From an uncultured delta proteobacterium (lineage in GTDB: Bacteria > Desulfobacterota > Binatia > Binatales > Binataceae): a stretch of 64,000 bases of DNA. The notes under the pieces were generated by a model that was given only the letters and a program-made list of their open reading frames with translations, did not search any database and had not been told where the DNA came from. The position numbers and the translations under genes are program-made. The DNA lies in assembly GCA_963711565.1 (NCBI GenBank), contig CAVQEQ010000004.1:544001-608000 (forward strand). Reading direction: 5' to 3'. Position 1 is the first letter of the stretch. Each line of letters opens with the position of its first letter. Positions 1 to 64,000 of this stretch are shown piece after piece.

Positions 1-1098
1 GGACGGCAGGCGGTCGATGCAAAGCGGGAGCTCGGACAAGAGCGGGCGGCAACGCATTACCTGGATGAGGCGGTTGCCGCCGCGCGGCGTGCGCACCCGA
101 ACGAGCGCTTCGGCCGCTTCGGCCAGCTCGTCGCGGGCGGAGCCGGCTTCGACCAATGGGTGGTTGCAGTCGCGGACAGCGGCTCGTTCCTCGTGGCCGC
201 ATCATCGTCCGGCCAGAAACAATTCGATTTGGGTGAGGCCAGCGCGCTGGCGGAAAGTTTCCGGCGCCGTATCGTGATTGCCCGCTGGCGCGATCGCGAC
301 GAAGGCGGCGTCGAACGGGCCGGACAATATTTCGAGGACAAAATGTTCGGCGGTCCGTATGTATGTATCCCGTTCGAGTCCGGTGCAGTCGCGCTGGCTT
401 CGCGCGACGCACGCGCATCGGCAGCGCGGGCGGAGGCGATCGTCGAGCGACTGGCGCCGTTCGCTGCGAGCTGGGTGCTGGAGCGGGAAGCGGCGCGGCG
501 CAGCCGGCTCGTGCGTCAACTGGCGCTCAGAATGTTCTCCGCGATTGACGACGAGCGCGCCAGGATCGCGCGCGACCTGCATGATGATCAGGCGCAGTTG
601 CTGGCGGCGGCGAAAATTGCACTCGACGGTCCGCGCGAAGCGGCGCGCTCGATCTTCAAGCAGGTCGAGGAGGAGTTGCGCCGCAAGACGCGCGAACTTC
701 GTCCGGCCTCTCTTGGCAACGCGTCGCTCGACCAGGCGATCGAGCGCGAATTCGAGCGGCTGAAGCATGCGGGTGTGAAGGCGAAGCTTACTCACAGCGG
801 CGCGGCAGAAAGAGTTTCGCGCCCGGTGCAGCAACTCTGCTTCCAGGTCTCGCGCGAGGCGCTGTCCAACGTGATCAAGCATGCGCGCGCGAAGTCGGTC
901 CAAATCACGATCGAAAGCGGCGAGGCCGCTGTGCGCGTCTCGGTTGCCGACGACGGCCGCGGCGTCAGCGCCAACCAGGGCGAGGGTATCGGCCTGGCGG
1001 GCGTGCGCGAGCGATTGGAGTTGATGGGCGGGAGATTGACGTTGGAATCTCATGCGGGCGGCACGACCGTCGTCGCCGAAATCCCCGGGTCCGCCTGA
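1..1098 (+). CDS. Sensor histidine kinase, HisKA_3/NarX-like (5' partial)
   Basis: Frame open from base 1; H-box ERARIARDLHDD, N-box REALSNVIKHA, G-boxes VADDGRG and GIGLAGVRER; stop overlaps the next start. Confidence 0.9.
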   Translation, partial: GRQAVDAKRELGQERAATHYLDEAVAAARRAHPNERFGRFGQLVAGGAGFDQWVVAVADSGSFLVAASSSGQKQFDLGEASALAESFRRRIVIARWRDRDEGGVERAGQYFEDKMFGGPYVCIPFESGAVALASRDARASAARAEAIVERLAPFAASWVLEREAARRSRLVRQLALRMFSAIDDERARIARDLHDDQAQLLAAAKIALDGPREAARSIFKQVEEELRRKTRELRPASLGNASLDQAIEREFERLKHAGVKAKLTHSGAAERVSRPVQQLCFQVSREALSNVIKHARAKSVQITIESGEAAVRVSVADDGRGVSANQGEGIGLAGVRERLELMGGRLTLESHAGGTTVVAEIPGSA

Positions 1099-1754
1099 TG
1101 GAAGGTTACGAACGGATTCGCGTGCTGCTCGCCGACGACCATCGGATTCTTCGCGAGGCGTTGCGGATGCTGCTCGCGGCGGAGTGCGAGGTGGTCGCGG
1201 AGGCGGCGGACGGCGAACAGGCCGTCGCGATTGCCGCGCAATTGAAGCCGCATGTGGTGGTGATGGATATCGGGATGCCGGGAATCGGGGGACTCGCCGC
1301 CGCGCATCGAATCGCCAAAGAAGCGCCGGCGACCAAGGTCCTGATGCTAAGTCAGTTCGACGACGAGGAATATGTGCTCGAGGCGCTCGCCGACGCGGGT
1401 GCCGCCGGCTACCTCGTCAAGACCGACGCGTCGGCTGAGTTGCTGAGCGCGGTGCGTGCGGTTCACTCGGGGCGGCGATACCTGAGCCCCACGATCGCGC
1501 CGATCGTACTCGCGCGGCTGCGCAACGGCGCGACTGCGAAGACATCGCGCGCTGCGACTCCCACGCGGCGCGAGCGCGAAGTGCTCAAGCTGATAGCCGA
1601 GGGCGCGACGACCAAGGAGGTCGCGAATCGTCTCGGCATCGGCGTCAAGACCGCGCAGGCGCATCGCGACAACCTCAAGCAGAAGCTCGAATTGCATTCG
1701 ACCGCGGCGATGGTGCGCTACGCGATCAAGCACAAATTGATTCGCATTGATTAG
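1098..1754 (+). CDS. NarL/FixJ-family response regulator (REC + LuxR HTH)
   Basis: VLLADDH, VVMDIGMP, GYLVK, TRREREVLKLIAEG, HRDNLKQKL. Confidence 0.95.
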   Translation: MEGYERIRVLLADDHRILREALRMLLAAECEVVAEAADGEQAVAIAAQLKPHVVVMDIGMPGIGGLAAAHRIAKEAPATKVLMLSQFDDEEYVLEALADAGAAGYLVKTDASAELLSAVRAVHSGRRYLSPTIAPIVLARLRNGATAKTSRAATPTRREREVLKLIAEGATTKEVANRLGIGVKTAQAHRDNLKQKLELHSTAAMVRYAIKHKLIRID

Positions 1755-1850
1755 CACGAGAAACGCGTTGGTTCTCGGAGTAACAAAAGGTACACATTTT
1801 GTCTCTACAATGTGACATTCTGATGCTGACTACTGCGATAGTCTCAGCCG

Positions 1851-4211
1851 ATGGAGCGGGCGAACGTAGAGGAACGGCGCGCGCGGCGCTGGTTCGAACT
1901 CGAGCCGCCCGCACCTGAACGGCTTGAACTACAGACCTCGCCGCGCGTCGCGACCGTCGCCAGCTACGTCTTCACGCGCGCCGCTGAACGCTCATGGGAA
2001 GTCCTAAATCAGTATCTCGAGGCGCCGCAAGGCGGAGTGTTCTGGATCGGCGGACCCGCGGGATGCGGCAAGACGCATTTCCTTGACTACGTGATCGCGC
2101 TGCAGAGGCGGGCAGGCGGTCTCGACGCCCAAAACGCGCGGCGGCTCGTATGCGGGCTCGAGCTGGCCGGGCGCATCACCGGCCTCGAGGTCGAGATGTT
2201 CCTGCTGAGCGTCCTGGCGGAACAAATCGGCGGGGACCCGCGCTCGGCCGATCTTTTCCGCCAACTGCGCGGCGCGGCCGCGTTGAATATCGCGTTGGAA
2301 ACCGCGTGGCGGACGGGAATCAGGGCGGTGACGGTCGCGATCGATTTTGGCGCGTCGCATAGCGAGGCTGCGGATTTTTTCGGGGTGCTGGCACAGGTTG
2401 CCGCGTCCTTCCGCCAGGTAAAGTTCACCGTGATCGCGGCCAGTCGCGCGGCGGCGCCGCAGCCAACGCGTCCGCTCAGCGTCGAGCCGCGCGACGCCAA
2501 TGAAGAAACAATTATTGCGGTGCGGCGCGCGCGCCGGCTGGTCGAGGACGCCGAACTCGACGCCGGCGAAGCCTACGCGGGAATCGATACGGCGGGATTG
2601 GCGCCCGACGCGATCTTCCCGTTCCATCCGGCCGCACTCAAGGCGCTTCGAACAATCGCCAGTCGTCCGATTCCGGATGGCGCTGGCTCCGAGCGCGCCG
2701 CGATCGTGCCGCTCTCTCGCCTCGCGCGCGAAGTATTGGCGTCGTCAGGCGGCCACGAACCGCGGGCGCGGCTGATCTATCCACCCGACCTGACGATGAA
2801 CCCGGAGATCGCAAAGCTGCTCAAGGTCATCCTGCCTGAAGCGGGGCGCGCGGCGTGGAAGATTGCGCGCGACACGATCGCCGGTCTCGACCCGTACGAG
2901 AGGGATCTGGCGCGCGAAATTGTGGATTCGCTGATCGTCGAAAATGTGTCCGGCACGACCGCGGCGCTCCCGCTCGAAGAACTGAAGTCGAGGCTGCCGA
3001 TGGTCGCATGCGGCGCTACGGCGGACGCGCAGGCGACGCCGGCCGTCCGCGACTTGATCCGCCGATTGGAGGTCTCCACCGGCGGCGTGATCCGGCTGGA
3101 GACCGATGCCGCCCGGTTCGACCCGGCCGCCGCCGGCGCGCCGGAGCTCGCGGCGTTCAACGCGGCGCTGGTGCTCGCGCGAGGCTTCGATCCGCGGCTT
3201 ACGATTGCGCGCGATCGCGAGAGTCTCGACGCGCGTCTGAATCGGCTCGACACCTCGATGGCGCTTGCGGTCGAGGGCGCGGTGCGCACGCGCGAGGTGC
3301 TCGCGTCCGCGCTGAGAGAAGCGAACCTCGAAATGCCCGCGGAGAACAACACTGTGATCGCGCAATATATCGCGCTGGCGGAATCGGGCGCGGTTGCGAT
3401 GCTTGAGGCGGCCGCCGATCGATCGTATCTGGCGTCGGCCATCCAAATCTCCGGCGCATACGAACTCCTGGCCGCGGCGGCGGAATCGATACCGCGGATG
3501 CGCGCGATGCGCGAGTACCTGGCGGCGACGGGTTTGCGTGCCACGCCGGACGAACCCGGCACCAGGGAAAACGTCTGGCAGCATTCTGCGATCATCTCGC
3601 TGGAGACCGAATGCGAACTGCTTCGCGTCGAGCTCGGGCCTCGAATCCTCACGGGACCGCCGCGCAGCCTCGATGCGTTGGAGGCGCGCTTTCAGAAATT
3701 CAAATGGACTTACGTGCAGTGTTACCTGAGCGCGCATGCGCGATGGCTGGAGAAGATGGAGCGGCTCGCGCTGGCGGCTGTAGATGCGCGGCGGTACGTC
3801 GATGCGCTCGCGCGGCTCAACGCCATCGCCGCGCTGGGGCGGCCTGAAGGCGCGCATCTTGGATCACGAGTTTCGGAGCTGAGCGCCCGCGTCGTACGAT
3901 GCGAACTGGGCGACGCAATCGCGCCCGAGACCACGCCGCGATGCTCGAGCTGTCGGTTTCAGCTCGGCGCGTCGTCGCCGCAGGCGGAACTGGAAGACGC
4001 GACGGAAGAAATTCGCCGCGCACTCGAGATCAAACTGGCGGCATTGTCGCAGAGCATGATCGCGCGGCTGATTCGGATTCACGACAAGGAGCATCGCCTC
4101 GAAGGATTTCTGAAAATCACGCAAGCCGCCCAGACCGACGCACTCGTGCGACTACTCGACGACAAGCTCGCGCGCTATCTGACGCAGGTGTTGGAAGAGG
4201 ACGGGAGGTAA
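1851..4211 (+). CDS. P-loop ATPase resembling DUF6079/BrxC-type proteins, with a C-terminal Cys cluster
   Basis: Walker A GPAGCGKT; IFPFHP motif; C-terminal YVQCYLSAH...RCELG...PRCSSCRF; family assignment is from recalled motif similarity. Confidence 0.6.
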   Translation: MERANVEERRARRWFELEPPAPERLELQTSPRVATVASYVFTRAAERSWEVLNQYLEAPQGGVFWIGGPAGCGKTHFLDYVIALQRRAGGLDAQNARRLVCGLELAGRITGLEVEMFLLSVLAEQIGGDPRSADLFRQLRGAAALNIALETAWRTGIRAVTVAIDFGASHSEAADFFGVLAQVAASFRQVKFTVIAASRAAAPQPTRPLSVEPRDANEETIIAVRRARRLVEDAELDAGEAYAGIDTAGLAPDAIFPFHPAALKALRTIASRPIPDGAGSERAAIVPLSRLAREVLASSGGHEPRARLIYPPDLTMNPEIAKLLKVILPEAGRAAWKIARDTIAGLDPYERDLAREIVDSLIVENVSGTTAALPLEELKSRLPMVACGATADAQATPAVRDLIRRLEVSTGGVIRLETDAARFDPAAAGAPELAAFNAALVLARGFDPRLTIARDRESLDARLNRLDTSMALAVEGAVRTREVLASALREANLEMPAENNTVIAQYIALAESGAVAMLEAAADRSYLASAIQISGAYELLAAAAESIPRMRAMREYLAATGLRATPDEPGTRENVWQHSAIISLETECELLRVELGPRILTGPPRSLDALEARFQKFKWTYVQCYLSAHARWLEKMERLALAAVDARRYVDALARLNAIAALGRPEGAHLGSRVSELSARVVRCELGDAIAPETTPRCSSCRFQLGASSPQAELEDATEEIRRALEIKLAALSQSMIARLIRIHDKEHRLEGFLKITQAAQTDALVRLLDDKLARYLTQVLEEDGR

Positions 4212-4233
4212 ATCGCGACGGACTTCGTCCTGA

Positions 4234-4496
4234 TCCTAACCTCGCCTTGTCCGAGGAGAGGTCGGCGCGAGCCGAAGGTGAGCGACGGGTGAGGTGCAAC
4301 GCTGGTCATCGCAGCGAGCGCGCTGACCTTTTGCAGCAAGTATGAAAGCGGTGCTGTTGTCTGGAGGCGATCCCAGTATCTGTCATATCGATAGACTAGT
4401 CGGCGTAGGTGCTCTGTCTCGCCTTGCACCTCACCCGGCGACACCACATTTCATGTGGCTTACGCCGACCTCTCCTCGGACAAGGAGAGGTTAGGA
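4234..4496. repeat. REPIN/MITE-like element with about 65-70 bp imperfect terminal inverted repeats
   Basis: TCCTAACCTCGCCTTGTCCGAGGAGAGGTCGGCG...GGGTGAGGTGCAA (4234-4299) is inverted relative to TTGCACCTCACCC...CGCCGACCTCTCCTCGGACAAGGAGAGGTTAGGA (4424-4496). Confidence 0.8.
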
Positions 4497-4511
4497 CGGA
4501 GAGCTCGACAG

Positions 4512-4760
4512 CTAGCGGGCGGGCGTAGTGCGCTGTTTCTTTGGTTGTCCGGGCGGGAACGCGCTCGCACGCTTGTGCCGTGGACGAACGTTGAAACGAT
4601 CCAGCAACCGGAAGTAGGAATCGCGAACGATCTCGAGGCCCCACAGCAGCGTCAGGCCAAGCGTGCGGCCGACTCCGCCAACGACTTCCATGACAAGCGG
4701 CATGCCGCGCAGCTCCTCGATGCGGACGTCAACGCGCGCTTTCTCTTCCGTGGTTTCCAT
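4512..4760 (-). CDS. Small hypothetical protein with one hydrophobic segment
   Basis: 82-aa ORF with ATG start, GC-rich codon usage and a central hydrophobic helix. Confidence 0.6.
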   Translation of the reverse strand: METTEEKARVDVRIEELRGMPLVMEVVGGVGRTLGLTLLWGLEIVRDSYFRLLDRFNVRPRHKRASAFPPGQPKKQRTTPAR

Positions 4761-4831
4761 TAAGGTTCAGAGTAAGTTGCCAGGCGCCCGCATGCAACAC
4801 GTCACACGGGCGCCTGGCAAAAATGCTGGCG

Positions 4832-5620
4832 CTATGGCGAAGATGCGGCGGCGGGCGCGGCGCCGCTATCACCCGAGCCGAGGACCGTGAGCTTTATATC
4901 GTCGAATTCCGCCTGCGAATCGTCCTGCGCCCACACTCCGATTTTGCCCTTGGCGATTTTGGCGTCATCGAAATCAAAGATCATCTTGTCGTCGTCGTAA
5001 CACATGAAGTGCCCGCCTTGCGCGGTCACCTTGAGCCGGTACCAGACGCCCTTGTCAGTCGGCACGACGCTCTGCTTGAGCCCGACCAGCGTCCCGTCAG
5101 TCATCCGCGAGAGCGCGAAGTAATCGCTGGGGCATCCGGCGGAAAGCAGGTAAAAGTTTTTTGCATCGACGTAACGGAAGATGAGGCCGCCCGAACAATC
5201 GAAGCGTCCGCCGACCGATTGGAACTGAGCTTCGAGAGTAAAGTCTGAATACTCAGTCGGATCGGTTTCAATCGCGATTGGGTAATAGGCGAGCGCGCTG
5301 GTCAGCGACTTGAGCATCCTGCCCGCGGGCAAGCCGAAGACATTGGGCTTGCTCGGCGCGCTCGGATCGGCAATCACCTGCCAGTCGCCTTCGATCGCGC
5401 TCCATCCCGTGGGCACTTCGCCCACTTTGTCCTGATCGAAATTCCACACGTGAACTTCAGGGGTCGGCGTGGCGGTCGGCGTCTGCGTTTCGGTCGCTGT
5501 CGGCTCTGCCTTTTTCTTTCTTCCCTTCGAATAAGCGGCCGGACTGACGACGAGCACCGTAAGTACCAGGCCTGCCGCAACGACTGCGACGCTTCGCAGC
5601 CAAGAATTTCCCGTCTTCAT
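4832..5620 (-). CDS. Secreted ConA/LamG-like (DUF1080-like) beta-sandwich protein
   Basis: Signal peptide, Pro/Thr linker, YSDFTLEA, GGLIFRY, WYRLKV, GKIGVW...FDDI. Confidence 0.75.
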   Translation of the reverse strand: MKTGNSWLRSVAVVAAGLVLTVLVVSPAAYSKGRKKKAEPTATETQTPTATPTPEVHVWNFDQDKVGEVPTGWSAIEGDWQVIADPSAPSKPNVFGLPAGRMLKSLTSALAYYPIAIETDPTEYSDFTLEAQFQSVGGRFDCSGGLIFRYVDAKNFYLLSAGCPSDYFALSRMTDGTLVGLKQSVVPTDKGVWYRLKVTAQGGHFMCYDDDKMIFDFDDAKIAKGKIGVWAQDDSQAEFDDIKLTVLGSGDSGAAPAAASSP

Positions 5621-5876
5621 CTATCCTCTCTCTGCCCCGATGAGCTGGTGGTGTCCTGACTTCTGAGGTTGTGGATCGACAGTCTGATCGCGCGAGTCTC
5701 GCCAATGAATGCCGTCGCTGTCAAGTTTTTCGGCAGACCGTCCGATCTCACGACTCAGGCGACGAGAGATTACTTTTGGATTGAATAGCTAGATCGAAAT
5801 CTCAGTTTCGCTTTTTCTTCGTTACTGACTAATCGCGCCAATAGTCAGTTTATCGCATCAGAGTACGCAGGATTGC

Positions 5877-5919
5877 TTGACTGTAGTGGGATAGAGTGGG
5901 ATGTTGTGGGACGCTGGGG
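5877..5919 (+). promoter_or_regulatory. dcw promoter with MraZ-binding GTGGG direct repeats
   Basis: GTGGG at 5886, 5896 and 5906 (10-bp period) plus TGGGG at 5915; TTGACT at 5877; directly upstream of mraZ. Confidence 0.85.
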
Positions 5920-5929
5920 AGGAAGTTCC

Positions 5930-6379
5930 GTGTTTAGCGGTCGCTTCGACCATTCGATCGATGAGAAGGGGAGGGTGAGCATCCCGGCTCGCTTCCGTGA
6001 AGTATTGCAGCGCGAAAATCACGATCGTCTTTATATCACGAATTTCCCCTACGACGGAGAGCGATGCCTGGCGCTGTATCCGCCGAGTCAATGGGACACG
6101 CTCAACGCAAATTTGAAAACCAAGCCGCGATTCGATCCGCGGGTTCAGGCGTTCGAGACGTTCTTCATCGGCGGCGCGCATGAGGTGCCCGTCGATCGGC
6201 AGGGACGGATTCTGATTCCCACCAACCTGCGGGAATACGCGAAGCTCGATCGCGAGGTGACGTTTTCGGCGCAGCAGGATCATTTTCAACTTTGGGACAA
6301 GCAGGTCCTCGCGAAGGTTCTGAAGGCCACCGAGGAAAAAATAATGGATCCGGAATTTTTTACGAAGCTGGGTCTGTGA
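5930..6379 (+). CDS. mraZ: Transcriptional repressor MraZ
   Basis: GTG start after GGAGG; FSGRFDHSIDEKGRVSIPARFR and VDRQGRILIP. Confidence 0.97.
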   Translation: MFSGRFDHSIDEKGRVSIPARFREVLQRENHDRLYITNFPYDGERCLALYPPSQWDTLNANLKTKPRFDPRVQAFETFFIGGAHEVPVDRQGRILIPTNLREYAKLDREVTFSAQQDHFQLWDKQVLAKVLKATEEKIMDPEFFTKLGL

Positions 6380-6385
6380 CAGGCG

Positions 6386-7306
6386 ATGAATCTGGCGGTG
6401 AGATACGAAGACGACGCAGCGGACCGGAGGCATGTGCCGGTGATGGTGGAGGAGGTGTGCGGGCTGCTGTCCGCACACGGTCCGCTTGCGTTCGTCAACG
6501 TTACAGTTGGGACGGGCGGGCATGCGGAGGCGATGCTCCGCGCCACCAAGGCGCGGATGCTCGGGCTGGATCGCGACGCGGCGGCGTTGGCCGTCGCGCG
6601 CGACCGGCTGGTGGAGTTCGGCGATCGCGTGGTACTCGAGCGCGCGGACTTCGGCGAGATTGCGGCAGTGATGAAGCAGCATCATTTCGATGGCGCCGAC
6701 GCGATGCTCGCCGACCTCGGCATGAGCAGTTACGCGCTCGACGATCCGAATCGCGGGTTTTCGTTCCGGCTTGACGGTCCGTTGGATATGCGGATGGACG
6801 ACCGGCAGACGCTCCGCGCGCGCGACATCGTCAATGAAGAGAGCGCCGAGGAGATCGCGCGCATCATCTATACCTACGGCGAGGAACGCGGGTCGCGGCG
6901 GATTGCGCGGATGATCGTCGAGGCGCGGCGGCGCGGTCCGATCGAAACGACGGGCGAACTGCGCTCGATCGTCGAGCGGGCTCTGGGAGCCAATCGGCGC
7001 GGCGGCGCGCATCCGGCCACGCGCACCTTCCAGGCGCTGCGAATCGCGGTGAATCGCGAGATGGAAAGCCTGGCGGCGCTCTTGCGCGACGGTCCCGCGA
7101 TGCTCAATCCGGGCGGGCGGATGCTGGTCATCTCGTATCACTCGCTCGAAGACCGTCCGGTCAAGGAGCGCTTTCGCGAATTGGTTCATACGGGAAACTA
7201 CACGGCGATCGCGCGCAAAGTGATCAAGCCGTCTTCGGCGGAAACTTCGCGCAACTCGCGCGCGCGCAGCGCGAAAGTCCGATGCATCGAGCGGAGCGCA
7301 CGATGA
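6386..7306 (+). CDS. rsmH: 16S rRNA m4C1402 methyltransferase
   Basis: HVPVM, GTGGHA, DLGMSS, GPLDMRMD, HPATRTFQALRIAVN, SYHSLEDR. Confidence 0.97.
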   Translation: MNLAVRYEDDAADRRHVPVMVEEVCGLLSAHGPLAFVNVTVGTGGHAEAMLRATKARMLGLDRDAAALAVARDRLVEFGDRVVLERADFGEIAAVMKQHHFDGADAMLADLGMSSYALDDPNRGFSFRLDGPLDMRMDDRQTLRARDIVNEESAEEIARIIYTYGEERGSRRIARMIVEARRRGPIETTGELRSIVERALGANRRGGAHPATRTFQALRIAVNREMESLAALLRDGPAMLNPGGRMLVISYHSLEDRPVKERFRELVHTGNYTAIARKVIKPSSAETSRNSRARSAKVRCIERSAR

Positions 7307-7590
7307 GCGCGCGCGTGAAACCGACGCGGCGCCCGTCGAAGGTGGTGCCGACAGTGCTCGGCGTACTGATCGCGATGGTGGGATTCGCGACGTTGATGAC
7401 ACGGCTTGACGCCACCCAGGAAGGCTATCGGCTTTCCGCGCTGCACGATGAAATCGCCAGGCTGCAGGACGAAAATCGCGAGCTGCGCCTGACGGCCGCG
7501 CAGCTCAGCTCGCACGAAAGGCTGCGCGCACTCGCGCCGCAGTATCATCTGGCGCCGCCCGGCCGCGGGCAGGTGGTGATGCTCCCATGA
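7303..7590 (+). CDS. ftsL: Cell division protein FtsL
   Basis: Lies between rsmH and ftsI; one TM helix then a coiled coil (GYRLSAL...ENRELRL). Confidence 0.85.
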   Translation: MSARVKPTRRPSKVVPTVLGVLIAMVGFATLMTRLDATQEGYRLSALHDEIARLQDENRELRLTAAQLSSHERLRALAPQYHLAPPGRGQVVMLP

Positions 7591-9665
7591 ATACATCGTT
7601 CAAGCAGCGGCGCGCTCGAATCGGGGCACTCACGCTCACACTGGCGGCGCTGTTCGGCCTCGCGGTGATCCGGCTGGTGGTGCTGGTTGCATTTTACGGG
7701 ACGCGACTGAACACGCTCGCGCTCCAGGAGCATACCGGAGAAACCGAGCTCGCGGCGGTGCGTGGTCCGATCGTCGATCGCAACGGCGAGCCGCTGGCGC
7801 TGTCAGCCGAGACCCGCTCGGTTTACGCGCGCCCGAAGAAGGTGCTCGAGTCGAGCACGCCGGCCGAGCGCTCGAAGCTCGCAGCGATTCTGATGATGAT
7901 GCCGATATCTCTCGAATCGAAACTGAGCAAGGACTCGCCGTTTGTGTGGCTCGAGCGGCGGATTTCGCCGGACAAGGCGCAGGCGGTGGAGGGGCTCGGT
8001 ATCGACGGCATCGGCACGATTAGCGAATACAAGAGGTTTTACCCGGAGAGCAACCTGGCCGCGTCGGTGGTGGGGTTGGCGGGGATGGACGGCCAGGGGC
8101 TCTCCGGCCTGGAGTTGCAATACGACAAGATTGCGCGAGGCGAAGCGGTCGAGTTGAGCTTCGATCACGACGCGGAGGGGCATCCGATTTTCGACAGCCC
8201 GATGGCGCTCAAGGCGCCGGAGCCGGGCGCGCAGCTCGAGCTGACGATCGATTCGTCGATCCAATCGCTGGCCGAAACCGAATTGGCGGCGGAAGTGAAG
8301 TCGAGCGGCGCGAAGCGCGGCAGCGTAATCGTGCTCGATCCATTTACCGGCGAAGTCATGGCGATGGCGAACGTCAGCGCCGACGGCGCCAACCTTCACG
8401 ACCGTCTGCACAACCCTGCGGTCGAGGATGCGTTCGAGCCGGGCTCGACGATGAAGGGAATCCTCGGTTCGATCGCGCTGGCCGATCACGCGATCACGAC
8501 CGATAAACAATTTTATTGCGAGAACGGGCATTTCACGATCGATCGGCACACGATTCACGATCACAGCCCTCACGGATGGTTAAACCTCGGCGGGATAATC
8601 GAAGTCTCGTCGAATATCGGCGCGTCGAAGATCGCCTTGACTCTGGGCTCGCAGCGCTACTACGAGGGACTGCGCGCATTTGGAATCGGATCGCGCACGG
8701 GGATCGATCTGCCGGGCGAGGCGGGCGGACTACTGAGCAAGCCCGCGGGATGGAGGGAAATCGATCTCGCCAATCACGGTTTCGGGCAGGGCGTGGCGGT
8801 CACCCCGATCCAGCTCGCAGTGGCGTACGCGGCGATCGCGAACGGCGGAAATATCATCCGGCCGTACGTGGTGAAGGCCGCTTACGATGCGGAGGGGCAG
8901 ACGATCTTCACGCATACGCCGCAGGTGATGCGTCGCGCGATCGCGCCCGATATCGCGCATCAGATGAATCTGCTGCTGCGCAACGTCGTGATGTCCGACG
9001 GCGGCACGGCGGCGAAGGCGCGCGTTGACGGATTTATCGTCGCGGGCAAGACTGGCACGGCGCAGATGGTGAATCCGGAAAACGGCACCTACTATCAGAA
9101 TCGGCACGTGTCGTCGTTCGTGGGATTTTTGCCCGCCGACGATCCGCGGCTGCTGATCCTGGTGGCGCTGTACGATGTCGGCCACGAGCACTTCGGCGGG
9201 CTAATTGCTGCGCCGGTGTTCAGCGAAATTGCGCAGGGCGCCGTCCGCGATCTGAATATTACGGCGCCGAATCAACCGTACGATACTGCCGGCATGATCC
9301 CGATGCCGGATTTCGGCAAAGACTCGAGCGGCGGAACCCCAGCCGCGACGGCCGCGGATCCCGATGACTATCTGCCCGTGCTGACCGGCTCGAAGCTGAC
9401 CCGTGCGACACCGAATTTTTCAGGACTCAGTCTCCGGCGCGCGATGGAACTGGCCCGCGTCTCGCGCGTCAACGTCGAGGTGCACGGCGGCGGCTACGTG
9501 ATCGCGCAGGAGCCGGGCGCCGGCGCTCCGCTCAATCATGCGACAGTGCAACTGACACTTGCGCCGATCGTCGCGGACAGTGGCGCCGAGACGGCGGCTG
9601 AATCGGGCATCGTGCCCGCGTCGTATTTTAGTGGCGGCGGTTTATCGCCCGTCAGGCGAAAGTGA
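7587..9665 (+). CDS. ftsI: Class B penicillin-binding protein FtsI with a PASTA-like C-terminus
   Basis: RGPIVDRNG; SxxK (PGSTMK), SxN (SSN) and KTG motifs. Confidence 0.95.
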   Translation: MNTSFKQRRARIGALTLTLAALFGLAVIRLVVLVAFYGTRLNTLALQEHTGETELAAVRGPIVDRNGEPLALSAETRSVYARPKKVLESSTPAERSKLAAILMMMPISLESKLSKDSPFVWLERRISPDKAQAVEGLGIDGIGTISEYKRFYPESNLAASVVGLAGMDGQGLSGLELQYDKIARGEAVELSFDHDAEGHPIFDSPMALKAPEPGAQLELTIDSSIQSLAETELAAEVKSSGAKRGSVIVLDPFTGEVMAMANVSADGANLHDRLHNPAVEDAFEPGSTMKGILGSIALADHAITTDKQFYCENGHFTIDRHTIHDHSPHGWLNLGGIIEVSSNIGASKIALTLGSQRYYEGLRAFGIGSRTGIDLPGEAGGLLSKPAGWREIDLANHGFGQGVAVTPIQLAVAYAAIANGGNIIRPYVVKAAYDAEGQTIFTHTPQVMRRAIAPDIAHQMNLLLRNVVMSDGGTAAKARVDGFIVAGKTGTAQMVNPENGTYYQNRHVSSFVGFLPADDPRLLILVALYDVGHEHFGGLIAAPVFSEIAQGAVRDLNITAPNQPYDTAGMIPMPDFGKDSSGGTPAATAADPDDYLPVLTGSKLTRATPNFSGLSLRRAMELARVSRVNVEVHGGGYVIAQEPGAGAPLNHATVQLTLAPIVADSGAETAAESGIVPASYFSGGGLSPVRRK

Positions 9666-11182
9666 AACTTGGTGAATTGCTCGAAGGACTCGACGTTCGC
9701 CGGATCGACGGCGACCTGAACGTGGAAATCACGGGCCTCAGCTACGACTCGCGTCACGCGGGGCCCGGTCATCTGTACTTTTCGACGGCCCGCGACGCGA
9801 AGCGCAACCGGGCCAACATTGACGATGCATTAAACCGTGGGGCGCGCGCTGTGGTGGTTGGGGGATGGGACGGTGGAACAGCGCGCCCCGCGGCGACCCT
9901 GGTGGTGAGCGAGCGGCCGCGCCTGCTGATGGGCGCGGCCGCCTCGCGGTTTTTCAGAGCGTCGAGCGAGCGCGTCGATTTGATCGGCATCACCGGCACC
10001 AGCGGCAAGACCACGACCAGCTACATACTTGCGTCGATTTTCGAGGCCGCCGGCATGCCGACGGGAATCATCGGCACGATTGGAATTTTCATCCGCGGCA
10101 AAAAAATCTACAGCGGACTGACTACTCCCGAGTCGATCGACTTCGAGTCCGCCTTGGCGCAGATGGAGCGCGAGGGCGTGAGTCATGCGGCGGCGGAGGT
10201 GTCGTCACAGGGAATCGCGGAAGGGCGGGTCGAGGCGCTGAATTTTCGCGCGTGCGTGTTCACCAACCTCGGCCGTGACCATCTCGACTATCACGCGACG
10301 GTCGAGGACTACTTCGCGGCGAAGCTGCGGCTGTTCACCGAGATACTGCCACGCAGCAAGCGCGCGAACACCGTCGCAGTTGTGCGCGGCGACGATCCGT
10401 TCGGTCGGCGCGTGCTCGAATCAGTGAAGGGATCGAAAATAAGTTTTGGAATGGATCGATCGCTCGACGTATATCCCGAGAAATTCGATGCCGACCTCGG
10501 CGGCATTCGTGCGACGCTGTCGGTACTCGGCAAAAAAATCGAAATCGAATCGCCGCTGATCGGCGAAATCAATTTGCTCAATATCCTCGGCGCCTCGGCT
10601 CTGTCGGCGGCCCTGGGTATCGATATGGTGGCGGTGGCGGATGGGGTGCGGCGATGCCCAGGGGCCCCCGGCAGACTCGAAGCGGTTCCGGCGAAACCGG
10701 GGGTCACGGTGCTGGTCGATTATGCGCACAAGCCCGACGCGCTCGAGGCGGTGCTGACTGCGCTCCGGCGTTTGCGCGCCGGCCGGATCATCTGCGTCTT
10801 CGGATGCGGCGGCGATCGCGACCGCGGCAAGCGTCCGATCATGGGCGAGATTGCGGGACGACTCGCCGATATTCCGGTGCTGACATCGGACAATCCGCGC
10901 AGCGAAGACCCGATGGCGATTATCACCGAGGTCGAGAAGGGACTAATTGCTGCAGGTCGATCGCGAAGCGACGACGCGTCTACGAAGGGCGGATATGTCG
11001 TCGAGCCGGATCGGCGCGCAGCGATCGGTCTCGCGCTTCGACTCGCGACCGCCGGCGACGCGGTTTTGATCGCGGGCAAGGGGCACGAGGACTATCAGCT
11101 TGTAGCGGGACGCGTGTTGCCGTTCGACGATCGCGTTGTGGTTCGCGAGATTGCGGCGGAACTCGCCCGCGGGCAGAGTTGA
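9662..11182 (+). CDS. murE: UDP-MurNAc-tripeptide synthetase (meso-DAP type)
   Basis: GITGTSGKTT, LTTPES, TNLGRDHLDYH, VDYAH, DNPRSE, AGKGHEDY. Confidence 0.97.
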   Translation: MKLGELLEGLDVRRIDGDLNVEITGLSYDSRHAGPGHLYFSTARDAKRNRANIDDALNRGARAVVVGGWDGGTARPAATLVVSERPRLLMGAAASRFFRASSERVDLIGITGTSGKTTTSYILASIFEAAGMPTGIIGTIGIFIRGKKIYSGLTTPESIDFESALAQMEREGVSHAAAEVSSQGIAEGRVEALNFRACVFTNLGRDHLDYHATVEDYFAAKLRLFTEILPRSKRANTVAVVRGDDPFGRRVLESVKGSKISFGMDRSLDVYPEKFDADLGGIRATLSVLGKKIEIESPLIGEINLLNILGASALSAALGIDMVAVADGVRRCPGAPGRLEAVPAKPGVTVLVDYAHKPDALEAVLTALRRLRAGRIICVFGCGGDRDRGKRPIMGEIAGRLADIPVLTSDNPRSEDPMAIITEVEKGLIAAGRSRSDDASTKGGYVVEPDRRAAIGLALRLATAGDAVLIAGKGHEDYQLVAGRVLPFDDRVVVREIAAELARGQS

Positions 11183-11200
11183 GATTCGGCGGGCGCCGCG

Positions 11201-12283
11201 ATGCTCTACCTGCTGCTCTACCCACTGCACAAATATTACTCCGGCTTCAACGCACTTCGGTACGAGACTCTCCGCTCCGTGCTGGCCGGACTGGCGGCGC
11301 TGGCGCTGTCGTTGGCTCTGGGACCCATTCTGATCGATCGGTTCCGTGCGCTGCACATCGGTCAGACGATTCGCGAAGTCGTTCCGCAGGCGCATCAGAA
11401 GAAAGCCGGCACGCCGACGATGGGCGGATTGCTGATCGTGGCATCGATGCTGGCGGCGACGCTGCTGCTCGCCAACGTCTTGAACCCGTACGTCTGGATC
11501 GCCATCTTCGTGACTCTTACCTTCGGTGCGATCGGCTTCAGCGACGACTACTTCAAGCTCACCCGCGGCAAGGGCTTGGGACTGAGCGGGCCGGCGAAGC
11601 TCGTGTGGTCGTTCTCGTGCGCGTTCATCGCGGCCGCGTGGCTCTTTCTGTATCTCGGCTTCGACACGCATCTGACCGTGCCGTTCCTGAAGAACGTTCA
11701 TCCCGATCTGCACACGTGGTTTTACATCCCATTCGCGATGCTGGTGATCGTTGGATGCTCGCATGCGGTGAATCTCACCGACGGACTCGACGGACTGGCG
11801 ATTGGGCCGGTGATGACGGTCGCTCTGACCTACTGGGTGTTTTCGTACGTCGCCGGCAACATCAAGTTTGCGACCTACCTGCAGATACCGTACATCGCCA
11901 ACGTCGGCGAGGTTGCGATTTTCTGCGCGTCGGTGATCGCCGCGTCGCTCGGCTTCCTCTGGTTCAACGCGTACCCGGCCTCGATGATGATGGGCGACGT
12001 CGGCGCGCTCTCGCTGGGCGGCGCGATCGGCACAGTCGCGGTGCTGTGCAAGCAGGAACTCGCGCTGGTGATCGCGGGTGGAGTGTTCGTCGCGGAGGCG
12101 GCGTCAACGATCATCCAGCGCTACTATTTCAAGGCGACGGGCGGCAAACGATTTTTCCTGATGGCGCCGCTGCACCATCATTTTGAACTCAGGGGAATTC
12201 CCGAGACCGTGGTGGTGATCAGATTCTGGATCGTATCGATCGTGTGCGCTCTCGTCGCGCTGAGCACGCTGAAGCTGCGTTGA
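11201..12283 (+). CDS. mraY: Phospho-N-acetylmuramoyl-pentapeptide transferase
   Basis: KAGTPTMGG, DDY, VNLTDGLDGLA, MGDVG, MAPLHHHFE. Confidence 0.98.
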   Translation: MLYLLLYPLHKYYSGFNALRYETLRSVLAGLAALALSLALGPILIDRFRALHIGQTIREVVPQAHQKKAGTPTMGGLLIVASMLAATLLLANVLNPYVWIAIFVTLTFGAIGFSDDYFKLTRGKGLGLSGPAKLVWSFSCAFIAAAWLFLYLGFDTHLTVPFLKNVHPDLHTWFYIPFAMLVIVGCSHAVNLTDGLDGLAIGPVMTVALTYWVFSYVAGNIKFATYLQIPYIANVGEVAIFCASVIAASLGFLWFNAYPASMMMGDVGALSLGGAIGTVAVLCKQELALVIAGGVFVAEAASTIIQRYYFKATGGKRFFLMAPLHHHFELRGIPETVVVIRFWIVSIVCALVALSTLKLR

Positions 12284-12288
12284 ATCGA

Positions 12289-13626
12289 ATGGAACTGTCG
12301 AACAAACGCGTGATGGTCGTAGGACTCGGAGTCAGCGGAGTCGCCGCTGCGCGCTTCCTCGCCGCGCGCGGCGCGAAACTCGTAATGACGGATCGACGCG
12401 TCAACATCGACCGCGGCAACTTACCGGCGGGCGCGCTGAAGCTTGGCGCCGAAGATGCGAGCTGGACCGACGGCGTCGAGCTGGTCGTCACGAGCCCTGG
12501 TGTACCGCGCGATTCCGTCCTGCTGCGGGCCGCGACCGAGCGGCGAATTCCGGTGATCGGAGAGATCGAACTAGCGAGCCGTTTCCTCGACGCGCCAATC
12601 GCCGCGGTCACCGGCACCAACGGCAAGAGCACGGTGGTAGTGCTGCTCGGCGAGATTCTGAAGGCGTCGGGACGGCGCACATTCGTCGGCGGCAACCTCG
12701 GCACCCCGCTGATCGACGCGATCGATGGCAAATGGGACGTCGCCGTCGTCGAGGTGTCGAGCTTCCAACTCGAATGGATCGACAAATTCCAGCCGCAGGC
12801 GGGCGTGCATCTCAATCTGACCGACGATCACTTCGATCGCTACAAAGATCTCGAGGACTACGGGCGCGCAAAGGCGCGCTTGTTCGAAAATCAGAATGCC
12901 TCGGACTACGCGATCCTGAATCGCGACGATCCCAATGTGTGGAAGCTCGCAAATAACGTGCGCTCGCGAGTGATTGGCTTCGGGCACACTCGCGGTGAGT
13001 CGGGCGCGTCGATTTGGTTTGACGAAAAAGCTAACGCAATCGTTTTCGATTTTGAATTTCAGACCGCGCTTCGCGGACGCATCAGCCTCAACGGATTTCG
13101 GCTGCGCGGATGGCACAACATTTCCAATGCGATGGCAGCATCGGCGGCGGCGCTTGCGCTTGGCGTCGAGGCCGGAGAAATCGAGCGAGCCCTCGCGTCA
13201 TTTCGCGGACTGCCCCATCGAATCGAAGTCATCCATGAGCGCGGCGGCGTCACTTATATTGACGATTCGAAGGGAACCAACGTCGGCGCAGTGGTCGAAG
13301 CGATCGACGCGCTCCCGGCGCCGATAATTCTTATCGCAGGCGGTCTCGACAAGGGCGGCGACTACGCGCCGCTGCGGCCCCCGCTCGAGGAAAAAGTCAA
13401 ACTCGCGATTCTCAACGGGGCGGCGCGCGACAAGATGGCGACGGCGCTCGCAGGTGCGACGAAGATCGAATCCGTGGCGACTCTGAAAGAAGCGGTCGAG
13501 CATGCGGCGCGCGCGGCGCGGTCGGGCGACACCGTCCTGCTGTCGCCGGCGTGCTCGAGCTTCGATCAATTCAAGGACTATGCGGAACGTGGGAACGTAT
13601 TTAAAGAGCTGGTTCGGGCGCTTTGA
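12289..13626 (+). CDS. murD: UDP-MurNAc-L-Ala:D-Glu ligase
   Basis: GLGVSG, VTGTNGKST, EVSSFQLE, DHFDRY, DDSKGTN, LLSPACSSFDQF. Confidence 0.97.
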   Translation: MELSNKRVMVVGLGVSGVAAARFLAARGAKLVMTDRRVNIDRGNLPAGALKLGAEDASWTDGVELVVTSPGVPRDSVLLRAATERRIPVIGEIELASRFLDAPIAAVTGTNGKSTVVVLLGEILKASGRRTFVGGNLGTPLIDAIDGKWDVAVVEVSSFQLEWIDKFQPQAGVHLNLTDDHFDRYKDLEDYGRAKARLFENQNASDYAILNRDDPNVWKLANNVRSRVIGFGHTRGESGASIWFDEKANAIVFDFEFQTALRGRISLNGFRLRGWHNISNAMAASAAALALGVEAGEIERALASFRGLPHRIEVIHERGGVTYIDDSKGTNVGAVVEAIDALPAPIILIAGGLDKGGDYAPLRPPLEEKVKLAILNGAARDKMATALAGATKIESVATLKEAVEHAARAARSGDTVLLSPACSSFDQFKDYAERGNVFKELVRAL

Positions 13627-14728
13627 CGCGGTCAGCTACCGGCGCCCCGACCCGTGGCTGTGGCTGCCGGCGGCGGTACTGCTGTTGCTCGGGCTGCTGA
13701 TGGTGCTCAACACGACGTACTTTCTCGGTATCGAGAAGCGCGGCGACGCGTTCCACTTTTTCAAGCTTCACCTCGCGCATATCGCGGTGGGTTTCGTTTT
13801 TCTGATGCTGCTCTCGCAATTCTCGCTGGCGGGTCTGCGCCGAATCGCGATGCCGCTGTTCATCGGCTCGATCGTGATGCTCGCGCTGCTCTACGTGCCC
13901 GGTCTCGGCCTGATGAAAGGCGGTGCGCGCCGATGGCTACGGCTTGGACCGGTGATTGCGGAGCCGTCGGAGCTGGTGAAGTTTGCGCTAGTATTTTTTC
14001 TCGCGAAGTTTCTGAGCAAGCGCCAGGATCGGATTCGCGAGTTCACCCATGGGCCGTTGTCGGTATTTCTGATCGTCGGACCGATCACACTTTTGATTCT
14101 GAAGCAGCCGGACTTCGGCAGCACCGTGATGATCGCGCTGATCCTCTTCGCGATGCTGTGGGCGGCCGGCGCGCGTTGGGAGCATCTCGCGGGCGCGGGC
14201 GGTGCGGCGTTGGTCCTGTTGGCGTTCCAGGCGGTGGCGAAGTCCTATCGCATGAAGCGGATGACGACCTTCCTCGATCCGTGGTCGGTCGCGCGCGGCG
14301 CAGGATTCCAGCTCGTGCAATCGTTCATCGCGCTCGGTGAGGGCGGGAAGTGGGGCGTCGGTCTCGGCGCGGGCCGCCAGAAAATGTTCTACCTGCCCGA
14401 GGCGCACACTGATTTCGTCTTCGCCGTCGTCGGCGAGGAGTTCGGCCTGATCGGCGCGGCCGTCGTAATCTCCCTGTTCCTCGTGATCCTGTTTCGAGGG
14501 ATGCGCATAGCTCACGACGAACCCGATCCTTTCGCGAGTCTGCTCGCGGTGGGACTGACCGCGCTACTCTCGATTCAGGCGTTGATCAACATGTCGGTGG
14601 TGATCGGGCTGATCCCGACCAAGGGACTGCCGCTGCCGTTCCTGAGTTACGGCGGCACTTCGATCATCATCGCGATGGCGGCGTTGGGCGCGCTCCTCGC
14701 GCTCGGGCGCCGGCCGGCGGTGCGATGA
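13580..14728 (+). CDS. ftsW: SEDS peptidoglycan polymerase FtsW (start uncertain)
   Basis: GARRWL, EPSELVK, QPDFG, YLPEAHTDF, PTKGLPLPFLSYGG. Confidence 0.95.
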   Translation: MRNVGTYLKSWFGRFDAVSYRRPDPWLWLPAAVLLLLGLLMVLNTTYFLGIEKRGDAFHFFKLHLAHIAVGFVFLMLLSQFSLAGLRRIAMPLFIGSIVMLALLYVPGLGLMKGGARRWLRLGPVIAEPSELVKFALVFFLAKFLSKRQDRIREFTHGPLSVFLIVGPITLLILKQPDFGSTVMIALILFAMLWAAGARWEHLAGAGGAALVLLAFQAVAKSYRMKRMTTFLDPWSVARGAGFQLVQSFIALGEGGKWGVGLGAGRQKMFYLPEAHTDFVFAVVGEEFGLIGAAVVISLFLVILFRGMRIAHDEPDPFASLLAVGLTALLSIQALINMSVVIGLIPTKGLPLPFLSYGGTSIIIAMAALGALLALGRRPAVR

Positions 14729-15807
14729 AGGTGATAATCGCAGGCGGCGGCACGGGCGGGCATCTTTTTCCGGCGGTCTCGCTGGGCGAGGAGATGATTC
14801 GTGAGCGTCCCGACATCGACGTGCTGTTCGTCGGCACGAGTGCGGGTCTCGAGGCGAAGTGGTTGCCGAAGAGCGGATACAAATACGAGCTGTTCGAGAT
14901 GCACGGAATTCGCGGGCATAGCGCAGTCGAGCGAGCGCGCGCGTCGGTGGAATTCCTCCGCGCGATCGGTCTCGCAACGTCGCTCGTCCGACGCTTTCGT
15001 CCGAGCATCGTCGTGAGCGCCGGCGGATACGCGTCGGCGTCGATGGGCGCGGCCGCCGTCCTGACTCGAACGCCGCTGGTGTTGATGGAGCAGAACACGC
15101 GGCCGGGTCTCGCGAATCGAATGCTGTGGCGATTCGCCAACAAGATCTGCGTCGGCTTCAGTGACAGCGTGAATTATTTTAACCCATCTAAAGTGGTAGT
15201 GACGGGTAATCCGACGCGGTTCCAATACTGGCCTGACCGATCACCCCGCGAGCATCGGCAATTACAAATCCTTGTTTTAGGCGGTTCGTCCGGAGCCCAT
15301 CGCCTGAATATTGGTGTCGTAGGGGCTTTCAAAATCTGCGGAAAAAGTGTTATAAATTGGAACGTTGTCCACCAGACCGGGGAGGCGGATGAGGAGTTGG
15401 TGAGGAGTGCTTACCGCGAAATCGGGTTCGCGGCTGAGGTGGTGCCGTTTATCGACAACGTCGCCGACGCCTTGCATCGCGCGGATTTGGTTGTGGCGCG
15501 TTCAGGCGCGATGACGGTCACCGACATTGTTCTTGGCGCGCGTGCGGCTATTTTCGTGCCGTATCCCTTCCACAAAGATCAGCAACAGGTGCACAACGCG
15601 CGCGTGATCGAAAAGCGCGGCGGGGCGATAATAGTTCGCGACGACGATCAACTTGCGTCCAACCTCGCGCGCGAACTTGAAGCGTTGATTCAAAATCCCG
15701 CGCGGCTGGACGAGATGGGCGAGCGCGCGCATCAGGAGGCGCATCCCGACGCGGCTCGTCACATCGCAAAGATTTGTTTTGAACTCGCGGAGCGCGCGGC
15801 GGCATGA
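14725..15807 (+). CDS. murG: Lipid II N-acetylglucosaminyltransferase
   Basis: GGGTGGHLFP, EQN, TGNP, GGSSGA, RSGA. Confidence 0.97.
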   Translation: MKVIIAGGGTGGHLFPAVSLGEEMIRERPDIDVLFVGTSAGLEAKWLPKSGYKYELFEMHGIRGHSAVERARASVEFLRAIGLATSLVRRFRPSIVVSAGGYASASMGAAAVLTRTPLVLMEQNTRPGLANRMLWRFANKICVGFSDSVNYFNPSKVVVTGNPTRFQYWPDRSPREHRQLQILVLGGSSGAHRLNIGVVGAFKICGKSVINWNVVHQTGEADEELVRSAYREIGFAAEVVPFIDNVADALHRADLVVARSGAMTVTDIVLGARAAIFVPYPFHKDQQQVHNARVIEKRGGAIIVRDDDQLASNLARELEALIQNPARLDEMGERAHQEAHPDAARHIAKICFELAERAAA

Positions 15808-17234
15808 GTGAACTGCACGCAAATGGTCTCTTGACGCGTCAGCGGCGGCTGCACTTCGTCGGCATCGGCGGCGCCGGCATGAGCGGAATCGCCGAGCTAT
15901 GCCTCAAGCTCGGGATGCGCGTCAGCGGATGCGATCTTAGACCGTCGCCGACTATCACGCGGCTCGCGTCGCTCGGTGCGGAAATCAGCCAGGGCCATCA
16001 CCCGGCGCATCTGAAGGACGACGGTGGCATCGACGCGGTGGTGATCTCATCGGCGATAAAATTTTCGAATCCTGAAGTCGCGCGAGCGCGCGAGATGAAG
16101 ATTCCGGTGATCGCGCGGGCCGAGATGCTCGGCGAACTGCTGCGGATGGCGAAGCTCGGCGTCGCGGTCGCGGGCACGCATGGCAAGACGACCACGACCG
16201 CCCTGATCGCGCTGATCATGGAAGAGGCGGAGCTCGATCCCACCGTCGCAGTCGGCGGAAATATTCGCAACACCGGCAGCAACGTGCGGCTCGGGCGTGG
16301 CGATTTCATGGTGGCCGAGGCCGACGAGAGCGACGCGTCCTTCCTGCTGCTGATTCCGACCATCGCCGTGGTGACGAATATCGATCCGGAGCATCTCGAT
16401 CACTACGGCACGATGGATAAAGTGCGAGAGGCGTTCGTGGACTTTATCAATCGCGTGCCGTTCTACGGCGTTGCCGTACTCGGAATCGACAGCGTAAATG
16501 TGCGCGCGTTGATCGCGTCGATTCGCAAGCCGATGGTGACTTACGGCGTCGCGCAGGACGCTGATCTGCGCGCCGAGAAAATAGTGATCGACGGCCTCTC
16601 GACCCGCTTCGAGGTGATCCGCAAGGGCGAACATCTCGGCCGTGTATCGATACCGACGCCGGGCGTGCACGTGGCGCTGAACTCGCTCGCGGCAATCGCG
16701 GTCGCGATGGAAGTTGGAATCAGTTTCGATCGTGCGGCGTCGGCTCTCGCGAATTTCGGCGGGATCAGTCGCCGCTTCGAGATCAAGGGCGAAGCTGCCG
16801 GACGAATTGTGCTCGACGACTATGCGCATCATCCGGCCGAGGTGCGCGCGACGCTGGCCGCCGTGCGCGCGTCGTTCAAGCGCCGCGTGGTTGCGGTCTT
16901 TCAGCCGCATCGATACACCCGCCTGCGCGATTTGTTCGACGATTTCCTGTCGGCCTTCGACGACGCCGACGTGCTCTACCTGTTCGACGTGTACCCGGCC
17001 GGCGAGGAGCCGATTGCCGACGTCTCCGCGCGGCGTCTCTACGAAGCGCTGCACGCGCGCGGCCATCTCGAGGTGCACTACCTGGGCGCCGAGGAAAATC
17101 CCGCGGAGCGCATCGCGGCGGGCTCGCGCGCGGGCGATGTGATCGCGACTCTGGGTGCGGGCGATATCTACAAGATGGGCGGCGAGATACTGAAGGCGCT
17201 CAGCGCCGAGGTCAAAGTTCATGAAGGCGCTTGA
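15804..17234 (+). CDS. murC: UDP-MurNAc:L-Ala ligase
   Basis: HFVGIGGAGMSG, AGTHGKTTT, EADESD, DDYAHHP, FQPHRYTR. Confidence 0.98.
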   Translation: MSELHANGLLTRQRRLHFVGIGGAGMSGIAELCLKLGMRVSGCDLRPSPTITRLASLGAEISQGHHPAHLKDDGGIDAVVISSAIKFSNPEVARAREMKIPVIARAEMLGELLRMAKLGVAVAGTHGKTTTTALIALIMEEAELDPTVAVGGNIRNTGSNVRLGRGDFMVAEADESDASFLLLIPTIAVVTNIDPEHLDHYGTMDKVREAFVDFINRVPFYGVAVLGIDSVNVRALIASIRKPMVTYGVAQDADLRAEKIVIDGLSTRFEVIRKGEHLGRVSIPTPGVHVALNSLAAIAVAMEVGISFDRAASALANFGGISRRFEIKGEAAGRIVLDDYAHHPAEVRATLAAVRASFKRRVVAVFQPHRYTRLRDLFDDFLSAFDDADVLYLFDVYPAGEEPIADVSARRLYEALHARGHLEVHYLGAEENPAERIAAGSRAGDVIATLGAGDIYKMGGEILKALSAEVKVHEGA

Positions 17235-18123
17235 AGCCGAGTTGCGCGCGAAATTCGGCACGCGAGTCCGCGCCGCGATGCCGCTCGCGGAACTGACGTC
17301 ATTCCGGATCGGAGGACCCGCGGACTTGTTCGTCAACGTCGAGGATGAAGCCGAGCTGATGCACGCGAAGGCCGCCGCGTATCGTGCGAGTGTACCGTGC
17401 TTCTGCCTCGGCGCGGGTACCAACCTGCTCGTGAGCGACCGCGGGATGCGCGGGTTGGTGGTGAGACTTGGCGATGGCTTCGCAAAAATAAATATCGACG
17501 ACACGAAAGTCGTTGCGGGCGCCGGCGCCGCGTTCGGTACGCTCGTCAGTGAAGTTGTCGATCGGGGCCTTGAGGGGCTCGAATTCGGCGAAGGTATTCC
17601 CGGTACGGTCGGCGGTGGATTGGTGATGAACGCGGGTGCGTTCGGCGGCGAAATCGCGAAGGTGGTCACGCTGGTGCATGGCGTCACCGAGTCTGGCGAC
17701 GCGCTCGCGCTGACCAGGGACAACGTCAAGTTTGCGTATCGGCGCACTGAGTTGCCGAATCACTTCATAATCACCCGCGTCGATTTCGATCTTGCGCATG
17801 GCGATCGCGATCGACTGACGGCGCGAGTCGCCGAGTTGAAAGCCAGGCGCGCATCGCGTCAGCCGCGCGGAGTGCCGAACGCGGGATCGATCTTCAAAAA
17901 TCCGCCGGGCAATTTCGCGGGCAAGTTGCTGGAAGGCGCGGGCCTGAAGGGAACGCGGCTCGGCGGTGCGGCGTTTTCGGATCAGCATGCAAACTTTATC
18001 GTGAATCTCGGCGGCGCTCAGGCCGCGGAAGTGCGCGCGCTGATCGACCTGGCGCGCAACAAGGTGAAAGAGCAGAGCGGCGTCTTGCTCGAACCGGAGG
18101 TTAGGCTGGTCGGCGACTGGTAA
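17221..18123 (+). CDS. murB: UDP-N-acetylenolpyruvoylglucosamine reductase
   Basis: TSFRIGGPAD, GIPGTVGG, MNAGA, AGSIFKNP, HANFIVN. Confidence 0.97.
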   Translation: MKALEAELRAKFGTRVRAAMPLAELTSFRIGGPADLFVNVEDEAELMHAKAAAYRASVPCFCLGAGTNLLVSDRGMRGLVVRLGDGFAKINIDDTKVVAGAGAAFGTLVSEVVDRGLEGLEFGEGIPGTVGGGLVMNAGAFGGEIAKVVTLVHGVTESGDALALTRDNVKFAYRRTELPNHFIITRVDFDLAHGDRDRLTARVAELKARRASRQPRGVPNAGSIFKNPPGNFAGKLLEGAGLKGTRLGGAAFSDQHANFIVNLGGAQAAEVRALIDLARNKVKEQSGVLLEPEVRLVGDW

Positions 18124-18149
18124 CGCGCAATTTGGATTGAGGTGGTGGG

Positions 18150-18932
18150 GTGGCGGTTCGCGGGAAAAAGAAAGCGGTGACTGGGTGGAGCGCGCGGATG
18201 GGCGGGCTGGTGGTGTGCGCCTTTTTTGCGCTGGGCGTGATGACGGGATTCAGCACGGCCGGCCGCGCAGTGGCTCTCAGAGCGTCCGCAAGCCTCGCCT
18301 CATATCGCGATCAAATTCTGGATTCGCTCGCACCCGCGCGCACTACCGCTGCGAGTTATTCCGCCGTGCTGGTGCAATGGGCCGGACGCGCGGGAATTTA
18401 CCATCAAGGTCTGCACCAGCCGGGCGCTGCGGCGATTTCGGCTGGCGATATGCGTGACGGCGCGATCGCGCTCGTCGAGCGTCACGACGGCTTCTACCAA
18501 CTGTTCAGCGGCGGCGAGCTGCGCGGGCCGGTTTCGCCGGACAAGCAGGGCGACTTGCCTGTGCTGAGCGGCGATGCGCTCGACAACGCTCGCGGATCGC
18601 AGATGGTCGATTACACGGCGCTGCTGGTGCGCGCGGAGACGCAACTGTCCGAAATTATTTCGGAGATGCGCGTCGGCGACGACGGCACGGCCTCGCTCTT
18701 CCTCGAGCGCGAGCGCACCGAGGTCGTGCTCGATCTGGATCGCGCCACGACCGAGCTTCAGCGCGCGATCAAAGTGCGTCAACAATGGCAGGGACGTGAG
18801 AACCTGATCGCGGCGCTCGATTTGACTACGCCAGGACTCGCTGTTGTGCGCCTGCATGCGATCGCGAGCACTCACTCGAAGCATAAGACCGCGCTTCGAA
18901 AAGTTTCGTTCCAGCCGGGCGGGAGCCGGTGA
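18150..18932 (+). CDS. Divergent FtsQ/DivIB-like membrane protein
   Basis: Occupies the ftsQ position; basic N-terminus and one TM helix; LVER...LPVLSG...ISEM...LDL pattern resembles the FtsQ C-terminal domain. Confidence 0.6.
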   Translation: MAVRGKKKAVTGWSARMGGLVVCAFFALGVMTGFSTAGRAVALRASASLASYRDQILDSLAPARTTAASYSAVLVQWAGRAGIYHQGLHQPGAAAISAGDMRDGAIALVERHDGFYQLFSGGELRGPVSPDKQGDLPVLSGDALDNARGSQMVDYTALLVRAETQLSEIISEMRVGDDGTASLFLERERTEVVLDLDRATTELQRAIKVRQQWQGRENLIAALDLTTPGLAVVRLHAIASTHSKHKTALRKVSFQPGGSR

Positions 18933-18936
18933 CGCG

Positions 18937-20154
18937 ATGAGAAATCTGCTCACCGGGCTGGACGTCGGCACCAGCAAAGTTTGCGCGATCGTCGGCGAAT
19001 CGCTGCCGGACGGCCAGTTGGCGACGCTCGGCTTCGGCGTCGCGCCATGCACGGGGCTGCGCAAGGGCGTCGTCGTAAATATCGAGGCGACCGTCGATGC
19101 GATCAAGGTTGCCGTCGAGGAAGCGGAGAAAACTTCCGGCGTGCGCGTCGGCTCGGTTGTAGTCGGCGTCGCGGGGCCGCATATCAAGGGTCTCAACAGC
19201 CACGGGATCGTCGCGGTGCGCGGCGGTGAAGTCAGCGCGCGCGATGTCGATCGGGTGATCGACGCGGCGCGCGCGGTCGCAATCCCTCTTGATCGCCAGG
19301 TCCTGCATATTCTGCCGCAACAGTTCGCCGTCGATGAGCAGGAAGGCGTGCGCGAGCCTTACGGGATGGCAGGCGTTCGCCTCGAGGCGCGTATTCATAT
19401 CATCACCGCCGCGCAGAGCTACGGCCAGAATCTCACCAAGTGCTGCGAGCGCGCGGGCGTGACGCCGTCCGAGATGGTTTTCCAGCCGCTCGCCTCGGCG
19501 GACGCGGCGCTGTTTCCGGAGGAGCGCGAACTCGGCGTGGCGCTGATCGATATCGGCGGCGGCACCACCGATATCATCGTCTTTCACGGCGGCGCCGTGA
19601 TGCATACCGCGGTGCTCCCGATTGGCGGCAATCATCTCACCAGCGACATCGCCGCCGGACTGCGCACTCCTATCTCCGACGCCGAACAGCTCAAGATCAC
19701 GTTCGGTATTGCGACCAATCAGGTCGTGCGGCGCGACGAGACGGTGCAGGTGCCGGGCGTCGGCGGACGCGAGCCGCGCGTGATCGCGCGCCGCCTGCTC
19801 GGTGAAATCATCGAGCCGCGCATGGAAGAAATTTTCACGATGGTGCAGCGCGAGCTGCTGCGCTCCGGCGTTTCCGACGGCCTCGCGTCCGGCGTCGTGC
19901 TGGTCGGCGGCACCTCGCTGCTCGAGGGCACGCAGGAACTCGCCGAGCGCATCTTCGGCCTACCGGTGCGGCGCGGACTTCCCATCAACTTGAAAGGACT
20001 GCCCGAAGAACTGATGAAGCCGATGTACACGACGGCCGCCGGCTTGTTGCTCCATCAGAGCGCGGTGGGCGGAATTGGCAACGGAGTTGGAAAAGCGGGC
20101 CGGCTTGGACGGCTGCGCTCACGGTTTAGCGATTGGGTGAGGGACTTCTTTTGA
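18937..20154 (+). CDS. ftsA: Cell division protein FtsA
   Basis: [36 protein letters not shown]. Confidence 0.97.
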
Positions 20155-20222
20155 GAAGTCGCCGAAACAAAAAATTTAATGGGCAACAAACTTTGCCGGT
20201 AGGTGGTGGAGGAGGATCTGTA

Positions 20223-21504
20223 ATGATTGAGTTGGTGAGTAATCCCGACCCGGGCGCGAGGATCAAGGTAATCGGTGCAGGTGGATGCGGCGGCAACGCG
20301 GTCAACCACATGATCAATGTGGGGCTGCGCAACGTCGATTTCATCGCCGTGAATACCGACATCCAGGCGCTGCAGAATAATCACGCGCCGCTGCGCGTTC
20401 AGATTGGCGACGAGATCACGCGCGGACGCGGTACCGGCGGCAATCCGGAAATCGGACGCAAGGCCGCGCTCGAAGACGAGGAGCGCATTCGCGAAATCCT
20501 GTCGGAAGCCGAGATGGTATTCGTCACCGCCGGAATGGGCGGCGGCACCGGCACCGGTTCTGCGCCAGTCATTGCGCGCATCGCGCGCGAGCTCGGCGCG
20601 CTGACCGTCGGCGTCGTGACCAAGCCATTCCAGTTCGAAGGGCGCCGGCGCATGTCGCAGGCCGAAGAGGGTTTGCGCGAGCTGAAGAACGCGGTCAACA
20701 CGCTGATCACGATTCCCAATCAGCGCCTGCTCTCGGTCGCGAGCAAAAATACGTCGCTCAAGGAATCGTTCCAGAAGGCCGACGACGTGTTGCTGCAAGC
20801 CGTGCGCGGTATTTCAGAACTCGTCACAGTGCATGGGCTGATCAATCTCGACTTCGCCAACGTCCGCTCGATCATGGCCGAGATGGGCATGGCGATGATG
20901 GGCGCGGCCACCGCTTCCGGCGAGAATCGCGCGGTCGAGGCGGCCCAGCGCGCAATTTCGAGTCCGCTGCTCGAGGACGTTCTCGATCAAGGGCGCGCGT
21001 GGCCTGCTGATCAACGTGACCGGCGGCTCGGACATGGCGCTCTACGAAGTCAACGAGGCTGCCAGCCTGATCCAGGAAGAGGCGCACGAGGACGCGAACA
21101 TCATTTTCGGCGCGGTGATCGACGACGCGATGTCAGACGAGATTCGCGTCACCGTGATCGCGACTGGCTTCGGCGATCTCGACCGCGGTACGTCGCGTTA
21201 CTCGCCGTCGGGCGCGCCGGTGACCACGCCGATCGCGGCGGCCTCGACCCGGCCGGTCGATCCGATGGAGGTCAAGCAGCCGGCGCCTGCCGCCCAGGCG
21301 GGGCAGGTGCGGATGTTCCCCGGCAACAAGCCGGTGCGCAGGATGGGCCTGGTCGTCAACGACAGCACGCTCGACATCCCGGCGTTTCGGCGCCGCGGCG
21401 AGGATTCGGGCCTGGCGGACGGCGAGAAGCTCGAGCCCAATTCGCTGCTCGACGGCGACGACAAGCTCGACATCCCAACCTTCCTCCGCAAGCACCTCGA
21501 CTAG
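20223..21504 (+). CDS. ftsZ: Cell division protein FtsZ, split by a +1 frameshift near 20980 (probable sequencing error)
   Basis: GGCGGNAV and GMGGGTGTG; removing one T from GACGTTCTCG restores [20 protein letters not shown]; the second frame ends in the conserved LDIPTFLRK. Confidence 0.95.
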
Positions 21505-21526
21505 CGCGGGCGATCACCGAAATAAT

Positions 21527-21566
21527 TGCGGCGCCCGAGTCTTACGACTCGCGGCGCCGCATTTTT
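21527..21566 (+). terminator. Rho-independent terminator after ftsZ
   Basis: TGCGGCGCCCGAGTC-TTAC-GACTCGCGGCGCCGCA hairpin followed by TTTTT. Confidence 0.8.
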
Positions 21567-21635
21567 GTTGTCATCGCTCGTGCGCCCGCGGTGGTGGATT
21601 GCTTCCCTTGGTCGCTTGGTGCATATTAGCAGGGG

Positions 21636-21652
21636 ATATCTCATAGAGATAT
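21636..21652. promoter_or_regulatory. Palindromic operator upstream of the RHH-MazF pair
   Basis: ATATCTC-ATA-GAGATAT ending 14 bp before the antitoxin ATG. Confidence 0.6.
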
Positions 21653-21666
21653 TTGGAGCGAAACTC

Positions 21667-21903
21667 ATGGAGTCTATCTCCCTAAAACTGCCCGAAAACC
21701 TGCTGGAAACCAGCGACCGATGCGCCCGCGCGCTCGGTATCCCGCGCGCCGAATATATACGCCGCGCGATTGAACGCATGAACCGCGAGGCCGAGGCTCG
21801 CGCTCGCGCGGAGCGGATGGCGCGCGCGTCGCGCAAAGTCCGCAAGGAAAGCATGCGTGTGAATGCCGAGTTCGCCGCGATTGAGCGCGACCCGGATGCC
21901 TGA
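21667..21903 (+). CDS. Ribbon-helix-helix (CopG-like) antitoxin
   Basis: ISLKLPENLL...GIPRAEYIRRAI; overlaps the toxin start. Confidence 0.85.
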   Translation: MESISLKLPENLLETSDRCARALGIPRAEYIRRAIERMNREAEARARAERMARASRKVRKESMRVNAEFAAIERDPDA

Positions 21904-22240
21904 GCGCGGCGATATCTGGATCGCCAATTTGAGTCCACGCCGCGGCACCGAGCCGGGCAAGACCCGTCCGGTGCTGATCGTCCAAGCGCAGTCGCTGATC
22001 AACGCCGGCCACGCTTCAACGTTGATAGTTCCTCTGACCACCAATCTCGCCGACGACGCCTATCCGTTGCGCGTACGCGTGCACGCGCAATCCTCTTTGC
22101 GGCGCAATTCTGATCTGCTGATCGACCAATTGCGCGCGATCGACAACCGCTTCCTGATCAAAGGCCCGCTATCACGTCTCGACGAAACAGCGATGGACCG
22201 CGTCGCCGCCGCTCTCCGCGAAGTTCTGGACCTTGGCTGA
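21896..22240 (+). CDS. mazF: PemK/MazF family endoribonuclease toxin
   Basis: RGDIWIANL.P..G.E.GKTRPVLIVQ, VPLTT, IDQLRAID. Confidence 0.92.
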   Translation: MPERGDIWIANLSPRRGTEPGKTRPVLIVQAQSLINAGHASTLIVPLTTNLADDAYPLRVRVHAQSSLRRNSDLLIDQLRAIDNRFLIKGPLSRLDETAMDRVAAALREVLDLG

Positions 22241-22287
22241 GATCGAAGCCCATCGCGCCGCGTAAGCGGCCTATCCCGGAGGTTTGT

Positions 22288-24102
22288 TTACCGCCCGGCC
22301 GCGACTCGCGGCGCGGGAGCCTCGCCGTTGAGCGATTTCAGGATCGCCTGGCGGCGCTCCTTCAATTCCTTCGGCATCGTCGGCCCGATCTTTTCGAAGA
22401 ACTCACTGGCCGACTCGAGTTCCGCTTTCCATTCTGCCGGATTCACCGCGAGCGCATCTCGCGCCACGCTCGGCGCTAGCTCGAGGCCTTTCAGATCGAG
22501 TTCTCCCTCATCGGGAACGATCCCGACCGGCGTCGCACCCCCCTTCGCGCGTCCGTGGATTCGATCGAGCATCCACTTGAGCACGCGCAGGTTCTCGCCG
22601 TAGCCCGGCCAGATGAAATTGCCGTCGGTGCCCTTGCGGAACCAGTTCACCATAAAAATGCGCGGCGGTTTCTTGATCGCGCCGCGCATCTTGAGCCAAT
22701 GCGCGAAATAGTCGCCGATGTTGTAGCCGCAGAACGGCAGCATCGCCATCGGATCGCGCCGCAGCACGCCGACCGCTCCTGCCGCCGCCGCCGTCGTTTC
22801 CGACCCCATCGTCGCGCCCATGAAAACGCCGTGCGTCCAGTCCATCGATTCGAGCACCAGCGGCACCGTCGAAGCCCGCCGTCCGCCGAAGATGACCGCC
22901 GAAATCGGCACGCCGCGAGGATCGTCGGCGCTCGGCGACCACGCCGGATTGTTGCGCATCGGTGTCGTGAAGCGGCTGTTAGGATGCGCGGCTTTGTCGG
23001 TCGATCCTTTTTTCCACGGCCGTCCCTGCCAGTCGATCAGACCGTCGGGCGCCGGCACGTCCATCCCTTCCCACCACACGTCGCCGTCAGGAGTCATCGC
23101 GACGTTGGTGAAAATCGTATCGTGCTGCACCATCCTCATCGCGTTGAGATTCGATTTCGCGCTGGTGCCGGGCGCGACGCCGAAGTAGCCGTTCTCGGGA
23201 TTCACCGCCCACAGACCGCCGTCGGGACCGACGCGCATCCACGAGATGTCGTCGCCGACAGTGAATACTTTCCAGCCCTTGAACTCGGCCGGCGGCGTCA
23301 GCATCGCGAGATTGGTCTTGCCACACGCGCTCGGAAACGCGGCCGCGACATAAGTGGTCTCGCCCTCGGGACTCTGCAGGCCGAGAATCAGCATATGCTC
23401 GGCGAGCCAGCCTTCGTCGCGGCCGAGCACGCTCGCGATTCTGAGCGCGAAACATTTCTTGCTGAGCAATGCGTTGCCGCCGTAGCCGCTGCCGACCGAG
23501 ATAATCGTGTTGTCCTGCGGGAAGTGGCAAATGAGGCGCCGCTCGGGATTCAAGTCGAGCGTGCAATGAATTCCGCGATTGAAATCGTTCGACTCGCCAA
23601 GTTGCTTCAGCGCCGCCGCGCCCATGCGCGTCATGATTCGCATGTTCAGCACCACGTAGATGCTGTCGGTCAACTCGACGCCGACCTTCGACAACGGCGA
23701 TCCGAGCGGGCCCATCACATACGGCACCACGTACATCGTGCGTCCGCGCATCGAGCCTTCGAGCCATCCGCGCAGCTTGGCGTAAGTCGCGGCGGGCTCG
23801 GACCAGTTGTTAGTCGGCCCCGCGTCTTTCTTATCCGGCGTGCAAACGAAAGTCAGTTGCTCGGTGCGGGCGACGTCGTTGGGATTCGACCGATGGAGGT
23901 AGCAGCCGGGCCGCTTCTCCTGGTTGAGCTCGATCAGTATTCCCGCTGCGACTGCCTGTTTGGTGAGCCGATTTTTTTCAGCTTCGGAACCGTCGCACCA
24001 GATTATCGCGTCAGGCTTTGTGAGCGCGGCGACTTCCTTGACCCAATCGCGCAACGCGCGGCTGCTGGTCGGCGAACTATTGGCGTTGGGATTGGGCGTC
24101 AC
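22288..24102 (-). CDS. pckG: Phosphoenolpyruvate carboxykinase (GTP)
   Basis: DVAR, GSGYGGNAL, AEHM, AAAFPSACGKTNLAM, VGDDI, NPENGYFGVAPGT, HPNSRF, DPMAMLPFCGY. Confidence 0.98.
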   Translation of the reverse strand: MTPNPNANSSPTSSRALRDWVKEVAALTKPDAIIWCDGSEAEKNRLTKQAVAAGILIELNQEKRPGCYLHRSNPNDVARTEQLTFVCTPDKKDAGPTNNWSEPAATYAKLRGWLEGSMRGRTMYVVPYVMGPLGSPLSKVGVELTDSIYVVLNMRIMTRMGAAALKQLGESNDFNRGIHCTLDLNPERRLICHFPQDNTIISVGSGYGGNALLSKKCFALRIASVLGRDEGWLAEHMLILGLQSPEGETTYVAAAFPSACGKTNLAMLTPPAEFKGWKVFTVGDDISWMRVGPDGGLWAVNPENGYFGVAPGTSAKSNLNAMRMVQHDTIFTNVAMTPDGDVWWEGMDVPAPDGLIDWQGRPWKKGSTDKAAHPNSRFTTPMRNNPAWSPSADDPRGVPISAVIFGGRRASTVPLVLESMDWTHGVFMGATMGSETTAAAAGAVGVLRRDPMAMLPFCGYNIGDYFAHWLKMRGAIKKPPRIFMVNWFRKGTDGNFIWPGYGENLRVLKWMLDRIHGRAKGGATPVGIVPDEGELDLKGLELAPSVARDALAVNPAEWKAELESASEFFEKIGPTMPKELKERRQAILKSLNGEAPAPRVAAGR

Positions 24103-24320
24103 TTCATGCGCTCCACGTCGGTCCTTGTGAGACGTAACTCCTACTCAAACGCAGGTGCAAAATGCAATCCAGCGAACATGAGCACGTAATATGTAGATTA
24201 GCAGATTAGATTAATCAAGGGGAGAACTATAAGCAATTCTTCAGACCATTGTGCGCGCGAGAACCGCCCCGGGGCGATCCTGACTCGCGATGCCGCTCCA
24301 CCCCTCGAGAATATCGGTCA

Positions 24321-24398
24321 TGAGAGCAAAGTAGCGTCCTCGCAACTTTGCGATTGACAATGGGTGCAGGGGTCACCCCTGCCGCCCCGCGCGCAGCG
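24321..24398 (+). repeat. About 80-bp structured repeat, copy 1
   Basis: TGAGAGCAAAGTAGCG...GCAACTTTGCG...TGGGTGCAGGGGTCACCCCTGCC; similar copies at 28201-28282 (reverse) and 30619-30680. Confidence 0.85.
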
Positions 24399-24431
24399 GT
24401 TCTGACGATCTGATCAACTCCAGGGCATCAT

Positions 24432-25202
24432 CTAGTACGCGGCGCTCTTGCGCGCCGAGTTGATCAGCTTCTGGATTTCCTCTTCGGTGAATCCCGCCAG
24501 CATCCGCGCCTCTTTCGCGATCGCGACCACTTGCCCGTCGTCGTTCTCGATATCTTCCTGCGCGCGCCGCCCGCCGCGGAAGTTGAAGACCTCGTCGACC
24601 ATGTCCTGGAACGCCTGCGCCTTGGCCAGCCGCTCGGGGTCGCCCTCGGTCAGCTTGCGCATCCACTTCGATCCCATGCGCACGTGCGTGATCTCGTCGG
24701 CCAGCACGTAGTCCACCGATCGCTCGATCACCTCGTCGCCGTTGCGCTGCGCGATCCGAATAAGCTGATCGAAGACGTCGCACGCGAGCCCCTCGAGCCC
24801 GCGATTTATTCCCGCGACCCGCGCCGCCGGATCCATCGCCTGCGTGCATCGCCACAAAATCTCCGTCTCGACGTAGTCGCCAGGATGCCCGCCCATGTAC
24901 TCGACGAGGCGCTGGAAAATCTCGCTGTGACGCGCTTCGTCCCACACCTGGCGCGCCATGTCGAGCTGGAACTCCCACGGCGCGTCCGGAAAATCGAACA
25001 GCGTGCGTCCCGCCGCCTCCATCGCCTGCAACTCGCCGGTGTAGATTCCATGCAGTCGCGAGCGCAGTGTCTCTTCGTCGAACGGCATCGGCCGCCCGCC
25101 TTCGAGGCCTTGCTCCTCGCGAATTTCGCGCACCTGACGGCTGCGCAACACTACCCAATTGTCGGGACGGGCAAGGCGGTCAACCGGGATACATTTTTCC
25201 AT
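24432..25202 (-). CDS. Ferritin-like diiron protein (DUF455-like), paralogue B
   Basis: HGIYTGE, WDEARH, GLEG, ADEITH diiron ligand pattern; C-terminal EARMLAGF. Confidence 0.85.
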   Translation of the reverse strand: MEKCIPVDRLARPDNWVVLRSRQVREIREEQGLEGGRPMPFDEETLRSRLHGIYTGELQAMEAAGRTLFDFPDAPWEFQLDMARQVWDEARHSEIFQRLVEYMGGHPGDYVETEILWRCTQAMDPAARVAGINRGLEGLACDVFDQLIRIAQRNGDEVIERSVDYVLADEITHVRMGSKWMRKLTEGDPERLAKAQAFQDMVDEVFNFRGGRRAQEDIENDDGQVVAIAKEARMLAGFTEEEIQKLINSARKSAAY

Positions 25203-25235
25203 CGCAAAAATTCCTTGGTGAATCGCGCCGCCTGA

Positions 25236-26036
25236 TTAGTACGCGGCGCTCTTGCCGAAGCCTTTGACCAGCCGATCGATTTCCTCTTCAGTGAATCCCG
25301 CGAGCAGCCGCGCCTCGCGCGCAATCGTCAGGCCCGCGTCGATTTCGATCTCCTTCTCATTGACGCGCTGCTTGACGTGATCGACATCCTCGATCCGCTT
25401 GCGCCCGGGACCGAAGTTGAACAACTCGTCGATCCGGTCCTGGAACTCCTGCGCCCGCTTGAAGCGCTCGGGGTCGCCCTCGGTCAGCTTGCGCATCCAC
25501 TGCGATCCCATCCGCACGTGAGTGATCTCGTCGGCCAGCACGTAATCTACCGAACGTTCGATAACCGAATCGCCCATCTTCTGCGCGATCCGAATCAGTT
25601 GCTCGAAGACGTCGCACGCGAGCCCCTCGAGTCCGCGATTTATTCCCGCCACGCGCGCCGCCGGATCCTCCGCCTGAGTGCACGACCACAACACTTCGCC
25701 CTCGGGAAATTCGCCGTAATACGATCCGACGTATTCGAGCAGCTTCATATAGATCTCGGCGTGACGCGATTCGTCCCACACCTGGCGCGCCATGTCGAGC
25801 TGGAATTCCCACGGCGCGTCGGGAAAGTCGTAGAGCGTGCGCCCGGCCGCTTCCATCGCCTGGAATTCCCCGCCGCAAATCCCGTGCATCCGCGATTTCA
25901 GGAAATCATCCTCGTACGGCATCGCGTTGCCGGGCGACAATCCCTGCTCGCTGCGCGCGTTGCGCGTGCGATTCGCGGGCAGCAGGATATGGTTCTCGGG
26001 ACGCGCCAGCTTATCGACCGGGATCATTCTTTCCAT
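25236..26036 (-). CDS. Ferritin-like diiron protein (DUF455-like), paralogue A
   Basis: HGICGGE, WDESRH, GLEG, ADEITH; colinear with the downstream paralogue. Confidence 0.85.
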   Translation of the reverse strand: MERMIPVDKLARPENHILLPANRTRNARSEQGLSPGNAMPYEDDFLKSRMHGICGGEFQAMEAAGRTLYDFPDAPWEFQLDMARQVWDESRHAEIYMKLLEYVGSYYGEFPEGEVLWSCTQAEDPAARVAGINRGLEGLACDVFEQLIRIAQKMGDSVIERSVDYVLADEITHVRMGSQWMRKLTEGDPERFKRAQEFQDRIDELFNFGPGRKRIEDVDHVKQRVNEKEIEIDAGLTIAREARLLAGFTEEEIDRLVKGFGKSAAY

Positions 26037-26055
26037 CGCCGTTGCTCCTTCGTTT

Positions 26056-26442
26056 TCATCTACTCCACGCTGACCTCTTGCCGGTCAGGTCCAACGCCTC
26101 GCGTACAGTCCATTCGCCGTCCTTCGGGCCGAGCCGAAACTGAAACTTGAACGGCTCGACGCCGGACCCCGTCAGCTGCGCCTTGAGAAAATAATGATGC
26201 GCCACGCGCGCGCGTCCAATAAGCTCGAACCTATCATACTTGTTCGCCGGAATCGCATTGGCGACCCGCATCATCTCGTCGCGCACATGCGCCGGCGTCA
26301 TCGCCTCGACGCTCGCATGGTCGCCGCGTATCAGCGCATTCAGCAGCCGCTCTGCCGCCGCGAACATCTCGGCCGGCGGCTCGACGATTTCCGCAATCGG
26401 CTGCGGCCCCATCACGTTGCCGCGTTCTCCCAAATCAGGCAT
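26056..26442 (-). CDS. Small hypothetical protein, NTF2/SnoaL-like pattern, paralogue 2 (start 26442 or 26412)
   Basis: Helical N-half, beta-rich C-half, ending DGEWTVREALDLTGKRSAWSR; overlaps the upstream stop. Confidence 0.75.
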   Translation of the reverse strand: MPDLGERGNVMGPQPIAEIVEPPAEMFAAAERLLNALIRGDHASVEAMTPAHVRDEMMRVANAIPANKYDRFELIGRARVAHHYFLKAQLTGSGVEPFKFQFRLGPKDGEWTVREALDLTGKRSAWSR

Positions 26443-26830
26443 TGCCGTTCCCCACGCGCGCCTGCTCGATCGCCGCCGCCAGATTCGGAACGTCGCTCCA
26501 CGGCGAGCGCTTGCCCGTCGTGTCCTCGACGCTCGCGATCGCCCACTTGCCGTCAGCCTCTTTGCGCCATCGATAGAGCACGCGACGCATTGCGCCGCCG
26601 TTCGTGAACCTGATTTTCGAAATGTACTGAAAACCCACCTTCGCCAGCGCCATCGTTTCGACGTTGACCGGCTTGCCAATCCGCCCAATCTCCGCCGCGG
26701 CCTGCCGATGCGCTTCGATTCCCTGCGCGAGCACGAAACGCTCCGCCGTCGCGCTATCGCCCGCCGCGAGTGCGCCCGCATGCGTCGCGATCGCCTCGCG
26801 CAGGTCGGTGATATCGTCCAGCTTCTTCAT
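26435..26830 (-). CDS. Small hypothetical protein, NTF2/SnoaL-like pattern, paralogue 1
   Basis: ALAAGD...AKVG.QY..K...DGKWAIASVEDTTGKRSPWS, motif shared with its neighbour. Confidence 0.75.
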   Translation of the reverse strand: MKKLDDITDLREAIATHAGALAAGDSATAERFVLAQGIEAHRQAAAEIGRIGKPVNVETMALAKVGFQYISKIRFTNGGAMRRVLYRWRKEADGKWAIASVEDTTGKRSPWSDVPNLAAAIEQARVGNGNA

Positions 26831-26835
26831 ATTGC

Positions 26836-27456
26836 TCAGCTGCGCCCGACTTTTCTGCGCGGCGCCGGTTCGTCCGCCTCAAACCCCGTCACTCCGCCCG
26901 ACGCGCCGAGCAATCCCTCGAGATGCGATTGCCAGTTCGCGGCGCGCAGATGCTTGTCCTTCGAGTCGAGCAGCTCGTTGAGCAGCACGCTGCCGCGCTC
27001 GACGTGACCTTTCTCCTCTTCGACCAGTCGCTGCAAAATTCGCAAGGTGGGCGGCTCGTACACGGGATTCATCGCCGTCAGATGCGAGCTGTAATGCGAA
27101 ATCAGATGCGGCTTCAGCACCCGGTAAATCCCGACCAGCCGCTCGATCGTGTCCTCCCACTCTTCCTTGTCCTCGATCGCGTTCATAAACGTGACGAACG
27201 CCTCGTTGGGAGCCTTGGAAATCTGCGGCTGCGCGCGCAGCTCCGGCAGCCGCTTGCCGAGCGCATCGGTATGCAGCGCGTCTTCGTACACCTGCTTCGC
27301 CATCTCGAGCTTGACCGCGAGCTCCGGCGTCAGCGCGATCCAGCCGGCCATCATGCGCATCATCCGCTCTTCGGCGTAGCGATAATTCTGGATATAGATG
27401 ACGCTCTGACGCACGCTGTAAACGCCGTCGAGAGTTCGCCTGTCGTAAAGTGCCAT
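26836..27456 (-). CDS. Ferritin-like four-helix-bundle protein (divergent)
   Basis: YAEERM...AGW, YEDALH and EEEKGH; GAGGAG RBS. Confidence 0.75.
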   Translation of the reverse strand: MALYDRRTLDGVYSVRQSVIYIQNYRYAEERMMRMMAGWIALTPELAVKLEMAKQVYEDALHTDALGKRLPELRAQPQISKAPNEAFVTFMNAIEDKEEWEDTIERLVGIYRVLKPHLISHYSSHLTAMNPVYEPPTLRILQRLVEEEKGHVERGSVLLNELLDSKDKHLRAANWQSHLEGLLGASGGVTGFEADEPAPRRKVGRS

Positions 27457-27486
27457 CTCGCAACTCCTCGTGATCGCCGCGCCGCC

Positions 27487-28146
27487 TCAGCGCGCGATGC
27501 TGCTGCTCGCTCCATTGGCGTTCCCGAAAAAACGGCCTTCGACTATCGCCGCAATCTCGCGCCAGTAAGTTTCCTTGTCGGTCCCCTTCAGATTGTTCGC
27601 GCCCATCGCCCAGCCCGCGCACAGCATATGAATCGCATGCACGGCGCTGCGCGCGTCCTCGAAATGAATCACGCCAAGCCGCCGCCCGCGCTCGAGAATC
27701 TCGGCCACCGCGCCCAGGTAGTCGCTGCCGATCTTCTTCATCGCCGTGCGATATTGCGGCCGCCGTTCGAGATACCGCGCCTCATGATGCAGCACATTAA
27801 ACGCCTCGCGATAACGATCGATCACGTCGAGTATCGCGCGCATCACCTCGATCAGCTCGCGCCGCGGGTCGCCGACAGTGCGCTCGCGAATCGCCGGCAG
27901 CATCTCGACCAACTCCGCCACCATCGACTCGCCAATCAGCGGAATAATCTCGTCCTTGCTGTCGAGATAAAGATAAATCGATCCCGCCGCCAGCCCCGCT
28001 TCGAGCGCCAACTCCTTCACCGACGCCTCATGAAACGACTTCCGCGCCAGCACCCGGCACGCCGCCAGAAAAATCTGCCGCCGCCGCGCCTTGACGAGCT
28101 TCTCGTCCGGCGCAGGTGCGCGTAATACTTCAGCGACTCGTGCCAT
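27487..28146 (-). CDS. TetR/AcrR family transcriptional regulator
   Basis: RRRQIFLAACRVLARKSFHEASVKELALEAGLAAGSIYLYLDSKDEI. Confidence 0.93.
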   Translation of the reverse strand: MARVAEVLRAPAPDEKLVKARRRQIFLAACRVLARKSFHEASVKELALEAGLAAGSIYLYLDSKDEIIPLIGESMVAELVEMLPAIRERTVGDPRRELIEVMRAILDVIDRYREAFNVLHHEARYLERRPQYRTAMKKIGSDYLGAVAEILERGRRLGVIHFEDARSAVHAIHMLCAGWAMGANNLKGTDKETYWREIAAIVEGRFFGNANGASSSIAR

Positions 28147-28155
28147 AGGCCAGTA

Positions 28156-28185
28156 AATCTACTGAATGAACGTTCATTTTGTCAA
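28156..28185 (-). promoter_or_regulatory. Sigma70-like promoter with a perfect palindromic operator (likely TetR site)
   Basis: Minus-strand TTGACA (28185-28180), 18-bp spacer, TAGATT (28161-28156); palindrome AATGAACGTTCATT at 28165-28178. Confidence 0.75.
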
Positions 28186-28200
28186 GAGCCAAATTATAAT

Positions 28201-28373
28201 CGCCTGCGCGGCGGGCGGCAGGGGTGACCCCTGCACCCAGTATGAAGCGCAAAGTTGCGCGCAGCGCGCTACTTTGCTCTCAGGGTCTGGCTCGATGGTG
28301 GAAGCTTAGAGCAAAATGGCGTCCTCGACATTTCGCGATTTCCTAACACTGGGTGCAGGGGTCACCCCTGCCC
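28201..28373. repeat. Structured repeat copy 2 (reverse) plus a partial inverted copy
   Basis: 28201-28282 resembles the reverse complement of copy 1; CTGGGTGCAGGGGTCACCCCTGCCC at 28349-28373. Confidence 0.8.
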
Positions 28374-28468
28374 AAGGAGGTGTGGAACCCAGGCGGGTTC
28401 CACGTCAAATAAAGTTCCCTGTCCCCCTCCCGTTTCGACGCGTCGTATCCTTATATATGCTCACCGCT

Positions 28469-28912
28469 ATGCCCGACACTTTTCAAAAAGAAAGCACCCT
28501 CGACCGCTTCTTCAACCGCCTGATGGGCCGCGCGCTGCGGCTCGGATTCGCCCCCGCATATATGCGCCTGCTCGAGGTCCGCGGCCGCAAATCCGGCAGG
28601 ACCTTCACGACGCCCGTCAACATCCTCGACTTCAATGGCCGCCGATGGCTGGTTGCTGCGCGAGGCGAGACTGCATGGGCCCGCAACGCACGCGCCGCCG
28701 GCCACATCGTGCTGCGCCGCGGCTCCCGCGCCGAATCCCTGATGGTCCGCGAGCTCGCCGACGCCGACAAGCCCGAAGTCATCAAGGCCTTCCTCGATCG
28801 CTTCGCCTCGCAGGTCCAGCGTTTCTTCAACGTCCCCGCCGGCTCGCCCGTCAACGCATTCCGCGCAACCGCCTCGCGCACCCCAGTCTTCGAGCTAATC
28901 GCCGGCGCGTAG
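28469..28912 (+). CDS. Deazaflavin (F420)-dependent nitroreductase-family (DDN-like) protein
   Basis: LLEVRGRKSGRTFTTPV, LVAARGETAWARNARA, PVFEL. Confidence 0.85.
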   Translation: MPDTFQKESTLDRFFNRLMGRALRLGFAPAYMRLLEVRGRKSGRTFTTPVNILDFNGRRWLVAARGETAWARNARAAGHIVLRRGSRAESLMVRELADADKPEVIKAFLDRFASQVQRFFNVPAGSPVNAFRATASRTPVFELIAGA

Positions 28913-28975
28913 TGGAGTCTCGAATTCGAGAGAACAGATGTTGGGAAAGCTTTACCTAACTGCTCGAACGTCTCT

Positions 28976-29011
28976 TCCCCTCTCCAGAAGGGAGAGGGGC
29001 TAGGGGTGAGG
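28976..29011. repeat. REP-type hairpin (CCCCTCTCC...GGAGAGGGG-CTAGGGGTGAGG family)
   Basis: Same motif recurs near 30772-30806, with variants near 32765 and 33395. Confidence 0.75.
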
Positions 29012-29042
29012 TGACGGCGACAAGAGAAGCAATTTTTATTCT

Positions 29043-30353
29043 GTGACCGATCCCGCACCGACAACGAAATCGAATCCCCCCAGCGACGATCAGCTCGCCG
29101 CCGACTCCGCCGCGCGCGAGCGCGTGACCGTCCTCGCGCTGGTCGCGATGCTTTTTTACCAGGGCTTCGCTGTCGCCATCGTCTCAGTCGCCGCGCCGTG
29201 GATCGGGGTGAGCTTCCATCTCGACGGCGCCGGCATCGCCCGCCTGTTCGCATGGATCTCGCTCTCCGCGCTCGGCGCGCTCGCCCTCTCGCGCATGATC
29301 GATCGCTACGGACGCCGCCGCATGATCCTCTGGTGCATGGGCGCGATTCCCGTTTGCAGCATCGGCGCCGCCGTCTCCACCAAATTGTTTTGGTTCGCGA
29401 TATTTCAAATCGGCCTCTACGCAGTCGTCGGCGCCGCGGGCTCCGGATGCGTCGTGATGCTGTCCGAAGAACTCCCGATCGCGCGCCGCGCACGCGGCCA
29501 GAGCTTCGGCGGCCTGGCGGGCGCGGTAGGCGCGGGCCTCTGCGTTTTCCTGATGCCGATATTCGACGCCTACGGATGGTCGTGGCGATGGATGTTCGTC
29601 ATCTCCGCGGCGGGCACTGCGATGCTGCCGGCGATGGCGCGGCTGCTCCCCGAGAGCGAGCGATGGGAACTGTCCGACGCCTCGGGTATCACCACCCGCA
29701 CGCGTTTCTACGACGTTTTTCAGCCGCTCTATCGCAAGCGCTCGATCACGATGATCGTATGTGCGTTCGCCGCCGCCGTCTCGACCACCGGCGCCAACGC
29801 CTTCGGCTACTACCACGCCGTCTCTGTCGTCGGGATGTCGTCGGCGGGCACCAGCACGATGACCATCGTCGCCGGCGGCCTGGGCTTGCTCGGCTTCCCG
29901 CTCGGCGCATGGACAGCCGAGCGCTTCGGCCGCGTGCCGACCGTCGTCAGTTTCGGCATCGCAATCACCGCCGGACACCTATGGTACTTCTGGGGCCCGC
30001 CGTCGCATTTCGGATGGCCCCTGATGTGGCTGTCGGCCGGCTTCTTCTGGTTCAACGTATGCGACAACGGCGGCACGGTCGCGAGCAACGCCGCCGCCAC
30101 CGAACTCTTCCCGACCCCTTTACGCGGCACGATGATAGGATGGTTCGCGCTGGTCAGCGCGATAGGCGCCGTAATCTCAAACGCCGCAGTAGCGATACTA
30201 GCAAACGCAATGGGCGGCCTATCAATAGTAGTAGGCGCGCTTTCTATCGTAGGCATCCCCGCTGCAATCCTATTCGGCGCAATGATAGACGAAACCCGCG
30301 GCATGTCTTTAGAGATGGCCGGCAAGGAGGAACAATTCACCTCCGAAAACTAA
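29043..30353 (+). CDS. MFS transporter
   Basis: About 12 TM helices, MIDRYGRR, AERFGR, ELFPTPLRG, ETRGMSLE. Confidence 0.92.
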   Translation: MTDPAPTTKSNPPSDDQLAADSAARERVTVLALVAMLFYQGFAVAIVSVAAPWIGVSFHLDGAGIARLFAWISLSALGALALSRMIDRYGRRRMILWCMGAIPVCSIGAAVSTKLFWFAIFQIGLYAVVGAAGSGCVVMLSEELPIARRARGQSFGGLAGAVGAGLCVFLMPIFDAYGWSWRWMFVISAAGTAMLPAMARLLPESERWELSDASGITTRTRFYDVFQPLYRKRSITMIVCAFAAAVSTTGANAFGYYHAVSVVGMSSAGTSTMTIVAGGLGLLGFPLGAWTAERFGRVPTVVSFGIAITAGHLWYFWGPPSHFGWPLMWLSAGFFWFNVCDNGGTVASNAAATELFPTPLRGTMIGWFALVSAIGAVISNAAVAILANAMGGLSIVVGALSIVGIPAAILFGAMIDETRGMSLEMAGKEEQFTSEN

Positions 30354-30354
30354 C

Positions 30355-30806
30355 CCCTCTTATCCCTCGCCCCAGTTAGGATGTAGCGTTCCCCGTCTGC
30401 TCTTATACCTCGCCCGTTATTTCACGGGAGAGGAGGCCGGCCGCATCGCGGCCGGTAGGTGAAGGTTCCGCGACGCGAGCAACACCTATACAGGAACTGA
30501 AGGTGCGCGCCTCTTATTCTCCCGCTGGAATGTAGGACGGAATTTATTCCGTCATCTTAGGACGCAGCGTTCCCCGCCCGCGCTCTTATCCCTCACCCTG
30601 CCGGCAAGCCACCGCCCCTGAGAGCAAAGTAGCGCGCTGCGCGCAACTTTGCGCTTCAACTGGGTGCAGGGGTCACCCCTACCGAGGGCGCGGGGCGAGG
30701 AGCCCCGCATCTGAACCGCCCACCCAGCTTATGCAACGCTCTTGTAAGCTAGAGGATAGCGCCACCCCTAGCCCCTCTCCTGAAGGGAGAGGGGCTAGGG
30801 GTGAGG
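30355..30806. repeat. Intergenic mosaic of several REP-like families
   Basis: CCTCGCCCG...CGGGAGAGG, GTAGGACGGAATTTATTCCGTCA, 80-bp repeat copy 3 and a CCCCTCTCC hairpin. Confidence 0.8.
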
Positions 30807-30808
30807 TA

Positions 30809-32578
30809 CTAGTACGCAGTAGCCGTATGCAGTTTGCGCGCGACGTTCATATTGTTGCCACCTAATGAAGGATCGGTCGTCAATGTGAACATATTGGTCG
30901 TAGGATCAAAGATCTCGGCGGTATTGAGCGTGTTCCCACTGCCGTCTTCTCCCCCGGTAATCAGTATCTTGCCATTCGATAGGGCCGCCGCCGCATGATT
31001 GAACCGCGCCGTATGCATCGAACCGACCGCCGTGAATGTTTCGGTTGCGACGTTGAACACCTCCGCTGTCGCAAGGACGTTACCTGAATCGTCCATTCCT
31101 CCCGCGATCAGCACTGAACCTCCAAAAGTGTATAGCGTTGCGGTATGCATCGCGCGTGCAACCGTCATGTTCGTTCCGCCGAGATCGATAGTAAGCGTAA
31201 ATTTATTGGTGACCGGGTTAAAAATCTCTGCCGTGGATTGCGCAACTCCGGCGGCATTCTCACCGCCCGCTACCAGGACATCGGTAACGCCGATCCCCAA
31301 CGGCGTCGCGGTATGAAACATGCGCGCCGCGTTCATCTGGCTGCCGCCCAATGATGGGTTGTCGGTCAGGGTAAAGGTGTTGAGTGTCGTATTGTACACT
31401 TCGGCACTTTGCAGAGCGCTGATTCCATCGAAGCCGCCGGTAATCACCGCGTTGCTAGCCGTGCAAGTGTCTCTCACCGACGGATTATAGGTCTGCAACG
31501 TAGATGCGGCTGCGTTCACGCGCGCCACGTTCATCATCGCTGGAGGAGGGACCTCCGCGGAATTGAGCACGGTTCCGGCCGCATCCTCGCCGCCCGCGAT
31601 TAAAAACGAATGCGTGTGATGCACGCCTAACAGTCCAGTCTCAGTATGACCCTCCCGCGAAACCGACATGCTCCCCGCGGTAAACTGGTTGGTGCTGCTT
31701 GTGAACGTCTCGGTGGTGGAGGTCGCGCCGGTCGCATCGATCCCGCCGCTCAGCAGGACGGTCGCAGGTGGATCTGGAAGGTCGTTTGCAACGGCGGCCG
31801 CGTGCCGGTAGCGGCTGTCGTTCATCGCGGTGCCGCCCAGGGACGGGTCGGTCGTAAGAGTGAAGGTGTTAGTCTTCGGGTTGAATACCTCCGCGCTGCT
31901 CAGCGGCGTTCCGTCCGATCCCTGGCCGCCGGCAATCAGAACCATCCCCGCGACATACGGCGTGGGCTGTTCCTCGGGTGTACACGATGCGGTTGAGGTC
32001 GGCGTGGGACTCATCGACCCCGTTGGCGTCGGCGTTGCAGTTGCAGTTGGCGTCGGCATCGGCGTCGGACCGGTCACGCCTTCGCCGCGCAGCTCGACCT
32101 TCTGCGGACTCCTGGATGCGGAGTCGGTAAACGTGAGTCCCGCCTTGTCCTTTATTTTGCCGATCGAGGTCGGATGGAATTCGACCCCTACCTGGCATCG
32201 ATTCCCCGCAGCCAGCAGCGCCCCGGAGCATCCGTCGCTTTCGATCTGAAAGGGAGGCGCGGCAACGATACTCTCGAAACTGACTGAAACTGACTTCGAT
32301 TTGTTCGTAACCACCACGCTTATTGCCGCGCTGTTCAGCGTCGCAATAACTTTCCCGAACTCGAGCTTTTGAGGTTCCAGTTTAAGTCTTGGGCATTGGT
32401 TCAGTTTGCAAACTGAACCCGTGTCAAGTGTTGCGATAGCTCTCTTATGCGTGTCCGACGAAGCGGCGTGATCGCCCGCGACCGCCAGGTCATAAACAGA
32501 CATCGCCACCCCGGCAACCACCAGAACCAGAAATATCCCCCGATGCAATCGAGGTCTATTTGAGAATTTACCCATCAT
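30809..32578 (-). CDS. Secreted Kelch-repeat protein with an N-terminal Ig-like (choice-of-anchor D/ASH-like) domain
   Basis: Signal peptide; LEFG...VTN...F...C...C.V.V.F.P domain; Pro/Thr linker; repeated R..H.A...VLIAGG...AEVF blades. Confidence 0.88.
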   Translation of the reverse strand: MMGKFSNRPRLHRGIFLVLVVAGVAMSVYDLAVAGDHAASSDTHKRAIATLDTGSVCKLNQCPRLKLEPQKLEFGKVIATLNSAAISVVVTNKSKSVSVSFESIVAAPPFQIESDGCSGALLAAGNRCQVGVEFHPTSIGKIKDKAGLTFTDSASRSPQKVELRGEGVTGPTPMPTPTATATPTPTGSMSPTPTSTASCTPEEQPTPYVAGMVLIAGGQGSDGTPLSSAEVFNPKTNTFTLTTDPSLGGTAMNDSRYRHAAAVANDLPDPPATVLLSGGIDATGATSTTETFTSSTNQFTAGSMSVSREGHTETGLLGVHHTHSFLIAGGEDAAGTVLNSAEVPPPAMMNVARVNAAASTLQTYNPSVRDTCTASNAVITGGFDGISALQSAEVYNTTLNTFTLTDNPSLGGSQMNAARMFHTATPLGIGVTDVLVAGGENAAGVAQSTAEIFNPVTNKFTLTIDLGGTNMTVARAMHTATLYTFGGSVLIAGGMDDSGNVLATAEVFNVATETFTAVGSMHTARFNHAAAALSNGKILITGGEDGSGNTLNTAEIFDPTTNMFTLTTDPSLGGNNMNVARKLHTATAY

Positions 32579-32684
32579 CCCGGATACAGCCGATAAAAGG
32601 TACGCTCACCCCGAAGCAGATTACAACATCCAGCAGTTTACAGCCCCGCCCCCCGATCCGAGACGGTCGTGATCAGATCCCGTC

Positions 32685-33475
32685 TCTTTTCTTCCCCTCC
32701 CCCTACAGATGAATGTAGGACGGAATTCATTCCGTCAACTCAGGATGCCCGACGCACCCTTCTTCCCCTCTCCCAGAATGGGAGAGGATCGAAGGTGAGG
32801 ATCCTTATACAGCGCGCGATTTTTTCGCGCGCGATTCAAGATTCTGGTGTCTGCTTGGGTGTGTCCATCGAGGTCATGCAAAGTTCTTCTGTCACGGAGA
32901 GGATCGAAGAGCCAGCCCTGAGCTTGCCGAAGGCTCAGGGTCCGGGTTAGGGTGTCACGTTCCGCGCCACTGACTATTCGCCTCGGCCGCTTAGTTGCGG
33001 GAGAGGCCGCACCGAAGGAGCGGGTGAGAGTGTTTTTACAGCGCAATTCGCGCGATCCAAGATTCCGCTCTTACTCTTATCCCTCGCCCCAGTCAGGATG
33101 TAGCTCTCTTATACCTCGCCCGTCACTTCACGGGAGAGGAGGCCGGCCGCATCGCGGCCGGTAGGTGAGGGTTCCGCGACTCAAGCAACAACCGGGCAAA
33201 AGCAGAACCCTCCGCGTCCGCGCCCCTCTCTTTCTGTCATTGAGAGCGGCCGCAGCAAAGAATCCCGGATTCTTTTCCCCCTCCCTGCAAGAGAATGTAG
33301 GACGGAATTCATTCCGTCAACTCAGGATGCCGCCGCACCCTTCTTCCCCTCTCCCTGTCAGGAGAGCTTTGCATAACTTCGTTGCGCACCTTTCCCCTCT
33401 CCCAGAATGGGAGAGGATCAAAGGTGAGGGTCCGATTACAGCGTGCATTTTCCGCACGCGATTCAAGATTCTGCC
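32685..33475. repeat. Intergenic REP mosaic with a duplicated 160-200 bp composite unit
   Basis: GAATGTAGGACGGAATTCATTCCGTCAACTCAGGATGCC...CCCCTCTCCCAGAATGGGAGAGGATC...CGCGATTCAAGATTCTG at about 32711-32845 and 33293-33473; about 33076-33180 repeats 30359-30473. Confidence 0.85.
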
Positions 33476-33635
33476 AGGGTCGGTACGTCTGCGCATAGGT
33501 TACGCAGAAGAGACCTGCCTAGTGGCTTACCAATCCTGTTCGGGATGATAGTATCGATTCGAAGGAGCCTCTTCGTCGAGAGAGCGACCAAACGGTCGGC
33601 CACGAGGCTGTTGCGCGCTCTCGGAGGAGCAATCG

Positions 33636-34370
33636 ATGAAACCAATTCGACGGGAACTGCTGAACGGTCTGTTTGTGCTGGTGGTGGCTAGCCTGATCGG
33701 CGCGGTTTTTGTAGAGATCCTCGCGCAGTTCGCAACCGAATTATCCGCGTCGCGAGGAAAGGACGTGAGGCCCCGTCATGCCGCCGCGATCGCGCTGGCG
33801 GTTTCCGCTTTCGCTACATTTTCCTGCGGTAGCCAATCGCACCAGCAGGAAGCTCCGCCCGGAGAATCGGCTGTGACTTCTCCGAAGCGAACTCAAGCCA
33901 ATCCTGGAACCGCCACTTGTGCCGGTGGTTGCCCCTTGGAGGGGATCGGATTATACGATTCGGCTCCTGGCTGTTATGTCGGCATTATACCTGAGATGAA
34001 AAGCTATGCCGCCCCTTCTGCTGGCCAGCGCTGGGAGGATTCACCAAAAGAAGGCCCGCCATTCCCGGAAGCCAAAGCAGAGGTTTGCTTTGAGAGCGCG
34101 CAGTTTGGCATGCAACTGCACACAGTAAATGTCACGACCGCCAGTCCTGAGTGGAATTCCTTTTTCGATGAAGGGCGGTTGGACCTTCTTACAAAGGGAT
34201 ACGGACTCGATAGCACGGTCGATCTGCAAATTGAGGGCTATTTGGGAGGCGCGGCAACCTGGGCGAATCTGGAATGGACGTGCAAGACGACGATCCCCGA
34301 CCACAGGCGACTACTATGCAAGCATCGGTGGATGCGCCACACCGGGCCAGAGCTGGATGCAGGATCTTAA
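33636..34370 (+). CDS. Hypothetical exported Cys-containing protein, possibly a lipoprotein from an internal GTG
   Basis: GGAG RBS; hydrophobic N-terminus; AAAIALAVSAFATFSC lipobox-like segment. Confidence 0.5.
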   Translation: MKPIRRELLNGLFVLVVASLIGAVFVEILAQFATELSASRGKDVRPRHAAAIALAVSAFATFSCGSQSHQQEAPPGESAVTSPKRTQANPGTATCAGGCPLEGIGLYDSAPGCYVGIIPEMKSYAAPSAGQRWEDSPKEGPPFPEAKAEVCFESAQFGMQLHTVNVTTASPEWNSFFDEGRLDLLTKGYGLDSTVDLQIEGYLGGAATWANLEWTCKTTIPDHRRLLCKHRWMRHTGPELDAGS

Positions 34371-34476
34371 TTCGACAGTCTCAGCGATCAGAAGGCAATG
34401 TATTACCTGGAGGGGAACTAAGTCGCCCCGGATCGATCTGCCCGATACAGACTTAAACATGAAGTAGGTATATCGA

Positions 34477-35073
34477 ATGCTCAGAATCGGAAACCGTCGG
34501 CAGGAGATATATGACTACTTCCACAACAACGAAGCGTGTCAGCAATTCTTCTTCGATGCGGCACAGGAAGAAAGGTACGCAGCTTACTATACGAGCATGT
34601 ACCTAGTGCAAGATACGAGTGAGAGCCTCCTTGTTCATCGTGCGAGGGGATTTTCCTCAGATCCGCATGCGGCTTACATCGAATTTTGGGGCGGTATGCA
34701 GGCTCTTATCATCCAGCAAGACTCAATATCGGAGTTGTACAAAGCGGTGACCGCCGGTCAACTGGATATTCGGGCATTAAGTTCGTGGCAAACGGTCCGT
34801 ACACTTCGAAATGCTTGCGCCGGGCATCCTGCAAAGAAAGATCGTCCCAAGAACTCTCCTGTGACGAGGACCTTTATGGGACGCCGATTCGGGGGATATC
34901 CAGCGATTACTTACGAGCAATGGCAGGCGCAAAAAGGCATCACTCATCCAACAGTAAAACTCGACGCGCTGATCGACGGATATGCGAAGGAAGCGGCGGC
35001 CAAGCTATTGGAGGTGTTGCAGTCGATGAAGGAGCAATGGCCAGCTTCCACTAAACAAAAGTGTGAGAGATAA
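34477..35073 (+). CDS. Hypothetical helical protein with a HEPN-like RxxxxxH motif
   Basis: WGGMQALIIQQD...VRTLRNACAGHP; lower GC than the core genes. Confidence 0.65.
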   Translation: MLRIGNRRQEIYDYFHNNEACQQFFFDAAQEERYAAYYTSMYLVQDTSESLLVHRARGFSSDPHAAYIEFWGGMQALIIQQDSISELYKAVTAGQLDIRALSSWQTVRTLRNACAGHPAKKDRPKNSPVTRTFMGRRFGGYPAITYEQWQAQKGITHPTVKLDALIDGYAKEAAAKLLEVLQSMKEQWPASTKQKCER

Positions 35074-35171
35074 CCTGCTGAGGCTACGTGAAATGACCCT
35101 CCAGGCGCCTTCCTGCATGCCATCTGTCCTATTGCGCAGCTCGGTCGCCCCGCGGCCGCGAACTACGCCAT

Positions 35172-35507
35172 TTAGTGCGCTCCGTGCGTTGTTGCTTGAC
35201 CATCGCTGGAGATCCTATCTCCCTTCGCGACATATCGCCTCACCCGGACCTCGTGCTCCGCTTTCCGCGCCTGAGCCAAATCGAATGCAAGCTGCATTCG
35301 CATCAGATGCTCCATCTTCGGCCCGAACGCCGTCTCGACCCGCAGGCCCATCTCGCTCGTCAGCGCCGCCTTCCCATTCAGCAGGCTCGATAGCGCCTGC
35401 CGCCCGACCCCGAGCACCCTCGCGGCCTCGGTTACTGTCAGTCCGAGCGGCTCGATCACCTCGCGACGGATTAAACCGCCCACATGCGGAGGATTCTTCA
35501 TCGCCAT
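35172..35507 (-). CDS. higA: HigA-family antitoxin (XRE HTH), orphan
   Basis: MKNPPHVGGLIRREVIEPLGLTVTEAARVLGVGRQALSSLLNG...MQLAFDL. Confidence 0.88.
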   Translation of the reverse strand: MAMKNPPHVGGLIRREVIEPLGLTVTEAARVLGVGRQALSSLLNGKAALTSEMGLRVETAFGPKMEHLMRMQLAFDLAQARKAEHEVRVRRYVAKGDRISSDGQATTHGAH

Positions 35508-35673
35508 AGCTCGTTGTCGCCTGTCGCGCGACAAGCGTCAGACAGATCGTTCGTTAGTCCGTCGGAGTTGGCCGCGTCTCCCAAGCTCTTAGCGATTCTT
35601 CCGAACCGCTCGAGGTTCGCCTACTTGGATGCGTTCCCGAAACATTCGTGTTTTATTCTCCTGAACTCCGGGA

Positions 35674-35689
35674 CGTTTCACGTGAAACG
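35674..35689. promoter_or_regulatory. parS centromere-like site 1
   Basis: CGTTTCACGTGAAACG matches the parS core GTTTCACGTGAAAC. Confidence 0.85.
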
Positions 35690-35849
35690 TTCCGGTCGAA
35701 TACCCCAGCAGATATCTACGCTTTTCGAGAATCCATCCGCGATTTGACTGCCATTCGCGCGCACGAACCGGCAACGAATCAACTCGTTGTTTACCGAATG
35801 CTCCGCCGCCGCGCTTCCCGATGCCTCACTTGCATGCAGCCGCGCCGGG

Positions 35850-35871
35850 GAACGTTTCACGTGAAACGTTC
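35850..35871. promoter_or_regulatory. parS centromere-like site 2
   Basis: Perfect 22-bp palindrome GAACGTTTCACGTGAAACGTTC. Confidence 0.88.
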
Positions 35872-35958
35872 GGGTCGAAAACTCCAACACACAATTACGC
35901 TTTTCGACAACTGATTGGCGATTTCGCACCAATTTGCGCAGCGCAATTCCGGCGAGCT

Positions 35959-36429
35959 TCAACTGATTGTCAGCGGCGTCTCGGCGAACTCCTTTTTCTC
36001 GGAATCCCAAGCGAAGGCTGCCGCGCGTGCGAACTTGCCCGCGCGAATCGACATCACGATATAGACCGTGTCGGGATAGTCGGGCTCCGTCGGATCGAAC
36101 GAGCACGCCTGCGCGCGGTCGGTCGCCGAGAAGTACGCGTCATGGTCGGGATGCGAATGGTAAACGACGCGGAGCGCCAGCTTGCGCCGATCGACTTCGT
36201 TCATCACCGCCAGATGCTCCTTCGGCTCCATCAGGAACGCCGTGCGCGCGTCGCGCGGAAACGCCGCCGGGTCCTTGGCATGCATCGCGTTCTGGATATT
36301 GGCGATCGGGCGCACTTCCTCGACCGCATCGTCGCCGATGATGAAGCCGCAGCACTCAAACGGGAACTCGCGCTCGCCCTGTGCGACGATCGCGTCCATG
36401 CTCGCGCGGCGTATCGATGCCGTCTTCAT
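35959..36429 (-). CDS. M67 family JAB/MPN metallopeptidase (Mec-like)
   Basis: FPFECCG and the JAMM motif VYHSHPDHDAYFSATD. Confidence 0.92.
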   Translation of the reverse strand: MKTASIRRASMDAIVAQGEREFPFECCGFIIGDDAVEEVRPIANIQNAMHAKDPAAFPRDARTAFLMEPKEHLAVMNEVDRRKLALRVVYHSHPDHDAYFSATDRAQACSFDPTEPDYPDTVYIVMSIRAGKFARAAAFAWDSEKKEFAETPLTIS

Positions 36430-37405
36430 CGGCTCTCCTTTTTCTCAGTGACGCGCTCCGCAGCTCGGATCAGCCGCGTCAGCATCCGGTTCGTCTCCGC
36501 CTCGAGGCCGAAGGCGTCGGCCAGCTCGACGATCCGGCCGTTGAGAGCGCCGATCTCGGTGCGCCCGCGAACGTGCAGGTCATGCCACATCGTCGGCCGA
36601 TGATCGAACGTCGGCGGAATCAACTGTTCGTAGAAAACCTTTCGATACTCGTCCGCATTCGCAAACGGAAGGGCGACGCCAACCGCGCGCGCGACCGCGA
36701 ACGCCTCGTCGATCGCGCGCTCCATTATTGCCCGCACGTCCGCATCCGCGGCGAGCGCGCCGTAGTGCAGCCGCAAAATCGCCCCGAGCGGATTCAGCGC
36801 GATGTTGTACAGAAGCTTGGTCCAGATAACGGGCGTGATATCGCCGGCTCCGCCGCGGGAACGCCGGCGGCGTCGAGCATCGCCGCAATCGCGCGAGCGC
36901 GCTCCGCCAGCGCCGGCGAGTCCTCGCGATTAATCGCGGGCGCCGGTCCGATCGCGACCGGCTGCGCGAACACCGTCACGTGCGCGCTCCCCGGCGCGGG
37001 AATCTCGGCGCCGAAGATCACGCGTGCGCCCAGCGCGCGCCGCGTCCCGAAGCGCTCGATCAACGACTCGATATTGCCGAGTCCATTTTGCATCGAGACG
37101 ATCACGCCGTCGCTGTTGAGGCGCTCGGCCAGCGCATCCGCAATCGATTCGGTGTCGTAACTCTTGACCGCGCACAGGATCAGACCGAAGCGACCGGCGA
37201 GCCGCGCGGGATCGTCGGCCAGCTTCATACCCGTGACGGTACGCTCGCCGAGCAGTCCCGAGATCCTCAAGCCGCCGCGCGCGATCGCGTCGAGATGCGC
37301 GCGACGGCCGAGCATCGTCACGTCGTGGCCGGCGTCATGCAGCATCCCGCCGAGAATCGAGCCGATCGCGCCGGCGCCCGCGATGAGAATGGGAGTGTCG
37401 GTCAT
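36426..37405 (-). CDS. panE: 2-dehydropantoate 2-reductase family protein, frameshifted near 36850
   Basis: GAGAIG, AVKSYD, SMQNGLG; after the shift, WTKLLYNIALNPL and PTMWHD...GRTEI. Confidence 0.85.
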
Positions 37406-37486
37406 CGTGTCGAAGTTATCGGTCGCCGAATCGTTAGACAACGCCGCGCTTGCAGCCGGGCGATCGCGCGGATTAGGAAATAGGGG

Positions 37487-38329
37487 ATGGAACGGACTTC
37501 GATTCGGCTGGGCGGCGTCGAGCTGGCGTCGTCGGTGATGAACGCGTCGGGCGCGCGCTCGGCGGAGCGCGGCGAGATCCTCAAGCTGTGCGCGGCGCAT
37601 CGCGGCGCGATCGTGTTCAAGTCGTGCAATCGCGCCGGGCTCGACACGCCCGACAACCTGAAGAATCGCGGCGTCGAGTATTTTCAGTCAATCGCCGGCG
37701 AGCTCACTGCTCGCAACAAGAAGATTATCGGCAGCGTGGTCGGCGCCAGCGAAGAGGAATTCGTCAACGTCGCGAGGATGCTCGATCGTGCCGGCGTCAA
37801 CATCGTCGAGTTGAACCTCGCCGACGACTACGTCACAAAATCGGTGGCGCCGTTCGCCTCCTTCGAGCGCCTCAAATCGATCCTCGGCAGAGTTCGCGGC
37901 GAAACAGGATGCGTACTGGCAGTGAAAGTGCCGCCGCGCATGCCGTTCGAGCCGCGCGCGATCGCAGACCTGTTCAAGTCGATGCGCATCGCGATTGCGG
38001 TCTGCGCCAACGATCTCCCGAAGGATCTCGTTATCGACATCGCGCGCGCAACAGTCGAGGGACCGCCGCGCACGCTGTCGCAGGCGCACGCGTTTTTCAA
38101 GGAGAGCGAAAATCTGCTCGGCGTGGTCGCGGTCGGCGGAATCAATAGCGGGCGCGACGCATACATCGCGCATTTGACGGGCGCCAAGGCGGTGCAGGTG
38201 GGCTCTGCTCTGATGAAGGAGGGCGCGGGCGCGCTGGGCCGAATCGATCGCGAGCTGGATTCGATACTCGCCGAGCATGATCACAAATCAGTCTCTGAAA
38301 TCGTCGGCACGGTTCGCTTCAGCGGATGA
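37487..38329 (+). CDS. Divergent dihydroorotate dehydrogenase-like FMN TIM-barrel protein
   Basis: VMNASG, FKS, VELNL, AVK, VGGI.SGRDA, GAKAVQVGSA; the catalytic SCPN motif is absent. Confidence 0.7.
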   Translation: MERTSIRLGGVELASSVMNASGARSAERGEILKLCAAHRGAIVFKSCNRAGLDTPDNLKNRGVEYFQSIAGELTARNKKIIGSVVGASEEEFVNVARMLDRAGVNIVELNLADDYVTKSVAPFASFERLKSILGRVRGETGCVLAVKVPPRMPFEPRAIADLFKSMRIAIAVCANDLPKDLVIDIARATVEGPPRTLSQAHAFFKESENLLGVVAVGGINSGRDAYIAHLTGAKAVQVGSALMKEGAGALGRIDRELDSILAEHDHKSVSEIVGTVRFSG

Positions 38330-38447
38330 GCTTTCGCGCGGCTCGACCGCCGGCCGGAACGACTTGCTCCGCTTCTTGCGGCTCTGATAGTTTCGGCAGT
38401 CAGGCGCGCGCATAGCGCGCGTTCGTATTTTCAGGCTTCGCGCCAAC

Positions 38448-38525
38448 GTCCCCGTCGTCTAGCTCGGCCTAGGACACCGGCCTTTCACGTCGGTAACACG
38501 GGTTCAAATCCCGTCGGGGACGCCA
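38448..38525 (+). tRNA. tRNA-Glu (TTC)
   Basis: GTCCCCG/CGGGGAC acceptor stem, anticodon loop CTTTCAC, GGTTCAAATCC T-arm, encoded CCA. Confidence 0.97.
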
Positions 38526-41500
38526 CAGTTTTTCTGCCTTTGGTTTCGGCACCAAAATAACGGGCGAACCGCTAAGTTTGTTTGCCACGAGTGTATTAGT
38601 GTTATAGGCTCGTATGCCATCCTACTCTTGGGTTTTTGGGGGCCGATATGGCTTTAGCGCGTTGGCAGCTTTTGATTTTATCCGTATTTTTCCTTGCGCT
38701 GCCTAACCTCGCGATAGCAAGCCCAGACAACCCTGAAGCCAATCTCTCGATGGTCCGATTGCCGGGCGAGGTACTGCCTGCGCTATCGGCGGCGACCAGG
38801 ATTGAGCCACAGCCGGACGAATCGAACCAGCCGATCACACTCACGATCGTTCTGAAGCGTGACGATCAGGCTGGGTTCGAGAAATATCTGCACGAGATCT
38901 ACGACCCGCATTCGAAAAATTTCCATCGCTACCTGACGCAGCGCCAGATCTCCAAACGGTTTGGTCCAAGCCTGCGCGATTACGCCTCGGTGCTCCGCTA
39001 CCTGCAAAAGAATGGCTTCAAGCTCATCCGGGGTTCAAAGAACCGGCTCACTCTAACAGTGAGAGCATCGACGCGTCGTGATGCGGAAAATGCTTTCGCA
39101 ATTCGAATCGGTCGCTATCGCATCGGCCAGCGAGAGTTCTATGCCAACGACAACGACCCGGCTTTACCCTCGCAGTTAGTATCGAAGGTGAAATCGATTT
39201 CCGGTCTTTCGAGCCTCGCGGTTGGCGAACGGGTCAAAATCCAGGACTTTGACAACGCCTGCACCGGCGCTCAGATCGCTTTGGGTGTGATACCAGAACG
39301 TCGGTCCGGTGTTTAGCTTCTGGGTCACTGTGGAATGTTTCGTGGTGGACAATTTCGTGGACTTCTTCGATGCGCTGAATGCGACGCCCGGAAGCGGTTA
39401 TCATTGTCGATTCTGTTCCGCGCAACCGTTAGGCGGTAAGACCTCAGCCAATTCAATCGTGAGTGGTACGGGTCAGACGGTCGGCTTGCTCGAATTCGAC
39501 AGCTATCAAACCAGCGATGTGAACGACTACCTCAACCTGCTCGGTCTGGCCGGCGCAACTCCGGCACCGATCGGCAATCTCAGCCAGGTGCCGGTTAACG
39601 GCGGGGTATCGCCGCCGGGGAGCGACCAGGATGAGGTGTTACTCGATATCGAAACGGTCATGACCTACGCGCCGGGCGCAAAGGTGGTGGTGTATGACGC
39701 GCCCTTCAACGGGGCCCAAGGCTACACCGATTTGTACAACGCGATGATTGACGGCGGCGTAACGATCATCAGCAATAGCTGGGCGTCCTGCGAGGACCAG
39801 GTATCGCTCGGCGACGCTCAGGGTATCGACACCGTGCTGCAGAATGCTGCCGCCGCAGGCATAAGTGTTTTCAATGGTACCGGCGACGACGGAAGCACTT
39901 GCCTGGATGGCGCCGCCAACACTATCTCGGTGCCCGCGGACTCGCCGAACGCGACCGCAGTCGGCGGATCGTCGATTCAGGCCGGAGCTGGTTACACGTA
40001 TGGCAGCGAAACCTGGTGGGGCGCGGACGGCGGACAGAATGGAGGCGGTTACGGCACCAGCAAATTCTTTTCAGCGCCGAGCTATCAATCAGGTCTAGGT
40101 GGCGGAGCTAATCGATCAATACCCGACGTCGTAATCAACGCCGATCCCGAATCGGGAATGATAGTTTGCGAGGCAAGTAATGGTGGCTGCCCGAACGGAC
40201 TCCTCTACGGTGGGACGAGTCTGGCAGCGCCGTTGTGGGCCTCCTTCGCCGCGCAACTCAACCAGGCGCAGGGCAGCAATCTGGGTTTTCTCAATCTATT
40301 GATTTATCCGCTCTCCGCCAGCGACGGATTCCACAACGCGGCTTCGATGAGCAGTGACTTCGCGCATGTGGGACTTGGTTCTCCTAACGTCGATGCGTTG
40401 CATTTACTTTTGACTCGAGAGACGGCAGGACTGCCGGATGCTGCAAATTCGCAAGTCGTCGATAGCTCGACGATCGTTGAAGATGCCCAAGTGCCTGCCG
40501 TCTCCCTACCCGCGGACGGCACCTCGCAAGGTGTCGTAGTAGTGAGACTGGTGGATGCCAACGGCAACATCGTAAGTGGCAAGACAGTTTCACTCGCCCC
40601 GACGGCTGGAAGCGCGAAAATCAGTCCGGCGAGCACCACATCGAGTGTGAATGATGGGACGGCCGTTTTCATGGTCACCGACCTCACTCCCGAAACGATC
40701 ACGCTGAGTGCGACGGATACCACCGACAGCATAAGCCTCAGCGAAACCGCGAGCGTCTCGTTTGTCACCCCTGTAGCGGCGGGCGCCAGCCTCACGGCAG
40801 GACCATCGGAGGTGACGGCGGATGGCAAGACACCGGCGGACATAACTATTGTGCTGCAGGATTCTCTGGGTCGTGCCACGCCCGGAAAGCTGATACAGAT
40901 TTCCCAGACTGGCGGCAATTCCGTCATCAGCGGACCGAATCCGCCCGTCACCAATGCCAGCGGTCAGATCGAATTCACCGCGGTCAACTCGAACAACGAA
41001 ACCATCACCTATTCCGCCGTCAACGTGACCGATGGGAACCTGGCGTTACCGGAGACCGGCACTGTTACCTTCAGCGACGCGCCCGAGCCCGGTTGCTCCA
41101 ACACCTTCGTCGCGGCGCCGGGGTTTGTCGCCCAGCCATACGCGACCGGTTTCCTCGCGCAGAACTTCTGTGTGGACGGCATCTGCACCAGCGGATGTTC
41201 GGGAGCATTTGGGCTGGCCTTTGACGCCAGCAGCAACCTTTACGTTTCCGATCAGCCGACCGGCGACGTGTACAAGATTCCGCCCGGCGGCGGAGTCGCC
41301 AACTCGAGCACGTTGTTGACTCAGACCGCCCTCCCGACGCTGATCGGACTCGCCGTTGACGGCAGTGGCAATCTCTACGGCGGCGTCAACGAAGCCGGTA
41401 CGCTTTACGCCCCTGGCGGCGGCGAGGTGGTGAAGATCGATACGTCCACGGGCGCGATCGACAGCACAGTTGCGTCGGGGCTGACTTGTCCGGGGCTAAT

Positions 41501-43157
41501 CGCGATCGATCCGTTGAGCGGCGACCTGTTTGCAGACGACAACTGTTCGGGAAATGCCGGGGGAGGGGGCCTGAACGACGCGTCGTTGTGGCGAATCTCA
41601 AATCCTGCCGGGTCGCCGAGTGTATCGCTGTACACGACACTGCCAGGGAGCCCGAACGGAACAGAAGCATTCGCGCCCGGCGGAACTATCTATATCACCA
41701 CCGACGGCGGCGGAAGTACGGTGGCGGTGATCAGCGGTACCAACGGACCAACGACTCCGACGGTGAACACTCTCACAGGACTGCCTCTATTCGGGCTCGG
41801 ACTGCTGGCGATGGGATCGGAAGCAGGCGGCGCCGCTCAATACCTCATCTCCACGTTCGATCCGGTGGCAAATGTTCCCGGCGGCATCGGAACATTCGAC
41901 TTGACCACCACTCCCGTCAGTCAGAGCTCGACCGTCGTGACCAACGGCCCTGAGGCGCCTGGGATGACGATAGGTCCCGACGGATGCATGTATGCGGCGC
42001 GTGGGGTCGCGGTGTTCAGGATCACCGACACCACGGGCGCATGCACCTATGCGGCTCAGACTCCCGCGGCATCGCTGTACCTCTCGCCGATTGGAATTTC
42101 CCCAAATCCGGCACAAGGCACGCCGCAGACCTTCATTGCCCAATTTCACAACGTTGACGCGCCGGCGGGAACGCCGGTTTCGTTCTCTGTGACGGGAGCC
42201 AACCCGCAGGGCCAAATCGGCAACACCGACACGAGCGGCACCTCATCGTTTACCTATACGGCCGCGCATGCGGGCACCGACACAATCGAAGCGTCGGCGA
42301 TGGTCGGTGTGGTAAATGTCAGTTCGAACCAGGCGGTCGTCACCTGGGGCTCGGGCTCGCACGTCACCTTTATCAGTCTCAACAACAGCCCGACCACGGG
42401 GTTTGCCGATCAGTCCGTGAGCTTGAGCGCTACCCTGTCCGACGAATCAGTTACCCCGCCGTCTTCACTATCCGGGCAGCAACTGACTCTCGCTATTGGC
42501 AGTTCCAACTGCATCGCGACTACGAATTCGAACGGCGTCGGTTCTTGCTCGGCGACAGCCGGAGCCGGCGGTAGTTCTACGCTGAGCGCCAGCTTCGCGG
42601 GCGCGGCGGGATACGATCCGTCGAGCGCTTCTGAAGGCTTCAAAGTAGTTGCCTCGGTTGCAATGACCGCAACCCCGACGCCAACCGCGACCGCGACGGC
42701 AACCGCGACTGCGACGGCAACCGCAACCCCGACTGCTACACCTACTCCTGTGACCGGCAAGCTGAAGGTTACGCCGCATAAGCTCAACTTTGGCGAGATC
42801 GAAGTCGGAACGAACAGAATCAAATCGGTCGAGGTTATCAACGCGGGGAAGATCAAGAAGAAGAAAACCCCATTGCCGATTCTGATCGAGATGGAAAGAG
42901 ACGTGACAAGTCCGTTCAGCGTGACTCAGGCGTGCGATGACGATGACCTCGGCCCGAAGGGGAAAGGCATACCGGCCGGTAGATGTAAGATATCGGTAAC
43001 GTTCGTGCCGACCGCGGCGATGAAGTACAAGGGGACCCTGATGATCGACGATAACCTCGAACCCACCTTCGAGAAGAGCGTACAGCTCGAAGGATCGGGT
43101 AAGGAGCCGAAGAAATAATCAGCTCGATATTCGCGGTTTAAATCCCGTCGGGGACGC
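38526..43157. mobile_element. Genomic islet at tRNA-Glu bounded by a duplicated tRNA 3' end; no integrase
   Basis: GGTTCAAATCCCGTCGGGGACGC (38501-38523) repeated as GGTTTAAATCCCGTCGGGGACGC (43135-43157); both are followed by TTTTTCTGCCTTTG. Confidence 0.75.
38648..43118 (+). CDS. Large secreted S53 sedolisin (pro-domain, Big_1-like Ig domains, beta-propeller, Pro/Thr linker, C-terminal Ig), frameshifted near 39299
   Basis: Pro-kumamolisin-like N-terminal ORF; catalytic EVLLDIE, GTGDDG, GGTSLAAP; ADG...V.L.D..G Ig repeats; removing one base near 39299 joins the two ORFs. Confidence 0.88.
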
Positions 43158-43192
43158 TCGGGTTTTTTCTGCCTTTGCGGGGCCAATCCAGG

Positions 43193-44290
43193 CTAGCCGC
43201 CCGCGCCGTGCCGGTCAGGACGGAGCACCGTTAGTCCGCGCGGACCGGCGTTGGCGGCGGCGTGGGCCACGGCCTTGTTGACGTCGTCCAGTCCGAATTC
43301 GGTCAGGTCGAACTGGGCGAGGTCTATCAGCCCGGCGCGGACCAGCCGCACCATCCGGGCCACGGCTTCGCGAGGGTACATAAACTGGCCGCAGACGGTG
43401 ATGTAGTTCTGCATCATCCAGACATAAGGCAGCGGGATTTCGCCGCCATCAGCCCTGACGCCTCCCATCAACACTATGCGCCCGCGCGGACGCACCGCTA
43501 GCGCGGCCGCGCGCACCTGGGAGCCGGTTGCCTCCCGCGGCAGGAAATCGAGTACGAAGTCGATCGGGCCGCCCGCGAGCTCGATGATGCGTTGCCGGTC
43601 GTCCGTCTCGACGCCGGTCATCCGGGCGGGCCGCACGCGCGGACCGAAGCGGCGGACCAGGTCGTCCAGCGCGCGCTCGTTGCGGCTAGTGGCAACAACC
43701 TTCGCCGCGCCCATCGCGAGCGCCACGGCGACTCCGGCGCCGCCGAAGCCTCCGGTGGCGCCGTTCACCACCAGCGTCTCACCGGCTTGCAGATCGCCCG
43801 CCAGCAGCCCGCCGTACGGCACGAGCAGCCGGCCGAGCGCACACCACCGGCCCGCGTCCGCCGGGTCTATCTCGCCGATTCGCGTGACGTTCTCAGTCGG
43901 GACGAGCATCTGCTCGGCAAAGGAGCCGTGGTGAAAGAAACGATGCAGTCGCAGGGCCGCGGCGCTCCTGTAAGTCCAGCCCTGGAGTATCATGTCGGGA
44001 TTGGCGGCGTCGTCGCGCGAGCGGATCGTAGGGTCGCAGAAAACCCAGTCGCCGACCTGAAGCCTGGTCGCATCTGGCCCGGTTGCGCGCACCCGGCCGA
44101 TGCCGCCCGGCCCCGGCACGACCGGCAGCTCCAGCAGGTAGTTGCGGGCGCCGGAGAAGACATCGATGGCGTAGTTGGTGACGCCAGTGGCGACGACATC
44201 GACGATGACCTCGCCGGTGCCGAGCACCGGGTCGGGGAGTGTCTCGATCGTCAGCGGCGATCCGAAGGTTCTTAGGACTGCTGCTTTCAT
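43193..44290 (-). CDS. MDR-family (zinc-binding alcohol dehydrogenase-like) oxidoreductase
   Basis: MKAAVL...PLTIETLPDP, GSFAEQ, NGATGGFG; GGAGG RBS. Confidence 0.9.
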   Translation of the reverse strand: MKAAVLRTFGSPLTIETLPDPVLGTGEVIVDVVATGVTNYAIDVFSGARNYLLELPVVPGPGGIGRVRATGPDATRLQVGDWVFCDPTIRSRDDAANPDMILQGWTYRSAAALRLHRFFHHGSFAEQMLVPTENVTRIGEIDPADAGRWCALGRLLVPYGGLLAGDLQAGETLVVNGATGGFGGAGVAVALAMGAAKVVATSRNERALDDLVRRFGPRVRPARMTGVETDDRQRIIELAGGPIDFVLDFLPREATGSQVRAAALAVRPRGRIVLMGGVRADGGEIPLPYVWMMQNYITVCGQFMYPREAVARMVRLVRAGLIDLAQFDLTEFGLDDVNKAVAHAAANAGPRGLTVLRPDRHGAGG

Positions 44291-44446
44291 CGTGGTCCTC
44301 CTGTTGTACAGACTTAGCGTGACCCGCCCAGAATCGGCATTCAAGAAGATCGCTATTATCCCCGGAATTCGCAGGTCCTACCTGGAGAAGGCATAGGGAT
44401 GCTCGATCCAGCCGAAACGGATTTGGCGAATTTCTTGCTGACAGGT

Positions 44447-45103
44447 TCAGCTTAGCGAGTGCTGACGCTTGAGAAATTCGATCTCTTCTTTGGTTGATTG
44501 TCGGCCGAGCGCCTCGTTGCGGGCCGGAAACCTTCCGAATCGCCGAATCATCTTCAGGTGCGACTCGGCGGACATCCGGACTACGGCACCTTCCGAGGGT
44601 TCGCTAAAGTCATCGGCTAGAACGAGGGCGAGGCGTACCGATTCCATTTGATCGTGCGGATCTTCACTGTGTTCGAACGGCAGATACAAAAACATCCGCA
44701 TGACCGGCGGCAATTCGCGATCGAATCCGGATGCAATTGCGTGGCGGCTGACCTCGCGTGCTTTAGCGTCAGTCGCAAACGCTCGCGCGGTGTCGCGGAA
44801 CATGTTGCGCGGAAATTGGTCCAGCAATAATACCAGCGCGAGACAACTTCTGGGAGCTTTTTTCCAGCTGTCCAGCCGGCCAAACGCAGCTTCCTTGTAA
44901 CTATCGAAAAAAAGAGACTTACAGAGCCGGTCGAACGCGCGATCGGGCACGAACCATCGTGACCAAAGATGGACCCCATCCTCGGCGTGACCGGGCGTCA
45001 TCCAGAAATTGAGGATGCGCTCGGCTTGCGAAGCTGTGCGGCTGCTGTCCGGAGCGCCTTTGGAAGATACGCTTCGTCTGGATTTCGATCGTGGGTTTTT
45101 CAC
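44447..45103 (-). CDS. DUF924 family protein
   Basis: ILNFW, LALVLLLDQFPRNMFR, FLYLPFEHSE, RFGRFPARN.ALGRQST. Confidence 0.92.
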   Translation of the reverse strand: MKNPRSKSRRSVSSKGAPDSSRTASQAERILNFWMTPGHAEDGVHLWSRWFVPDRAFDRLCKSLFFDSYKEAAFGRLDSWKKAPRSCLALVLLLDQFPRNMFRDTARAFATDAKAREVSRHAIASGFDRELPPVMRMFLYLPFEHSEDPHDQMESVRLALVLADDFSEPSEGAVVRMSAESHLKMIRRFGRFPARNEALGRQSTKEEIEFLKRQHSLS

Positions 45104-45139
45104 ATCTCAGGCGGTTTTGTGGTTGGGTCGACGCACGCC

Positions 45140-48100
45140 CTATGCGTTTAGTTCCTGAAGGAGCGCTCTGGCATCTCTCAAGTCCGCGGTATCGAAGCCT
45201 TCAGTGAACGATCCGTAGATTTCGGCGAGCAGCGGGCGTGCTTCTTCGCGGCGATTCAAGTCTTGCAGCATCCGCGCAAGGCTGGTGCTTGCGCGCAACT
45301 CCCACGATTTGGCTCGTTGCATCCGCGAGATATCGAGCGCCGTGTGAAAGGACTGCTCGGCGGCGGCCGCATTGGCCGCGTCGTGGCCCAATAGCAGTTC
45401 ACCCTTCAGGCGATGCAACTCGGCCTGATAGTACTGTTGGCCGGTCCTATCGGTAAAAAGGAATGCTTCATCTATCGCGGCGAGCCCTTCTTCATAGCGC
45501 CCGGCGCGGCCCAAGGCCGTCGCGATAAATGAAAGACCGCGATCGGTTATATATTCGGAGCCGCCGGCCTTTAGCTGTGACATGTGGGTTCTCATCCTCG
45601 CGATGCCACCCTCGAGGTCGCCGTCGAGCGCGTCGGCCCATCCCAGATAGATTTCGCTGAGCGCTCTGCCCGTGAACAAACCGGAAGCGATCGCTATTGC
45701 AAGTCTGGCCTCCGCTCTGGACCGCATTTGCCGGGTGTCGCGCCGAAGCTCGCAAATGTATGCCGCGAATCCGTGTAAGTCACCGATCAAGCTCTTTGAC
45801 GTGCGATTATCCGTTGCGGTCGCGCTATTCATTCGCTCCAACGCTCGATCGGGGTAACCGAGAAACCACAGGTTCCAACCCGAAATAATGCGATTGTTTT
45901 CCAAGGTGTATAAAAGCTGGACCGCTGCCTGTGCCTGGGAAATCTGTGTTGCGCGTCCGTGCGTGAGATCCGATGCCGGTTTGGTGATCGATTCCAGAAC
46001 TGTCCATGTTCGATCGAAAGCATCGGCGGCGGCATCGAAATCCCCCGCGACCATTTTGATGTAGGCCAGCCAATTGCCGGCTTCCGCGAGGAGTCCGTCG
46101 GCGCCGCGTTCCTCGGCGCGCGCCATCAACTCGGCAGCGATCGCTCCCGCCCTGCGCACGTCGGGACGCATCTGCTGCACGAAGTAAATGCCGAAAAGCG
46201 CCCACCAGCTTTTTTCCCAGTTGACGCCGGGACGTTGACAAAGGGCTATTGCGCGCTGGGTCGAGCGTTCGACTTCGGGCGAAGCGAGTCCCTTTATATC
46301 TCCGAGGGCGCTATAGGCCGCGATGCGCAGGTCCAACTCCCGGTCGGCGCGCGAGTCGTCGTCGGGAAGCTTCTGCAGTAGGTCAAGTCCGGTATCGAAC
46401 AGCGCGACTGCCTCGGCGAGCGAGCCACGCTCCTGGCTTTGCTGGATCGCAAGGAGGCAATAGCCAACGGCCTTTTCGTGATTGCCGCTGCGGGCGTAGT
46501 GGAACGTCAGCGCCGCAAGATGATCGCCAAGGTTATCGCGATAGACCGATTCCAGGCGGGCGCCGATCCGTTCGTGCAGCAGCCGCCGGCGTTCATTGAG
46601 CACCGAGTTATACGCAACGTCATGGGTAAGAGCATGCTTGAAGGTGTACTCAAGGTCTCCTACTGCCGGCTGCTCGTAGATGAACTCACCTAACTGAAGC
46701 TCCGATAGCATCGACTCAAGGTCAGATACTCCCGGGTCCGCTTCTTTGTGCAACTGAGTCAGCGCCATCGTTGTCGCTTCGGAGTTCGTGCTCGCAATCG
46801 CCGAGATGGTTGGCGGCTGCCATACATGACGAACCAAGCCGAGCTTGAACTCCATGCCGACGACGGCGAGCGTCTGCAGCAAATCTTTCTGGTCCGGCGG
46901 CAAGCGGTCGATGCGCGCGGCCAGGATTGCCTGAACCGTGGGTGGGATCTTCAGTTCGCGCAGCGGTTTGGTGAGCCTCGTAATGCCGTTGCGCACCAGT
47001 GCTCCTTCGTCCAGGAGAACCTGTACGGTCTCTTCCATGAAGAAGGGGTTGCCCTCGGTCTTCTCTACGATGATTCGCTTGAGCGGTGCTAAATCCGGCT
47101 CGTCGCCGAGGAGAGCGGTCAGCATCTCATCGGCGCTTTCCTTGCCAAGCGGGTCGAGCCGCAACTGCGTGTAGTAGGTTTTGCTCCCCCATTCGTGGCG
47201 GTACTCGGGCCGATAGTTGACCAGGAGCAGGATGCGCGCGGTGCCGATAGAGTCCGCGAGCAAGTTCAGAAACACCTGCGACTCATTATCGATCCAGTGC
47301 AGGTCTTCGAATACGACGATAAGCGGCTGGTTCAGGCTTTCGCGCAAGAGTATCCGCTTGACCGCGTCGAGCGCGCGATGTTTTCGAGTTTGTGCCTTGA
47401 TTTCCGCAATCTGATTGTCGTCATCGGCGATGCCGAGCAGGCCGTATAGGTACTGCAGCGTATCTTCCAGCGAACGATCGAGCGTCAGCACCCTGCCGTT
47501 GATCTTCTCGCGCCGCTTGCGCGCATCATCTTCGGACGAAATCTCGAAGTACGAGTACAGGAGATCGATCAGCGGCAAGAATGCCGAGGCCTGTCCGTGT
47601 GAGACCGAGAATGCTTCGAGCACCATCCAGCCCGAGCGCGATACAGCCTTGAACTCGAACAGGAGCCTCGACTTGCCGACGCCCGCCTCGGCCATCGCCG
47701 CGACGATCTGGCCGCGCCCCGCTTGCGCCTGCTCGGCGGCGCGTTTCATCGCCTGTATTTCATTCTGGCGCCCGACGAACTTGGTGTAGCCGCGCCCCGC
47801 GGAGCGTTGCAGACGTGTGCGCAGAGGCCCCAGCCCGGTTACCTCGTACACCTCAACCGGTTCGGTGACCCCTTTGATACGCGCGAGCCCCAGCTCGTTG
47901 AGCGTGAAGTAGCCCTCGACCAGGCTGCGCACTGCGGGGCCGATCGCGATCGATCCCGCCGGCGCCAGCGCCTGTAGTCGCGAGGCGAGACTTATCGAGT
48001 GACCGATCGGCGTATATTCGGTGTCCGTCTCACCGGTCTTGATCGTTCGCACCACGGCTTCACCGACATTGACCCCAATTCGGATCGTGATGGGCGGCTC

Positions 48101-48619
48101 ACCACGCTCTCGCAGCCGATCCGAGTAGCGCCTGAGGTCCTCCTGCATGCGCAGCGCGGCATAAAGCGCATGCTGCGGATGATCCTCGAGCGCGATTGGC
48201 GCGCCGAACACCGCGAAGATTCCGTCGCCCGTGGATTGGGCGACGTAGCCTCCATAACGGCGGACCGCTTCGATCATCAGCTGAAGAGCCGGATCAAAGA
48301 TCGCGCGCGCATCTTCGGGATCGAGGTGCTCGATCATCTCCATCGATCCCTTGATATCCGCGAAGAGCGCGGTAACAGTCTTCCGCTCGCCTTCACTGGC
48401 GGAGGGATCATGCTGCTCCGGCACGGGCGCGGGCTCGGTCGCAGCCGGCTTCGTAGCACGCGCTTTGGCCTCGAATGGGGCGCCGCAATCGCGGCAGAAC
48501 TTCGCGGGAGGCGAATACTCCGCGCCGCACTTCGGACACTTGGCGGGAAAAGGATTCCCACACTCAGCGCAGAATCTGGTGCCGGGCGGATTTTCGGAAC
48601 TGCATTTGGGACAGCGCAT
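45140..48619 (-). CDS. Double zinc ribbon + class III nucleotidyl cyclase + STAND ATPase + TPR protein
   Basis: Four CxxC; ALFADIKGS and GDG; EAGVGKS, FEDLHWID, TEGNPFF, FKHAL; AKSWELRA, FTEGFDTADL. Confidence 0.93.
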   Translation of the reverse strand: MRCPKCSSENPPGTRFCAECGNPFPAKCPKCGAEYSPPAKFCRDCGAPFEAKARATKPAATEPAPVPEQHDPSASEGERKTVTALFADIKGSMEMIEHLDPEDARAIFDPALQLMIEAVRRYGGYVAQSTGDGIFAVFGAPIALEDHPQHALYAALRMQEDLRRYSDRLRERGEPPITIRIGVNVGEAVVRTIKTGETDTEYTPIGHSISLASRLQALAPAGSIAIGPAVRSLVEGYFTLNELGLARIKGVTEPVEVYEVTGLGPLRTRLQRSAGRGYTKFVGRQNEIQAMKRAAEQAQAGRGQIVAAMAEAGVGKSRLLFEFKAVSRSGWMVLEAFSVSHGQASAFLPLIDLLYSYFEISSEDDARKRREKINGRVLTLDRSLEDTLQYLYGLLGIADDDNQIAEIKAQTRKHRALDAVKRILLRESLNQPLIVVFEDLHWIDNESQVFLNLLADSIGTARILLLVNYRPEYRHEWGSKTYYTQLRLDPLGKESADEMLTALLGDEPDLAPLKRIIVEKTEGNPFFMEETVQVLLDEGALVRNGITRLTKPLRELKIPPTVQAILAARIDRLPPDQKDLLQTLAVVGMEFKLGLVRHVWQPPTISAIASTNSEATTMALTQLHKEADPGVSDLESMLSELQLGEFIYEQPAVGDLEYTFKHALTHDVAYNSVLNERRRLLHERIGARLESVYRDNLGDHLAALTFHYARSGNHEKAVGYCLLAIQQSQERGSLAEAVALFDTGLDLLQKLPDDDSRADRELDLRIAAYSALGDIKGLASPEVERSTQRAIALCQRPGVNWEKSWWALFGIYFVQQMRPDVRRAGAIAAELMARAEERGADGLLAEAGNWLAYIKMVAGDFDAAADAFDRTWTVLESITKPASDLTHGRATQISQAQAAVQLLYTLENNRIISGWNLWFLGYPDRALERMNSATATDNRTSKSLIGDLHGFAAYICELRRDTRQMRSRAEARLAIAIASGLFTGRALSEIYLGWADALDGDLEGGIARMRTHMSQLKAGGSEYITDRGLSFIATALGRAGRYEEGLAAIDEAFLFTDRTGQQYYQAELHRLKGELLLGHDAANAAAAEQSFHTALDISRMQRAKSWELRASTSLARMLQDLNRREEARPLLAEIYGSFTEGFDTADLRDARALLQELNA

Positions 48620-48638
48620 CTTGCAAGATCGGCGTGCG

Positions 48639-49340
48639 CTACGGCTTGACCACCTCGCCGCGATGATCCTTGTACATGCGGTCGCGCCAGGCGAATACTT
48701 CGGCGAAGGCTGGATCTTCGCCGAGCGGGTCAAGGTAAACGAACCGCAGTTCCGGCGTAAAGACGAAAAACTCCTGCGGCGCCGCCTTGAAAAGCATCAG
48801 CATCGCCGCGGTGGTTATGTCGGCGCGAGTGAACGTATCACCGACCAGGTATTTGCGTCCGCTCAGCGTCTCCCTAAGGCTCGTCAGGATTCTCGTAATC
48901 GTGAACCTGCTCTGCTCTTCCTCGAATGGTGAATATCCATACTTTTCCGCGAAGTACTTTCCGCTCTTTTGTGCTTCGGGGTCATCGATGCGGAGCAGGC
49001 GCCCTGTGATCATCACGCGGCCATGAGGCCCCAGCGCGTTAAGCGCGACTTCTTCCCATAGCGTCACCATCGCGCGCTCTTTCGCCGACTTGGGTAACAA
49101 CGCCGGCTCCGGTCTCGTTTCCTCGAGCCAATCCAGAATCGCACTGGAATCCGGAATCACTTTATCGCCGGCGATCAACACCGGCACCATCGCCTGGCCG
49201 GTCAATTTCTTCACCGCAGCTTCATCAACGCCGGCCTCGTAGTTCTGTTTCTCATAGGGCAATTTTTTGAATGCGAAGGCCCATCTGACCCGTTCCGACC
49301 AGGGCGATCCGTACATTGTGATCAGCTTGGTTGTGCCCAT
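48639..49340 (-). CDS. Glutathione S-transferase family protein
   Basis: SPWSERVRWA, GQAMVPVL, DSSAILDWLE, YLVGDTFTRADI. Confidence 0.92.
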   Translation of the reverse strand: MGTTKLITMYGSPWSERVRWAFAFKKLPYEKQNYEAGVDEAAVKKLTGQAMVPVLIAGDKVIPDSSAILDWLEETRPEPALLPKSAKERAMVTLWEEVALNALGPHGRVMITGRLLRIDDPEAQKSGKYFAEKYGYSPFEEEQSRFTITRILTSLRETLSGRKYLVGDTFTRADITTAAMLMLFKAAPQEFFVFTPELRFVYLDPLGEDPAFAEVFAWRDRMYKDHRGEVVKP

Positions 49341-49426
49341 GAAAAAACCTCCCCGGGGCTAGTCCTTTCGATGTTTCCCTCGCGAGGATCGTAAGTTAGT
49401 CCAAGCCGGCCGCCAAGGCCTTTTGG

Positions 49427-49455
49427 CTGAACTTTGTCTGAACTCGATCTGAACT
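49427..49455. promoter_or_regulatory. Three CTGAACT heptamer direct repeats at an 11-bp period (OmpR/SARP-type site)
   Basis: CTGAACT at 49427, 49438 and 49449 in the divergent intergenic region. Confidence 0.7.
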
Positions 49456-49527
49456 TTCGCGCGACGGTCGAAGCGTCGAGCCTATACGCTCGCCAGGCGC
49501 GGAAGTAGAATCGGCGAAAGCTGCAAA

Positions 49528-52467
49528 ATGCCCAACGATCTTGTCCAGTTCGACGATTTTGTGTTGAACCGCGCCGCTTGCGAGCTTCGCCGTGGCGATG
49601 CGTTAGTGCCGCTGCAGCGGGTTCCGCTCGAGCTTCTATCTTTCTTGCTCGAACGCCGCGGGCAGCTGGTTACGCGCACGGAGATTCTGGAACGGGTGTG
49701 GGGCAAAGGGGTTTTCCTCGACGGCGAGACCAGTATCAACACGGCGGTGCGAAAGCTCCGACGGGCGTTGTCAGACGATCCTCACGCGCCGCGATTCGTC
49801 GCGACGGTGCCGGCCAGGGGCTATCGATTCGTCGCGGAAATTCGCTCGCCGAAGCCGGGTCTTATGACGCGTCCCGCGGGCCCGCGATCAGCGGTGATGG
49901 TAGGACGCGAGCACGAGCTGGCCTCGCTCATTGGCGGACTCGACGATGCGGCGGCGCGGCGCGGGCGGTTGTTTCTGATTTGCGGCGAACCGGGCGTCGG
50001 CAAGACGCGGCTGGCAGACGAGGTGGCGACCGTTGCCGCAGCGAAGCGAATGGAGCTGATGGTCGGGCATTGTTCGGAACACGATGAAGCCGTCGCGTAC
50101 CTTCCTTTCGTCGAAATCCTGGAGAGCTTCGTCGAGCGCCCGCAGAGTCAGGATCGTTTGCGCGCCGCGTTGGGACCCGAGGCATCGGAGCTGGCGCGTT
50201 TGCTGCCCAAGCTCAGGAACATCCTGCCAGGGCTTCCACCGTCGCGATCTTTGCCGCCTCCGGAGGCCCGGCGCCACCTGCTCAACTCGGTCTTTGACTT
50301 CGCCGCTCGCGCCGCTTCCACTCGCCCGGCGCTGATGATCCTCGAAGATATTCATTGGGCGGACGATTCAACCCTGGCCCTGCTGGACCACATCGCGCGG
50401 CGGCTCTCGGATCAGCCTCTGATGGTTATCTGCACCTATCGCGATGCGGAGATAAACATCACGCCGGTTCTGGCGCGGACGCTCGAGGACCTCGTCCGCG
50501 GCCGGCTCGCGACCGAGGTAAGAATAAAGCGCCTGCCCCGCGGCGAAGTCGCCGCCATGCTGAGCAGCCTGAGCAGAAAGGCGCCGCCCGAGGGCGTCGT
50601 TGCGGAGATATTTGCGGAGACGGAAGGCAATCCATTCTTCGTCGAAGAGCTTTTTCATCATCTCGAAGATGAAGGCCGGCTCTACGATGCGGCGGGACAA
50701 TTCCGTTCAAAACTCCAGATCGGGGAGCTTGATGCGCCGCGCAGCGTTCGGCTGGTGGTCGCGAGACGAATCGCGCGGCTCGGCCGACTCACCCGCGAGA
50801 TGCTGGCGGCCGCATCGGTGATTGGAAGATTCTTCAGCTTCGAGGTTCTTCAGGTTCTCTACGACGACGATGCCGATTCAATCCTGGAATGCCTCGAAGA
50901 AGCGGAGAAGGCAGGGCTACTGGTGTCGGTCGCGACCGGCTCACAGGCGCGGTTCGCCTTCTCCCACGAGCTCATTCGTCAGGCGGTGCTCGGCGGTTTG
51001 TCGGCGATGCGGCGTCAGCGACTTCATTTGAAAGTAGCTGACGCAATCGAGCAGATGGCTTCCATGTCCAAACCCACATACGCCACGAGCCTGGACGAGT
51101 TGGCCGCCCAACTCGCGCATCACCACGCGCGGGGCGGAAATCCGGGCAAGGCCGTCGCGTATTACCTAAGCGCCGTTCAGCAGCTTGCGGACCTCGGCTC
51201 CAACGTCGAGGCGATTGCGATGTTCAACGCAGGCCTTGAACTATTGAGCGAACTACCCGACGACGACCGGCGGACAAAGCTGGAGATCGACCTTCGATTC
51301 GCCGCCCACGGACCATTGGGAGACAGCAAAGGGCTGGCATCGGCGGAAATAGAGAATTCGATCGACCGCGCGCTCGCGCTATGCAAGAGGCCGAGGATCA
51401 ACTGGGAAAGAACCTGGTGGGCGTTGTACAACGCGTTTTGGGTTCACCATCTCCGTCCCGATACCCGCAGGGCGCGCGATATCGCTGCTGAGCTTGTCGC
51501 GGGCGCCGAGGAGAATGGCACCGCCGCGCAGATCGCGGAGGCCGAGACTTCGCTTGCCTGGGCGAGGATGTACGCGGGTGACTTCGAGCTCGCTGATCAA
51601 GGCTTCGAGCGGGCGTGGGTGCATCTGGAGTCGATTCAGAAGCGCGCAGCAACTTTACCGCCGCCCGATGGATCCGATCGCGAAGTGCGTACTATCTCGC
51701 AACTGGGCACTCCGCAGAACAACCGCATGGTATCCGGATGGAACCTGTGGTTCATGGGCTATCCGGATCGCGCGGTGGAGCGAATGAATCTTGCCACGGC
51801 GATCGCGAATGCTGGGGTTAAGACGATGCTCGCTGACATCCACGGTTTCGCCAGTTACATTCACGAGCTTCGCCGCGAACCCGAGCTGATGAAAGCGCGG
51901 GCCGAGGCAAGGCTGCGGCTTTCAATCGAATCGGGCTACCCCATCGGCAAGGCATTGAGCGAAATCTACCTCGGGTGGGCCGATGCGATAGCGGGCGATT
52001 TGGAGCGCGGCATCGCGCGCATACGCCAATATCTATCCGAAGTGAAGGCCAGCGGCTGCGAGTACATGTATGACCGGTGCCTCTCGTTCACAGCGATCGC
52101 ACTCAGCCGAATGGGACGGTTCGATGAAGCGCTCAAAGCCATCGACGAGTCATTTTCCTTCACCGACAGAACGGGCCAGCACTACTACGAGGCCGAGCTG
52201 CATCGACTAAGGGGCGAGCTACTGCTAGCCCGAAATCCGTCGGACGGCGCGCAGGCTGAGCGATGCTTCCGCTCGGCGATCGATATTGCGCGCGAGCAGC
52301 AAGCGCGTTCCTGGGAGTTGCGCGCCGCGATGAGCCTCGCACGACTTGCGCGAGGCACCAAACGCAAAGATGAGGCGCGAACTATACTGGAGGCGACATA
52401 CGAATGGTTCACCGAAGGTTTCGATACTCTGGATCTGAAAGATGCCAGAGCACTACTCGATGGATAG
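49528..52467 (+). CDS. OmpR/CadC-type winged-HTH + STAND ATPase + TPR regulator
   Basis: LVTRTEILERVW, INTAVRKLRRAL, TVPARGYRF; GEPGVGKT, LEDIHWAD, TEGNPFF; ARSWELRA. Confidence 0.93.
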   Translation: MPNDLVQFDDFVLNRAACELRRGDALVPLQRVPLELLSFLLERRGQLVTRTEILERVWGKGVFLDGETSINTAVRKLRRALSDDPHAPRFVATVPARGYRFVAEIRSPKPGLMTRPAGPRSAVMVGREHELASLIGGLDDAAARRGRLFLICGEPGVGKTRLADEVATVAAAKRMELMVGHCSEHDEAVAYLPFVEILESFVERPQSQDRLRAALGPEASELARLLPKLRNILPGLPPSRSLPPPEARRHLLNSVFDFAARAASTRPALMILEDIHWADDSTLALLDHIARRLSDQPLMVICTYRDAEINITPVLARTLEDLVRGRLATEVRIKRLPRGEVAAMLSSLSRKAPPEGVVAEIFAETEGNPFFVEELFHHLEDEGRLYDAAGQFRSKLQIGELDAPRSVRLVVARRIARLGRLTREMLAAASVIGRFFSFEVLQVLYDDDADSILECLEEAEKAGLLVSVATGSQARFAFSHELIRQAVLGGLSAMRRQRLHLKVADAIEQMASMSKPTYATSLDELAAQLAHHHARGGNPGKAVAYYLSAVQQLADLGSNVEAIAMFNAGLELLSELPDDDRRTKLEIDLRFAAHGPLGDSKGLASAEIENSIDRALALCKRPRINWERTWWALYNAFWVHHLRPDTRRARDIAAELVAGAEENGTAAQIAEAETSLAWARMYAGDFELADQGFERAWVHLESIQKRAATLPPPDGSDREVRTISQLGTPQNNRMVSGWNLWFMGYPDRAVERMNLATAIANAGVKTMLADIHGFASYIHELRREPELMKARAEARLRLSIESGYPIGKALSEIYLGWADAIAGDLERGIARIRQYLSEVKASGCEYMYDRCLSFTAIALSRMGRFDEALKAIDESFSFTDRTGQHYYEAELHRLRGELLLARNPSDGAQAERCFRSAIDIAREQQARSWELRAAMSLARLARGTKRKDEARTILEATYEWFTEGFDTLDLKDARALLDG

Positions 52468-52784
52468 AGCGCTAATCAATATGTTAGCGGATCGCGAACT
52501 CGCTCCCATTCATTTGGGTCGCAAGCATCAGCGCGAGCCACACCGTTCGTCGAGGTGTAAGCGCTATCCGAGCAGCACCTGGCTGAGGACCATTCGAAAA
52601 TATTAATGAATAAGCGTTGCGTCCTGATTTAGGTCGGCTAATCCTCGCAACGCTGAAAAGTGTGTAAATATCTACAGTTTGTAGAGATAATGGCCGGGAA
52701 TAGATTCTAAAGAAATGAGGCGTCTTGTAGTAATTAGCTACTGCCTGTTTGCTTTTAGCTCGTCATATGTTATTTACTAACGGT

Positions 52785-53285
52785 ATGTCGAAGGCAAAGA
52801 ATTCAGGACGGACCGTCGGCGCGTCACGCACCGGCAAGGGCAAATCCAACATCTCTGTGGCACGTGCGAAGGCCCCGAATTTCGGGGAAGTGATACGCGC
52901 AAAACGAAGAGAACTCGATCTCACGCAGGACGAAGTTGCCGCGCAGATCAGCACGTCGACGCCATACGTGGGACACCTGGAATCCGGCAAACGGCACCCG
53001 TCGGACAAGGTTGTGACGAAGCTGGCGGAAGTGCTTGGCATCGGCAACCGCGAATTGTTCCTGCTCGCCAACCCGCATGCCGAAGCGCTGTTCGCGACCG
53101 AGCCGGTGCGAGGGGGAGGTTCGGCCTGGGAGCAGTTTCAGAAAGACGAAAACCTTCGACGCATTCACAACGTCTCGGGCGCCGAGTTTGCGATATTGTC
53201 GCAAGTGTCCCTGCTTGGCGAAGTTCAGTCAACGCGCGATCTGATTTATATTTTGCAAACGATTCGTCACGCAGTCGGAAAATAG
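52785..53285 (+). CDS. XRE-family HTH regulator
   Basis: FGEVIRAKRRELDLTQDEVA...YVGHLESGKRHPS. Confidence 0.88.
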   Translation: MSKAKNSGRTVGASRTGKGKSNISVARAKAPNFGEVIRAKRRELDLTQDEVAAQISTSTPYVGHLESGKRHPSDKVVTKLAEVLGIGNRELFLLANPHAEALFATEPVRGGGSAWEQFQKDENLRRIHNVSGAEFAILSQVSLLGEVQSTRDLIYILQTIRHAVGK

Positions 53286-53637
53286 GCCGCTCCTCCTGAA
53301 CTAGCCACCCGCGTCTCTCCGCCGGCGCTCGAATAGCCGGCGCACTCCTTCGATTCGACAATCAAGTCTTCGACGCTCGCGCAACATCGCGAGGGCGCCG
53401 AGGATTCGACTAGCTAGTCGCGTATGTAGCAGTGCGTTAATACGTGAGTATCAACTTGCTAATACATTCATCATTCTTTCCTATCTCACTCTTCAGCCTC
53501 AGTTCACTATTTGTATAGTTATCGCAGTCCGAATCTGATTGCCTATCTGAAGTAGAGTCCTCGGCGGATCGTTGGATGCAGGCGGACGGGATGATCGTGT
53601 CGCAATCGATGCGAGGCACGATGGGGAGGGGTAGGCC

Positions 53638-54432
53638 ATGTTTCAACGCAGCTATTACCGAACGATCTGGATCTCCGATGTGCACCTCGGAACTCGAGCG
53701 TGCAAGGCGAGTTCACTTCTGGATTTTCTGCGCCGTCACATTGCGGAGACCCTCTACCTGGTCGGCGACATAGTCAACGGATGGAACTGGGGACCTTCGT
53801 GGTATTGGAGTACCGCCCAACAGGAGCTGGTGAATGAGGTCATGCTATGGCGTCGCAGTGGCGTCAATGTAGTATTCCTTCCCGGAAATCACGACGAGGG
53901 CAAGGTCGGCCTCGTCGAGGAACTGTTTGGGCGCATCCCCACTATAAGCTCGTTGATTCATACCACCGTCAACGGCGCCAAAATGCTTGTCATCCATGGG
54001 CATCAGTTCGACGGCTCGCTGAATCCAAATCGTCTATTGCCGATCATCGGGTCTCACGCGTACGCGCGCGCCCAGCGCATCCATGACTGGTATAACCGGC
54101 AGAGAGAAGATGGAAGCGACGAAGGGCATCCGCTGTCCGACTTTTTCCGCTACCCCGCGCGCAAGGCGCTTGAGTTCCTCACTGACTTCCGCGACCGCGC
54201 GGTACTCGCAGCCGCGCGCGATCACAGGGCCGATGGCGTGATTTGCGGACATATTCATCGCTCGGATCATCGGCTGATCGGAAACATCCTGTACGTGAAT
54301 GACGGTGACTGGGTGCAAAATCGGACCGCGGTCGTCGAGGAGGGGGACGGAGCGCTGCAGGTCATTCGATGGAGTGGTCCACAAGCGAACATTTCAGTTT
54401 CCAGGCCGATGCCGCAGGAGGTGACCTCGTGA
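53638..54432 (+). CDS. PlcP-like phospholipase C / LpxH-like metallophosphoesterase
   Basis: YRTIWISDVHLG, LYLVGDI, PGNHD, IHGHQFD, ICGHIH, YVNDGDWV. Confidence 0.88.
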   Translation: MFQRSYYRTIWISDVHLGTRACKASSLLDFLRRHIAETLYLVGDIVNGWNWGPSWYWSTAQQELVNEVMLWRRSGVNVVFLPGNHDEGKVGLVEELFGRIPTISSLIHTTVNGAKMLVIHGHQFDGSLNPNRLLPIIGSHAYARAQRIHDWYNRQREDGSDEGHPLSDFFRYPARKALEFLTDFRDRAVLAAARDHRADGVICGHIHRSDHRLIGNILYVNDGDWVQNRTAVVEEGDGALQVIRWSGPQANISVSRPMPQEVTS

Positions 54433-55685
54433 CAATTTACCATCCTGAATCAGCAAATCGCGTAGAGGCAGAGCTCGATCTGATTTACTTCGACGCGGGC
54501 GGTGGACATCGCGTATCGGCGACGGCTCTGATCTCGGCGGCCCGCGAACAGCATCGTTCGTGGCATATAAACCTGATCAATCTGCGCGAACTGCTCGAGC
54601 CGGCCGACGTGATTCGACGCCTCACCGGAGTCCGCATCGAGGATTTCTACAACTCCCAGCTCAAACACGGTCTTACCATCGGCACCGGCCCGCTGCTGCG
54701 GATCACGCAGATGCTGATTCGGCAACTCGAGCCGACGATCATCAAGCTACTGGCGCGCCATTGGCAGCGCTCGCGGCCCGACCTTGTCGTTTCAATGATC
54801 CCCAACTTCAATCACACGATCCTACAAGGCCTCAGACAGGCCGACGCGATGCGGAGACGACCCGAGACTCCGATGGTCACGATTCTTACGGACCTGGCCG
54901 ACTGTCCGCCGCACTTCTGGATCGAACGTCAAAGCCAGTACCTGGTCTGCGGCACTGCCACCGCGGCGGCGCAGGCGATTGCGATGGGTCATGCGCCCGA
55001 GCGCGTATTTCGCACATCGGGAATGATCGTGCGGCCCGAGTTTTATCGTCCTATGGAGCTAAGCCGCGAAGCGGAGCGTGTTAGCATAGGTCTCGACCCC
55101 GAATTGCCGACAGGGATCGTGATGTTCGGCAGCTATGGATCAAGCCAGATGGCAGCTATTGCCAGAAGGATAGAAGTCGCGGGACTTAAGACTCAGCTCA
55201 TCTTCCTATGCGGTCACAATGAGAAGCTGCGCGAGCGCATCGAAAGCATGCAACTGTCCTACCCATTCCACTGCGCGGGTTTCACGCAGGAAATACCCTA
55301 CTTCATGAAGCTCGCGGACTATTTCATAGGCAAACCGGGTCCGGGGAGCATCAACGAAGCTCTAGTTATGGGCCTTCCTTTAATCGTGGAGCGCAACGCC
55401 TGGACGATGGTGCAGGAACGCTTCAACACAGATTGGATTGCGCAAAACGGGTTTGGAGTAGTGTTGCCTTCCTTTCGTGAGATAGGAAGCGCGGTCTCGA
55501 CGATGCTGGATCACGAACAGTTCCTCCGCCTGCGCGCCAACGTGGAAGCGTTCGATAACCGCGCGGTGTTTGAAATCCCAGAAATTCTGGAAGCCCTGAT
55601 TTCTCATCATCGAGCCGCTAACTGGAGCTTTGGGCGCACTGCGCCGGCAAGACAATTCGCGCCGGAGATTCACTACGGCGTTTGA
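54429..55685 (+). CDS. MGDG-synthase-like GT28 diacylglycerol glycosyltransferase
   Basis: DAGGGH, PDLVVS, TILTD, CGHNEKL, GFT...MKLAD, KPGPGSINEAL, QERFN. Confidence 0.88.
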   Translation: MTIYHPESANRVEAELDLIYFDAGGGHRVSATALISAAREQHRSWHINLINLRELLEPADVIRRLTGVRIEDFYNSQLKHGLTIGTGPLLRITQMLIRQLEPTIIKLLARHWQRSRPDLVVSMIPNFNHTILQGLRQADAMRRRPETPMVTILTDLADCPPHFWIERQSQYLVCGTATAAAQAIAMGHAPERVFRTSGMIVRPEFYRPMELSREAERVSIGLDPELPTGIVMFGSYGSSQMAAIARRIEVAGLKTQLIFLCGHNEKLRERIESMQLSYPFHCAGFTQEIPYFMKLADYFIGKPGPGSINEALVMGLPLIVERNAWTMVQERFNTDWIAQNGFGVVLPSFREIGSAVSTMLDHEQFLRLRANVEAFDNRAVFEIPEILEALISHHRAANWSFGRTAPARQFAPEIHYGV

Positions 55686-55719
55686 CGATCGACTTTGCCT
55701 CATCCTGTGGCGTCGGATT

Positions 55720-56496
55720 TTGAGAGCGCCCCTTCTAGCTCTGTGTTCTCTGGCCCTATCCGCTGCCCTTTCGAGTAACACTGGCGCGCTGGAGGTTGGT
55801 TCTCCCGGCGGCGCCGATTTCGGTGGGCTACAGTTTAAGATCTTGAGTTTCGACGGTAGGCAGACGATTGGCTATACACGTTTCACAGTCCTGAAGAACA
55901 ACTCGATTGAAGAGATCAAGGGCGAGACCAGATACCTCGATGGCGAGTGTGATAGCGAGGACGAGTTCTTATACCTCGCGCCCCCGACCTATATACCCAG
56001 GCTCGATAGCTATGAGCATTCGTTCTTCAACGCTGACGGCACGTTAAAGATGGTCGATACGCTCAGTGTCAAATCCGGGGTGGCCTCGTGCATGAGCCAT
56101 ATGTCGGGCCGTGTGAACGTGCGTAAGTCTCTGCTTGACGTGCCGGCGGACTCATTCGCAGGAGCGTCTGGCTTGATGATGATAGTTGGGAGTCTTAGGC
56201 ATGGGAATCGTGAAATCAGCTTTCATGCGTTCGCATGCGCGCCGGGGCCTGAGCTCTTCGCCGTTGAGGCGTCGCTGCCCGAGCGATCGGAACGTTGGCC
56301 GCTATACCCCGGCGATCTTTTCCGCCTCGATATGCGGCCTGACCTGGGCGCCTTGAATCTGCTGATTGCGCCGTTCCTGCCGACGATGGATGCGTGGTTC
56401 AATCCGAACGACAATTGGAACTACGTCGGTGGCGAGTTCGATCGCTATTTCCGCGGACCTCATGTGATGACGGTTCGAATGCCGCCGGCAGAGTGA
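55720..56496 (+). CDS. Hypothetical exported beta-rich protein (start uncertain)
   Basis: Signal-like LLALCSLALSAALSS; long ORF directly after the glycosyltransferase. Confidence 0.65.
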   Translation: MRAPLLALCSLALSAALSSNTGALEVGSPGGADFGGLQFKILSFDGRQTIGYTRFTVLKNNSIEEIKGETRYLDGECDSEDEFLYLAPPTYIPRLDSYEHSFFNADGTLKMVDTLSVKSGVASCMSHMSGRVNVRKSLLDVPADSFAGASGLMMIVGSLRHGNREISFHAFACAPGPELFAVEASLPERSERWPLYPGDLFRLDMRPDLGALNLLIAPFLPTMDAWFNPNDNWNYVGGEFDRYFRGPHVMTVRMPPAE

Positions 56497-56650
56497 AGCG
56501 ATCGAATCCAACTTCAGGTTTCGACAATCTCTTCCGACGACGGCTTCGCCGGTCGCGGATCTTTCAGCTTGCACCTTTTCGAGGAAATGTTGAGAATTGA
56601 GCCGCCAAATACTGCAGTTACACTGGTCTGGAAAATTCGCGGAGGGTTCC

Positions 56651-56983
56651 GTGGAAATCGGCGAGCGGCGCGATGGCGACATCCTGATACTTAGTCCGGC
56701 GGGACGAATCGACAACGATACGAGCGCGGCCTTCCAGACGAGGCTGCTCGCCGCTCTGGCTCCTGGAGCGGCCGTACTGGTTGATTTCTCAGCCGTCGAG
56801 TACATTTCGAGCGCCGGCTTACGCGCGCTGATGATGGGATCGAAGCAATCGAAAGCGGCAAAGGGCAGGCTGGCGGTCGCGGCGTTGGGTTCGGTGGTCA
56901 AGGAGATATTCGAGATCAGCCGCTTCTCGATGGTCGTGCAGGTCTTCGATACTACCGCGGACGCGCTTGGGGCCCTGCGCTAG
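56651..56983 (+). CDS. STAS-domain anti-anti-sigma factor
   Basis: GGAGG RBS; GRID, DFSAVEYISSAGLRAL, VKEIFEIS. Confidence 0.93.
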   Translation: MEIGERRDGDILILSPAGRIDNDTSAAFQTRLLAALAPGAAVLVDFSAVEYISSAGLRALMMGSKQSKAAKGRLAVAALGSVVKEIFEISRFSMVVQVFDTTADALGALR

Positions 56984-57015
56984 TTAGCGGACATGTGCGC
57001 AAGGGGTCAGTGCTT

Positions 57016-57975
57016 ATGTTGATCAGATTTTGGGGCAGTCGCGGTTCGATTCCGACGCCGCTCGGATACCGTGCCGTTCGTACCAAGATCCGCGAGGCGC
57101 TGCTCGTCGCGCGCGGCCAACGACTGGACAGCCTCGAAGCGATCGACAACTTTCTGGCAAAGGAACTCCCGTTCTCTATCAGCGGCACCTACGGCGGCAA
57201 TTCGAGTTGCGTCGAGATCGAAGCGGGCGGCGACGAGTACGTGCTATGCGACGTGGGCTCCGGCGTGCGCGAGTTCGGCAACGCGTTGATCGCCAAGCAT
57301 GGCCCGGCGAAGAAATCTCGCTTCAACGTTTTCCTGTCGCACACTCATTGGGATCATATTATGGGATTCCCGTTTTTCACCCCTTCATACATTCCCGGCA
57401 ACGTGATTCGCATTCACGGCTGCCACAAGGAGATGCGCGACGTTTTCATTCGCCAGCAGTCGAATCCGTGCTTTCCGATCGATTTCCGGGCGCTCGGCGC
57501 GACGATCGAGTTCGTCGAGCTGGAGCCCGGCCGCACCTACGAGATCGACGGCCTGTCGGTGACGGCTATCCGGCAGAATCACCCGAGCGATTCCTACGGC
57601 TTCCGCTTTTCGAGGAACGGCAAGTCGATGGTTTACTCGACCGACTCCGAGCACAAGTTCGACATTCTCACCGAGGACTATCCGTTCGTCGAATTTTTCC
57701 GCGACGCCGACCTCCTCATCTTCGATGCGCAGTATTCGCTGGCGGATCAGATCTCGATCAAAGAGGATTGGGGGCATTCGAGCAACATGATCGCGGTTGA
57801 ACTCGCGCAACTCGCACGCGTCAAGCACCTGGTGATGTACCATCACGAACCAATGTTCGACGACAAGATGATCGAAAAGGTGCTCGGCGAGACGCGGCGC
57901 TACGCCGAGATCAACGGCTCGCCGCACAAGCTGACCGTCTCATCGGCCTACGACGGACTCGAGATTGTCATCTGA
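57016..57975 (+). CDS. MBL-fold metallo-hydrolase (phosphodiesterase-like)
   Basis: FWGSRGSIPTP, YGGNSSCVE, SHTHWDHIMG, TDSEH, FDAQY, WGHS, YHHEP. Confidence 0.92.
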   Translation: MLIRFWGSRGSIPTPLGYRAVRTKIREALLVARGQRLDSLEAIDNFLAKELPFSISGTYGGNSSCVEIEAGGDEYVLCDVGSGVREFGNALIAKHGPAKKSRFNVFLSHTHWDHIMGFPFFTPSYIPGNVIRIHGCHKEMRDVFIRQQSNPCFPIDFRALGATIEFVELEPGRTYEIDGLSVTAIRQNHPSDSYGFRFSRNGKSMVYSTDSEHKFDILTEDYPFVEFFRDADLLIFDAQYSLADQISIKEDWGHSSNMIAVELAQLARVKHLVMYHHEPMFDDKMIEKVLGETRRYAEINGSPHKLTVSSAYDGLEIVI

Positions 57976-60115
57976 GGACAAGGCACAGCCGGGAAGACAG
58001 CTGAGCTGGGCGCGTCGAATATTAGCGGCGCCGGGACGCTTGCCGGCCCTGGTGCTGCTGGCGCTGCTCGTGATTGTACGCGCGCTCGATCCGGGCTTCG
58101 TGCAGAGCCTGAGGTTGCGCGGCTTCGATTTCCTCGAACAACTTGCGCCGCGCAAGTATCAGCCGCTGCCGGTGCAGATCGTCGCAATCGACGACAAGAG
58201 TCTCGCGCAATACGGACAATGGCCATGGTCGCGGGCGCGCGTGGCGCAACTCGTCGATAAGATCGCGTCGGGCAAGCCGAGCGTGCTCGGTGTCGATATT
58301 ATTTTCGCCGAGCCCGACCGGCTTTCGCCCGGCCGCCTGGCCGATTCCGATCCTGAAATTCCCGCTGACGTTGTCGGCGAGCTCTCGCGGCTGCCTTCGC
58401 ACGAATCTGTTCTGGCCGACGCGTTGCGCGAAGTCCCGACAGTGCTGGCAGTCGCCGCAAGTAACGAGACGTCCCTGGCGCGGACACCCTCGCGCGTTAC
58501 GATGATTCTCGAATCGGGCGCAAATCCACGCCCGTTCCTTTTCACTCATCCGGAGCTGGTGAAGAGCCTGCCTGAGATAGCGGCCGCCGAGCGGGGGCAG
58601 GGTTCCATTGACTCGGAGAAGGATCGCGACGGCATCACTCGCCGCGTGCCGTTGTTTATTGTCGCCGAGGGCCACCTCGTGCCGGACCTGGCGCTCGAGA
58701 TGCTGCGAGTCGGTTCGGGTGCCGGCGCACTCGAAATCGTAACCGGCAAGGAGGGCGTGCTGGGCGCCAGGTTGGGTTCGCTCTTTGTGCCGACCGATCG
58801 GCACGGCCAGATCTATCCATATTTCACGCCTTCGTACGACGCTCGCTACATCTCGGCTGCTGACCTGCTCGACGGCTCCTATGATCCGGCGCGGTTGAAC
58901 GGTGCCGCCGTGCTTTTGGGATCGAGCGCTCTCGGTTTGACCGACCAGAATCAGACGCCGCTCGGCCTCATGCCGGGGGTCGAGGTCTGGGCACAATCGC
59001 TGGAATCGATGCTGACCGGAAATCTGCTCCGGCGCCCGGCGACGCTCAATGCCGTCGAGATCGTGATCGTACTTGCCGCGGGGCTGGTCATCATCTTTGC
59101 GTTGCCATTTTCGAATCCGCGAATAGCCGGCGCTGCGTTGCTTGGCATAATCGTGCTGCTCTTTTGCGCCGCGTTGGCGAGTTTCAAAATCTCAAAGCTG
59201 CTGCTCGACGGCATCTATCCGACGCTGTCATCGGCGCTCGTGTTCGGCGTGATGTTGTCGGAGAACTTGCGCGTCGCGGAGGCGGGGCGCCGTCGGCTCG
59301 CGAGTGAGTTGCAGCATGAACGTGAAATAGAAGCACGAATGGACGGCGAGCTGAATGCCGCGCGCTCCATACAGATTGGGCTGCTCCCGCGCCATTTCCC
59401 GGGCCCGCCCGAGCGCAATGACCTCGAGGTCTTCGCTTCCATCGAGCCCGCGCGGATGGTCGGCGGCGATCTTTATGATTTCGTTTTTCTCGATTCCGAT
59501 CATCTTTCTTTCGCGATTGCCGACGTCTCCGGCAAGGGAGTTCCGGCCGCGCTGTTCATGGCGATGACCAAGGAGGTATTGCACACCGCGACGCTGCGTT
59601 ATCGGAAGCAGCTCGATCGCGTATTCAGTGAGGCGAACTCCAAGATTTCAGCCGCGAGCGAGGAGTTGGCCGCGGGCGGCTCGAATATGATGTTCGTGAC
59701 GGTCTTCGCGGGAATCCTGGACCTCACCTCGGGCGTGCTCGTTTACGTCAACGCCGGCCACGATTCGCCCTTTGTGCTGCGCGCGGGCCTCAAGCCTGAA
59801 ACTCTCCCGCTCGCGGGAGGCCCGCCGCTCGGCACCGTCGACGACTTTCAGTATCCGATCGAGCAACGTCAGCTCGCGCCGGGCGAGACGGTGCTCGCGT
59901 TTACCGACGGGGTCACCGAAGCTCAGGACACTGCTCACGCGTTGTATTCCGGCGCGCGCCTCGAGCGCTTGCTCGCGGCGGCGCCGGCCACCGATGCGAA
60001 AGCGGTGGTCGATTTCGTGCGCGACGACGTCCATCGCTTCGCCGCCGGCGCCGAGCAGGCCGACGACATCACGCTGCTCGCGGTGCGATGGCTGGGGCCG
60101 GTTTCCTCCGGCTGA
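57965..60115 (+). CDS. CHASE2-domain SpoIIE/PP2C phosphatase
   Basis: VAIDDKSL..YGQWPWSR, DGITRRVP, TPLG.MPGVE, three TM helices; VGGDLYD, ADVSGKG, TDGVTEA, DDITL. Confidence 0.93.
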   Translation: MSSEDKAQPGRQLSWARRILAAPGRLPALVLLALLVIVRALDPGFVQSLRLRGFDFLEQLAPRKYQPLPVQIVAIDDKSLAQYGQWPWSRARVAQLVDKIASGKPSVLGVDIIFAEPDRLSPGRLADSDPEIPADVVGELSRLPSHESVLADALREVPTVLAVAASNETSLARTPSRVTMILESGANPRPFLFTHPELVKSLPEIAAAERGQGSIDSEKDRDGITRRVPLFIVAEGHLVPDLALEMLRVGSGAGALEIVTGKEGVLGARLGSLFVPTDRHGQIYPYFTPSYDARYISAADLLDGSYDPARLNGAAVLLGSSALGLTDQNQTPLGLMPGVEVWAQSLESMLTGNLLRRPATLNAVEIVIVLAAGLVIIFALPFSNPRIAGAALLGIIVLLFCAALASFKISKLLLDGIYPTLSSALVFGVMLSENLRVAEAGRRRLASELQHEREIEARMDGELNAARSIQIGLLPRHFPGPPERNDLEVFASIEPARMVGGDLYDFVFLDSDHLSFAIADVSGKGVPAALFMAMTKEVLHTATLRYRKQLDRVFSEANSKISAASEELAAGGSNMMFVTVFAGILDLTSGVLVYVNAGHDSPFVLRAGLKPETLPLAGGPPLGTVDDFQYPIEQRQLAPGETVLAFTDGVTEAQDTAHALYSGARLERLLAAAPATDAKAVVDFVRDDVHRFAAGAEQADDITLLAVRWLGPVSSG

Positions 60116-60700
60116 TCAGCGGACCGTGATTTCCACGCGCCGATTTCGCGGTTCCGCAACCTGATCGGCGGTCCGCACGGCAAGGTCCAACGAGCCGCGG
60201 CCCGCGACTGAAATCGATTTGGGACTGATTCCGTCGTGCACCAGCCGATCGCGAATCATTTCCGCGCGGCTCATCGAAAGCCGCTGATTGTGCGCTTGGG
60301 TGCCCATTGTGTCGGTATGCCCGATCACTTCGACCTCGTACACATTCCGGCGCTTGATGTCCTCGAACACACCCTGATACTGGCGCTGCGATTCCGGCGT
60401 CAAAGTGTCGCTGTCCCTCTCGAAGTAGAGCACGAAGTGGCTCGGCAGGATTGGCTGCGCGGCGAGCGCGTTGCCGAAAATCTGCTGGACCTGCGCCTGA
60501 TCGATCTTCACCGGCGCGGCGGCGCCTCCGCGCACCTCACCTGCGGCGTAGGGCTGATCCAGTACCACCGACTTCTGCCCGTCCTCGATCGTGACCGCAC
60601 CCGAGCTGCCGTCGGGATTGGGCAGCACGACGAACAGCGACTGTCGGCTCGAGCATGACGCCAGTAACAGAAGTGCCAGAACAAGTGAGATACGGCGCAT
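60116..60700 (-). CDS. OmpA-family lipoprotein
   Basis: Lipobox LLASC; GHTD...NQRLS..RA; RNRRVEI. Confidence 0.92.
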   Translation of the reverse strand: MRRISLVLALLLLASCSSRQSLFVVLPNPDGSSGAVTIEDGQKSVVLDQPYAAGEVRGGAAAPVKIDQAQVQQIFGNALAAQPILPSHFVLYFERDSDTLTPESQRQYQGVFEDIKRRNVYEVEVIGHTDTMGTQAHNQRLSMSRAEMIRDRLVHDGISPKSISVAGRGSLDLAVRTADQVAEPRNRRVEITVR

Positions 60701-60702
60701 GA

Positions 60703-61179
60703 TCAGCGGTTGTCTTTGACTTCGATTACAAACCTGGTGCCGCGCACGCCGAGCATCGCCGTCGGCGTTTTGACCTTCATCGCACCCGGCGTGCTCCGCG
60801 CGATATCGCCGGAGATCATCGAGACCGTGCCGCGGTTCATGTCGGTAAGCATCGAACCTTTGAAATTGCTCGAGTTGAATTTGTAGTCCTCGAGCACGAT
60901 CTCGCTGTTCGGCCCGCTCGACATCACGGTGTTGTCGATGAAGGTGACGCCGATCGAGCCGTCGCCGCCGGTTTCGATGGTGTCCTTCTCGTAGAGCGGA
61001 TCGCCGACTTTGGCGGCCGCGCTGGCGCCGTTGCGCACGATCTGAGCCTGCCCTGATACCGTCTTTATCTGCGCGACCTGCGAGTTGTCCGCGTTCGCCG
61101 CCGAGCGGGAGACGGCCATCATCGTCAGGATCAAGGTGATACCGGCTGCCGCGCGCGAAGCTCGATTTACGGGATTCAT
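60703..61179 (-). CDS. Periplasmic FecR-domain protein
   Basis: Signal peptide; DTIETG, FIDNT, GPNS, VKTPTAMLGVRGTRF. Confidence 0.88.
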   Translation of the reverse strand: MNPVNRASRAAAGITLILTMMAVSRSAANADNSQVAQIKTVSGQAQIVRNGASAAAKVGDPLYEKDTIETGGDGSIGVTFIDNTVMSSGPNSEIVLEDYKFNSSNFKGSMLTDMNRGTVSMISGDIARSTPGAMKVKTPTAMLGVRGTRFVIEVKDNR

Positions 61180-61299
61180 TTGGCCTCCTGCGATTCGGCG
61201 AGGAGACTATCGCCGCGCGGCTTCAGAAGCCAGCCGTGGCAACTGCGGCCAGAGGCCGATATTCTGGTCTGAGCCTGATTCAGGCAGGCCAGCTAACTG

Positions 61300-61728
61300 A
61301 TGCAATCCCGACTCATCATACGAGCCGATTCCGCCGCAATGCGCCAGATCGACGGCTTCGTCGCGTCGTTCGTCAGACAACAGGGAATCGCGGCCGATGA
61401 AGCAGCTCGGATTCTAATTCTGCTCGAAGAGTTGCTCACCAACCTGGTGAAGTATGGGTATCCGGATCGAGCGGAGCCCGGACAGGCCGAGATCGTCCTC
61501 GCGCTCGACGGCAGCCGGCTGCAAATCGAATTCATCGACGACGGCTGCGCGTTCGATCCCTTCGCAGCGCCGCCGCCCAATCTCGACGAGCCGGTCGAAG
61601 ACCGTCAGGTGGGCGGCCTCGGTCTCCACATCCTGCGTTCGCTGACCGACGAGGCGTGCTACGAACGCCGCAACGAAAAAAATGTGACTCGACTGTCTCG
61701 AGTGGTCGCATCGGCCAAGCTTCCCTGA
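61300..61728 (+). CDS. RsbW-like anti-sigma factor Ser kinase (HATPase_c)
   Basis: LEELLTNLVKYGY, DDGCAFDP, GGLGLHIL. Confidence 0.92.
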   Translation: MQSRLIIRADSAAMRQIDGFVASFVRQQGIAADEAARILILLEELLTNLVKYGYPDRAEPGQAEIVLALDGSRLQIEFIDDGCAFDPFAAPPPNLDEPVEDRQVGGLGLHILRSLTDEACYERRNEKNVTRLSRVVASAKLP

Positions 61729-61756
61729 CGGACGGCAGTCTCGGGCGGTCGCTCTA

Positions 61757-62185
61757 CTACCTGACCGTCAGCTTCACGGCTCTAGCCAACCGGCGCTGTC
61801 GCTCGTCGAAAGTGTGGAAGCTTGCTGCTCCGAGCGCCAATGCGGACGCGACGTGGATGATGTCCAGGGTCCGAGTGCCGAACGTCCTGGTCCACTTTTG
61901 TGCAAGCCCCCGCGCTTCCGCATAGACCTGATCCGGCATCGGTTTGATTGTCAGCACACCGGCGGCCACGTCGTCGCGAAACGCTGAGTATGCGGCGCGA
62001 GTCTTGGCCGCGGGCAGCTCACGGCGGAACAAGCGTAACTGCAGCGCGTTAGCGAATTCGAGATCGCCGAAAGACGTAACAGCCACGGGCAGGGCGATCC
62101 GCCGCATCCGGGAGGCCGCCTCGAGTGAGTTGGCATCGGGTGTGTAAAGGGAAACGAGGAAGCTGGTGTCCGCGTAGGCGCTCAA
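61757..62185 (-). CDS. vapC: VapC PIN-domain toxin
   Basis: YADTSFLV, LEFANA, RTLDIIHVASA, TFDERQ. Confidence 0.92.
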   Translation of the reverse strand: MSAYADTSFLVSLYTPDANSLEAASRMRRIALPVAVTSFGDLEFANALQLRLFRRELPAAKTRAAYSAFRDDVAAGVLTIKPMPDQVYAEARGLAQKWTRTFGTRTLDIIHVASALALGAASFHTFDERQRRLARAVKLTVR

Positions 62186-62424
62186 TAGCCGTTGCGCTCG
62201 CGGGCCAGCAGTTCCGCTCCGCTAACTTTGAGCATCTTCGCGCCGTAGATTGCGCGCAGACGGGCCATGAAGTCGGGACGATGATCGGGAGCATGCGAAG
62301 CCAACGGCATCAGATGTGCAATCACCCGCTTGCGCTTCGTGATCTCGATATTTTCGCCTTCCTGCAGAAGCCGCTCAACTTCAGAGAAACGATAGCGAAG
62401 ATCGCGCACACTGGCTTTTCTCAT
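62182..62424 (-). CDS. Phd/YefM-type antitoxin
   Basis: MRKASVRDLR..FSEV...GE.IEITKR..VIA.L; 4-bp overlap with the toxin. Confidence 0.88.
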   Translation of the reverse strand: MRKASVRDLRYRFSEVERLLQEGENIEITKRKRVIAHLMPLASHAPDHRPDFMARLRAIYGAKMLKVSGAELLARERNGY

Positions 62425-62445
62425 GTGATGCATTGTAGCATCACA
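62424..62445. promoter_or_regulatory. Palindromic operator at the antitoxin start
   Basis: TGTGATGC-ATTGTA-GCATCACA. Confidence 0.65.
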
Positions 62446-62518
62446 CGTATTAACGTCCAAGATCCCGGAACAAACGGCTTGCCGACATTCCAACCGCATT
62501 CGTGCTACAAAATGCGCG

Positions 62519-62872
62519 ATGCGGTTCGAACGTCATCACGAAAAGTTGCTGCCGCGACGCTTGTTCCTGTGGCGGCTTGCGCGATGGTGCGCAGCCGCGG
62601 GCGCCGTGGTCGCAGCCTCTTTAGCCGTCGGCATCTGCGGCTACCATTATCTCGGCGGCCTGTCGTGGATCGATTCGCTGGTCAACGCGTCGATGATCCT
62701 GGGAGGCATGGGCCCGGTCGATACGATCAAGAGCAATGCGGGGAAAGTCTTCGCCTCGGTGTACGCGCTTTACAGCGGACTCGCGTTGATCGCGATAGTC
62801 GGACTCATGCTCGCACCGGTCCTGCATCGCGTGCTGCACATGTTCCACATCGACGACGGCGGGAAGAAATAG
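62519..62872 (+). CDS. Small membrane protein with a TM-reentrant-TM (K-channel-like) layout
   Basis: TM helix, GLSWIDSLVNASMILGGMGP, then GKVFASVYAL TM helix. Confidence 0.75.
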   Translation: MRFERHHEKLLPRRLFLWRLARWCAAAGAVVAASLAVGICGYHYLGGLSWIDSLVNASMILGGMGPVDTIKSNAGKVFASVYALYSGLALIAIVGLMLAPVLHRVLHMFHIDDGGKK

Positions 62873-62923
62873 ATCGAGGGCGGGCCGCTGTCGGACCGCC
62901 CTCGCATGGCTTTCAGTGCAATT

Positions 62924-63277
62924 TCAATAAGGAGCGCTGTGCGGCGACGCGACCGCTTTATCAACGTCGCTGAGTGGGAAATCCTGCCCACTCTGGAGCT
63001 TGGCCTGCAGGGCCTTAATCTCGTCAATCTTTTTGTCGTAGGTGGCCTGCGTCAACGGCTCCTGCGACCATCCCGCGCGCGCAATCTTGTCGTGCTTCTT
63101 CGCCTCAGCGAGCTTTTTCATCAGTGCGTCCTTGTCCGCCGGCGACAGGCTGGACGCCATCGCTTCGGTCGCCATAGCGGCCGGAGCGCCCTGCGCAAAC
63201 GACACCCCTTGCTGCAGCGGCGCACTTATCCCGGCCAACGCTACGAAAGCTGCGATCGCGGTCTTCCGCATGCCCAT
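62924..63277 (-). CDS. Hypothetical secreted helical protein
   Basis: GGAG RBS; signal peptide; Lys/Ala-rich helical body. Confidence 0.7.
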   Translation of the reverse strand: MGMRKTAIAAFVALAGISAPLQQGVSFAQGAPAAMATEAMASSLSPADKDALMKKLAEAKKHDKIARAGWSQEPLTQATYDKKIDEIKALQAKLQSGQDFPLSDVDKAVASPHSAPY

Positions 63278-63465
63278 AATTTCTCCTTCCTCCCGATGGT
63301 AGCGTCCGAATATTGGCCGCTCCAGCTTGTCTGTCCTGCCAAATCGACGTTACCGAAGCATTAACGGCGCGTTGACGAAGGATGAAATAGTGCGCCGATT
63401 GGCTTGCCGCAGCTATTGTGATACGTATCTAATTAGATTCTAGTCTAAGTAGTTGAGTGCAGGCG

Positions 63466-64000
63466 ATGGATCCGCAACCACCCGAAATCATGCTCCAGTT
63501 TTGCAAGGCGATGGCCGACGAGAGCCGTCTCAAGATAGTCGGCCTGCTCTCGACCGCCGAGCACAGCGTCCAGCAGCTCGCGTCGATGCTCGAGTTGAAG
63601 GAACCGACCGTCTCGCATCACCTCGCGGTGCTGAAGCAGCTCGACCTCTTGCGGCTGCGCGCCGACGGCAACTTCCGCTGGTATCGCTTGAATGAAGAAG
63701 TGCTCGGAAAGATCAGCCGCGCCGTCTTCAGCCGCGACAGTATCGCCCGGCTGGCGGTATCGGCCGGCGCCCGCGGCTCGGAGCGAAAAATCCTCGACAA
63801 CTTTGTCGACGGCGAGCGTCTGCTGGAAATTCCGGTCAGTTACAAAAAGCGATTAGTGATCCTGAAGTGGCTGATCAATTTTTTCGCGCCCGGCATTAGC
63901 TACGCCGAGTCGCAGGTGAACGCAATCCTCAAGCCGCACCATCACGATTGCGCAACGCTGCGACGCGAAATGATCGGATGCGGGATGCTGGCGCGCGACA
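63466..64000 (+). CDS. ArsR/SmtB HTH + DUF2087 domain protein (3' partial)
   Basis: My translation: KAMADESRLKIVGLL...PTVSHHLAVL...IPVSYKKRLVIL...YAESQVN...DCATLRREMI; upstream palindrome TTAGA-N6-TCTAA (63433-63448). Confidence 0.88.
   Translation, partial: MDPQPPEIMLQFCKAMADESRLKIVGLLSTAEHSVQQLASMLELKEPTVSHHLAVLKQLDLLRLRADGNFRWYRLNEEVLGKISRAVFSRDSIARLAVSAGARGSERKILDNFVDGERLLEIPVSYKKRLVILKWLINFFAPGISYAESQVNAILKPHHHDCATLRREMIGCGMLARD

Follow-up and report, generated by a model that had tools for sequence, protein, structure and literature searches.

PaaABC, as described in passages of one report (PMC4498308), combines a catalytic ferritin-like subunit with six ligands, a structural subunit of the same fold and a small third subunit, and its catalytic subunit PaaA has a lysine bridge, Lys68, positioned four residues ahead of the first ExxH motif. 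Soluble di-iron monooxygenases are defined, in a section of another report (PMC11825192), by a hydroxylase along with a reductase plus a coupling protein. For the DUF455 proteins, no reaction or function was found in the literature searched. In the window, which is the whole stretch of 64,000 nucleotides analyzed, an operon with two DUF455 genes is found on the minus strand at 24432-28185, where six co-oriented genes follow each other in the order tetR, F206, smA, smB, D1 and D2. No publication found describes this operon.

27487-28146, minus strand: tetR, TetR-family repressor of 219 aa with a match to PF00440
26836-27456, minus strand: F206, ferritin-like partner of 206 aa, predicted structural subunit
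26435-26830, minus strand: smA, small accessory protein of 131 aa, paralogue of smB and likely partner of D2
26056-26442, minus strand: smB, small NTF2-like accessory protein of 128 aa, likely partner of D1
25236-26036, minus strand: D1, DUF455 protein of 266 aa, predicted catalytic subunit
24432-25202, minus strand: D2, second DUF455 protein, 256 aa, with the ligand set of D1 and in a separate, family-wide clade

The intergenic gaps from tetR to D2 are 30, 5, -8, 19 and 33 nt, and the third-position GC of the six genes ranges from 0.76 to 0.83. D1 and D2 are 65% identical, while smA and smB share 30% identity across 93 aa (E 4e-8). An earlier note, made from the sequence alone, had described six packed co-oriented genes with two small paralogues, two DUF455-like proteins for which ligand and flanking motifs were quoted, and a ferritin-like protein, in an operon without reductase or ferredoxin. 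The coordinates, strand and short gaps, the smA/smB identity, the scores of D1 and D2 above the Pfam cut-off and the presence of all quoted motifs in the translations bear this description out. The ferritin-like character of F206 was upheld by profile comparison, with the refinement that its ligand set is incomplete, and none of the six proteins matched a reductase or ferredoxin family in Pfam and NCBIfam scans.

Subunits of the predicted complex

Against DUF455 (PF04305; gathering cut-off 34.3), D1 and D2 score 106.9 and 93.8 bits, respectively. Residues E57, E89, H92, E137, E170 and H173 of D1, matched by the same set in D2, form an E/ExxH/E/ExxH ligand pattern in which each ligand is at least 95% conserved per class in a 199-row alignment, and Q85, four residues ahead of the first ExxH, is nearly invariant in D. 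The AF2 model of D1 (pLDDT 88.7) is a four-helix bundle with a di-iron ligand pattern; by this modeled bundle and these ligands, D1 and D2 are assigned to the ferritin-like di-iron carboxylate proteins, with a predicted metal cofactor. In trees built with FastTree, D1 (44 rows) and D2 (38 rows) form separate clades, which differ at 12 class-specific positions, 0 of them inside the predicted interface described below; class-specific residues lie at positions 54-55 and 109-118. D1 is matched by 1,558 clusters at 50% identity. A DUF455 gene on the Geobacillus plasmid pGS18 sits among transposases and is without a clear F domain.

The fold search singles out no reaction for D1. Foldseek returned nothing at E 0.001 or better, its best rows being bacterioferritins, and VIA returned a tie at Z 14.4-12 of VlmB-like, Dps, bacterioferritin, ADO, ToMO, MMOH and PaaC rows, with Mn-catalase also among the tied rows; searches of PDB sequences produced no meaningful match for D1 or for the profiles of F and of the small domain. 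The bacterioferritins at the top of Foldseek, the tied Dps and Mn-catalase rows and the lack of an encoded reductase would agree with a ferroxidase, a peroxide/NO-detoxifying or a radical-generating protein that guards fatty-acid oxidation instead of oxygenating a substrate. This is very unlikely, as the bacterioferritin, Dps and Mn-catalase matches span just the four-helix core (~140-160 residues), the matches spanning 180-210 residues are oxygenase-type proteins, and a choice between substrates would fit the differences that are fixed next to the ligands in the two paralogues. We infer that the complex acts as an oxygenase.

F206 scores 14.1 bits against DUF455, below the 34.3 cut-off, and is a distant homologue of D, as an hhalign comparison with the D family shows (probability 97.5). 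Its Lys115, found in 55/55 F rows and also in 16/18 fused forms, stands in place of the helix-3 Glu ligand. Because D retains six ligands while F has K115 as an invariant residue and varies at residue 59, D is predicted to be catalytic and F structural. Three runs predicted the complex of F206 and D1 with an ipSAE of 0.88-0.90, the highest of 3 controls being 0.00; contacts agree by at least 98% and the partner pLDDT is at least 85. Among solved complexes, 116 of 157 attain the ipSAE mark used, and among mismatches 2 of 215. The multi-subunit system suggested in the earlier note is in line with this prediction, in which the folded pair is F206 with D1 (0.90). Helices 1 and 2 of both chains form the modeled interface, whose residues are conserved between D1 and D2 at 18/24 positions vs 107/137 for the remaining core, which is no excess, and the complex score may reflect resemblance to solved ferritin-like dimers.

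In other bacteria, F and D are also fused, with F N-terminal and D C-terminal, in 17 of 150 D representatives. These fusions are about 400-550 aa long, and all six D ligands are kept in 18/18 fused forms. One Chloroflexota name is found among the fused proteins. Long "F + biotin carboxylase" proteins and most "D + F" proteins were rejected as read-throughs of frameshifted assemblies, and were therefore used solely as a lead to gene order.

The AF2 model of smB (pLDDT 90) matches 3fka by Foldseek (E 3.3e-5) and 3blz by VIA (Z 10.9, rmsd 3.4, 104 aligned), and its three helices and curved four-stranded sheet fit the NTF2-like fold as modeled. The fold of smA, which forms its own clade and is similar (E 3e-9) to the C-terminal domain that F fusions of Rokubacteria carry, is inferred from smB. 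Conserved basic residues of smB are R79, K87, position 89 and R103, and none of 126 small domains matched PaaB. Ketosteroid isomerase, limonene-epoxide-hydrolase-like and dehydratase entries belong to the NTF2-like fold. This range of the fold, together with the fusion of the small domain to F in Rokubacteria, could suggest that the small proteins act not as adaptors but as enzymes of a later step (isomerase, cyclase or epoxide hydrolase), attached to the oxygenase for the conversion of an unstable product. We consider this highly improbable: across the 126 small domains, neither Tyr nor His nor a strand Asp/Glu is conserved, the only column of polar, non-basic type with at least 60% conservation is D41, at the end of a helix, and the small domain is missing from the F-D fusions.

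Distribution in Binataceae and Rokubacteria

The earlier note had made its proposal depend on co-occurrence of the genes in other genomes, and the full six-gene order is indeed found in 51 of the 59 Binataceae-type loci that carry the partner gene F. At E 1e-15, F was found in 0 of 150 other genomes from a phylum-wide draw with no other Binataceae among the rows listed. Five complete reduced operons contain a single D: 3 genomes, from 2 genera, have F-smB-D1, 1 genome has F-smA-D2, and one reduced operon retains both small genes with D2 only. These gene contents hint that smB is the cognate protein of D1 and smA that of D2, with F as the partner common to both pairs, a pairing that rests on about three loss events. 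The idea of two alternative catalytic subunits with one shared partner, put forward in the earlier note, fits both the separate clades of D1 and D2 and the reduced operons, in which F206 is left with one D; its statement that the cassette is not a recognized pathway likewise held in the family scans and the literature searched.

A larger assembly that needs both D1 and D2 (e.g., F2-D1-D2-smA-smB), in which the paralogues carry out sequential steps of two consecutive oxidations, would agree with the retention of both paralogues in these 51/59 loci, their origin before the family radiation and the single promoter for all genes. The five single-D operons argue against it, as do the Rokubacteria loci, which carry one D (two D genes in 0/160), and we hold such an assembly to be quite unlikely. 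In the Rokubacteria-type loci, F is fused to a small NTF2-like domain with D, an orthologue of 56% identity, directly upstream in 78/78 genome loci and in 70/70 metagenome loci with room, and a biotin carboxylase gene follows F in 72/76 and 70/71 loci. No conserved carboxylase or beta-oxidation neighbors were found at the Binataceae loci.

Regulation, substrate class and electron donor

The right boundary of the operon, 28185, is that of a promoter's -35 box, and a conserved palindrome overlaps with this promoter.

28180..28185, minus strand: sigma-70-type -35 box, exact consensus, kept or nearly so upstream of tetR in 21 genus loci
28162..28178: operator, inverted repeat and palindrome inside the promoter spacer
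28156..28161, minus strand: -10-like hexamer with 10/12 consensus matches and an 18-nt spacer, recognized by match to consensus alone (1 found vs 0.9 expected)

In the operator, a 16-bp inverted repeat, MTGAAY-N4-RTTCAK (28162-28177), overlaps a perfect 14-bp palindrome (28165-28178). The operator is found in 21/21 genus loci with a tetR start, and of 101 family genomes 44 contain the 14-mer exactly, vs 0 for the reversed control. The FadR site of B. halodurans has the half-site ATGA(A/G)T and a 4-bp spacer, as given in part of one report (PMC5397183), and the operator has this FadR-type geometry of a 16-bp inverted repeat, 4-bp spacer and ATGA(A/G)T-like half-sites, one of which deviates at the first base and the other at the last. 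The 16-bp motif is not enriched in this genome, with 4 exact sites compared with 0-7 sites at other spacer lengths and, at one mismatch, 72 matches that fall inside the range of the other spacer lengths. The three other exact sites precede unrelated TetR-containing operons, so that the motif may represent a TetR box of generic type. The idea of a wider regulon was rejected for this genome, as the 18-bp patterns gave 5 and 7 matches, at or slightly above shuffled levels; TetR appears to control the six-gene operon alone.

The best PDB matches of TetR are Bacillus FadR structures (E 2e-8), and its best NCBIfam match is FadR (NF053878), of which it is a non-member at 52.9 bits vs a cut-off of 200; no protein of this genome is above that cut-off. 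Its recognition helix is near-identical to that of FadR, while its ligand domain is divergent. The Rokubacteria regulators, at 205.5 and 202.9, are above the cut-off. The 78 exact motif sites that were read in genomes of the Rokubacteria order include sites ahead of genes for acyl-CoA dehydrogenase (18), fadR (16), thiolase (7) and D (11), such that acyl-CoA dehydrogenase, thiolase or bona fide fadR together account for 41/78; one Rokubacteria motif scan gave 63 forward matches vs 3 in the reversed control. Because beta-oxidation genes and the D gene share this motif in Rokubacteria, the substrate may be an acyl-CoA, a clue that derives from another phylum than Binataceae.

The same heteromeric O2-activating enzyme could instead, under a dedicated TetR sensor, carry out the AurF/VlmB-type N-oxygenation of an arylamine or the deformylation of a fatty aldehyde, or act on an aromatic compound, to name examples. 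The top VIA row of D1 is indeed a VlmB homologue (6d9f; Z 14.4, rmsd 3.9, 210 aligned), tied with ADO-type proteins, D2 has a weak match to the AurF family (D1 has none), TetR is merely 29% identical to the Rokubacteria FadR, its ligand domain being the part compared with FadR here, and no second TetR target is seen in this genome. However, the AurF match is 17.1 bits vs a cut-off of 29.6, the Z values are tied with those of many unrelated ferritin-like folds, and the Rokubacteria orthologue of D lies behind a site common to beta-oxidation genes, so that we judge a non-acyl-CoA substrate to be unlikely.

Neither the operon nor a set of 22 longer D relatives shows an electron donor; reductase and ferredoxin fusions are likewise lacking in these relatives, which is weak evidence. 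A divergent F420-dependent reductase-like gene (28469-28912) was rejected as the donor because it is coupled to an MFS gene in 5/5 genomes without the operon. These neighboring reductase and MFS genes have little or no RNA cover in runs that were selected for containing the operon, which ranks nothing.

Proposed mechanism and comparison with known systems

The operon product is very probably a heteromeric metal enzyme and, given such an enzyme, an acyl-CoA or fatty-acyl substrate is slightly favored. With chances that we see as evenly balanced, we propose a repressor-controlled heteromeric di-iron enzyme in which F206 is combined with either D1 or D2, both of which probably have an NTF2-like protein of their own, for oxidizing a fatty-acyl-CoA-type substrate with O2. 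An acyl-CoA-type ligand would free the promoter spacer from TetR, and two isoenzymes, F-D1-smB and F-D2-smA, would form, with different pockets. Their di-iron site would be reduced by a ferredoxin or flavoprotein encoded elsewhere, and O2 activated at this site would hydroxylate, epoxidize or desaturate an acyl chain intractable to plain beta-oxidation, such as a branched one. The basic face of the small subunit may bind CoA phosphates or an acidic electron donor.

More tentatively, and with the balance somewhat against it, DUF455 may represent an unrecognized heteromeric di-iron oxygenase family that serves the catabolism of fatty-acyl-CoA, stands apart from Paa, Box and the soluble monooxygenases and has an NTF2-like third subunit; Binataceae would possess a modular version of it where two interchangeable catalytic-plus-adaptor pairs on one scaffold widen the substrate range. 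If the proposed reading of the operon is right, the O2-activating di-iron enzymes would gain a new branch, and fatty-acid breakdown in two uncultured soil lineages an oxidative step so far unknown. The conserved operon is a testable lead to the role of the widespread DUF455 family, offering a defined set of subunits, an interface prediction and a class of substrates for screening; its repressor-operator pair is usable as a ligand sensor, and swappable catalytic modules would be of interest to biocatalysis.

Compared with the Bacillus-type FadR (YsiA) regulon, the operon has an operator akin, in its half-sites and 4-bp spacer, to the B. halodurans site as given in the cited part of PMC5397183, a near-identical recognition helix and, in Rokubacteria, a regulator that is a member, but its own TetR is a non-member. 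D1 and D2 belong to the same family as the DUF455 F-D fusions, whose N-terminal F-like domain has the same Lys; unlike in these fusions, which are without a small domain, F and D are split genes, D is duplicated, and NTF2-like subunits and a dedicated repressor are added. With sMMO, ToMO and phenol hydroxylase the operon shares a predicted alpha/beta-like pair of homologous ferritin-fold subunits, and the tied structural matches include ToMO beta (Z 13.8) and MMOH alpha (Z 13.5); however, none of the six proteins matched a hydroxylase, coupling-protein or reductase family of soluble di-iron monooxygenases in Pfam or NCBIfam, and D1 has 266 aa vs 511 for MMOH alpha. The likeness to PaaABC(D)E includes the predicted pairing of a catalytic with a structural subunit of like fold, next to a small third subunit, the E/ExxH/E/ExxH pattern of D, which resembles the six ligands of PaaA as described in the passages cited, a structural match of D1 to the PaaC chain 3pvr_B (Z 12.8, rmsd 3.6, 187 aligned) and a likely CoA-ester substrate. 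In contrast, D1 scores 12.4 bits vs 28.5 for the PaaA_PaaC family, to which F206 has no match at E 0.1; D has Gln85, not Lys, at the position of the Lys68 described for PaaA, as matched by spacing rather than superposition; the small subunits are NTF2-like rather than PaaB; and the operon has two catalytic paralogues and neither a PaaE reductase nor paa genes. The system encoded by this operon would work like PaaA/PaaC, yet is a non-member of that family.

A conserved six-gene operon in the Binataceae

The six minus-strand genes at window positions 24432..28185 form a real, conserved and uncharacterised operon with a probable catalytic-plus-structural di-iron architecture and a testable substrate lead. 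Gene calls and translations bear out the positions given in the earlier note, with intergenic gaps of 30, 5, -8, 19 and 33 nt. The operon encodes a TetR-family repressor (tetR), a 206-aa ferritin-like predicted partner subunit (F206), two small paralogous accessory proteins (smA and smB) and two predicted catalytic subunits (D1 and D2), which are 65% identical and both belong to DUF455 (PF04305). In family scans, F206, smA and smB fell below every Pfam and NCBIfam cut-off.

The named relatives of F206 are from Candidatus Binataceae. F206 was detected in 27 of the 37 genomes of the genus and in 59 of 101 family genomes (55 with strong matches, 4 with weak ones only); the genus, family and order tallies take in some unpublished genomes (G023; G077, G101, G103, G118; G188), on which alone no claim depends. 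The cassette proposed in the earlier note recurs in other genomes: F206-type proteins (F) are present in 59 of the 61 larger loci read, with the order F-smA-smB-D1-D2 in 51 of the 59. The remaining eight comprise three loci ended by contig ends, three F-smB-D1, one F-smA-D2 and one F-smA-smB-D2; two reduced operons likewise miss tetR and half of the operator. In a tree with 23 of 117 Rokubacteria-type rows as comparison, the 44 D1 rows and the 38 D2 rows separate into clades of their own, and the duplication is thus older than the spread of the family. Because the F-smB-D1 form requires the loss of two non-adjacent genes and is seen in two genera, it hints that smA-D2 and smB-D1 are cognate pairs, on a small count with one exception.

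Assembled contigs from RNA runs of relatives (8 of 21 listed runs) span all six genes in most runs and cover them in part in one small run. As the runs were picked for containing this stretch and their contigs are uninformative on strand, level and single transcript, they lend weak support to expression of the operon.

Other features around the operon in the window
20133-21629: ftsZ-like gene (by eye) in two frames broken near 21000 (ORFs 20133-21629 and 21016-21504), likely an assembly error
21526-22240: pair of genes read by eye as small antitoxin-like and PemK/MazF-like, flanked by ftsZ and a PEP carboxykinase gene
24366, 28218 and 28355: 17-bp REP-like palindrome on both sides of the operon (102 copies in the genome), two copies forming 25-nt inverted arms
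30809-32578: 589-aa protein that by eye combines an Ig-like part and kelch-like repeats with a Pro/Thr linker

Predicted subunits, their complex and fusions

The D1 model is a ferritin-like bundle (pLDDT 88.7) with ligand residues E57, E89, H92, E137, E170 and H173, a pattern matching that of the six ligands of PaaA as given in an excerpt of PMC4498308; fold searches of this model did not indicate a reaction. Profile comparison shows F206 to be homologous to the D family, but Lys115 occupies the E137 position in 55/55 rows and D, N, C or L the E89 position, and H62, E148 and H151, kept in these rows, vary in fused forms. F206 may hold one metal or none. In predicted structure and structural matches smB has an NTF2-like fold, its conserved polar residues being basic and alternating onto one face of the sheet.

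The suggested pairing of F206 with a catalytic subunit gained support from complex prediction, which covered the F206+D1 pair: ipSAE was 0.90 vs 0.00 for the best control, with contact agreement of at least 98% and partner pLDDT of at least 85. Among solved complexes 116 of 157 reach the score mark, as do 2 of 215 mismatches; these rates apply only roughly here because own alignments were used, and split-gene halves and known ferritin-like dimers are able to pass it through likeness.

Outside the Binataceae, the search alignment was led by a distant F relative, and the best 80 of 246 confirmed GTDB stretches, most of them from Rokubacteria/Methylomirabilota, and 80 of 557 metagenome loci were used, a selection biased to that group. 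In Rokubacteria-type loci F is fused to an smA-like domain (E 3e-9). A single D gene lies directly upstream in all loci with room (78/78 genome, 70/70 metagenome), and a biotin carboxylase gene directly downstream in 72/76 and 70/71, respectively; two of the four exceptional genome loci do have that gene, apparently frameshifted. The carboxyltransferase is less constant (23/49 genome and 14/23 metagenome loci having 9 kb downstream). Of 1,558 D representatives the best 150 were taken and 28 long proteins inspected (one of them from another search); 17 of the 150 are clear fusions of an N-terminal F to a C-terminal D. Between them, the two kinds of fusion therefore tie F both to the small domain and to D.

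In G042, of another family, a D gene about 52% identical adjoins an F-like gene truncated at the contig end (L031:4759-6066, L032:3-386). A different pair of tandem ferritin-like genes is present in other families of the class (L035:4215-6330, L037:7836-9624, L038:7248-9248), followed in L035 and L038 by a gene for a small two-CxxC protein; this pair is possibly another uncharacterised two-subunit di-iron system.

The operator and the acyl-CoA reading

Upstream of tetR, a palindrome separates a perfect -35 box from a -10-like one. Its exact 14-mer occurs in 43 of the 55 family genomes with strong F206 vs 1 of 46 others, as a single copy in all but one genome, and close variants occur in at least 6 of the 12 strong-F206 genomes without it. 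Upstream of Rokubacteria D genes, TGAAC-N4-GTTCA is found in 96 of 113 regions. Both match a single 16-bp repeat similar to the FadR site of B. halodurans as described in part of PMC5397183.

Five Rokubacteria genomes chosen for the locus gave 22 motif sites (control 0), and an order-wide draw of 31 genomes gave 63 in 19 genomes (control 3). Of 80 distinct sites, 78 were classified, two from one unpublished genome being excluded. Targets were acyl-CoA dehydrogenase (18), fadR (16), D (11, five from genomes chosen for the locus), thiolase (7) and AurF-like genes (5; both classes called by eye, with one and two Pfam-checked, respectively), MadB-like ATPase (7), FabH-like (1) and other genes (13). 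In the loci inspected an enoyl-CoA hydratase gene comes after fadR. The regulators at these sites exceed the FadR cut-off; the window's TetR does not reach it, its genome has no FadR above it and the 16-bp motif is not enriched there. On all these data the acyl-CoA reading is strong for Rokubacteria and extends to the Binataceae only by analogy.

The predicted Rokubacteria FadR regulon includes AurF-like di-iron genes (five sites; L306, L307, L334, L340, L351) and a MadB-like AAA ATPase operon (seven sites; L282, L286 and others). In the window's genome, the other three exact 16-bp sites (C3:316253, C3:1342749, C4:1216290) precede TetR-containing operons, one with an AurF-like gene and another with a ferritin-like gene (by eye) and a CoA-ligase-like gene. 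G150, which is without the operon, has the exact operator palindrome between an SDR-like gene and an ORF pair, one ORF with a weak DUF455 match (L251:5945-8770); this placement may be chance.

Proposed mechanism and known systems

We propose that an acyl-CoA-type signal would lift repression, that F206 would pair with either D1 or D2, each with its own small subunit, and that an electron donor encoded elsewhere would reduce the di-iron site, which with O2 would oxidize an acyl chain. The heteromeric di-iron architecture is quite probable; given that architecture, an acyl-CoA-type substrate class is slightly favoured, and for the overall mechanism, from derepression to O2-dependent acyl-chain oxidation, we regard the balance as even.

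No account of this system was found in titles and abstract starts of the literature on DUF455/PF04305/COG2833 or in further literature searches, a coverage drawn largely from outside the subscription journals, and DUF455 could be tabulated in supplements; the word 'ferritin' is absent from the main text of the Binatota genome paper (PMC8262859). In membership tests the operon's proteins fall outside both PaaA/PaaC and the alpha/beta hydroxylases, but they would resemble both in their working mode.
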